From contig MCFH01000006.1 of NCBI GenBank assembly GCA_002104945.1, forward strand, positions 558,001 to 622,000: 64,000 nt of DNA. Reading direction: 5' to 3'. This document shows positions 1-64,000 of the stretch, one piece after another. The DNA comes from Piromyces finnis finn. Its lineage: Eukaryota; Fungi; Neocallimastigomycota. The translations under genes and the position numbers were made by a program. Below the pieces are notes generated by a model that was given only the letters and a program-made list of their open reading frames with translations, did no database searches and had not been told where the DNA came from. Each line of letters starts with the position of its first letter. Position 1 is the first letter of the stretch.

Positions 1-329
1 AATAATATCTTCTATCGGTTTATATTATCTATTAACTGGAAAAATTCAAAGAAAATTAAATGGACCTGCAAGGTAATACAAATTTGAATTTAATTAATTA
101 CTTTATAGATTTTTAATTGACATTTTTTTTTTTTTTTTTCAATAGATTTACCCAACAATGTAATAAAACACTGAAACCATTTAATTTACAATTTCATGGA
201 GATCATAAATATAGATTAAGTTTTTATCGTAGAATACCAAGGCGATTCGTAGAAGGATATATTTTATTTGTTACTGAATTAAAAAAACGCAGTAAATTAA
301 AAAAGGAAATGCAAAATAAAAAAGAATAA
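1..329 (+). CDS. 3' end of an unknown protein-coding gene running in from the left edge (two visible exons)
   Basis: Exon to about nt 72 (IISSIGLYYLLTGKIQRKLNGPA, then AG|gtaata donor) splices in frame at caatag|A to FTQQCNK...KEMQNKKE*, which stops at 329. No family recognised. Confidence 0.6.
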
Positions 330-807
330 TAATAATTATTTAAAAAATAAATAAATAAAAATGTATAAATAAATGAAATTATAATACTATTAAAATAAAA
401 ATAAACCATTCTATTTAAAAAAAAAATACTTTTAACAATTCATGTTTAAAAAAAAAAGAAATTTCAATTATTTTTTTTTTCCACCTTTTTTCCCTCTTGT
501 AATTTTTTTTCATTTTTTCATTTTTTTTTTTTTTTTTTTTTGAAAAAAAAAATAAAAAATACAAATTTTAAATAATAATAAAATTTTAATAATTAAATAA
601 AATTTTAATTTATTTTTTGAGAAAAATTTTCTACCTTCTTAATTTGTGGTCTGAGATTGAAAAAAGAAAAAAAAAATTTTTTTTTAATCATTTGTCTTTT
701 AAAAAGCAGCATTTTCTTATTATTTTTAGAATAGAAAAAGGTTTTAAACATTTTAAATTAAAAAGTATTTTTTTATATCGTTATTTTAATATTTAAATAC
801 TAACAAA

Positions 808-1958
808 ATGGTAGGAAAAATTATATTAAATAATAATGAAAATTCATCCACATTATATGTAACAACAATAATAATACTATAATATATATCTATTTACTTA
901 AATAGTCAAAGGGTTTATCAATTAAGGAAGCATTAAAACTTTGGGTAAATATATCATAATTTTTTGAATTACTTCAATTATGTTATCAAACTAAAATTGA
1001 TCATTAATAATATATTACAGGAAGAAAAAAATGGAACACCAGCTTCAGAAGCCACAGTTATTAAATTATTAATGCAACAACCATTTATTACAAAGATGGA
1101 TGCAACTCTTCAAACTTTACAAGCTTGCGAGTAATATTAGAAAAAATATAATAAATTTAGAAAGTTTTTTTTCCTAATAAAATTAATGATTATATTTTTC
1201 TTTTATTCTTTTTTTTTTTTTTTTTTTTTGACATTAAAAAAATATATATTGAAATATAACAATATAAATAAAAAAAAATGAAAATTTGAACATCCTACCA
1301 ATAACTAAAATATGATGGATATATAAATAATAATATATTAGACATTTATCATTATCTACAAATAATATTGAAAAAATAAGTAATTTAAATGGATTAAAAT
1401 TAAGAGTATTATCTCTTGGAAGAAATAATATTAAAAAGATTGAAGGTTTAGATGCAGTATCAGAAACTCTTGAAGAACTTTGGATATCATATAATCTCAT
1501 TGAAAAGTTTAATGGTATAGAATGTTGTAAAAAGTTAAAGGTATTATATGCAAGTAATAACAAAGTTAAAGCTTGGGAAGGAATTACATGTTTGGTAATA
1601 TATTTAAATTATCAATATATATAAAAAATAAAATAAAAAAAAAAAAAATACATAAATTTTACTGAAAGATATAAGAAATAATTTTCAATCATATTATTTT
1701 ATTGTAATAAAATAATTATTTATATTAATATATAAATTTTTTTTAATAACAACAATTCTAATAAAAATCAAATTACAAATACTTCAGAGTAGTCTTCCTG
1801 CTCTTGAAGATGTATTATTATCTGGTAATCCATTGGAAGAAAAATGTACTGCGGAAGGTACATGGAGAGATGAATTTACCAAAAAATATACTCAAGTTAA
1901 AAAATTAGATGGTAAACAAATTATCAGAGAAGAAGAAGAAGGAGAAGAAGAAAGTTAA
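808..1958 (+). CDS. DNAL1: Axonemal outer-arm dynein light chain 1 (LC1, SDS22-like LRR), 191 aa, 5 exons
   Basis: Exons 808-810 (ATG), 906-944, 1021-1130, 1342-1594 and 1788-1958, all GT-AG, total 576 nt in frame. Translation [19 protein letters not shown]...[32 protein letters not shown]...[29 protein letters not shown]...LLSGNPL...KKLDG matches the LC1/DNAL1 sequence I know closely. Confidence 0.95.
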
Positions 1959-2467
1959 AAAAGAAATTTAACTTACAAACTTTTTTTATTTGAATTCAAG
2001 TTATTTATAAATAATTTTCTATTACATATATTATTCCTATATTTAAAATTGGAAATAGCTATTTTTTTTTATAGACTTTTAATTTTATTCTTTAAACATT
2101 CTATTATTAATTAAACTTTGTTATTTATGTAAAAAAACAATACATAATAATATTTTATATTAACTTGTTCTTTCACATAAAAACTAATGATTTATAAACC
2201 TCCATAATTAATTTTTTTTAAAAATAATAAATTGTATTATTTAAAACTTTAATTACCAATTTCTTTTTTTTTTTTTTTTACTTTTCTTTTTCAATTATTG
2301 ATGATAAAAGTTGGATTTATTTTCCAAAGTTATTACTTCAAAATACTAATGTAAAATGGTTATTTTATATAACAATAACTAATAATATATATAAATGAAA
2401 TAGTAAAAGCATAAATAATATTTTGATTTATTATTGAAAAACCTTTTATTATTATTATTGAAAAACC

Positions 2468-2636
<169 letters not shown>

Positions 2637-3782
2637 GAATCTACAAACACTATAAATAGAATATTTAATTAAATTATTGGACTTTTTATTTTTTATATTA
2701 AATTTTAATTTAACATAGTTTAATACACCTATTTATTGCGGCTTTTAAAATAATATCAAAACACTTTTCATTTAATTTTAAAAGGTTTATATTGAATGTT
2801 TGTGGCTAAACTTTTCTATTTTTTGAACCAAGTATCAAAATAAATAATATTCAATATAATATAATATATTTATAATATATTATAATAAATTAAAATTTAT
2901 TTTGTGATACGAACATTAATTAATTTTTAAAATATCAACTTTTTATTATATTTTAAACTTTTCAAAAAAAAATCTTTTTTTTTTTTTTTTAATAAAGTAA
3001 AAAAATAAAAAGTAGAAACTTTGAAGTTATAGCTACAAAAGAGAGTGGAAAATTGGTTTTCTTTATATTGAAAGAAGGTAGAAAAAAACAAAAGCAAAAA
3101 AAAAATAAATAAAAGCAAAAGCAAAAGCAAAAAAGAAATCTCTAAAAGGATAAAGTAAATAAAATTAAAATTCAATTAAAATTTTAATAAATTATAAATA
3201 AAAATGAAAATATTTTCAATTTAAACAAGAGTATTTAAAAGCAAAAAACACATTGATAAAAAAAAAAAAGTTTTAAAGTCACATAAACTGTTGAAAGAAT
3301 ACACTTTTTTTAAATATATATTAATACTTTTCTTTTTTTTTTTTTTTTTTTTTTTTTTGAATATATACTAAAATTAAATTTTATAAATATTACCAAACTC
3401 TAGAAAAAAAAAAAAAGAAAAAAAGCATAAAATCTAATATATACCCAACATATAATTCTTTCTTTCTTTTTTTTTATTATTTGAAAATTTTAAAAATAAG
3501 TTTCAATATTTACCCTTTAAATTGTTTTTAGAATTTTCAATTATGTAAGTATTTAAATGCATATTTAAATATTAAATAAACAATAGAAAAAATAAATTTT
3601 CTAATTTTATAAATATAAATTTATAAATAATATTTTTTTTTTTTTTTAAAAAAAAAGTAGTTTGTTTCCTTCATCAGCAATAATTTATACATATAATCAT
3701 TTTTATTTATACTTAAATAAGTAAAAGCAACCTATTATAAAAAAAAAATCAATGACAATATAATATAATAAGTTTCAATAAA

Positions 3783-5120
3783 ATGATATTTTTATTACTA
3801 ATACTATTAAGTGTAATAAACTATAGTAACCAAGAGTTTTTAACATCTTCTAAAATATATATAAATGGTGATTATTATTCAATAGCAAGCTTAAATGAAC
3901 CCTGTATTGTTGATAATTCATCTGCAACCTTACCTCTTGAAAGAGGAATTGGTTTAAATAATTGTGAAAGTGGTTTAACTTGTTTTAATTTTCATTGTAT
4001 ATTTCCATCAGAGGAAAATCAACCTTGTGAATATCTTTTTTTCAAAAACATTACAAAAATATCTGAAGTAGGATTTGATAGAAGTAATTGTACAAGTGAA
4101 TTTTATTGTCATCCCTTTGATAATGTATGTAAAAAAACCAAGGAAATTAACGAAAAGTGTGAAAATAATGAAGAATGTATTAATATTCTTCAACCAAATT
4201 CAACATGTTATAACGGAAGATGTACACTATCATCAATGGTTCCACATCCACAAAATAGTCGTTATTTCTTTATTTTCTTTTTCTTGTCAATTTTAATTTA
4301 TATATATTATCGTCAATATACTATACAGGAAGCTCAATTAAATCGTTTGAACGAACTTGCAGCACAAGGTATGCTTGAAAGAAGATGTGATCCAGAAATA
4401 GAAACATTACCACCTTATTCTCCACCTTCATCCACTTTTCTTGCCGAAAATGAAAATGATAATACCCACTCCTTAATTTCCCCACCAAGTTATCATCAAT
4501 TCCCAACTGTTGATATCAGTCCTCAGGGAACCATGATAAATACTTCAACTACAAATTCACCAAATATTCTCACGGATTCTATTCTACACTCCATAAACGT
4601 AAATACAACCAACAATTCAATAACAACGGCAAATAGATCAACAAATCAAAATCTTTTGTCAGCCAATCCAAGATTGTCTTTCATATCAACTCAAAGTTCA
4701 TTATTAATACCAAATACACCACCACCAAGTTATTCTCAACCTACAACACCATACTTGTACGATATAGAAAATGAAAATGGCGAAAATAATAATACAAGCA
4801 ATAATGATGATAATGATAATGAGGCACTATTACCACCAATTCCTACAAATTCAAATGTTACTCAACCACCAGTAGCACATCCACATAACAATTCACGAAC
4901 CTATAATCTTGTGAATAATGTCACAACCATGAATGTAAATAGATATTCAACGCTGTCAAATCCAGAAGATCGTTCCGATCAGAATAATAATAATTCAAAT
5001 CGATCCAGTTATCGTCGTAGTACGATTAGTCTTAGAAGAAGTAGTCTTCGTCACTCTATCACCCTGGATTCCAATTCCAATATTAATTTATCCATGGAAA
5101 GTAGTCCTCCTCCTCATTAA
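3783..5120 (+). CDS. Single-exon type I membrane protein, 445 aa: signal peptide, Cys-rich ectodomain, one TM, low-complexity cytosolic tail with PY motifs
   Basis: Hydrophobic N-terminus MIFLLLILLSVINYS, about 12 Cys in C-x-C clusters, TM YFFIFFFLSILIYIYY, tail motifs LPPY, PPSY and PPSY. Confidence 0.85.
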   Translation: MIFLLLILLSVINYSNQEFLTSSKIYINGDYYSIASLNEPCIVDNSSATLPLERGIGLNNCESGLTCFNFHCIFPSEENQPCEYLFFKNITKISEVGFDRSNCTSEFYCHPFDNVCKKTKEINEKCENNEECINILQPNSTCYNGRCTLSSMVPHPQNSRYFFIFFFLSILIYIYYRQYTIQEAQLNRLNELAAQGMLERRCDPEIETLPPYSPPSSTFLAENENDNTHSLISPPSYHQFPTVDISPQGTMINTSTTNSPNILTDSILHSINVNTTNNSITTANRSTNQNLLSANPRLSFISTQSSLLIPNTPPPSYSQPTTPYLYDIENENGENNNTSNNDDNDNEALLPPIPTNSNVTQPPVAHPHNNSRTYNLVNNVTTMNVNRYSTLSNPEDRSDQNNNNSNRSSYRRSTISLRRSSLRHSITLDSNSNINLSMESSPPPH

Positions 5121-6114
5121 CCAACATCCCTTTTTAATACCGCCAATAATTAATAATAATTATTATTATTATATGCGTTAAAAAAAAAGAAAAAAAAGAA
5201 AACGAAAAAACACACAATAAACTAAAAATATTGTCTATTATTTTAATAAATTTAAAATAACAGATAAATTGAATCCTACTACTAAACCCTAAATCCCATA
5301 GTATTTCCAAAACCTCTTTTAAAAACGCTTCAAGAAAGAAAGAAAAAAAAAATTTAGTATAAATAAAATGTTTTTCATAGATTTTATATATATATATATA
5401 TATAAATATCTTTATATATATATATATATTATTTAAAGTTTTTATATCTAATAATAATATAATTATAAATTAATATAATAATTATTTTTTTATGAATACT
5501 GATAATTTTTATTATTATTATTATTACTATTGTTATTCATTTATATATAAATGATGTTAATATTCATGATTTAAAAAGAAAATATTTTTTTTTTATTTAA
5601 ACAAAAATAAAATAAAATATAAAAAGAAAAGAAAATCAATCATCCACCACATTATAATATATATACAATAACCACAATTATTAATAAAGAACATTTAATA
5701 TTAAGTAAAAAAAAAAAGTTTTTTTAATGAGTATTATTACTATAAACGTTAAAAGTATTTTTTTTTTTTAATTACCTAAGAAAAAAAAAAAAAAAAACCC
5801 TATACACTAAAAAAAATAGTAAAGCAAATGAAATATTTAACAAAAAATTATATTTAATTATAAAGTATAAATTTCTTTTAAAAAAAATTTTTTTTTTTTT
5901 TTCATTGAATATCCATTAACTCTTTCATTAAAAAACAAAATTAAAATACCAATTAATAATAATTAATAACAATAATAAATAAATAAATTTTAATCCACTT
6001 ATTTATAAATAAGTAGACTAAATATAAAAAAATATATAAAAAAAATTTTTTTTTTTTTTTTTTGTTTTTAATCTATTTTTCATAAAGATATAGAAAAGAA
6101 TATACAAAAGATTA

Positions 6115-9100
6115 TTAAGTAGTTAAAGAAGGGGAAGGAGGAGAAGATAACGATGTGGTTAAAGAAGGGGAAGGAGAAGAAGATAATGATTTTAATAAAT
6201 TTTCAAGATAAGGTTTATTTTGGAATAAATCAGATAAACATTGACGAGTAGTATGATATTTAGAATGAAGGGTTGCTTCATCTTTTTCAAATTGAGAATG
6301 TGGATTATTAAAGACAATAGAATAAATGTGATCTTCTAACAGTTTTTCTTTTATTTCTTTACACATTTTATGATAGTCCAGATTTTGATGATGAATAAGA
6401 AATTGAAGAAGTGATGGATCAATTAAATCTTTTATTGATTTTGTTTTGGGAGGATCAACACTCGATTTTCTTTTGGCGCTAATACTATTTTTTTGAGAGG
6501 ATAAGGCAGCATTAGAATAACCACTACTAAGGGATGCCTTTCTTTTCCAAGAAACTGTGGAAGAAACCACATTGGCAACAGAAGAAACATTAGATTGACC
6601 TTTTTTTTTCGTATTACCTTTTTTCTTTATTTTATCTTTATTTTCTGTTTTTTGTGAGGATATTGGAGAGGAGAAAAATACCTTGGTAGAATCAGCTTTC
6701 CCATCATCCAACTGAAAAGAAATATTACCTTTTAATAGTAAATTTATAAAATTAACATCATCTTTTCTACCGGTAATTTGAATATTTTGACGGGATAATG
6801 GTATCTTTGAAGAGACACCTCTTTTTTTTTCTTCATCCATTAATTCTTTTTGTTCCAAAAGTAACATTTCTAAACCAGCATTTCCCACTAACAAAGGATA
6901 TTTCCTTTTAAAATCTGGATATTGATCGTATTTTTTAAAGTCATCAAAAAGACTAGGAGGTAAATTTTGATTTTTAGGAGGTATAGGAGATTTAGTGCAA
7001 GAAGAAATTGTAGCATTTGAAGAAAGAGTATTCTTTTTCTTCTTTTTTTGACTTTCATCATCATTACCATCGATCTTTTTTGAAATCGCTTTGTTTTTAT
7101 TATTTTTATTATTATTTTCTGAGGTATCATCATAATCTCCAAATATTCCTTCACCATAGGAACCATTTACCTTTTTATTTTTCTTATTCTTTTTCTTTTT
7201 TTTAACAGTTTTTTGAGTATCGTTTGAAAAAAGCTTCTTTTCTGAATCTGTAAATAAATTTGAATCCTTATAATTAATGACAAGACCTCCATTTATAGAA
7301 TTTGACATGGATACAGAGGATAAAAACCCCTTACTTTTGCCCAAGTTATGCCCCTTATATAAATCACTTTTACTACAGTATACAGATTCTGATTGGGATA
7401 ATTGAGGTTTACTTGAGGAGGTTTCATCTGTTGATGCTGGAACATTTTTAGGATCAATCCATTCATTATGATGATTTACTACATGAAATTTTTCTTTTAA
7501 ATCTTTACCTTTAAATTTCTTTTTTTCTTGTTCCTTTCTTTGACACCATTCCTTAAATTTATTGGCATCCATTTGTTTTTGTTTTTCTTCTCGTAATTCT
7601 TTTGCCTTTTCTTGTTTTTCCTCCATTCTTTTCTTTTTCTTTTCCAATTCTATTTTATTATTCATCCATTCTTTTAACCTTTCTTTTTTCCGTTTCTCTA
7701 TCTTTTCCTTCATTGCCAATTCTTCCTTATCCCTTTCAATCTGTTTCATTTTCATGTCTAGTGCCTGAATATTTTTCTCCTTTTCCTGAACTAGTTTATC
7801 CTTTAACCAATCATTATATGCTTTTTCATTTTTTTCTTTTCTTTTCTTGATCGCTTCTTCAGTATCCTTGGAACAATGGGAATAATTTTCATTATCCTTA
7901 CTTACTAATTTATGATGTTTCTCCGACGACTGTAAAATACGATAGTTATTGTGGCTTGTTTGAGTCGTCAAGAATAATAGTTCATTTCTACTTTTTATTA
8001 ATTCCAATTTCTTTTCATGTTCTATTTGATTTTTCTTTTGAAGCCATAATTGAAAATTTGCAATCTCTTTTTGATAATCTTGTTCAGCATAATTTTCTAA
8101 TAACTTTATATTACAGTGGTCATACTTATGGGTATCATTGGGATTCGAATCTGAAAAATATTCTTGATAATCCATAGTGTCGTATGTTTTTGATTCTTGC
8201 TCCTTATATTCCATTTGAGGTGGAGGTTGGATCAAGGATACATCCTTTCTTATTCTTTCAATTTTGTCTTTATCGTATATTGATACTATTTTTTCATTAT
8301 CCCTTTTAAAATTAGTAGAAATATTTGAGCTAATAGTGATTTCTTCATTACTAGTAATGTCAGAATTTATTTCCGATGAATGATCTTTACATACTGTTAA
8401 CTCTTTAATACTAGGTTCCTCTTCTTCTTTTAAATAATTTTCATTTAATTCAATAGTATTCTCTGTAAGTTCTTTTACTGATTTCATGGCTTTATTTATT
8501 TCAATATTATTTTCCATATCTTCCTTTATCGATTCCATAGATTCATTAATTGAATTAGTATTTTGATTTATTTTTGTATTATTTTGTTCTATTTCGTTGG
8601 AGAGTTTCAAATTTTCATTTAAATCATTGTCGTTAGAGGGTTCCATTAGTATACCTTCTTCATTACTTTTATTCTTAAATTTATTAATAGAATTAATCAA
8701 CTCCTTTGAACTATTCGTCGATGAATGATCTAAATTGTTTTGAATTAAAAAACCTTTATTTTGATATTCCTCTCTTTCACTACTATTAAATGATTTTCCA
8801 TCTATGAAGGCTTTCTCATAAATATTACTATCTAATCCTTTTTTTTTTGAAAATTTATTTTCTTTTTTTTTTCCATTGTTTAAACTAGTATTAGCTTGAT
8901 AATTGAAAGTTTCATTTCCATTAGACATATCATTTAAAGCATTGATATTCCTATCATATTCATTAAGCATATCGTTTGAAGCATTGATATTCCTATCATA
9001 TTCATTAAGCATATCGTTTGAAGCATTGGTATTTCTATCATATTCATTAGACGTATTATCATTCCCTGCATTAATCCTATTTTCTTTATTATTGGATTCT

Positions 9101-10325
9101 AAAATAATTTTCGAGGGTATGGAGGAATCCAACATCTTTTTGTAATTAAACTTTCCAACTTTACTTTTGGTTATATAGGGTATGTTGGTTGTTCTTATTA
9201 TCGAAGAATTAGTAAAAGAAGTATTTAAGCTGGTTGAATTTTGATAGGAAGAGGAGGTTTTTTTATTTGCTTTTTGTTTTTTTCTTTTATCTATCATTTT
9301 GTTTTGGTATTCCTCCAATCTTAATTCATTGTAATTTTTAATATCTTCTAAGATTTCTTGAGGCACTGTACTAAAATCATCACAACATACTACTTTGGAT
9401 TGTAGTTGACTTGGTAGGACGGATGATGATGATGATAATGTTGGATGGCTTAAATTTTCATTTGTTACAGTATCCTCTCTTATATTAAATATTGTTTTTT
9501 CTATTTCACTAACATTGGATACTAACTTACAATCAGAGTTCACATTTCTTTTGATACTAGTAGTAGAATTGTTTCCTTCTTTATTCTCTTTATTTTTTTT
9601 TCTTTTTTTTTCGGTTGTAATAGAATGCCAATGTAATGATGATTCAAAACTATTTTGAGATATATCATATGTAATGTCATTCCTTTGTTCTATACTTTTA
9701 ATTTTTTCATTTTCATTCTCCCTTATAATTTTACTTCCAGCTTTATTATTCTTTTTATTAGCTTCATTATAGCTATACATTATTTTTGAATCCTCTTTTT
9801 CCACCCTTGAAATATTATCATCATTACAGCTATCATTACCTTTAATAAAAGGTATTGAACCTTTACCACAAGATTCTTCAATTACTGAACCATTTATGTC
9901 TTCTTTTTCATTATTTATATTATTTTTTGACACTAGCACACATGAAAATTCACTTGAATTTATTAAAGATATACTATCCCTATCATTTTCCTTTTGAGGA
10001 AGAAAAATATTATCTCTCCCTTCTTCTTTATCTTTATTGATGATGATATATATTTTAATTATAATATGTATTTTAATTAAAAATATTATATTAAATAGAT
10101 TTTAACATAAAAATTATTATAAATAGTAAAAAAAAAAAATTAATTATATTTTTAACACCTATTCAATATTCAATGAATTTTAAGATTTCATTTATTAAAA
10201 AAAAAATTGATTTTTATTTATTGTTTTTTATAAAAATACATACAACTAAAAAGATCAAAGTCAGTAATAATGTCTTGATGATTATTAAGTTCATTTACAC
10301 TATTAATATCTAAAGAATCCATCAT
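6115..10325 (-). CDS. Large low-complexity, Lys/Glu-rich coiled-coil protein (more than 1300 aa) with a CCDC34/CCDC181-like repeated 'A-x-x-x-W-L-x-x-K' coiled-coil region
   Basis: ORF 6115-9939 has no ATG start but stays open upstream to about 10050. A probable first exon is 10325-10244 (MMDSLDINSVNELNNHQDIITDFDLFS, then gtatgt donor). The coiled-coil segment contains FQLWLQKK, AYNDWLKDK, EWMNNK and FKEWCQRK. The family call is by motif resemblance only. Confidence 0.7.
8939..9050 (-). repeat. 42-bp (14-aa) coding tandem repeat, about 2.7 copies
   Basis: Unit gcattgatattcctatcatattcattaagcatatcgtttgaa starts at 8939, 8981 and 9023. It encodes NEYDRNINASNDML. Confidence 0.9.
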
Positions 10326-11771
10326 TAACTACGCTATATTCATTTTTCAATTTTTAAAAATAACATTGATTCATTGAATTTGCATTTTATTTTTTCACCA
10401 AATTTTTACAAGATAACAAAATACTTTTAATAAAATTTTATTTTTAAATATATATTATTAATTTTTAGGTTTTCCATAAAATAGTTGTTACCGTTATTGT
10501 TATTGTTGGTATTATATTGTTGTTTTAATCTTTTTTTTTTTTTTTACATAAATTAAATAATTTAAAAAAGTTTTTGATTTAAAATGGTTACGGAGTTTAA
10601 ATTATAATAAATAAAAAAAAAATTTTTTTTTTCTTTTTTTTCATTGGGTATATTTTTGAATTTTTTTAATTACATATTATTACATATTTACTATTACATA
10701 TTTTTATTAATTCCATATGTAATATAAATATAAATAATAATAATAATATTAGTCAACCAAAGTTTCATTGATAATGATGAAACTTTACTATAAAACGTGG
10801 TCATAAAGTTTTATTATTTATTATTATTACAAAGTCCATTAATATTATGATAATTTAATTTTGGTTAAATTTTGTTTTATTTTAATTGTTTACCTTACCA
10901 ATAAAATTAATGATACTCTTCTTTTCTTCATCCAAATCCAATATCATCAAGAATGAGACAAAAATATTAACCAATGAAAAAAAAAATTCTTTTTCTTTTT
11001 TTATTAAAATAGTAAATTTTAATAGGATAAAAAAAAAAAAAAAGAAAAGAAACAAACCGCAGATAGAAGAAAAAAATTTTTATATTATTGAGTTTTTTAA
11101 TATAAAAAATTTCTTTTTTTCCATATCTGCCGCTAATAATCTAACCTTTAAAAAAGTTTTCATTTTTTGTGATAAACAACAATAGTAAAAGATAAGAATT
11201 TTTTTTTTATTATAATGATCAATGAGATCATTGTCTTTCTATATAAATGTATATAAATAATTAAGTAGTTAAGCCATTTAATTATTAGTTAAAAGGATAA
11301 AAAAGTATAACATTAAAAAAAAGTTATTATACTCTAAAACGTAGTGTAACTATAATATTAAAAAAAATATAAAAGTGTAAATCATAGCAACTTTTTTTTT
11401 TTTTTGGATTATTTACCCTTTCTTTAATAATTATTATGATTTATTATTTATATCATTATATACATTTTATTAATCTTTCAATCTGAACTCTTTTTATATA
11501 TTAAATAATTTTTTCATAACAAAAAATGTAGAATATGATAATGATGATTATACCAAATGTATGATTACTATAATGTTAAGGTTTAATTTTCTTTTTTCTT
11601 CAGTATTACTATTCAATTTTTTTTTAAATGTTTTTTCTCTTTTAGTAACATTGATTAAATGGTAGTGTCATGATTAAAGAATTAAATATATGATATAAAT
11701 ATATCAATAAATAATAAGAGATAATTTATATATTATTATTATTATTATTTTATATTATTATTATTATTTTA

Positions 11772-11808
<37 letters not shown>

Positions 11809-14099
11809 TTATATTATTTACTTATTTTTAATACTTTTAAAGAGTATTATCATCATACTAAAAGTAATGTTTAATGCATTATTTTTATCGTAATTGCCTA
11901 TTGATTTAATATAGTTTATAAAATGAGTCAAATAACTATGTGTAATAATAATAGAATTTATTAAATTCCATATTTATAAATAAGCCATGACCTTTGCTCA
12001 TTATTATTTCAATATAATTAAAATGAAATAGTCTTAATTTTTCCTATAAAATAAAAAAAAAAGATTAATATTAATTATTAATAATAATAATAAAAATAAT
12101 TAAAATAAAGATGTCAATAATGTATTTAATGTATTTTTTAATAATTATAAATTAATTCATTCTTGATGAAAAAATCATGTTTACCTTTAATTTATTGTCG
12201 TACAAAGTAAAGATTGAATGTAGATATTTGTGTTACATTAAAATCTTATTAATTTTTTTTAACTTTTTTTGGGTTAAAAAAAGTTTAAAAAAACGCAACA
12301 ACGACACAATAACAATTATACTATTCTATCGTCTATTTCTCTAATTAAATTAGGAAATATATATATACAATATACAATATAATCATGTAAACTTTATAAT
12401 AATAAAGGATTACCTAAGGAACAACTACTTTTTTTTTTTTTACAAAACAATTCATAATTTTATTGTAAAGTTAAGGAAAATTTTAGAGACAAAAGAAAAA
12501 AAAATGTTTAAATAAAAATTCATTTATTTTATTATTATTTTTAATATGCATAAATAATGATTTCTTTAAAAGATTATAATAATAATTAATTAATAATAGT
12601 TAATTTTAAAATATAACTTAATAAAAAAAAAAGTATTATTAATTCTCCTTCATCTTAATATTTAAAGTATTAAAATCAATTGCATAAATATTAATTCAAA
12701 TTAAAAGATTAATTTTCATTTTAAATATTTAATAATTAAAATGAAAATTAATTATTTATTAACAATACTTTTAACTCTTTTGTAAACCTTAAAACTAAAC
12801 AAAATTTCCTATAGCTAAAAATATAATTATCAATTTATAATTATTTTCTGTATATATATATATTGCTCGGTAAAATGGAGTAATATCAAAATACTATTGT
12901 AATTATTATTTCTATTAATATTTTATTATTACTATTGTATTATTATTATCATTTTTATAGTCTAAATTATTTTAATAAGGAATAATAATTATTAAAAGTA
13001 TAATTATCACCATCACTATTGTATTAATGCATTATTTATTCATTATCATATATCCCATAGTATTATTATCAATTTATTGTAATTTTTCTTTTTAACAATA
13101 GAATGTCATTAATATAATTTTTTTTATTTAATTATTTTTTTATATTAATATTAAATTCACCACAATTATTAATTAATAATTTCCTTTCTCATCCTTCTGC
13201 ACCTAAATTAAATTTACTCCTTTTTATGAGTTGTGTTTTCCATGCAAAATTTCTTTTTCTTTTTAATAATACTAATTTCTATATTAATGTTTTTATTATT
13301 TAATTTATTAGATTAATAACTATGATAGAAAGGAAATTTAATAATTTTTTTTTATTACTATAATTTAAACTTTTTTTAAATATACATAAAAAAATTCATC
13401 CAAATTTTTAAAAGTTTAAATTGTATTAAAAAGTATTATTGATTTGCAATTATTATATATTATAATTGAATATATAAAATAATATATTAAACTATAGCAT
13501 CATATCATCTTATCTCCCTATTTATCAATATAAATTAATTAAAAATAAGCAATGTTACACAATTTAATTTATAATATTGTTACTTTAAAGAATTTTAATT
13601 TATAATTAAATTAAAGAAATTTTTTCAAAAAAATACAATTTGAACTAAAAAAAAGTTTGATATTACATTTAAGAAGAGATTTGGAAAAACCATTATATAA
13701 ATTAGTGAGGATAAGGATATATATTAAAAGTGATGAACCTAAATGAAATAATAAAATTAAGTATTATTTTTTATAATTTAAGGAGGATGATACTATTTAA
13801 AATAAATAATATTTATAAATAATAATAATTAAGTGATAGACACACTATAATGATTAAACTCTTATTTAATAATAGTAAACTATTAAATATTAATTATATA
13901 GGAAAAGGTGATGGTAATTGAAATTAATAGGAATAAATGTTATAAAAGGTTATAGATAATATTGGAAAAAAAAAAGTGATACCATAAAAAATAAAAAGTA
14001 ATCATGATAAATCGAATAAAAAAAGATTATTTTATTTATAATTTCTTTTAGAAATAATAGTTTAATAAGCCCTTACTTTTGAAAAGTATTATTGTTGAA

Positions 14100-14400
<301 letters not shown>

Positions 14401-15224
14401 TTAATACATTATTTAAAATTATATAAATTAGAGTTTGTTAAAAAGTATATTTTTTAATTATTTGTTTAATCCTGATTTTTCAATATATTAGAAATAAATT
14501 AATGAATATATTTATATTATGTTTATATAATATTCTAATATTTTTTATTATTTGAGTTTTTATGAACAAAGGAAATCACGTTTTAATATATTAATATTAT
14601 ATCTTTTATTTATATATAAAATATATAAAATACATTTGTCAATATATTAATAATATATATTATCATATTGTGCGTGTAAACAATAACATATATGCTACAT
14701 ATATTATCAATATATTTTATTGTTTATTACATATATTATACATTTAAAATATATGAAGAATAAGAACACTTCTTTTTGTATTGAAATATTGATTCATTAG
14801 TGAGAATTCTTATATTTATTAAGGTTTGTATTTTAATATTGTTAGAAAAAAAATCATATAAATAATCAATTTTTTCTTTAAAATAAAAATTTTTTTTTTA
14901 TCTATTATTTAGTCCTCAAATAATAAAAAAAAAATAATAGTATTAAAATTTTTATTTTTTATTCTTTAATATTAAGCTTTAATATTATTGAAATAAGGCT
15001 TTAATAGTAAAACATAATTTAAAAAAAAAAAAAGAATAAAAAATAAAATAGGAAAAATAATAGTTTATATTAATTTATTAAAAAAAAATAAAATAGGATT
15101 AAGATTAATGAAGAAATAAATAAAAAGAAAAGAAATTGAGAAAAAAATAAAGCAAAACAAATATTAAAGCAAAATAAGAAAGGATATAAAAATTAAAATA
15201 ATAAAATAATATAAAATATTAAAA

Positions 15225-17010
15225 ATGGGTTTAGTCAAAAATGAAACAACTGTTAGTGAATACATTGCTATTGGTATTCACTGTTTATCAGTATTAAGTC
15301 TTTTATTGGTTATATATTTAACATATAATAGAAATAACTTAGTTACTATATTTTCAATAGCCAATATAGGGCAACATTTTTCAAAACTCTTCCGTTTAGT
15401 TTTATTTGGCTTTACAATGAATGAAGCTCCATTATGGAGTTGTTATGTTCATGCCATCACTAACTTTTTAACTGTTGGTATGGAATCATACATTGCCATG
15501 CTGTAAGTTTTATGTTTTGTTTATATTTGATTTATTAAAAAAAAAAAGTAAATAAATATTAATTGTTACTATATTATATATGTATTTAAATAGTTTTGCT
15601 CTTCGTTTATGGCTCATGATTACTACTAAAAATCAAATGAAGATGTGGCTTCTTGAACACAACAAATACACAACATATATTTGTGGATTAATAATTCCAA
15701 CTCTTTTATCTATCTTCTCTATTCTCCCACAATTGATTAAAGGAAAAAGTTTCGTTATTCCTTCAGGAGCTGAAAATTGTATTACAGGATATCGTCAAAA
15801 CGCATGGCAAATTCTTTTATCAGGTCCAGGTACAACTTTACCACCATTTTTCCTTTCAGTAGCATTCGGTGTTCATATTGCTATTGTTCTTTGTACAGTA
15901 TCAACCAAAAATATTATGAAAGATGTTAAAAAGTTCAGTACAATTTCATATTCAAGTTGGATAAGAATGCTTTGGTTTGGTATATTGTTCAGTTTAGTTG
16001 TCGTTATTAATATCATTGGTGATGTTAAGAATTCTAACAAAATGATTAAAGATGGAACTCCAGAACCAGGAATCAAAAACATTGGTATTCCATATTATCT
16101 TACAGCTGCTGTTGGTGTTGGTGTTTTACTTATTTTTGGTACTACTGTTGAAGCTAAAAAGAAGATATCATCTTTATTACACACTTCATTGATGGGTATT
16201 TCAACTACTCTTAAGTCATCAAAAATGAGTCAAAGTACAAGTCAAAATATGTCTATGTCAAAGAGTTACAATACAAGTAATATTACAATTGATTCTAATG
16301 CTACATTAATTCCAAAAAGTAATAGTAAGGATAGTATTCAAGTTCCAATCTTAAAGGCTTTAAATACATCAACAACTTCTATTCCAACTCCAACCCCAAC
16401 TCCACCACCACAAAACATTAAGAATACCGTAAAGGTTAAAAAGCCAGAAGGTGAATATGAAGCATCTCTTGAATTTAATAAGTTCATGAAGTCTCTTAAT
16501 GATGTTGTAAGGGATGATGATAATATCATAAACAATGTTGATAATGAAATTAATTATTATAACCAAAGTACACCAAATCACAGAATTTTAAGTAATGGAA
16601 ATATCACACCAAGAATGATGATTCCAATTCAAAAGTTCTCTCCAGAAAGAATTCATCAACAACACATTCAACAACAACAACAACAACAGCAACAACAACA
16701 AATTCAATATATGCACTTAAATCAACCACAATCACAACAATATCAAATAAATCATATTGCAACATATTCAGATAATGAATATGATTATGATTCTAATAAG
16801 GAAGATAATCAAAATCTTATTAGAAAATATCCAAATCCAAGTACATCTCATTTATTTAGCAGTAATAATAATAATAACAATACAACAAGAGATGTTTACA
16901 TTGATATAAATAACAATAACAATAATTATATTCAAACTGGTACCTATACCGAAGAAATTGTCTATCCAGCAAAGGTTTCTACTTCAATGAGAATTAAGCA
17001 AATGAAATAA
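15225..17010 (+). CDS. Seven-transmembrane GPCR-like receptor (cAMP-receptor-like/Git3-like architecture), 564 aa, 2 exons, long Q/N-rich C-tail
   Basis: Exons 15225-15502 and 15594-17010 (CT|gtaagt...aatag|T, in frame). Seven hydrophobic segments, a Cys at the top of TM3 (WSCYV) and in ECL2 (AENCITG), and TM7 ending LLIFGT. Confidence 0.8.
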
Positions 17011-18849
17011 AAATAAAACTCGCTATAAAAAAATTTTTAACCCTAAAAAATAACTTTTTTTATTAAAAAAGTAATATTAAAAAAAATATAAATTTTTTTT
17101 TTAATATAAAAAATTAATATAGAAATAAATACTATTGTAATTAATTTAGAAAATCCTATAGAATATTATTTATTACTTTTTAATATTAATAAAAGATGGT
17201 AAAATAGAATCCTTATTAAAATTTAAAAGTAATATAATAATCTAATTAGAAAAAATTTATACCATTTATTAATTCATTTATTATTAAACATAAAAAATAA
17301 AATATCAAACGTAATAACAATATAAATAAAAAATAAAAGTATTGTAATAGATATTTATTAAAAAAAATTATCATAAAATATATATATAAATAAAATATAA
17401 ATATATTATAACACGTAAGAATTTAAAAAAAAAATAGTGTTGTGTTTTTATTAAAAAAAAGGATCCATAATAAATTATAATTATTCATTCTTCCTATTGA
17501 ATTTCAATATTTTTAATTCTTGTTTCTTCAAAAGCTTATCTAAAGGATCGAAAAAAAACCCCAAATCAATCAAAATCTTATTTAAAATGTTTTTTTTTTC
17601 TTTGAAACCCCCCCCCCCCAAATCAAAAAGTGTAATTTGTATATAATATTTACAAGGTTCATCTTTAAATCATCATCATTGGTTTTCCATTAAATATTAT
17701 GTTTAATAAAGAAATTAGCTTAACATTAAATTTATTTTCTATATCATTTTTATATAGAAAATAAATATAAATTTAAATAAATATTTTTTTTTTTTTTTAC
17801 ATTTATTGTTAAAATAAGTCATTTTAATTTGTGCAACCTAACAATGAATTGTTTAAAAAAAAAAAAAATTAATTTTGATCAGCCATTAATAATAAAGTTT
17901 TGGTTGAACAAAAAAAACCGCCAAAATGCAGATCATATTTTAATAATAAAATACAAAATAAATTAAAATAGAATATTAATTTTTAAATTTAATAATATAT
18001 TATAATTTATTATAGATAAAGAGAATAATATATAACAATATATTGCTTTTTTTTTGTATAAAAAAGAAACAAAACAAAATATAAAACAAAAACATTTTAT
18101 TATTTAAAAGTTATTTCTATTTTAGAGAGCAATAGTAAATTTAAAATATAGCAGCTAAATAGATTTAAAAATAAATACTTTTTTTATTACTATTTTAAAA
18201 GAAAGTTATTCTATATATTTAAAATAAGATTTTAATTTTTTTATTATTATACCTTATTATATAATTCATACATAGTAAAACATAATAATAATGTTCTTGT
18301 AATTTTTTACATTTTTTTTACTTTACTTTTTTGTATATATTTTGTTCAATAATAATTTCTGTATATTAATTTAATATATTTTTTTTCAATGAATATATAA
18401 TTTAATTTATATATATTAATTTTTATTTTTTTTTCATAAATATTATATTAAATAAAGTTTTAGAATAGTTGTGTAATTATTAAGATAAATGTCTACACAA
18501 ATAACAAATTAATATTTTAATTTATTTATATTAATTTTTTTTGTTTTCATTCTTTTTTCTTTTTCTTAAAAGGTTAGAAGAAGAAAAAAACATTTTGAAA
18601 CTTTCTTTTTTTGGTTTGCTTAGTTTCATTAATTGGTTTAAAATATAAAATAATAAAATAAATATTTTAGGTATGAAATATTCAAATATTAAATATAAAT
18701 TTATTATAAAATTATTTATAATATACTGAAAACATAAAATTACAATATAATGTATTAACATTTTTTTTTTTAAGAATGAAAAATTATAAATATATTGCTA
18801 TTTATATCATCATTATAAATAATTATTGAAATTATTGAAATTATTGAAA

Positions 18850-19157
<308 letters not shown>

Positions 19158-22100
19158 AATATAAAGTAATTCAACATCTTCTTTCGTGCTTTCATTTATG
19201 ACGAGAATTTTCCATATTTTATTTAAACTAATAATGTTTTTAATCAATTCATCATTTGTTAATGGATAATTTTGTTTGGAAAAAGTGATAAGATATAAAA
19301 TAGTTTATATCTTCAAATCACTTATTTTGGAATATACATCATCTTCATTATGAAGAAGTTGTAATCTCATTGTTTTTAAAATGGATCTTATTCCTTTTAA
19401 AATATTAGGAATTAAATTATTATCTACAATTACTTCTTCTAATAATGGTAAGGTCCATAATGTTTTTGGTAAAGTTTGTAATGGATTATTATAAATATTT
19501 AATTCTCTTAAATTTTTTAATTTGGAAAGTAGTGGAGGAATTTCCGTTAATTGATTATTACTTAAATCAAGAACTCTCAAATATTTCACAGTTATAAAAT
19601 CTTTATTAATGATATCATATGGAAATTGCTTAATATTTTCATTATTTAATAATAACGATTCACGGCATATAAAATCTTTACAGTAATTGTGGATAGAATA
19701 CGGACGATTTAATTCAATTTTTTCTGAATTTATTAAATTTCCTATTTCTTTTGGTAATTCTGTTAATTCATTATTATATATATCTAATTCTTTTAAATTT
19801 ACTAAATTACCAATTTCTTTTGATAATTCTGTTATTAAATTACAAGATAGATACAGTTTTTGTAAATTTACTAAATTTCCTATTTCTTTTGGTAATTCTG
19901 TTAATTTATTTCCATTTAGATACAATTCTTGTAAATTTATTAAGTTTCCAATTTCTTTTGGTATTTCAATTATTCTATTATATCCTATATTTTAATTTGG
20001 AAATTAGTGGAGGAATTTCCGTTAATTGATTATTACTTAAATTAAAAACTTTCAAATACTCCACAACTTTAAAATCTTCATTAATGATATCATATGGAAA
20101 TTGCTTAATATTTTTATCATTTAATGATAACGATTTACAGCATCTAGAAAATCCATAGTATTGTTTAATAGAAAGTTCATTATCTAATTTAATTTCTTCT
20201 AAATTTATTAAATTTCCTATTTCTTTTGGTAATTCAGTTATTTTATTTGATTTTAAATTCAATTCTTGTAAACTTATTAAATTTCCTATATCCTTCGGTA
20301 ATTCAGTTATTCCAGAAGAATAAAGATTAAACCTTTTTAAATTTATTAAATTTCCTATTTCTTTTGGTAACTTATTTAATTGATTATACTCGAGGAATAA
20401 TTTTTTTAAATTTATTAAATTTCCTATTTCTTTTGGTAATTCAGTGATTAGGGTACACTTTAAATTCAATTTTTCTAAATTTACTAATTTTCCTATTTCT
20501 TTTGGTATTTTGATTAGTTTATTTTTTGAAAGACTTAATACTCGTAAATTTATTAGATTTCCTATTTCTTCTGGTATTTCGGTTAATTCATTTTGGGATA
20601 GATTCAATTCTTGTAAATTTATTAAGTTTCCTATTTCCTTTGGTAATTCGACTAATTTATTGTCATCAAGAAATAATTCTTGTAAATCTATTAAGTTTCC
20701 AATTTCTTTCGGAAATTCTGTCAATTTGTTATCCCATAAAAATAACTTTTGTAATTTTATTAAACTTCCTATTTCCTTTGGCAATTCAGTTAATTTATTG
20801 TTATTGAGATATAATACTTTTAAATGTATTAAATTTCCTATTTCTTTTGGTAATCCAGTTAGTTTATTATTATCGAGAAACAATTTTTGTAAGTTTATTA
20901 AATTTCCTATTTCTTTTGGTAATTCTGTTATAAAGTTATCCGCTAGTTTCAATTCTTGTAAATTTATTAAATTTCCTATTTCTTTTGGTAATTCAGTTAG
21001 TGAATTAAATTTTAGATATAATTTTTGTAAATTTATTAAATCTCCTGTTTCTTTGGGTAGTTCACTAAATAGATTATTACAGAGATTCAAATTCTGTAAA
21101 TTTTTTAAATTTCTTGTTTCTTTTGGTAATTCAGATAATTTATTTTTTGAAAGATTTAATTCTTGTAAATTTATTAATTTTCCTATTTCTTTTGGCATTT
21201 CAATTAAATTATTACACAAAAGATTCAACTTTTTTAAATACTTTAACTCTCCTATTTCACTTGTTACTTGTTTATTATATGAGATTCCTAATTCTTGTAA
21301 ATTTATTAGAGTTTCTATTCCTTCAGGTAGTTTATCAAGTTTGTCATTCCAAGAATAAATAAGATCTAATTTTTGTAAATTCATTGCATTGGAAATTAAT
21401 TGAGATAATTTTGAATTTTTATCTTCAATTTCACAAACTCTCAAATTCTTTAATTTTGGTGCTAATTCTTCAATATTTATTGTTTGAAGATCAGTTATAT
21501 TCAATTCTTTTTCCAGCAGAAGTTCTGGAGGTATTACATTTTGATTGTCATTATTTTTATCACACTGATGTATTGTGTAAAAATGTATATATTAAAAAAA
21601 AAATAAAAATAAACTATTATTAATAATAATTAAATATAATGAATTATTATTTTTTTTTCTTAAATTACCATTGTATTCTATATAAAAAAAAAAACAACAA
21701 AAAATGAATTTTTAAATATATATACTTTGTTAGCAATAAATATAATAAATATCTTTTTAAAAATTGGTTTAATATAAATATTTAGTAATTTTTTTTTTAA
21801 AAAAAAAAAAAGAGGAAAAAATAAAAGAGGAATTTAAACTTTTTTTTTTTAAACTTTAACCACAATTTTTTCAATTTTTTAATAGGACATTTAATTAGTA
21901 TTGTATACAACTTCTTTATAATAATAAATAAAAACTATTAAATGATACTTTATTAATAAAAGATTTAAAACCATCCTCTTTCTTTTTGAAATAACTCCAT
22001 TTCAATCGTTAAGTTAGTATTAATTATTAGTGTTTATTTATTTATTTATTAACTTGTTTTTTAATATTTATTATCATTTTGTATGGTAAAGTAGGTAATC

Positions 22101-22534
22101 GTTTATATGACTTTTGTGTCTATTAAACATTTTAATAGAATATTCAATTATTGAAATTTTTTAAAGCAATATTATATAAATATAAATTAAAAATTTAAAA
22201 AAAAAGTTTATAGGGTTGGAAGTATAGTAGTAATGAAATAGAATAATTTTATTATTATTCATTTTTATTTCATTATTATTTATAAAGAAATATAATAAAA
22301 CATTTCCCTACAATATTTATTTCTTATTTGAAAACACTGTATATGCTCATACCGACAAGATGAGAGTTACTTTCATAATAACAATTTAGAGATATTTCTC
22401 AATGTTTAACCGTTTTGAATATCATAACCCAACTCAAAGTTAAAACTAGTGAAAAAACTATATGCATCCTAATATTAATATTCTTTTTTTTTTTTTTTTT
22501 AATTAATTCATTCAACTTTTTTTTATATATTTTT

Positions 22535-22740
22535 TAATTTTCCTATTTCACTTCTTGTGATAATATTATTCACAAGGAAGTTTTAATTTTTGTAAATTTC
22601 TTAAATTTTCTAATTCTTTGGTAATTTATTTAATTTTTCTTTATTATAAAAAAAATCCAAATTTTATAATTCTTTATATTTGATGTTAAAATAGTTTTGA
22701 ATTTTTAAAACTCTTTACCGTTAGAGCCAATTCATTAACC
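22535..22740 (-). pseudogene. Degraded relic of a third LRR paralog (N-terminal part)
   Basis: Frame-shifted translation NELALTVKSF-KNSKLF*..SNIKN..LDFFYNKEKLNKLP-ELENLRNLQKLKLPC*..ITRSEIGKL aligns with the N-terminus of the neighbouring copy, EELAPKLKNL..KNSKLSQLISNAMNLQKLDLIYSWNDKLDKLPEGIETLINLQEL..VTSEIGEL. Confidence 0.75.
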
Positions 22741-23040
22741 TATAAGAAATTCTTTTATTCTTTTTTTTTTTTTTTTTTTTTTTAATATCATCATCATCAT
22801 TATTGTTTTAATGTATCATTATAAAAATATATATTATATATATTCGTTTAATTAATTAGATAATTATTTTAAATATTAAAAACTCGAAAAAACAATACTA
22901 TTGCTATCAATATAAATAAGTAATATTAAGTAATATTATATATTTTATGTCAATGTTAATTATCTTTATTTTTTTTTCTTTATTATTTATTTTAATAGAA
23001 AAAATGTTTATTTTAAAAAAATAGAGAAAAGGACTTATGA

Positions 23041-23180
<140 letters not shown>

Positions 23181-23364
23181 AATAATATTCAATATAATAT
23201 TCAAGTTATTATTATATAATATTGTAAAAAATAAAGAAAATGAATATATATATATATATATATATGTTTCAGTAACATTAAATAGAAACAAAAAAAAAAT
23301 ATTAATATTAATCTTAATACTATTTATTATTATGATAATTATTATAGTTTATTTTTTTTTTTTA

Positions 23365-25851
23365 CTAAAATAATATATTTATTTTTTTCATTTCTTTCTT
23401 CCTCTTTAGTAAAAGAATTTGCCATATTTTATTTGAATTAATAATATTTTCTATTAATTCATCATTAGTTAATGGATAGTTTTGTTTTGAGAGTGTGATA
23501 AAGTTTAGAATAGTATGTATTTCTAAATCAGTAGCTTCATTATTTAATGAGTCATGAGTATTGTTTTGATCGTGAACTGGCTTTAATCTTATCTCTTCAA
23601 AAAGTATTTTAATTTTTTTTAGAATACAGAGAACTAAATTATTATCAATAATTAATTCTTCTAGCTTTGGTAGGGTCCATAAAGTGTTTGGTAAAGTTTG
23701 CAATAAATTATTATGTATATCTAATTTTCTTAGACTTTTTAATTGAGAAATGAGGGAAGGAATTACTGTTAAATAATTGTTACTTAAATCAACCTCTTTC
23801 ACCATCTTTATAGTTATATTGTTAATGATATCATAAGGAAATGAATTCAAATTATTATTATTTAATAATAATTTGAAGTCATAATATTTATAACTATACT
23901 TTTTAATGGAAAACCGGTAATCAATACTAATGTATTTTAAACGAATCATATTTCCTATTTCTTCTGGCAATTCAGTTAACTTATTGTACTGAAGATAAAA
24001 CTTTTCTAAATTTATTAAATTTCCAATTTCTTTGGGAAGTTTGATTAATTGATTATTATAAATAGCCAATTCTTGTAATTCTTTAAAGTTTCCTATTTCT
24101 TTTGGTAATTTAGTCAATTTATTATTATTTAAATTCAAATATTGTAATTTTATTAAATTTCCTATTTCCTTTGGTAATTCAGTTAACCTATTGCTTCTTA
24201 GATCTAATTTTTGTAATTTTGTTAAATTTTCTATGTCTTTTGGTAACTTGGTTAATTCATTAGAATTGAGATCCAATTCTTGTAAATTGACTAAATGTCC
24301 AATTTCTTTTGGTAATTCAATTAACCTGTTATCCTTTATATTTAATTTCTGTAAATTTGTTAAAAATCCTATTTCTTTTGGTAATCTAGATAGGTCATTT
24401 CGCCAGAGATTTAATACCCGTAAATTTATTAATATTCCAATTTCTTTTGGTAATTCAGTGAATTGATTGTTATAGAGATACAATTCTTGCATATTTATCA
24501 AATTTATTATTTCTTTAGGCAGTTCAATTAATTTATTATGATTTAAACTCAAATTATTTAATTTTGTTAACGCTGCTATTTCTTTTGGAAATTCTTTCAA
24601 CGGAACATTACAGAGGTCTAACCTCTGTAAATTTGTTAAGTTTTCAATTTCTTTAGGCAATCTTTTTAATGGAACACTATTAATTTGTAAATTTTGTAAA
24701 TTTAATAAATTTCCTATTTCCTTTGGTAATTCAGTTAATTTATTGTCAGTGATATTCAATGTTTGCAAATTTAATAAATCTCCTATTTCCTTTGGTAATT
24801 CAGTTAATTTATTGTCAGTGATATTCAATGTTTGCAAATTTGTTAAATGTCCTATTTCTTTTGGTAATCCAGTTAATTTATTATTAGAAAGATACAATTC
24901 TTGTAAATTTATTAAATTTCCTATTTCTTTTGGTAATTCAATTATTTTATTAGAACTGATATTTAATTCTTGTAAAGCTAATAAATTTTTTATTTCATTA
25001 GGTAGTTCAGTTAATATGTTATTATTAAGACATAACTTTTTTAAATGTATGAAACTAATTATCTCTTCCGGGAATTCAGTTAATCTATTCGAACTGAGAT
25101 CAAGTTTTTGTAAATTTATTAATTTTTTTATTTCTTTACGTAGTTTTGTTAAACCATTATTAGACAGATACAATTCCTGAAGATTTGATAAATATTCTAT
25201 CCTTTTAGGCTGATCAGTAAATTTATTCTTATTTAAATTTAATTTTTTTAATTTTTTTAAATTTACTATCCCTTTCGGTAACTTATTTAAATAGTTATCA
25301 CAAATATTCAATTCTTGTAAATTTAATAAATTTCCTATTTCTTTCGGTAAGTTAATTAATTTATTGCTACATAAATTTAGTATTGTTAAATATTTGAATT
25401 TTTCTATCTCTTTTGGTAGAAAATTTAATTTTTTACAATGGAGATTCAATTCTTTTAAATTAATCAAGTTCTCTATTCCTTTAGGTAACTCAGTAAATTC
25501 AATGTATTCAAGACTCAGTTTTTGTAAACTTTTTGTGTTTGATATTAATTGTGATAATTCCAAATTTTCATTTTCAATTCCTTCAACTTTCAAACTCTTC
25601 AATGTTGGAGCTAATTTTTCCAAATCTATTTTTAAAAGATCTTTTGCTTTCAATTCTTTATCAATTAAAAAGTCTTTACATATTATGTTTTGATTATCAT
25701 CATCATTATTCTGATATATTATTAAAAAAAAAAAAAAAGAATAATAAATATAAATTTCAAATATATATTATATTTTAATAGAAGAGATAAATATATATAA
25801 AATATAAAATAAATAATTTAAAAAATATAGAAAAAAAAAAAGTATTACCAT
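23365..25851 (-). CDS. Intact LRR-only protein, 782 aa, more than 20 tandem 23-aa LRRs plus a C-terminal cap
   Basis: ATG-only exon 25851-25849 (ATG|gtaata), acceptor tatcag|AAT at 25710, open to the stop at 23365. Consensus LxELPKEIGNLxNLQxLxLxxN. No signal peptide or TM seen. Confidence 0.9.
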
Positions 25852-28800
25852 TTTATTTTAAAAATATAGTTTTATTTGAAATAAGTTTATCCTTTTTTTT
25901 TTTAAATGTAATTTCCATTTTTTTTTTTTTTTTTTTTTAAAAAATGTTTTTACCATATAACCATATAATTTATATAATTTATGATATTTTAAAAAATAAA
26001 ATATACTTTAAAATGGATATTAATTATTTAATAATAATTTTATTTAAACTTTAATTAGTAATTAAAAAAAAAAAATAACAATAGAAAAAAAAAGTCTAAA
26101 CGATGATTTATTTTAACAAATATTTTGCAATGTATATTGCTCCACTTTTAAATAGTGTCCAAGATAAAAATATTAATAATACTTTCAATAACAAGTAATT
26201 TAGTAATTCATACCTTAATTATTTAAAACTTAAAGATACAAGTTTTTTTTTTTTTTTTTTTTTACCTATCTATTTATTTATTTAATTCATTTAAAATATA
26301 CTATATAAAAATACATGAAATTATATCATATACATGTACATGCAAAGAAAATAAAAAACAATAAAATATATCATATACATATAAAGATGCATATATATAT
26401 TTATTTAAAAGTATCAATATTGATTAAAAGGTAAAAATAATAATTTATATATAATATAATATATAATGTCTTATTTTTTTATGCGCATAATTAAGGTTTA
26501 TACCATGTTTATACTATGTTTGAAAAAATTAAATATATACCATAAACAATCGATAGTAACATTTATGATGATTGCTTTTTAATATATATTTCAAAAATAG
26601 TAATAGTTTTAAGTAATAATAGTAATAGGATAGCTATTATTTATAATAATAAAAGCTTTCTTTCAATCGATAGTAATTAACTAATAATAAAACGAAATAA
26701 ATGATAATACTTTTTAAAATAATAGTATTGATAATTATACACAATTATTACTTATGTTAGTAATAATCAGTATTGAAATATCTTAATTTCTAAACATTCT
26801 TTTGATGTTTATATTTATGATAGTACCATATTATAAAATGTCAATACATTCTATTTCAATAGAAAACAAATAAAAAATTATTCATTTAATGAATAATGAT
26901 TTTAGAGATAGTATTTGAAATTCTACTATATAAAATAGTACGAAATGTAATGATAGTTATTTATGAGTAGGATAGTAATTATATAAAGAATAGTATGCCT
27001 ATATCTCTACAGAATAGTACCTAATTATTATGAGCAATAATATGATAGCACCAATATTAACAGGATAGTATTTATTTATTCCATTTTGAATACTACTAGT
27101 AATATTTTTAAAATTTATAAATACAATAATATGTTTTAATAAATTTTACTCTTATATACTACTATTACATTAAAAATAATTTTTTGAATTATTTTAATGA
27201 AATAAAAATTTGATGATAGTTTTTCTGAATTTTCATTTATTCTTTTCATAATCTAAAGATTTTGGAAGTTATTCAATCAATTTCATAATGAATAAGTATC
27301 CTAGATAAAATCCGAAAATATGAAACTAATTTTTTTAAAAAAAAGGACCGATAGAAACTGTCGATTTTTTTTACATGATTATTTAAGCTTATTTATTTCA
27401 AATATTAAGCCCTTTTAAAACTTAATTTAATGAGAACTTTTCCTAATATCTTTTATTACGATAGTTATTTCAGTAATCCTTTATTTAAATGACGTTTCTT
27501 TCTCTTTACGATAGTAACTAACCCTTTTTCATTTTAATGGATTTCTCCTTTTGAAAAACCACTATTCTTTAAGCCTTTCTAGGAACGTCATCTTTAAAAA
27601 TTATTAGATAGAAACTTTTTTAATCATTTTTTTATTATTTATATATTTCCAGAATGATATTAGTGTATAAATGGTCCCCGAATAAAATAAATATCTTAAA
27701 AAATAGTATAAATAAATAATTATTAAAATTGAATCCTTTTTTATAATCTTATTTTATAATAGAGAAATAATTACCTTAAATAGAATAGTATTAACTTTTT
27801 CCACAATATTTATGATAGTGACAATTTACTATATCATTTATATTAATACCGTTTTATATATAAAACCTTTAACGTAGTGTTATGTAGTTTAATTATTTTT
27901 CTTTTTATTTGACCTTTCAAATTAAAAAGAACTAAAAACCACAATGATTAACTTACTCCAAGTTTTGTTATCCCAAAGTGATAAGTGACTAGTAGTAATA
28001 ATTATACCAAATAGATAGTAATCCGAAAACTTTTTTAAAGTTTTTATATAAAACAAGTATTAAATGATAAGTAATAATTTTAAAAGATAAGTATTGAAGA
28101 TAGAATTTTAAAAAAAAAAAAAGAAAGGAAAAAAAAAGTCTTTTTATACATAAAAAAGGTCAGAAAAAAAGTTTAAAAAAATTTCAAACTTCTTTCATCA
28201 TTGATTAATAATATATTAACATTATATTAATAATATATTTATTAATTAAATTTTTGTATTTATATTCTATAATTGGTAATGGTTAAATTATCCATCCACA
28301 ATAATTTTTATTATCATTTAATATATAAAATATAATTGATTCATATATTATTATTACATTATATGTATTGATAATAAAAGTCATTCAATATAAATGTTTT
28401 AATGGATAAATAATATATATCATTTTAATTTATTTGATAAAAGGTAAAATAATAAAATATCAATACCATAGTAAATCAAATAATATATATATAATATATG
28501 TATAATATATATTACATTAGAATCAAAATGAATTAGAAACTTTTCTCAATTTAAAAAAATATTTAACTTTTTTTTTTTTAATAATTATAATATAGAATTT
28601 CAAATAAATTAAAAAAAGACAAAAAATGCCTTATTTAGTAATAATTCTAATTAAAAAAAGTTATATTTTTAATTTACTAGAGCTATATAAATAATAAAAC
28701 TAATATATGAATAGATATAATTAATAATATATTGATAATATATGATCATTTAATTTTTAGTTCTGGACTTTTTTCAAATTTGATCGGTCGGGCATTTAAA

Positions 28801-31800
28801 AAAAAAGCAGCCTTTTGCTGAATTCACGCTATTGTCACTTCATTAACAACAGTGTAAAAAATAATTATAAAAGGTATAAAGAATAAATATGAATGATGTA
28901 ATAACTTTTATGGTTTTATAATAATATTAATGAATGAAGAATTCATAGCAATTCTAACTAACTATTAAAAAATATTGTTTAAGTGATTGATTAATGATAT
29001 TAATTAATTGTTATTATTATATAATAAAGTTTTATATTAATAAAAAAAGTGCTTATAAGTGCCATCATGTGTAATATTAAAAAAAAACGGTAAAGTTTAA
29101 ATTTGAGGTTTTTTTTTTATTTGTCGAATTAATGAAGTATTTAAATAGTTTATAAAAAGCATAATAGTGTTTTCTTTTGAAAAGAAAACTTTTGAGCTTT
29201 ATTAATCAATCTTTTATTTAATATTAATGAATATTTCATTTGTATTTATAAAATAAAAGACTTTTTGATTTTACAAAAGTAATCATATCACTATATATCT
29301 TTTTTTTTTTTTTAAATATTGAGATAAAAATGTTTTTTTTTTTATTAAATAATGACTTTGAATTTATTTTTATCAAAGTCATTCTTTTTTTTTGCTTAAA
29401 ATTGTTGTTTATTAATGTTAATCTACAATACTAACAACCAAAATTAATTTTAATTTAATAATAAAAATAATAATGAAATAAATTTAAATGTCGCCATGAA
29501 GTTTTGACGGTTAAAAACCTTCTTAATAATTGCAAATTTCTTGTTTCTTTTTTTCCTTTTTCTTTTTTAATTAATTAAAATGATTTGATTTGATTTATAA
29601 GACCTAAAATTTATTAAAATTTATTATTAAATAGAAACAATGACTATGACAGAGGCAGATTAAAGAAGTTCTAGTAGGTTCAATAGAAAAAGAATGTCGA
29701 TAATGATACCATCACAGGTATTATTACTATGAAAGAATAATAATAATACTTTTTTAATTATTAAACCTATATAAATAATAAAGAATGATAAACTTACCTA
29801 TGTCCATTAATAATAACTATATTATGAATGACTGAATGACTTTCTAATTCTCATTATTGAACGGCTTTAATATTAAAAACTTTATCTTTTTTTGTCAAAT
29901 TTTGAAATTTTTTTAATATTTAAAAAAAATTAAATAATAAATATTCCATACAATTTTTTGTCACACAATATAAAGATAAAATGTACAACATTATTTAAAC
30001 CAATAGTATTCCATATATTTTAATTAATAATGTACAATCCATAAAAGTACATTTGAATCATAAAAAATAGGGGTAATTATAATGATATTATCATTTTATA
30101 AAATTTAAAAAAAATGGATCATCCTTCATGACTATTGGATGTCATTCTACAGTAGCCTCTGTTTTAAAAATAAAAATAGTTGTCTTTATCATAAATTTAC
30201 AAAAGATTTTGTTGGGGTAAAAAAGTCGTTGTTGTATTTGAGACTCTTAGAGTTAATAAAGGTTCAAAATCTTGTTATTTATTAAAATAAAAAAAAAAAA
30301 AAAGAAAATGAGGATGAATAATACAATATAATGATGGTAATAAAAAAACTTTAAAATTTATGACTTGAACCCAAAGTAAAATTAAGGTATATTACATGAA
30401 TGACTTTAAACCAATGGATTTATATAAAGTATTATTAAATGTAAATTAATATATAGGTATATATATATAATAATTATGAAATCGATGGTGTTAGGTGGCA
30501 ATTAAAAAAAAAAAGAAGTATTTTTTTTTATAATTGTCTTTTTGATAATTCTATTAGACTTGAATTGAATAGTACTTTATTAATGAAAAGATAAAACTGA
30601 TATTACTATTATTCAAAGTATTTATTTTTGATAGCTAATATCTTCATTATTAGGGGAAAAATATATATATTTTTTTATTTCAAATATTAAATCAAGTTAT
30701 ATTAATCAAAATTCTTTTAATAGTCTTTTTTATTTGTTTCTTTATATAAAATGCTTATTGCCATATCAAATCAAAATGTTAATGTTTTGTTAATAAATAA
30801 AACAAAAACAAAAAGTTCTAGAACTATGATGTAATTTATCTTTATACTATAACCCGGGTGAAGTCGGAAAAGACATTACCATATAAAGTATGTTATTAAA
30901 AAAAGATGATATTTTAAAATTCAAAGTTATGTTCTTTCTATCATTAATTTATATATCCCATTAGTATATAGGAAAATTACAATAGAAATATAAAATAAAA
31001 GATTATATATTGGCAAAAATAATTATAAATTAACCTATTTCTTGAATACTTTTTTTTTTTTTTTTTTGCATATAATCTTTTAAGTATAAATTGTTCTTTG
31101 TAATATTTAAAAATAAGGTAAAAAAAAAAAAAAGTATTAATCTTTTTTTTTGTAATATTGGAAAACTATTAAAAATTAAAAGAAACTTGGACTGTTATTA
31201 TTTTTATTATTTTTATTAAAATTTTGACCTTTTTTTTTTAAAAAAAAAATAATTATTCAATAATATATTAAATTAACATTAAGTAATAATAAAACCAATA
31301 ATAAAAGTTTCAATAATTAATATATTTAAAAAATTACTTTAAAAATTATTTATATTTATTGATAATATACATTATACACACTATAAAAAAAAGTTTCACT
31401 ATTTATCATTTTGTAAGTATACTCAATATTAATTATATAAAAATAATTAATTAGGATTGAAGGTCTATAATAAATAAAATTATTTTATACAAAGTTTGTT
31501 GGCTTTAAAACAATAGAAAGAAGAAACTAAAAAAAAAAGGGTTCCTACAAGACTTTATATCCACAATACAAAAAAAAAAAAAAAAACATATGAAACTAAA
31601 ATATGTTTTTTATTTAAAGTTAAATAATTATACATTGTATGACATTGTATCGTATAACCTTTAAATACTAAACACATAAATATATTACAATATATATTTA
31701 ATATATATTAACTTTATATTAACTTTAAATTTTTTTATCAAAAAAAAAAAAAAAATAATTATTCATACTTTTTTTTAGAATGAACTAAATATTAGATGTT

Positions 31801-32433
31801 CGTTTTTATTTTTTATTTTATTACGATTAGATAGATTTAATCATCGAATTCCTTAATTATTTAAAATAATAAGAAAAATATATATGTACTAGTTTAAGCA
31901 TTCCTTAATTAAAATATTATATATTAAAAGTATCTTTAAAAATTCTAAAATATATTTTTATAATTTTTGTTTCCTCACTTTTGTTTTTTATACTATGCTT
32001 ATTTTTTTTATTTAAATAAAATATAATTAAAAAAAATATTACAATTTTATTCTACTCATTATTATTTACTTTTATAACAGTTTAATGATTTTTTTTTTTA
32101 AAAAATCTTAAAAATAGGAAAGTTTAATTTTATATGTAAATAATATTTAATTACAACAATTGCAACAATAATATAATAATGTATTTCCTATTCATGTTAT
32201 TCTTATCATTTGTTCTTATTTTATATTAATAATTATACATTATTATTAAGAAAGTAATTTCATAAAGAAATATATATACTTTTTAACCACTACTAACCAT
32301 CATCAACATAGTATTAAAATTTTGATAATATACATTAAAATTCATTCACACTTTTAAATATTTTCTTTTTTTTTTTTAATTTTTTTATTTTATTATTTTT
32401 AATTTACATAGTTATATTTTATTTTTTATTAAA

Positions 32434-32830
32434 GGTTCAAGCGCTACGACAATTCACTTATATTTCTATAATTACTTTTTTTATCAAAAATAATTATTTT
32501 TTAAATATGAATCCGCTCTTGAGTTTGTACCTTCAATTTAAATATATCATACAAAAAAAACAAGGTTCAAGCGCTAGTCAATCATAATTTTTTTTTTCAA
32601 TATGATCCGCTCTTGATACACCTAAATTTTCTTTTTTATAAAAGTTTTAGGTTTAAGCGCTACGACAATTCATTATCCTATAAATGTATCAAACATTTAT
32701 AAGATATTGAATCCGCCTTAAGTTTGTACCTATAACTTTTTCTTTATTTGAGAAAGATTTAATTTGGTTCAAGCGCTAGTCAATTCCTTTCTGTTTGAGT
32801 GTTTATTGGAATCCGCCTTGTATTTGTACC
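32434..32830. ncRNA. Array of four conserved-base, variable-loop hairpins (candidate structured ncRNA family; identity and strand unknown)
   Basis: Units 32434-32531, 32564-32622, 32650-32730 and 32766-32830. Each reads GGTTYAAGCGCTA(CGA|GT)CAAT...RATCCGC(T)CTT(GA|AA|GT)...ACC, with pairing arms and compensatory changes. The repeat itself is certain. The RNA interpretation is inferred. Confidence 0.55.
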
Positions 32831-34496
32831 AAATTACTTTCCAATTTTAACTGAATTTTGAAAAAAAAATATTGGGGAGCAAACTTTGAAATAACACATT
32901 TTGAGAAATCTTATTAATTATTATTTTTTTTTTTTTTGATAAATAAAAAATAAAAAAATTATATTTGAATGAATAATTAATTGACTTTTTTTTTTTCAAA
33001 GTAGTTTTTATGGGTATATTTAAATTTTAAATTTCATTTTGAAATTTGAAGGGTATATAAACATCATTAAGAAAAAAAAAAGAGAAGTCAAAATGATTAA
33101 TTATTCGAAAATTAAATTTCCTTTTTTTTTTTTTTTGATGCTTTTCAATTTATTTTAGTATTTAAAAATATTTGAAAAGCACGAAGAAAAAAAATGAAGG
33201 AAGAAAATATGTCTTTTATACTTTTTTTTTTTTTGTATTAGTTTTATTGTAAATATCTATAAATATTTCAATTTAAAAGGATATATATAGTTTTAATATT
33301 TTAAATTATTACTAATAAATTAATCATTTTATTTTTATTTTTATTTTTATTTCTTTATTCTTTCGATTAGTTGAATTTCGTAATACATTTAGAATTTTTA
33401 ATATCATTGATCATTTAATTTTATTAAATGTTACATTTATTTTTAAAAAAAGGAAAAGTAACTAATTCTAATTCTTTTTTTTTTAATAATTTAATTAATT
33501 CAAAATATAATTTATAATTGAAAATTTAATTTCTTAAATAAATATTTATAGTCATACAATTAAATTTAGCTTTAAATGATTCAATTTTTAATTCTAAAAA
33601 ATTGATTAAACGAATTAGTCTAAAAATAGAATTTAGTAAATTAATCTAATTACAGACCTATTTAAAGAGAATTATTAAAACAACACCAACAACAAATAAA
33701 AAAAAAAAAAAAGAAAAGTACGAAATAAATTTAAATAAAAAGTAATAATAATTATCAAATGGTAGTACTACTACAAATAAATAAATTTATTAATAAATTG
33801 ATAAAAATAATGATTAATTGAAAATAAAATAATATATATTTTGCTTTTTTTTTTTTTTATTATTATTATTATTATACCATTTTTTAGTCTTATAAATTCA
33901 TACTCCATAATTATAATTTATAGATCTATTTATTTATTTTCAACAATTTTTTTTTTTTTTTTTCATATTAAAATTAAATCCATCATCTTTTTTCCATTAA
34001 ACATTAATTTGACAAAAATAAAATAAAATGCTTAATAAAAATTATAAATCAATTTTTATATTTATTTTTTTTTCTCTACTTTCAGCCCAAATCATTGACT
34101 ATTCATTTATAAATCCTAAAGTCCATAATTAAAAGTAATTTTGTTAATTGATTTTTTTTTTTTTTTTTTTAAAAAAAATTATAACAATAGTTTAATCATG
34201 CTAAAATTAGAAAAGTAAAAAATTTTGATGAATTTTGCAAAAAAAAAAAGTTTTGTTAAAACTATGTTATCTTCTGATAGTTTTATAATTATAATTTTTA
34301 TTATATATATATTATTTTATTTATATATATATTGAGTCATTAAATTTAATGAATAGGTTAATTAATATTTAAAATGTTTAATCGTTTTTTTTTTTTTTTT
34401 TTTTTTACTAATATTTTAACTTAGTATTTAAAAGTAATTTTTATTAGAATTACATTTAATGATTATTATTATTATTATATTGATTTATTGTTTTTT

Positions 34497-34532
<36 letters not shown>

Positions 34533-34704
34533 TTTTACGTTTGTATATAAAATGCCTTTTAGACCTTTTTTCCTTGATGCTTATAAATAAAAAGTTACTT
34601 AAGATATAATAGAAACATGATGAAAATTACTATAGGAAATTTAGTTTTTATTTTATATATAAAATTGAAATAAATTAGTATGATGTTGAATTCTTTGATT
34701 AAAA

Positions 34705-36973
34705 TTACTAATATTTTATAAACTAATATTTAATTCAATTTTTTTTTTTTTTTTGTATTATTACCATGAAATACGAAATTGTATTGGTTGGTGGAACTGT
34801 TCTTTCTGAATCTGGTACAGCGGAGAAAATCTTAAAGGAATTATCATCTATTTCTAAGGATTCATCTACACGCATAATAGATGCTACATTACCACATCTA
34901 TAACAGTAATTTGGTGCACTCCATACAGTAACTAAATTATTATCTGGGAACATAAATTTATAACCTTCTTGTACCAATTGGTGAGCTCTTGCAATTAATG
35001 TCAAATTATTTACGTGATTAAACTGTATACAAGAAAAGACATTTAAAGGTAATAATTTTATATTTAATTTGAAGGGTAAAGTATATAATGTACAATATAT
35101 AAATAATAAAAATGATTGAAATAGAATTTATATATATAAAAAAATAAATATGCATAATCTTAAAGAGAAATATGAGAAATAATATTACAAATATTTACCT
35201 CTGATGTAACTTTGCTACCGAATAACCAACCAGCACCACGTTGACTTACACCCCAGGTATCAATATCATCTGGATCTGACCACATTAAATCTTTTTTTAA
35301 ATGTAATTGATAATAATGACAAAAAAAAATTTTTTTTTTAATAAATATTATTTTTATTGATGATTTTTTATATTTAAATTTCCTTTTTTTACTTACCACA
35401 GAAGGCACCTTCGTGTGGAATTTCTTGACATCTTTGGATAGTACGAATTTGATCAAGAGTTCTAACATCTGGTGATAAACCACCGTGAACACATAAAACT
35501 CTACCATCAACAATCTTTATTTTTAAATAAAATGTAAATATAAGATTTTTTCTTTTTAAAAAATAAACCAATATATATTATTTATTAAGGATGACTTACA
35601 GCTGCAACAGTTAAGTAATCGAAAACTGAACAACAGTATTTCCATACATTAGCATTACCGTATTTATTTTGACATTCATCTTTTGAAATTAAATGGTTAA
35701 AAGAATTACCATAGATTTAAAATTAAAATTAATTAAATAATAGAAAAAAAATAATTGTTGTTAGTATAGCATAATATTACGAGAGTTTAGTGTAACAGCT
35801 TAGTTATATGAAGCACTACTTACCAAAGAAACCATATACTTGAGTAATTTGTCTACTTTCATGATTACCACGAAGAAGAGTGATTTTATCTGGATATCTT
35901 TAAAATTGGAATAATTTATTTACATAATATTAAAATTTTAATATTAAATATAAAATGTATAATATATTTTATGTTTATAAAAATTTACCTAGCCTTTAAA
36001 CATAATAATAAAGTGAAAGTTTCTAAACTGTAATAACCACGGTCAACAAAATCACCCTTTATATTTTTTTGTTTTTATTTTAATGATTAATTTTTAAATA
36101 AGATTATCATTGTTATCATTAATGTTATTATTATTATTAATTATGTTTTATTAATAAATATATATATACATAAATAAATAATTGATAATATTTTCTAAAT
36201 TATTATGTAAAACAAATATAACAGTTACCATAAAAATGTAATTAGTGCTTGGAATTTCACCACCGACTCTGAACAATTCTTTTAAATCGAAGAATTGGCC
36301 GTGAATATCACCACAAACAGTAACAGGTGTATGTACTGGTTGGATATTTGATTCTTCTACTAATAATTCTTTTACCTGTTTATCAATATTATTTTTTTAT
36401 AATAAATATTATAATATATATTGTGGTATATATATTATTATTGAAAAAAAAAAAAAAAACATATTAAAAGTTGTTAATGGTTATTGAAAATATTCGTTAT
36501 CTATCAAATATTCTATTTGTTTGGGTGTAAATGCTTTTAAATAGATAATATTATTTGATATTTAAAAGTATTGTTTCTTAAAAATAAATTTAGCAATTTT
36601 TATGATAACTTATAAAAGGTTAGATTAATTTTGATTGATATAATATTCTTAATATTCTACTTGTACTTTGAATATATTGTTTCCTTAGTTAATTAAAATA
36701 CTATATATTGAAATTCATTCATTTTTTACGAAATTTGAGAATATTTTATTATTTATTATTAATATGAACCAACTGAAAGAAATTCTTAAAATAATCCTTT
36801 CTTAATTATTTCATTGAGTATAATGTTTTTAACAAGATATGAAAAGAAAGGAAAAATAATAAAAAAAACCATTTTATGATATTTGCCTTTTCACATAAAG
36901 CTTTTATGTCTGATTCTGGTAAATAACGACATTCTTTAATTTGAGCTAACCATTGATCAGGATCCCCTGCCAT
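34705..36973 (-). CDS. PPP6C: Ser/Thr protein phosphatase 6 catalytic subunit (Sit4/Ppe1/PPP6C), multi-exon
   Basis: Starts [29 protein letters not shown]|[17 protein letters not shown] motifs GDIHG, GDFVDRG, RGNHE and HGGLSP are present, with PP6-type [28 protein letters not shown] and [12 protein letters not shown]. Ends ISYFM. Confidence 0.93.
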
Positions 36974-39362
36974 TTTTTTCAATATATATTACTTTGTAAA
37001 AATATATATATAAATAATATTAATAAATTAATCTGCCAATATTTATAAATTATAAATTAAAATAAACATAATACTATTTTGTTTAACAAATATTCATGTT
37101 GTTACTAATATTTATAATATATTTTTAAAATCTTAAGAAATGAATTTTGATTTTTTATTTATTTTTTTTTTTTTTTTTTGGAAATCAATAAATATCTTTA
37201 TTGATGAATTATTTTAAATCATTGTTCAAAAAAAAAAAAAAAAGATTATACATAGATTATTATATATATTGTGTGTGTGTGTGTGTTTTATTATTATTTT
37301 GACTCTTAGAATTCTTAAATTTAATGAAAATAACTTTTTATGTAAAATATAATATTAAGATAAAAGAAATTATTTATTAAAATCTTTGTACTTTTTTTTT
37401 AATTGTTATTACTGTTATTATTATGATTATCTATTAGTAGTAATAATGACATGAATTTAATCAAAATATTATAATATTAAACATTAAACGTTTTTAAAAA
37501 AATATGTATGATATAAATGTTAATTTATTTATAAATTTATGATTATTATTAAAATCAATTTCATGAAATTTGTTTATTTTATACAATATTTCTGAATTTT
37601 TATTATTATATTTGCTTTTGTTGTTATTGTCATTTATTATTTTAATGCTTTTATCTAAATTATTTATTTAGGTAGAATATTTATCATTTATATATAATCC
37701 TAAGATTTGATTATTTGTAAATATATCATGATTTTATTGAATTTCTTATTTTAAATTTTATATCATTTTCTTTTATTTAAATATAGCTTTATTATATTTC
37801 TTTGTTATTATTATCATTATTCTTATTGATTGATTGATTTTTTTTACGATTTATAATTCATCAACAATTAATAAATATAAAAATGTATAATTAGAATAAT
37901 TAGATTTCCATCTTATTTACATTAAATTTAAAATTTAATTTTTTTTTTTTTCTATAAATTTAAATTGCAAAGGGAAAATTTTTTGTATTGTTTAAAAAAA
38001 ATTAATTTTTTTTTTTTTATCTTAATAAATAATTAATTTATTCAATTTTTTTTTTTTTTTTTTTTTATAAATATTATATATTAATATTATAAAAGTTTTA
38101 TATATAAAAATATTAAATTATAATTAAGTGGATATAATATTAATTTAAATAAATAAATAAAGAAATAAAGAAATAAGCAATTGATTTATTCTTTATTATT
38201 ACCATAAAATTGTAGATATTTTGTAGTAGTTAATTATCTTCAAATTATATCATGAACAAAAAAGTTTATTATTTTTTTAAATATTTTAATATTTTATCAC
38301 ATATAATTGTTTTTTTTTTTTTTTAGTTTGTTTAAATGTTAAAAAGGTAGTACAAATACAAATACAAAATAAGCTTTTTGATCATATAATGAATTAGTAA
38401 GCTACTTCATTAAAAAACAGTTATGTAGTAATATTCTTCTTTATAAATTTTATAATCCTTCACTTTCTTTTTTTCTTTTTTCTAATTTAATGATTTCGGT
38501 ATACTATTTATTCAATAGTATTAGTATAATATTCTTAGAGTAAAGCTATTCTTAGATCATATATTCATTATATATTTATTCGGTTATTTAGGTATTTTCA
38601 TAGATTTATTTTTCCTTTCATTCCTATAATTAAAAAATCGAGCTAATAAAATCATTAAAAGATAAAATTGTAACAACTTATTATAATTTTATATAAATAC
38701 TTGATTTATAAAAACCTTTAAAAAACATGGTAATAAATATGAATAGTATTTCATAATTAATGTATGCTAAATAGATTTAGAATAAAAAAAGCATATAATA
38801 ATCAAGTATTAAAGTTTACCATACCTGATTGTATTTTTTTTAGTATTTAAAATACGTCTACTCATTTTTTAAAACTTTAGATATAGAAAATATATAATAT
38901 GTTTATATAATATCATTTGTGTGACATATATCCAATTTGTATGGCGCATCAAATTTTAGTATATTTATTATCTATTGATTTATAATAAAATTTATTTATA
39001 ATGTAAAATAATTCTATGATTGTACATTTGTAGTGGCTAAAAAATAAAATAACATTTTAATACACAATAAAGGATGATTGATTAATTGAAAAAAAATAAT
39101 GGATTATACAGTAATTCAATATTTTATAAGTGGAGTTTTGTATCTTATAATTGATTATAGTATTTTATAATCAATTATTAAATAATATATTTAATTTTCA
39201 ATATTATGGACAACATAACCTTGTCAATCTAAAGTGTTAATATTTAAAAAATAAAAAAGAAGAAATTGAAAAAAAAAAATTTATAATCTATACAATTAAA
39301 CAATAACTATTATATTCAATTGAAATCAAATTACATTTCTTTTAAATTATCAATAAATAAAA

Positions 39363-40637
39363 ATGAGCTCGATGTTTAATCAGTTAGAAAAATTAAAATA
39401 CACTTTAGACAATGAAAATAATACATTAAATGGACAAGCTTTAGATTTATTTGTTAAATATTTCGAATGTAGAGACAATGACATTATTGATAAATTACTT
39501 CAAATGAATGAAGAAAAAGAAAAAAAAATGAGAAATGAAACAATTTTTCATGCCAATAGAGATAAAATTCCAAAACTTAATTTTGAAACAGACAACTTTG
39601 AGGAATGGCTATATGTTGTGAAAACTTGTATTCGAAAAACAACCTATTATAATTATTTTGAAAAAAAAGACATTATAATTGAAAAAAATTATGAAAATGA
39701 ATTATATGATATTATGGAACAAAGTATTGAAGAAGAAACTAAGAAGCAAATTCAATTAGACTTAGCAAATAAAAACCCAAGAAAATTGTTAAAAGAAATT
39801 GTAAAAGCTAAGCAAGGAATTAAGAGTAAAAAAATAAAGATTTTACTTAATTATATTGATAACCATAAGTATCATAAAACAGATGATATCTATCAACATT
39901 TAGAAATTATGTTCATGCTTTTTGACGAATTAACCAAACTAAAAAAAAACTTTACAGAACAAGAAAAATTAGAAAAAATATTTAACTCATTACCAGAAGA
40001 TTATACAAGTAATATAAAAAAGTTAACACATCAAAGTCAACAACTAGGATTAAACGTTTTATATATCATAAAATATGTTGAAATTTGGAATAAAAAGCAA
40101 AACAATGGAATTACTAGACAATTCCATAAATCCATAAATGAAGATAATCCTTTTTTATATAGTAGTCAGTATTTAAATTCAACATCATTCATTGATACTG
40201 ATATGTTTGATGAACCAGAAGAAATTGATAATAATAGTAATGGTAGTGATAATGATAATGAAAATAACAATGACGATGACAATTATAATAATGATTTAGT
40301 AGGAAAAATTAATCAACAAGACGTTAAAGAATTCACAAATATAAAAAAGAGTCAGTTTAAAGAAGGAGAAAAAGTGAGCGAAGATACAGATGATAGTAAA
40401 ACATTAATACATGATGAAGAAAGTTCATCAAGCGAAGAAAATGATGATGTATCTATGGGTAATATGAGTAATGAAAAAGATATTAATTTTAATATTGAAA
40501 GTAAAAAGGAAATAGAAAAACAAAGTCTATTCAAAAGAATATTTTCTCTTGAACATCTTTTTACCTATTTTATTTTATTATTATTAATAGAAGGAATAAT
40601 ATTTTTAAAATTTGATATTTCAAAATTCTTTAACTAA
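39363..40637 (+). CDS. Stand-alone Ty1/copia Gag-like (Retrotran_gag_2/UBN2-like) protein with an acidic linker and a C-terminal hydrophobic anchor, 424 aa, single exon
   Basis: KIPKLNFETDNFEEW resembles the copia Gag IPKLxGxNYxxW motif. KYHKTDDIYQHLEIMFMLFDELTKLKKNFTEQEKLEKIFNSLPEDY resembles the UBN2 core ending LLxSLPxxY. The C-terminus is LFTYFILLLLIEGIIFLKF. No pol, LTR or PBS seen nearby. Confidence 0.7.
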   Translation: MSSMFNQLEKLKYTLDNENNTLNGQALDLFVKYFECRDNDIIDKLLQMNEEKEKKMRNETIFHANRDKIPKLNFETDNFEEWLYVVKTCIRKTTYYNYFEKKDIIIEKNYENELYDIMEQSIEEETKKQIQLDLANKNPRKLLKEIVKAKQGIKSKKIKILLNYIDNHKYHKTDDIYQHLEIMFMLFDELTKLKKNFTEQEKLEKIFNSLPEDYTSNIKKLTHQSQQLGLNVLYIIKYVEIWNKKQNNGITRQFHKSINEDNPFLYSSQYLNSTSFIDTDMFDEPEEIDNNSNGSDNDNENNNDDDNYNNDLVGKINQQDVKEFTNIKKSQFKEGEKVSEDTDDSKTLIHDEESSSSEENDDVSMGNMSNEKDINFNIESKKEIEKQSLFKRIFSLEHLFTYFILLLLIEGIIFLKFDISKFFN

Positions 40638-41384
40638 TGTAAATATATTTAATACTATTCTTATATTCTATTGTTTTTTATTTATTTATTTATTTATTTA
40701 TTTGTATTGTTTTTTTTTTTTTTTTTTTTTTTTTCCTTTATATTTTTCAATATAAATTATTGTTAAAATACAATTTTAAAGATATTCTTGTATTATTTTA
40801 CAAAAAGTATAAAAATATATAATGCTGCTGTATAAAGCTATATAAATAACATTTTTTTAATTAGTATATTAATATATATGATTTAATGATTTCTTTTTTC
40901 TTTTTTTCTTTTATTTTATCACTAATATTCATATATATTTTTATTTACTATATTAAAGAAAGATTTTTTTTATAAAATAATTGAATATTTTACAAAAAAA
41001 GTTAAAAAGTTTCGTTTTAAAAATGATTTCTTGTAAATTCAATATAACAAACAATAAATATTACATAAAAATAACTAAAGTATATATTTACAGTATCACT
41101 AAAAAAGAAATTTATTTTATTTTTTTTTTTATTTTGTTAAATTTATATTTAATAATTATTTAATTATATAGATTGACTTAACATTTATAAAGTTAATTTT
41201 GGATCAAATTTAGTATTTTTAGATTTTCCCCAAGTTTATTAAAGGAGACAATTTTTTGATTTTAAAAATTAGTTGAAAAAAAATTATTTGTAAAATAAAG
41301 ATTAAATATAAAAGTATTAAAACAATATAATAAATAATAAAATATACATATACGTAAAATTTATTTTAAATATTATAAAGTATA

Positions 41385-41568
41385 ATGAGGATTAATAGAG
41401 CCTTTGGTTCTTCATTTGAATCAATACCCAGAGAAACAAATAATAATAATAATAATAACGGCATAAGGTTTTCATTTAGTAATAATGATAATAACAGCAC
41501 AGGATTTACATTTAATAATAATAATAATAATAATAATAACAATAATAATAACGGCAGAGGGTTTTCAT

Positions 41569-41601
<33 letters not shown>

Positions 41602-41669
41602 TCTTTGGTTTTTCATTTGGATCAACATCAAGTGGAATAAGCAGTAACAACAACAACAACAACAACAAC

Positions 41670-41709
<40 letters not shown>

Positions 41710-44432
41710 GTAATAGTAGTAGCAATAATAATAATAGTAGCACCACCACCAATAATAACAACAATAATAATTTCATTAATATTAATCTATTCCCAGAAAC
41801 TGAAAAAAGAAATAAAATTATTGATTATATAAAAAATGATGATTTATCTGGCTTAAAAAGCTATATTGAAGATGATGCTAATAATGTTCATTTAGATCAA
41901 TTAAACATACCAAAGAAGTTCGATTTTATTATAAATGCTATACAACAAAATGCATCTAATAGTATAATTCAATATTTACTTCAACATCCATGTTACAATT
42001 CTATTAATATCAAAATCCCACATATTGTACATACTGATACACCTCTTTTTACCGCCATAGCCAATAATAGATTTGATTTAGCTGACTTATTTATAGCTAA
42101 TTATAATTTAGATATTAATCAAGAAAATGATATTATTGAAGATTTGAATCAAATTCATTTATTAAATTACAAAAATTTAAGATATATTTTGAGGCATGGT
42201 TATGACAAAAATAATATTACTAATAGTATGATCAAATCATTAATATCACAATTTCCATTTTTAAATAAATGTCTGAATATTATTTTTGAACATTTCATAT
42301 TTGATAATACATTCATTTTAAATTTATTAACCTATTATAAAAATAATAAGCCCTTATCGAAAGATAGCCTAAATGGGTTAATAAATAATGAAAAAGGTAA
42401 AATTAAGTTTGATTCTGATATTTATAAGTTTGCAATTGCTAATCAAAAATATGCCTACCTTAAAGTTTTATTTGAAAATGATTCAAGTTCAATGGACACT
42501 CTTATATTTAGAACTTTAAATTATGATCTTTTAAAATACGCAATTAAAATTAATAACTTAGATTTTGTTAAAAGTATATTAAATTATAATATTTATTCTT
42601 TTAAAAACATTCTTTCTGAGTTAAGTGAAGGAGCAAAATTCAATTGCAATGTGGAAATTCAAGAATTGTTAATAAAAACAGCCTATAAAATTGCTTTTAG
42701 TACTGTATATGGAGATAGAGATAATGATAAATCGATAACTAATGAAGTTATTAATGATGATGATACTAGTAACAATGAAAGTCCTAAAAATATTTCAAAT
42801 AATACTAGTACAAAACCGGTAACTAATGTTTCAGTTAGTGAAGACCCAGTAACTAGTACAAAACCAAAAATTACTTATTCTTTTAGTAATGTATTACCAA
42901 CTACATTTGATCAATCTTCACAAAATAATTTAAACAACAATTTGAATGATACATCTAATAATAATAATAATAATAAAGAAAAAGAAAACGATTCAGATTA
43001 CGTTTTTAATAAGCATATTAATTGCATATTAAATACAGTTATTAAGACAAAAAATATAAATTTAGTTAAATATTTAATGGAAAACGATGAATTTCGAACT
43101 ATTGATTTAAATATCAATGATATAAATGAAGAATATACAATTAACGCTGCTCTCCAATCCAATGATCCTGAAATAGTTGAGTATTTGTTAAAGCATGGTG
43201 CCGATAGTAATACAAAAAATTTAAATGGCAATACATTACTTTCTCAAGCTATTCAAAATAATCAATATGATATTGTAAAATGTTTGTTAGATTACAATGT
43301 TAATGTTATGGAGAAGGATGTAAATAACAATTATCCTTTAATAAAAGCAATTCATGCCAATAATCTTTACATAATTCAATTATTAATTATGTATGGAATT
43401 AAAAATAAAATAGATTTGAACTGTTTAGACGTTAATGGAAACACCCCTTTAACATTAGCCTATCGTCATGGTTATTTTGAACTTTTTAGAGTACTTGCTA
43501 AATTTCTAAATATAAATATGAAAGATTGTAATGGCAATACTCCATTATACTATGCCATTCTTAATAATGATGAAAAAATAATAAATGACTTATGTACTTT
43601 AGGAGCAGATGTAAATTACAGAAATAATGATGGTTACTCCATTTTAGATATAGCATTAACTAGTGGTAATAAAAATATCTTTTTAACCTTATTAAAACAA
43701 GCAAATACTATTCAATTAAATGAATCTAACCAAAAAGCAGAAGCACTCATAATTACAATTATGAAAACACAGTTAAGTCTATATACTATAAATGACAAAA
43801 TAATTATAATTAAGCAATTAATTGGCAAAGGAGCTAATATTAATGCTGTTGATACTACTGGAAATTATACGCCTCTCGTATTAGCTGTTCAAAATCGATC
43901 TCTTGAATTAGTGAAACTCTTAATTGAGAATGGAGCTAATGTTAATTTTGTTAGTAAAAATTCAAGCATGAGTATTTTAATGCTGGCTATTAATATAGGT
44001 GAAATTGAAATTGTAAAATATTTATTAAAATGCAATGCCAATGTTAATTATATCAATAGTGCTGGTAAATCACCATTAAAAAATGCCTTGAAACAAGAAA
44101 ATCATTTGATATTCTTAACTCTGGCAAAAACAAACATAAAAAGTATCAAAGGCAATTTATTAATTCCAATAATTCGAAAAGGAAACTTGAAAGTTTTAAA
44201 AGAATTGATAAATTATGGATTAGATATAGATACCATAGTTGAAAACGGCAACACTTTATTAGCTCAAGCTATAATAGATAGACAAGTGTCAATTGTTGAT
44301 TATTTAGTTGATAATGGGGCCAATGTTTTTAGTGTTAATAGTCATGGTAATACTATTATGGATCTCTGCAGAAATAGTATTATGAATAGTAATAATAATG
44401 TTTACATAAAAATTCAAAAACTATGTGGATAA
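41385..44432 (+). CDS. Ankyrin-repeat protein, 1015 aa, single exon, with an Asn-rich N-terminus carrying FxF motifs
   Basis: Many ankyrin units, for example TDTPLFTAI, GNTLLSQAI, GNTPLTLAY, GNTPLYYAI, YTPLVLAV and GKSPLKNAL. N-terminal poly-N is interleaved with FSF/FTF/FG motifs. Confidence 0.92.
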
Positions 44433-45131
44433 GCTATTTTAAATTATTATTAGACCTAATAATAAACATAATAATAATAAACATAATAATGATAATAATA
44501 ATAGATGGATAGTGATGATAGTAATAATGACTTTTAACCCTCTTTTTAATTAAAGTTTAACATTAAAAAATTGATGAATTTGATGTTTATAACGTTACAC
44601 AAAAATGCACAATGTTTGTTTACTTTTTTAATTTAATTAAAATTAAATTTTTTATATTTTTTTCTTAATTTGAATAAACCATAAAATTCTTAATTTTAAT
44701 AATTATCAACAAGTAATAAGCTTTTATTAATATTTACACTTTTGGGAAAAAACATGGTATGGAGGTTAATTAATGATTAAAATTTATGTTATTTTATTAT
44801 AAAATCATATTGTAAAGGATATTCTTTTTAATATATTTTATTATAGAATATATAAATAAAATGAAAAAGTTTTGATCCTATTATAGATTTATTTTTTAAT
44901 TGAAATCACCCCACTAAAAAACAAATTAAAAAAGAATATTATAAGTATAGCAATAAATAGCAATAAATCAATAATTTAATAAAATATGACAATATGACCT
45001 TCTCATTAATTCATCATCATCATCAATTCTCATAATAGAATTCCTTATTAAAAGTGTATCTATAATTAATTAAAAATAAGTAAATATATAGTTATAGTCA
45101 ATAAATTTAAAAATAGAAAAAATATATACTA

Positions 45132-45134
<3 letters not shown>

Positions 45135-45184
<50 letters not shown>

Positions 45185-45186
45185 GT

Positions 45187-45277
<91 letters not shown>
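45135..45277. repeat. Compound (TTA)n to (TTTA)n microsatellite
   Basis: A TTA run switches directly to a TTTA run with occasional TTTTA. Confidence 0.9.
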
Positions 45278-45278
<1 letters not shown>

Positions 45279-47494
45279 TAAAATAAATTTTTTTTTTAAC
45301 ATTTTATTCTATAATTTTCTATTTTGTTTTGCTCTTTTTTTTCTTGTCAATATCACCAGAACAAATCAAATAATCTCAAAAAAAAAAAAATTCAAAATTT
45401 AGCATTAGATTAGCCGCAGTTTAAATCATTGTTCCTTGAGGGTAGTGGTTAATTTTCAATTCAAAATGAACTAAAAATCATTCAACACCATTTATTTGAA
45501 TTGAAAATAAAAATAGCATATTACAATATAATGTGATTTATATTATATTATATATTATTTATGTGTTTTATCCATACAAGAGTACATCACATGCCCTATT
45601 TATAATAGATTGATCTTGTGAATATATTATTTATGTACATTTATACATATAATAATGTATTACATGTCTTATTTATATAGAATTTGATCTTGTGAATGGA
45701 CTTTCTCCTAACATATATATTAAAGATAACATGAGTTTTGTTATTAATACAAACAAATAGTATTATAATATATTAAAATATTAATTATTATTTTTAGTTT
45801 AATTTAAAAAGAATATACTAAGAATTTACTTTAAATATATTACCAATATATTAAATAAATTCATAAAAATGATATGATGACTTTTTAAAGTTATTAATAA
45901 AATAACGTTTTTATTTAAAATATATTACAATATAATACATAATATATTATTTTAATTTCTTTTTGTTTGTTTTATTTTATAAATTTTAATTCTAGTAAAA
46001 AAAAAAGATAAATAATTATATATATTATATATAATACATTATATTCTAATATATTAGAAAGGTTTCTCAATTGAAAATATCAAATGTTGATTATAAAAAA
46101 AAAGAAAAATTTTAGATTAAATAATTTTAAAAGATTAATTTTTCACTTTCAGATAATTTTTATTATTAATAATAATTAATTATCATTCCACCATTTTTTA
46201 ATTGTCAAAAAAAAAAAAAAAACTATATAAAATTCTCTTTTTCTTATTTTTAAAAGAAAAAATAATAAAATTCTATTTTTCTTCCTAAAAAAAAAAAAAA
46301 AAAAAAATTAACACCAATGTTAATCTAAAAAATCAACATTCAACAACAACAAAAGTAATTGTGTTTTTTTATATTATAACATTGATAAAAAATTGTAATT
46401 GTTATAATATTTAAAAATACTTTTTTTTTTTTTCTACTCTTTTTCAAAAAATAAACTCAGAAGAAAAAGGATAAATGAATGTAAATATCAAGAAAATAAA
46501 TCTTTAAACTTTTTTATATCAAGAAAAAAAATAAACGATAATATAATACTATTAATTATTTTAAACGACTATACTAAATTCATACTCTTTATAGAATTAA
46601 AATTCACATTGTATATAATATACTTTTATCAAATATTTTCTCCTTTGTCTTTTAATTTCAAATTCAATTTTATTTTTAACCAGTATTATTAATATTAGAA
46701 TAAATCATTTATGTTAACATTATCTATTTCATATTATTATTTTCTTTTTTGTATTTCTCGTCTCGTTATTTCAATTATTGTATAATACAACAAACTATAT
46801 ATATAACATTTTAGATAATTCGGTAAACCTTTATATTCATTTTCAGTAATAAAAAGATAGAAAAAAAGGACTTTTTTTAAAAAAAAAAAGATAAAACCAT
46901 AGTATTATCTGCGAAAAAAATTGCATATCTCAGTAAAAAGAAAGGTCAAAATAAAGGAATAATAAGCTCTTATCGAAAAAAAAAAAGTAAGAAAAAGGAA
47001 AAAAGAAAGTAAAAAATTTAAAGGTAAACCTACACAAATGAATAAAGCATTATTTTATTTTTACTATAATTATAATAAATATTAATTGAGAATAATAATA
47101 ATGTATATATGTTTTTCTCAGTTATTATTTGTGAACTGATAAGATTTAAAATACCCTTTTTCAATATATATAGTTTTATAATAAAAATAAATTTTATTGT
47201 AAAAAATTTTTTATATGAAAAAATGAAAAAATTTACTAAATTTATAATAATTATATAATATTTTTTATATATTTTAATTAATTTTTAATATGTTTTTAAT
47301 TATATTTTTTTATTCTTGTCCTTGAAAAAAGAAAGGAAAAAAAAAGTTGAAAAGAAAGCAAGAACTTTGAAAAAAAAAAAAAAACTTTAATTTTTTTAAA
47401 CATTTCAAAGAAAGTTTTTTTTTACTATTGTTCAATAATAATAAAAAATATTTCAAAGAAAATTATTATAGTTCAATCTGACCAATAAGAAAAA

Positions 47495-49785
47495 ATGTCA
47501 AATTATCAAACTTTTGATTCCGTGAACAAAAATTCACAAAATTCCCAATTACCAAATTCTTTATCTAATAGTAATTTAGATAATAACATTCAAAGAGATC
47601 GCTCATCTTCAATTACATCCTTAGAAGATGTTATAATCAATGATCCAGGTTATAATGGTTCAACATTTTCAAGTGTTCTTACATTATGTAATACTATTTT
47701 TGGAGCAGGAATGCTCACTATTGTATGTCTATTTTTGTTATTCGTATACAAATATTATTAAAAATTACTTTAAAAAGAAAAAATACAAAATACATATGCT
47801 ATGAATAATTTTAATTAATTAATATTTATATTAAACATTTTATATAGCCTTATGCTATTTCAGTCATAGGTTTAATTAATGGTATTATTGCGATAGTCGT
47901 ATTTGGATGTTCATCATTATTTACCCTTTGCCTTCTTGTTTCATGTGCTAAAGCTGTTGGTGGAAGAAATGTTTCATTCTTTTCAATTTCCGCATGTACT
48001 TATCCAAAAATTTCAATTGTATTTGATTTAGCTGTTGGAATTAAATGTTTTGGTGTATCAATATCGTATCTTGTTATTATTGGAGACTTGGTAAATTAAA
48101 GATATCCATATTTATTATATTATAAAATAGTTTAATGATATATAAAGATGTCGATAGGTACATTTAACTAAACTATTATTATTAATATATTATTATACTA
48201 TCAATAGTTACCAAAAGTAACCCTCGGTTTATTCCCTAATATACCAAAAGATTCTGTAACCCTTACTAGTTTGTTTTGGATTACTATGAGTATGCTTATA
48301 GTTGTTCCATTATCATTCCAAAAGGTAAACCTTTGAAATAATAATAATAATAAATATATAAAGATTATTCATATTACTTTTTATTAAAATAATTAAAAAA
48401 AAATTTTTTTTTTTTTTTTATAATTTTGTAGTCATTAAGTTCTTTAAAGTATGCTTCAACAATTTCATTAATATCAGTTAGTTATATTGCTATTTTGGTA
48501 GCGTACTTCTTTTTCAGTGGTAGTAGACCAATGAAAAATGTTGATAATGATATTATACCATTAATGTTTTCTTCAAATTCCACAGATAATTCACAGTACA
48601 ATGCCCTTAATGATATTGCTTACTTTAAATGGTCATTAAATTTCTTTAGAGTATTACCAATATTTGTATTTGCCTACACATGTCATCAAAATGTAAGTAA
48701 AAAAAAAAAAAAAAAAAAGAAATATTAAATTTTCAAATAATATATATATAAATGTAATTACTATTTGTTTAATTATAAATATAATTAATATTTAAATTAT
48801 TTATAAATATAAATAGATTTTAACTGTTTTTAATGAAATGAAAATCACTTCAAGACGTAGAGATAATCGTCAGAAAAAAGCTGCAGTATCTTCAATAGTC
48901 TCAATCATTATAGCTATCAGTGTCTATTTAACTATCGGTATTACAGGTTATTTAACCTTTGGAAGTAAAACTAAATCAAATATTATATCCATGTATCCAC
49001 CATCCAATAAATTAGTACTTACAGCCCAACTTTTATTAGCTCTTATGGTGTGCACATGTTTTGCTTTACAATGTCACCCAGCAAGAAAGTCCTTTGGAAA
49101 TGTTATTAATTATTTAAGAACAATAAAGAAGCGTAGTGGATATGAACCACTTTTACAAACTGAAGGATCACCAATAAAAGAAGATAATAATGATGATAAC
49201 AATGATGAAAATAAGCCATTACTTTTTAAAACAAAGTCACAACCTCTTATTACTGCACCTTTACTAATTAAAAAGGAATCTCAAGAATCATTAAACTTTG
49301 CCTCATCTTCAGTTTCTACTACCGAAACTTCAATCATTAATTCTATATTAAGAGAACCAAAATTAGAAATAAGTAAAAGTTTAAACGATTTGGATAATAT
49401 ATTAAAAAACAATAAATCATATCAATATCAAAATAATTCAATTTCAATTTCAATTCCACCAGCAATTGTTAATACCAACTCTATCGAAACCCAATCTTTT
49501 GAACTTTCAAATACTTTACATAATTGTATAACATCCATTATTTTAATATTAACCTATACCATTGCTTGTTCTGTAAAAGATCTTAGTACTGTTCTTGCAG
49601 TAGTTGGAGCTACTGGTAGTACAACTATATGTTATATTCTTCCTGGATTACTTTATTATAAAATTAAAAAGGATGAAAGAGGTGATCAAAAATCAACATT
49701 TATAATGAAATTAGCATTAGTAATTTCTTTTGCTGGTATTTTACTTATGTGTAATTCATTATTCTTTATTTTTGCCAAAATTTAA
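47495..49785 (+). CDS. AAAP/Aa_trans-family amino acid transporter (AVT5/6/7-like, SLC38-related), 5 exons
   Basis: Exons 47495-47722, 47848-48090, 48208-48324, 48432-48692 and 48817-49785, all GT-AG. Motifs NTIFGAGMLTIPYA, FDLAVGIKCFGVSISYLVIIGD, FAYTCHQN, GYLTFG and VGATGSTTICYILPG. Confidence 0.92.
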
Positions 49786-52754
49786 ATTTTAATATATATA
49801 TATATAATTTGTATATATGTATTTTTGTATTTTTTTGATTCATTATAAAATATTTTTTAATTTATTTTCCTTTTTTTTTTTTTTTTTTTCATAATTGACA
49901 AATATTATTAACCCTTTATTTGTAATTTCAATTGAAATTAATTATAATGGGACTAAATAACACTTTTTTTTTTTTAAAAAAAAAAATGTTAATTACACTA
50001 CTATTTCCTTCCCTTTTATTTATTAAAATATATATTTATTTCTTTTTTTTTTTTCTTTTTAAAAAAAAAAAATACATATCTACCTAAAACGAACACTTAA
50101 TATTGGAGGAGTGTTTTGTGATTCAGTTTTATAAAAAAAAAAAAAAAAGTAATAAATATTATTATTTAAAATGACATAAAAAAAAAAAACCTAATGAATT
50201 ATTTAATTTTTTAAATAATTCAATAAAAATTGTAATAACAATTCAAACAGACCTTTTTCTTCCTTCTCTTTCAACCATAATAATTATTAGCAAAAAAAAA
50301 AAAAAAAGAATTTGGTGTATTTTATTTTACCAGTTATTTCCAAATTTAAAATAAATAATTTTATAGAGAAACTAAATAAATAAATAAAAAGTATTAAATA
50401 AATTATAATAAATAAAGTTTTATTTTTGTATCAAATATGAAAAAGTAAGGTTACACAAATATGAGTTAGGTGGTTGTTACTTTTTTTGTTAAACGATTTA
50501 AAAGGCTTTTTTTTTATAATTAATTTCTAATTAAGGAAATGCTTTTTTTACATAAAAAGAAATGCATATTTAATTTAAAAGTTTAAGAGAACACACCTTT
50601 TTTTTTTTAAAATAATAATAATAAAAACATTGATAACAGTATAAATTATTATTTTTTATATATTAATATAAAATATATCATATTATATAATCAATAAACA
50701 GCAGCAGCATTTATACTATATTAATTCTATTTGATATGATTAAATTAAGAAAAAAAAAAACTTTTTAGTTATTATTATTAAATCATCAATTTCAATTAAA
50801 ATCTAAAGAATTTCCCAAAAAAAAAGTAAATGTCAATTTATTTTAGGTATTAATTCTTGGAAATTCATTCAATCTCAGCATAATATTAATATTTATAACA
50901 TGACATAGATTTTTTTTATCAAAATATTGCATTACTTTAATATTCATATTAATAATTTATTGCATATACATTCATACTTTTTTTTTTTTTTTGCGAATCT
51001 TCTATTTTATTTATAATCCACAATTTATAATTTTAGTTAAAATGGAGATTCTAAAATAAAAAAAAATAAAATCTTGCATAAAAAAGCAGTCATATTCATT
51101 TTTAGTTATACCAAGAAGATGTTAATATGTTTATATTAAATATATAAAATATAGTTGGAATTACTAGGACTATGAATATATCAATTATCATGGTCAACTC
51201 ATATTATTTGACTCTAACCCTTTCAACTAAAATAATGAATAACTAAATAATGTTATTGATATATTATATATTATATTTATATAGAATTAATATAATATAT
51301 TATATATTAATATAACTAATATATTAACCTAACAAAAATTATTTGTGGAATAAGAAATTTTAATAATTATAGTGCTTAAATTTTATCCATATAAATATAT
51401 ATTAGAATAAATTGTAATATATGATATTTTAGATTATTGGTAGTGTAACACAATTTAATTTACATTAATATAACATATAATCTATTTTAATATATTATAC
51501 CAGTAACATTATTTTTTTCAATATTATATTAAATAATAAATTATGCCTACATTTAAATTAATAATTTATTTAATATTAAAATATATTATATTTGAATATA
51601 CATATTAATATAATGATAGTACAAATATAAATTAAATTATATATAATAAAGTTTGGAAATACATTTAAATAAATGGATTTGTTTTTTATATTAAAATTTC
51701 TAGTTTTATTTATAGGATCTATATATTATAGTGTTAACCGCGCAATAAATAAAAAAATTGAAATCTTAAAAAGAGGTACTTTATATATTAAAGTTTATTT
51801 ATTATTATTTTAAATATATGATGTAAATTGATAATAAATTGATAGTTAAATATATAGATTATTAATTTTTTTTTTTATTTAATTATTTATTTATATCCAT
51901 TTTCTAGTTTAATTTTTTTTTTTTTTTAACTTTATACTTTTGTTAAAAAAAATAAGATTTTAAAAAAAAAGGAAAAGTATTTTTTTTTTTTTTTTTAAAA
52001 TTTTATATTTTTTTAAAATAAATAGATAGATTAAAAAATAATAAATAACAAATAATAAAAGAAAAAGAACAATAAACAAGTATATTTGTAAACATAATTA
52101 AAATTATTACGATAAAAAAATTTTAGTTATGTTTATAAATTATTAGATTTTATAAAACCAAAATAAACAACAACATTATTAAAAAACAGCAACAATCCAA
52201 AAATAAAGGAAAATACAAAATACAAAATAAAAAAAAAAAAACATCTACAAAAAAAAAAACCCCTACAAAATATATTGTTTTTAAAAATTACAAATATTTT
52301 GCTTCCCCCGAAATTTCAATATTATTTTAATAACAATAATTAATAATTTAATTTTTTTTTATAAATACAATTGTTATAAAGTAAATCTTTTTTTTTTTTT
52401 TTTTAAATATAATTATTATAAAGTAAATCAAATAAGAAAATTCTTTTATAATACAAATATTAAAGAAAATCAAATATGAAAAACTAATTTATTATTTCTT
52501 GTTAAAATTATAATTATTAATATTCCTAAAATATCATAATATAAAATATCGAAAAATCTTTAAACCAATCGAAAATTATAATAGTATATAGAATAATAAT
52601 TTTACAAAAAATAAATAGACTTATACATATAATAAAATTAATAAAGGTAAAATATATTATTTATTTATAATATATTTAATATAAAAAAAAAAACAAAATA
52701 AAAATTAATAAATACATTAATAATAAATAAATAAAAGATATAAAGAAATAAAAA

Positions 52755-56034
<3,280 letters not shown>

Positions 56035-56379
56035 TCACATTAAAATATTATAAAATTTAAGAAGTTTTTTTTTTATTATAATTTATTGTATATTTTAATG
56101 TAACCCATTATTTTTATTAATACTATAATTATAAAGTCAAGACTATTTAAGAACTCTACTATCAAGATTTAATATCTTATCAAAATTTACCCAGTAATTG
56201 TCAATATTAAGAGGAATAGATATTTTTCTTCAAAACTATTACCAATATATAAAATATTGTTGAAAAAAGAAAGAAAAAAAAAAAAAAGAACAGAGATAAT
56301 AATATCAAAAAAAAAAAAAAAAAAAGAAAAAAAACCATAACAATTATATATATATATATATATAATGTTAATTTAATTA

Positions 56380-56897
56380 GTAAAAAAAAAAAAAAAAGTA
56401 AATAAATAAATATATATATTATAAATAAATATATATATATACATTCATATAACTTATTTAAATTAGTAAAAATCAAAAAATAATCTGAATCAAAAAATAA
56501 TCTGAACTAAAAAAGAAAGAATACAAACAAACAAACAAACAAAAAAAAAAAAATTAGAAACCCATTTTTATATACATTTGTAATAAAATATTAGTAATAT
56601 TTATAAATATTTTTTTTATATTGATGTTAATATTAAATGTAAAAAAAAAAAAAAAAGTAAATAAATAAATATATATATTATAAATAAATATATATATATA
56701 CATTCATATAACTTATTTAAATTAGTAAAAATCAAAAAATAATCTGAATCAAAAAATAATCTGAACTAAAAAAGAAAGAATACAAACAAACAAACAAACA
56801 AAAAAAAAAAAATTAGAAACCCATTTTTATATACATTTGTAATAAAATATTAGTAATATTTATAAATATTTTTTTTATATTGATGTTAATATTAAAT
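56380..56897. repeat. Near-perfect tandem duplication, period about 259 bp, 2 copies
   Basis: 56380-56638 is repeated at 56639-56897, differing only by about one base in a homopolymer or dinucleotide run. Confidence 0.92.
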
Positions 56898-57012
56898 AAA
56901 GTATATTTATATATATAATATAAAATAAATTCTTAAAGTTTCAGAGAGTTATATAGTTATATATTTTATAACATTTATTTTATTAAGCTTGATGTTAAGA
57001 AATTTTTAACTT

Positions 57013-57288
57013 TTAACTTTTTTTTTACTATATATGTTTTCTTTGATTAAAGTTAAAAAAAAAAAAAAGGGATTGATGTAAAGTTAGATTGAAAATTTTT
57101 TTTACCTTTAAATTGGAGATTTTAAAAATCATGTTATGTGTAAGAAAATTAACTTTTTTTTTACTATATATGTTTTCTTTGATTAAAGTTAAAAAAAAAA
57201 AAAAGGGATTGATGTAAAGTTAGATTGAAAATTTTTTTTACCTTTAAATTGGAGATTTTAAAAATCATGTTATGTGTAAGAAAATTAA
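57013..57288. repeat. Near-perfect tandem duplication, period about 136 bp, 2 copies
   Basis: The unit ttaacttttt...gggattgatgtaaagttagattg...gtgtaagaaaatt occurs twice back to back. Confidence 0.92.
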
Positions 57289-58320
57289 AAGTTTACATAT
57301 AACTATTTATTATATAAAGTTTTACAATGGAATTAGGAAAAACTATGTATTAAATTGTTAATAGAAAAACTTTAAAGAAATTAAAAAAAAAAAAGTATTA
57401 AATTTCTTTTGAAAACTATAAATATTATTTAATAAAGCTAAGTAGTTATTTTATTATATTCATAATAATATAATTTTGAATTTATTATTAATATTATATA
57501 AATAAACTTTTTATTATTATTATTATTATTATTATTAGTCTATTTTTAAACTAAAATTTGGTATACTAATTTTAATGATTATACATCATTAAAATTATAG
57601 TAATTTTTAAATTTTATTAATGAAAACTTTATTCTATATATCCTAATTAGAAATTTAATTAATATAATTATCAAAAAGGGTAATTATCTATAGACTATTA
57701 CCCTCTTTAGAATTTATAAATATAGGTTTTTCTTATAAATTATTGTATGTAATTTATACCATTAATATATATATATAAAAAAGGGAAAAATTTAATAATT
57801 TTTTTTTTTAATTAATAAATTCATTTTTGAAGTTTTTTTTTTTTTTTTTTTTTTTTTTACTAAAAAAATAGCTTTATTTATTAAAAAAAATATGAAATTA
57901 AATAAGTAAATAATTAAGTAAATAAAGAAATAAAGAAATAGAAAAATATCTATGAGTATTGTAGTAAACAATAGATGTATTTTTTTTTTTTTTACTGTAG
58001 CAAAATAAAATATTGAAAAAGAAGCATCAAGTATTATTAATTTTAATCTATTATTTTATCATGGAAGATTAAATGAAAAAAAAGAAATAATTATATTTAT
58101 ATACAGCTATAGATTAACACCTTTTTTTTTTACTTTAGAAAAAAAAATACAATATAAACTAATTACTTTTATATAAAATTAAATACCCTTCAAATTTATA
58201 CCTATTTACGTTTCAACGTTTCGGTTAATAGATTAATTTGAAAAACTTTTATTTTTTGAAAACTTTATCATACTCCCATACAATATATTTATATATATAT
58301 ATATAATATAAAAGAAAAAC

Positions 58321-60158
58321 ATGACCGAGTAAGTTATTAAAATCAAATTTTTTTTTTCTTTTTATTTTTTTCTATATACACTTTTTTTATTTGTTCATGT
58401 TATATAATTTTATATAATACTGTATATGATAAACTTTTTTTATTTGTTCATGTTATATAATTTTATATAATACTGTATATGATAAACTTTTTTTTAAAAG
58501 TATTTGAAGATCATAAGAATTGATTAAATATACTAAATAACAAAAATAAACTATTTTTTTCATTATATATATATATATACATTTTTTTTATTTGTTTTTC
58601 GTATATATGCATTATACGTATATACATATATATTCATATATATTCATTTTTCCTATATTTATAATTAAAAAAAAAAAAAAAAGTATTCTTCATCAAGAAT
58701 TTGGAAAGTTATCAAATCATGAAGATTCAAATGATATAAAATTAATTAGAGTATATTTTCCTGATCAGAGTACAACCGTATTACAAATTAATGGAAATGA
58801 ATCATGTTGGGATATTTTATGTAAAATATGTGAAAAGAAATCATTAAAACCTGGAATGTGCTCGTTATCAACAAATAATCCAGAAGAAGTTCGTTCACAT
58901 CATAGTGATAATAGTAGTAATAATAGTTCAGGAAAATCTTCTAATTCAACAGAACATTTAATTTTAATGAATGTGGAAAAACCTTTCTTTTTTTATAATT
59001 GTAATACTGTATATTTAATTGAAAATAGTGAAGAAGAAGAATTTCGTAGTAGAACGTCTTCAAGAAAAAGTTCTACAATGATTACCCCGGGTTCAAGAAA
59101 AACTACTATTCGTTTAGATTCTCAAAGTTTCCCTAAAACAATTGAAGTAGTAGAACCACCAGAAGGTGATAGTTTTTCATTGAATTCCGATAAATCTAAA
59201 TTTGACTTTTCGTTAAAACGTGGATCTAGAATGTTTGGATTTTTCTTAAAAGGTCATAGGAAAAACAACTCAGATTCATCTACAAATATTTGTGCATCTC
59301 CATCTCAAAGTGCGAATGTTTCACGTCAACAATCTGGAATAAATGATATTGAAAATGATTTTAATAAAAATCAAAATCTTAATGTTACAAAAAATGGTCC
59401 ATTAGATGGAGATTTATTACTTAAACAAATAAGTAATAATCTTGATAAACGTGATATTTTAAAAAGATCCCTTAGTGATTTAGGATCTTGTATATTGGAA
59501 GAATCAAATGAGGAAATTCTTTCAGAATCTAAAGAAGATGAAAAGAAAATAATAATGAACCATTCAAATGAAACAGTAAATAAAAATCCTGCTTTAAGCG
59601 ATGATAATAAATTACCTTCTATTTCTTTAAACTTTTCTGCTGAAGTTGATCCTTTAATTAATAATGTCAAATCACTTATATCTAATCCTCCTTTATTAAC
59701 AATTCCATCAAATACAGATAATGCATCAAAAGAAAATGAAGATAGTATTGGTGAACTCCAACCCACATCAACTAAACCAAAAGGAAGGTAAGTTTCATGA
59801 AAAAATTTTATTTCATTTATTTATTTTTTTTTTTTAATTATTAAAAGTTTTTATTGTATTTTTATTGTAATAATTTAAATGTCATTTTAAAAATAAATTT
59901 ATTTTATTATTTAATAAATTAAATAATCCCAATTTTTTTTTTTAAAAAAAAAAAACATAACAATAATATTAATTATATATAATATATATAATTTTAAAAT
60001 ATAATGTAGAAGAAGAGCTTGTACTGTATCTATTAGTACTGCGGGTCGTTTAGTTACATCCACTTTGAAAAGTTCAAAAGTAACGCCAAGAAGACCAATT
60101 TCAGGTAAAAAATTAATTAATATATATTTATAAATAAACAAATAAATAAATCAAAAAT

Positions 60159-60201
<43 letters not shown>

Positions 60202-62105
60202 AAAAGAAATAGGAATGATTACTTTATTTTTTTTGTATATAGATAATATTTCTCTAATAATATTATTTCTTTAATATTATTTTTTAATAAATTTAATGGA
60301 ATATTTAGGCTTTTTCGATGGTGTAGTACTAGAATCCGTTTCAGATATTGACAAAATAGCAATAAAAGTTACATTACCTGATAAAACGGTTGTTAATGAA
60401 AAATTCGTTTTAGAATGTACAATTGATGATTGTTTTGATTCAATATGTGAACGTCATAAAATTGAGTCTATTAATCATGGAATTGTTCTTACACAACAAC
60501 CAGATTATAATGTAGAATATGATAGAACTTTAAGTTATTATAAAGAATTAAATATTCCTATCCATGATATATCCATTATTCCTCAAAGTACTAGTAAACA
60601 TTATAGTACAATGACTATATGTGAAAATGATATTGATGTTATGGTTTTACAAATGAGTAAAGAAGGGTAAAGATTTAAAAAAATTTTTTTTTTTTTACAT
60701 ATATCTTATTGATTAATAAAATTTTAAAAAATATTAGTTTTATTCATTATTCTTCCATTTATTAATTTATATATTATGTTTTTTTTTGCTTTCTTTTTTT
60801 CTTTTACAAATAAATTAATAGATTACAAGTTATGGCAGGAACTGTTCCAAAATTGATTGAACATCTTACAGATAATTCGGAAAGTAATACAGACTTTTTA
60901 GATACATTACTTTTAACTTATCGGTCGTTTATTAGTCCTACAGAATTATTTAATGAACTTGTTGCAAGATTTAATTGTGTACCTCCTGAAAATCCAACAG
61001 AAGAAGAACTTTTGTATTACGATAAGAATTTACTTCCAGTACAGCAAAGGTATATCTTTTAAAAATAAATAAATAAAAAAAAATTATTAAAATTATAAAT
61101 TAAAATAATTTAATGAATAATAATTAATAATTAATTTTAATATAAACATTAAATTAATGAATATATGTTTTACCTCCCCCCAATAGAGTAATTAAAACAT
61201 TAAGATGGTGGGTACATTATCATTGGCAAGATTATTCCTTTAGTTTTAGATTATCAGAGAATTTAAAAGACTTCTTAAAGCAATTACATGAATATTCTGT
61301 AGAAAACAAAACAGACGTATTTAAAGAAGATATAGATGATATTACTAATATTATTAATACTGAAGTAATATAATAAATTTTAATTTTAATTTATTTTAAT
61401 TTTATTTTATTCTATTTAAAATGTTGAATACTTATTTTAATTTTATTTTATTCTATTTAAATGTTGAATAATAAATATTAATATTCATTTTTATATATTA
61501 TTATTTATTATTGTTAAGTTAAAAGCCTATGAAGAAAAGTGGGAGCATCACAAAACATTATATAAATCAAAAGGAAAAGTTCTTATAGATTCTGTTTTAC
61601 ATAAATTTAATGAACAAGACATTGCAGCACAATTATGTCTTCATGATTTTGAACTTTTTAAAGGTATACACCAAATAGAATATCTTAATGCTATATGGAA
61701 AGCAAAAAAATCTGAAGATGATGATGAAGAAGATAACACTCCAAATTTAGATTTCTTTATTTCAAGATTTGATAAGGTTCTTATTTTGTTTTATAATATT
61801 AAAAAAAATATTTAAAAAACTTATAAAAAAAAACTTTTTTTTTATTATTTTTTAAAAGATTTGATTAGAATTTTTTTTTACAGAAATTATATTAAAATAA
61901 AATATTTAATCTTTTTTTTTATAATAAAAAGGAAAGTTATTGGGCTGCTACTGAAATATGTTGTATACCCGAACTTAAGAAAAGAATTCAAATGTTAAAG
62001 AAATGGATTTTAATAGCAAATGTAATTATTTTTTTTTTATAAATATACAATAACACCAACAAAAAACAACAATAATAAACATAATAATAATAATAAACAT
62101 AATAA

Positions 62106-62201
<96 letters not shown>

Positions 62202-62210
62202 TAATAATAA

Positions 62211-62278
<68 letters not shown>

Positions 62279-62945
62279 TAGGAATGTATTAAAAGAAACA
62301 ACTTCTTCAGTTTCTTTTCAATTGTTGCCGGTCTTAACTTAACACCAGTTTCAAGATTAAAAAAGACATGGGATGTAAGATACAAAAAAATATATATATA
62401 ATAAAATACATGTATAAAAAATCTCAAATTTATGATAATAATTATTTATTATTAGGGTTTATCTGAAAAATACACTAAATTATGGAATGAGCTTGAAAAA
62501 ATATGTGATCCATCAAGAAATATGAAGAATTACAGAGATTTATTATTAAAATCTACACCACCGATTGTTCCATTTTTACGTAAATTTTCTTTAATAATAA
62601 TATTTATATATATTATTATTTAAATAATTTTGTTTAATAATAAATAATAAAAAAACAACCTTTTATTATATTGATATATACATACATAAAATAGCAATAT
62701 ATTTAAAAGATCTAACATTTATGAATGATGGTAATGAAGCTAAAATTAATGGAATGATTAACTTTGATAAATTACGTATGATGGCAAAAAGAGTAAAAGA
62801 TATATCAAAATTGGTTAATTATTCATATACCAATATAAATATTGATAATACATTACAGAATTATATATCTCATCCAATGACAAAGGATTTGAAAGATTTG
62901 AAAAATTTAAGTTTAACTATAGAACCAAAAGAAACCAAAAAATAA
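58321..62945 (+). CDS. RasGEF (REM and CDC25 domains) with two N-terminal ubiquitin-like/RBD-like segments, multi-exon
   Basis: Probable exon 1 ATGACCGA|gtaagt (58321-58328) joins aag|T ATT CTT at 58684. REM: AGTVPKLIEHL...FLDTLLLTYRSF. CDC25 motifs: IAAQLCLHDFELF, NNFFSFFSIVAGL..PVSRLKKTW, DPSRNMKNYR, PIVPFL, YLKDLTF and INFDKLR. Stop at 62945. Confidence 0.9.
58380..58495. repeat. Perfect tandem duplication, period 53 bp
   Basis: ctttttttatttgttcatgttatataattttatataatactgtatatgataaa starts at 58381 and at 58434. Confidence 0.92.
62080..62278. repeat. Intronic (AAT)n microsatellite in the RasGEF gene
   Basis: About 200 nt of AAT-based repeat inside an intron. Confidence 0.93.
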
Positions 62946-64000
62946 TTAAGAATATACGCTATTGATTATATATTATGTATTCTATATATAATTTAATATA
63001 TTTTTTTTTTTCCCGTTTTTTAGTTACAACAAAAACAAACAAACAAATAAACAAACAAAAAAAAAAGAAAGAAAAATAAAACATAAAAGATATCATAATA
63101 TACATATATACTGTTTAAAAAGAATTAAAGTTGAATAAAATATAATAGTATTATTTTTAATAAAAGTTAATTGTTAAAGAAAAAATAATTCTTTTAATAA
63201 AAGATTATTTAATAAGAGAGTTTTTGCTATTTTTTATTTCTTTATATTTAATAATGTGAAATATTAAATATAATGAAAGTAATATCTATTATATATTAGT
63301 TCCCTTTTTTTAATAGTTTTCAAGATTTATAATCTATCCTTTTTTTTTATTATTATTATTTTATTTTAGTTATTTAAAGTATTTCAAATTAATAGATTTC
63401 TCTTTTATTTTAAAATAATATTAAAAAATGTGGATTTTAAATTAATATAGGATAAATTCTATATTAAGATTTTTATACACTAAAATATTTAATTTATTAA
63501 TAATACATTGATATAATAAATTATTAATATATTATGAATAATTTAAAAAATGTTTAGAATTAATATTTAATTATTTAATAGTTTATTTATTTAAATATTT
63601 ATTATTCGTTTATTCAATTAATTATTTTTTCTTTTTTCTTTTTTTTTTTTTTTTTTTTTTTTCTTTTTATATTATAAAGGTATCTAATTTTTCTAATTTT
63701 TTTTATTATTATTTTTATTTTTAGTTTTTATATAATTATTTCTTTTTTAAAAAAAAATTTAAATGAGATGGTTTGAAGTTGATTCATCAGAATTTAACTA
63801 ATAATTTGCCTGTTTTTAAATTAAACTTGATTTACCTAATTCAGTATAACTTTAATTTATTTCCCATGTTCCATGTTGATACTTGAACCATCGTTTATTT
63901 TTCATGCATATTGTTAATGTACTTATAATGTTCACAGAATATGATGAATATAATACAATATTAAATAATATAATATTATATAATATTCATAATAGATAGA

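Follow-up and report, generated by a model that had tools for sequence, protein, structure and literature searches.

The hairpin array and its surroundings

The window, by which we mean the whole 64 kb stretch of DNA that was analysed, has a GC content of 14–28% and contains a tandem array of four related hairpin units (at positions 32434–32531, 32564–32622, 32650–32730 and 32766–32830). These are 98, 59, 81 and 65 nt long and are separated by linkers of 32, 27 and 35 nt, exactly as described in the initial annotation of this DNA. One arm of the unit (GGTTYAAGCGCTA) is present as four exact copies, and there are no others in the 64 kb window even when up to two mismatches are allowed; about 0.33 matches (≤2 mismatches) are expected, and four matches were reached in 0 of 100 shuffles. 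A covariance model of the unit (R1, see below) applied to the window finds the four known units and no further one. The compensatory change that had been pointed out in the third unit (TTAAG:CTTAA) is found, as are the inner stems that differ from one unit to the next. The stems are present as annotated, although the basal one is longer than had been claimed, with 9 bp that reach into what were taken to be linkers.

The array lies in what had been called a gene desert, and the description is apt: from 26 to 39 kb there are only two open reading frames of at least 70 aa, both of them in the minus strand (34.7–35.5 kb) and both parts of one spliced gene. This gene occupies 34544–35680 on the minus strand and has introns at approximately 35023–35198, 35291–35396 and 35515–35599 (CT..AC on the plus strand). 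There is no open reading frame longer than 50 aa between 31.8 and 34.2 kb, and the RNA described below is therefore non-coding. A fungal-type receptor-like protein is encoded in the window, and faecal metagenomes share words with this stretch. A source among the Neocallimastigomycota, the anaerobic gut fungi, fits these sequences because of the ~18% GC of the genome, the fungal-type proteins, a CBM10 dockerin gene that adjoins an orthologous array (see below), and the faecal metagenomes. The Neocallimastigomycota are the main fungal degraders of plant fibre in herbivore guts, and to our knowledge almost nothing is known about non-coding RNA in this group.

Related arrays and the structure of the hairpin

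Homologues of the array, which the initial annotation had proposed to look for, are readily found in related DNA. One exact-pattern scan of a metagenome collection gave 18 loci, twelve of which have 17–38% GC and carry whole arrays with the same unit order as in the window; these twelve array-bearing contigs also carry the 5′ block and the upstream elements described below. The other six loci are in GC-rich coding DNA and are chance matches with no covariance-model match, and the same is true of five matches to the pattern in the coding DNA of prokaryotic genomes, Methanothrix included. Model R1, which was built from 21 units, finds 48 units in the array-bearing loci and the window. In the alignment of these 48 units, which was fitted to the model and therefore favours the structure, although the P1 and P2 helices (see below) are anchored by invariant letters on both sides, 93.9% of the cells are paired, compared with 78.0% in shuffles, and changes on both sides of the helix are seen at 15 of 22 pairs (163 cells). 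Any of five measures of pairing and covariation was reached by none of 500 shuffles, and when the partner is slid by one column the pairing falls to ~51% or less. The strong covariation and the conservation in related loci support selection both on the pairing and on an unpaired core that contains G and C.

The units cluster by array position and not by taxon, and we refer to the four positions as types A to D. The split of A and C from B and D has support of 98/96, with 95/89 for type B and 95/70 for type D, and the mean core identity is 0.83 between units of the same type in different taxa versus 0.66 between units of different type within one taxon. Some units that group with type A in the tree had been labelled C automatically. 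Judged by these sequences, types A to D are older than the taxa that carry them. Two loci (L003 and L005) have six to seven units, with extra A–B pairs. In L003 the array spans 259–1189 and the extra unit (1102–1189) is 3′ beyond the last A, and in L005 the array is at 493–1413 and includes a degenerate mini-unit at 1263–1329. Because the additions are A–B pairs, the repeated module looks like a pair composed of one GUCGUA-type and one GACUA-type hairpin.

Other parts of the array are not conserved. The linkers are kept neither in sequence nor in length (27 to >100 nt among the loci), and the variable loops are not kept between taxa, with the exception of a UUGAU apex in two of the hairpin types. 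The earlier suggestion of a guide-like or repeat-spacer array is thus not sustained. The neighbouring genes also differ between loci and include a dockerin enzyme, a Cys/Met PLP enzyme and a CHY/RING protein, so the RNA gene appears to stand alone and conserved synteny points to no encoded protein partner. One of these neighbours, at 1353–3809 in locus L001, encodes an Agd3-type deacetylase that has CBM87, CE and C-terminal domains and is joined to a CBM10 fungal dockerin. The gene shares the strand of the array, from which it is separated by 430 nt on the downstream side.

The hairpins had initially been read on the plus strand. The pairing statistics show that the RNA strand is the minus strand, and the arm previously labelled 5′ is therefore the 3′ arm of the RNA; the RNA contigs described below carry no direction of their own. 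For 46 units from the window and related loci (with 8-nt flanks), the minus-strand fold is the better one in 37, with a mean folding gain of 4.4 kcal/mol (Wilcoxon p = 4e-7). RNAalifold applied to 21 short units read on the minus strand predicts a basal stem of 9 bp in which G.U and U.G pairs are frequent, and the helices of the 48-unit alignment contain 110 G.U cells versus 10 A.C cells (70 versus 10 without one constant G.U pair). The proportion of paired cells in the same alignment is 93.9% if the minus strand is the RNA and only 84.2% if it is the plus strand.

This asymmetry also bears on whether the array acts at the level of DNA, for example as single-stranded-DNA recombination sites, as a foldback or MITE repeat, or as a neutral and decaying local duplication. 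Tandem and palindromic units are what such features would have, but the excess of G.U over A.C (110 versus 10) is strand-specific, the RNA is very abundant (see below), there is only one array in 64 kb, and the four types are in a fixed order in at least 12 loci with covariation far above that in shuffles. No recombinase or transposase gene is beside the array in any of the loci, and we regard a DNA-level role as scarcely credible. A MITE or foldback transposon in particular was rejected because the covariance model finds only four tandem units in the 64 kb and the orthologous arrays keep their order.

Each hairpin is constructed on the same plan. The basal stem (P1) has 9 bp, extends into the apparent linker, and covaries at eight of its nine pairs. 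It is followed on the 5′ side by a bulge, which is ACAAAC in types A, C and D and 3 nt in type B, and then by a 5-bp helix (P2, UCAAG:CUUGA) in which one pair is C-G in 33 units and U-A in 13 and is broken in none. Beyond P2 there is an A.G mismatch (types A and B) or a bulged G (types C and D), and after this two invariant pairs, G-C then C-G. These lead into an asymmetric internal loop of 1x5 or 1x6 in which a G is opposite GACUA (types B and D) or GUCGUA (types A and C). The next helix (P4) has 6 bp, with five of the six pairs covarying and the opening G.U replaced by A-U in two units, and the apical part of the hairpin is free to vary. The invariant letters are thus the unpaired ones, and the flanking stems change freely. 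Types A and C usually have a long A/U apical helix capped by UUGAU or UUGAA, and there are short C hairpins without either cap in three taxa. In all loci a second pairing (GGCG:UGUC) is open to the type A and type C cores; it extends P4 and excludes P2, and an alternative conformation is possible for these two types.

On the RNA the hairpins are in the order D, C, B, A, all four being on the minus strand. Hairpin D (32758–32838; covariance-model score 62.3 bits, E 1.5e-14) is the first, with the GACUA-type internal loop, a 6-nt 5′ bulge (ACAAAU in the window) and a purine-rich apical loop that is not conserved. Hairpin C (32642–32738; 51.8 bits) is the second and has the GUCGUA-type loop, a P2 of UUAAG:CUUAA and a long apical helix with a UUGAU loop; its minimum free energy on the minus strand is −23.4 kcal/mol (z = −5.2), and the apical UUGAU or UUGAA loop is kept in 7 of 10 orthologues. 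Hairpin B (32556–32630; 79.3 bits, E 2.4e-19), the third, has the GACUA-type loop, the 3-nt 5′ bulge and an A-rich apical loop. The last, hairpin A (32426–32539; 43.6 bits), has the GUCGUA-type loop, the ACAAAC bulge and a 12-bp apical helix, and with 8-nt flanks it folds at −24.5 kcal/mol on the minus strand versus −14.0 kcal/mol on the plus strand. We note that the linker between C and D (32739–32757 in the window) can form a small hairpin that is also present in L001 and L016 with a different sequence in each taxon, and this may be a fifth, unconserved structural element.

The transcript and its upstream elements

Three RNA runs (X2, X3 and X4 are among the libraries) and one metatranscriptome were placed on the interval 29900–35800, and the stretch is present in several RNA-labelled runs from the organism of the window and in the metatranscriptome. 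The library types were only guessed as RNA, and it is the spliced contigs that show them to be so. The neighbouring minus-strand gene is represented by spliced contigs with CT..AC junctions at a depth of 404–606 in three libraries, and the intergenic interval 33643–34036 has a depth of ~0 in the same libraries; since the neighbour is spliced and the intergenic interval is empty, carry-over of DNA is negligible. The depth bins over the array are 18,186 and 22,692 in X4, 1,208 and 1,970 in X3, and 306 and 717 in X2, or 1.3 to ~50 times that of the neighbouring gene, although the depths may be sums over near-identical loci because some contigs point to paralogues. One such contig of 128 nt at 32661–32786 has 13 differences and 2 gaps (depth 5,638 in X4), and another, in X3, joins 32786 to 33015 (depth ~3,070); together they indicate that the organism expresses this family from at least one more locus.

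Contigs with zero differences from the window cover 32408–32786 (X3, depth 1204), 32568–32786 (X2, 530) and 32757–32906 (X2, 745; X3, 1436). The fit of the RNA contigs gives an abundant transcript of ~0.5 kb on the minus strand, spanning 32408–32906 with both ends approximate, and this span folds at −102.5 kcal/mol (z = −4.07). The contigs, which carry no strand and drop rare forms, bridge the linkers, and the linker depth equals the hairpin depth. The initial annotation had proposed a polycistronic family of non-coding RNAs; a transcribed RNA is indeed present, but the discrete products of 60–100 nt that it suggested looking for are not what is seen, as contigs cross the linkers at the depth of the hairpins. 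Its broader suggestion of a structured and unannotated non-coding RNA under selection on both pairing and loop is well borne out, the array being transcribed, conserved, covarying and without an Rfam match.

Collinear similarity between the window and the longer of the related loci extends from ~32420 to ~33083 and then stops, with the BLAST alignments to L001, L006, L011, L012 and L016 ending at 33075–33083. In the order of the RNA strand this interval contains a distal element, an inverted repeat, a second element, an A/T-rich stretch, the 5′ block, an A-rich linker and hairpins D-C-B-A. The distal element (TTCTTRATGATGTTTATATACC, minus strand, 33052–33075) is likewise nearly invariant and has a TATA-like core, and there is one match to it in the window with one mismatch, where 0.01 is expected. 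The inverted repeat (AAATTTC..GAAATTT, 33029–33047) has both arms invariant in 10 loci, with a spacer that ranges from ~4 to 14 nt among them. The second upstream element (TAAATATACCC..ACTAC.TTGAAA, minus strand, 32993–33022) has a TATA-like start and hardly varies across 10 loci, and the stretch between it and the 5′ block is A/T-rich and unconserved. From their position the elements at 32993–33075 look like a dedicated promoter, and this role fits the arrangement in locus L017, in which two arrays (123–212 and 883–956) are head to head with the promoter-like elements between them. The degree of conservation of these elements is unusual for this genome.

The 5′ block (UAAGAUUUCUC..AAUGUG..GCUCCCC, minus strand, 32872–32913) is kept in 8 of 10 aligned loci, and RNAalifold finds no structure in it. 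Three proposals for this block were considered and rejected. A resemblance to a TPP riboswitch (GGGGAGC..UGAGAAAU) is on the plus strand, is without the pyrophosphate arm and has no Rfam match; a small open reading frame (MIKTHFEKS in L002) has a frame that is not kept in L001 or L006; and pairing of the block with the stretch before hairpin D has a weak consensus energy (−1.37) and competes with the basal stem of D. An abundant 197-nt contig in X2 and X3 stops fitting the genome inside the block, at 32906, and has 47 unmatched letters. A 5′ end at 32906 fits the depth bins of X2 and X4 and not those of X3, and there is no AG acceptor at this position; the break could represent a paralogue, an odd junction or an artefact.

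At the other end of the transcript there is an AAUAAA hexamer (minus strand, 32425–32430), 4 nt after hairpin A, and a 422-nt contig from X3 leaves the genome at 32408, 17 nt past the hexamer, with 43 letters unlike the window. The simplest reading is that there is a poly(A) tail at ~32408. Transcription by Pol III is unlikely because there are T runs inside the transcript (on the RNA strand), and separate Pol III genes with oligo-U ends were rejected for the same reason and because the contigs bridge the units.

Possible roles and relationships to known RNAs

The reading that we favour, albeit tentatively and with a little less than even confidence, is that this is a lineage-specific RNA with several protein-docking sites. 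The minus strand of 32408–32906 gives an abundant non-coding RNA of ~0.5 kb, probably a polyadenylated Pol II product specific to the anaerobic gut fungi, in which a conserved and unpaired 5′ block is followed by the four paralogous bulged hairpins D, C, B and A. The invariant unpaired core of each hairpin would be the docking site for an RNA-binding protein that is specific for both sequence and shape, and docking is suggested because the most conserved letters are unpaired while the surrounding stems change freely. The RNA would then be a multi-site scaffold or sponge, with four sites here and six to seven in some taxa. As the two flavours of site alternate (D,C and B,A), the working unit may be a hairpin pair, and a second contact is possible at the UUGAU loop that caps types A and C. 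Four copies of one conserved structured motif are present in one transcript and are bridged at high depth. A long functional RNA, and not a mere precursor, is suggested because the unpaired 5′ block is conserved and the linkers are as deep as the hairpins.

Processing of the same transcript into smaller RNAs is a less probable explanation, to which we nonetheless give appreciable weight. The transcript would be a polycistronic precursor that is cut at the hairpin bases, for example by an RNase III-type enzyme acting on the 9-bp stems, to yield four small RNAs of ~60–150 nt, each of which would form its own particle through the conserved core, in a family like the Y, vault and stem-bulge RNAs. 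Each hairpin is indeed autonomous, being closed by a long covarying stem that pairs its 5′ and 3′ ends, each type keeps its own identity across taxa, and the linkers between them vary in sequence and length as noted above. The hairpin region is also ~7 times deeper than the leader in X4, and the highly conserved upstream elements recall promoters of the snRNA or snoRNA type. However, all of the linkers are bridged by contigs at full depth, the unpaired 5′ block is conserved, which is unexpected for a pure spacer, and standard libraries under-sample RNAs shorter than 150 nt, such that a high depth is more easily obtained from the long form.

A cluster of Dicer substrates, with the mature small RNAs coming from the two conserved arm segments (~20 nt) and with loops of no consequence, is improbable. 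The combination of conserved arms, a free loop and clustered paralogous hairpins does resemble miRNA clusters, and the conserved segments are 19–22 nt long. Anaerobic fungi also respond to RNAi, for which an siRNA protocol has been published (PMC5796279). However, there are bulges of 6 nt and 5–6 nt on opposite strands, the unpaired letters of both arms are invariant, and the precursor is extremely abundant. A duplex bulged in this manner is unlike known Dicer substrates, and the weak matches to Rfam miRNA families are scattered and far below threshold. Interruption of the stem by these bulges likewise led us to reject a near-continuous miRNA-like duplex of ~22 bp.

The core might alternatively be a new catalytic or ligand-binding motif in tandem, either an aptamer or a ribozyme that processes the array by cleaving itself, and this we consider very improbable. 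Motifs of this kind are usually recognised by an asymmetric internal loop that does not vary and is carried on covarying helices, as here, and the mutually exclusive second pairing open to types A and C (GGCG:UGUC) would suit one. However, the contigs are uninterrupted through all four units, a catalytic centre would not usually come in two sequence flavours as this core does (GACUA or GUCGUA), and no ribozyme or riboswitch family is matched even at E values up to 10. The self-cleaving ribozymes considered (hammerhead, twister, twister-sister, pistol, hatchet, HDV-like and hairpin) and the TPP riboswitch gave no match at E≤10 for the region or at E≤5 for eight loci.

Rfam comparisons for known families were negative throughout. 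None of the 4227 families matches the window at its gathering score, and nothing consistent is found at permissive thresholds (E up to 10 for the region, E up to 5 for eight orthologous loci). The sub-threshold matches (snR87, miRNA and others) are single and differ from locus to locus. Literature searches returned no description of such an RNA, and neither Rfam nor the searchable literature contains this family. If it is a repeat-module RNA as in the docking reading, which we hold provisionally and at just short of an even chance, then it is of a known functional kind with a new motif in a new lineage. There is a smaller and rather doubtful chance that, with this bulged hairpin of 70 nt, the anaerobic gut fungi have a new RNA motif on which a previously unrecognised class of particle is based, either as four excised small RNAs or through a core with its own activity. 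In the first case the set would be a counterpart of the Y1/Y3/Y4/Y5 set in layout and not by descent, and in the second the activity may be ligand binding, self-processing or a switch between the two mutually exclusive pairings of the type A and type C cores. Separate release of the hairpins, or an activity of the core, would if true make this a new RNA class. Model R1 is a ready covariance model for annotating gut-fungal genomes, the hairpin is a defined RNA bait for finding the protein partner, and the array is a test case for the construction of stable RNA structure at a genomic GC content of ~18%.

Several other identities were considered and rejected. ARAGORN predicts no tRNA genes in the window and there is no match to the Rfam tRNA clan; the motifs GGTTCAAG and GAATCC, which might suggest a tRNA, including a permuted or T-loop-like one, are on the non-RNA strand. 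Box C/D snoRNAs are rejected as there are no RUGAUGA/CUGA boxes in any unit on either strand, and snR87, which is the best Rfam match and the only one to a snoRNA, scores 22.9 bits where its gathering score is 37 (E 0.17). C/D guide stretches do not fit because the conserved letters are common to all units and the variable parts are not kept between taxa. For box H/ACA, the ACAAAC bulge does not conform to ANANNA and is on the 5′ side of the hairpin, the internal loop does not vary as a guide pocket would, and there is no Rfam match. A K-turn was rejected on inspection of the alignment, the letters flanking the loop being U-A and G-G and not GA/GA, and the motifs of loop E, the U1A site (AUUGCAC) and the She2 zipcode (CGA) are, by eye in the alignment, absent or on the wrong strand. 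The registers do not fit a telomerase template or a PBS/tRNA complement. The ACAAAC bulge is complementary to UUUGAU apical loops, but its variants show no covariation with them.

Among known systems, the closest in organisation are the repeat-module RNAs such as the Xist A-repeat, the roX stem-loops, the NORAD units and bacterial CsrB/RsmZ, which display one protein-binding motif many times. As in these, there is an abundant transcript with copies of a short structured motif and unconserved spacers, and the number of copies depends on the taxon (four here, and six to seven in L003 and L005). There is no sequence or structural homology to any of them, however. The array repeats a bulged hairpin of 70 nt whose 1x5 or 1x6 internal loop comes in two alternating flavours, and the lineage, the anaerobic gut fungi, is a different one. 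The polycistronic snoRNA clusters of fungi and plants are similar in having tandem structured RNAs with terminal stems and unconserved spacers in one non-coding Pol II transcript. Unlike these, the array has no C/D (RUGAUGA, CUGA) or H/ACA boxes, the would-be UGA is in a covarying Watson-Crick helix, and one internal loop is common to all units, which therefore have no individual guide sequences. With miRNA clusters the array shares the clustered paralogous hairpins, conserved arms and free loops, but it differs in its large bulges on both strands, its invariant unpaired letters and its very abundant precursor.

The Y RNAs and the nematode stem-bulge RNAs are similar in another way, as they are small end-paired hairpins whose loops vary while the bulged lower stem is conserved, and the presence of four clustered paralogues in a fixed order adds to the likeness. 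The Y RNAs are separate Pol III genes with oligo-U ends, whereas the units here are co-transcribed, and UGACUA is in an unpaired loop here and not in a strand of the Ro-binding helix, with no GGUCCGA-like partner. Y RNA itself was rejected as an identity, as there is no Y_RNA match at E up to 10, the terminal helix covaries and is not fixed in sequence, and UGACUA does not pair. Types B and D have a 9-mer, UUGACUAGC, that is probably also present in the 3′ strand of human Y3 and Y5.
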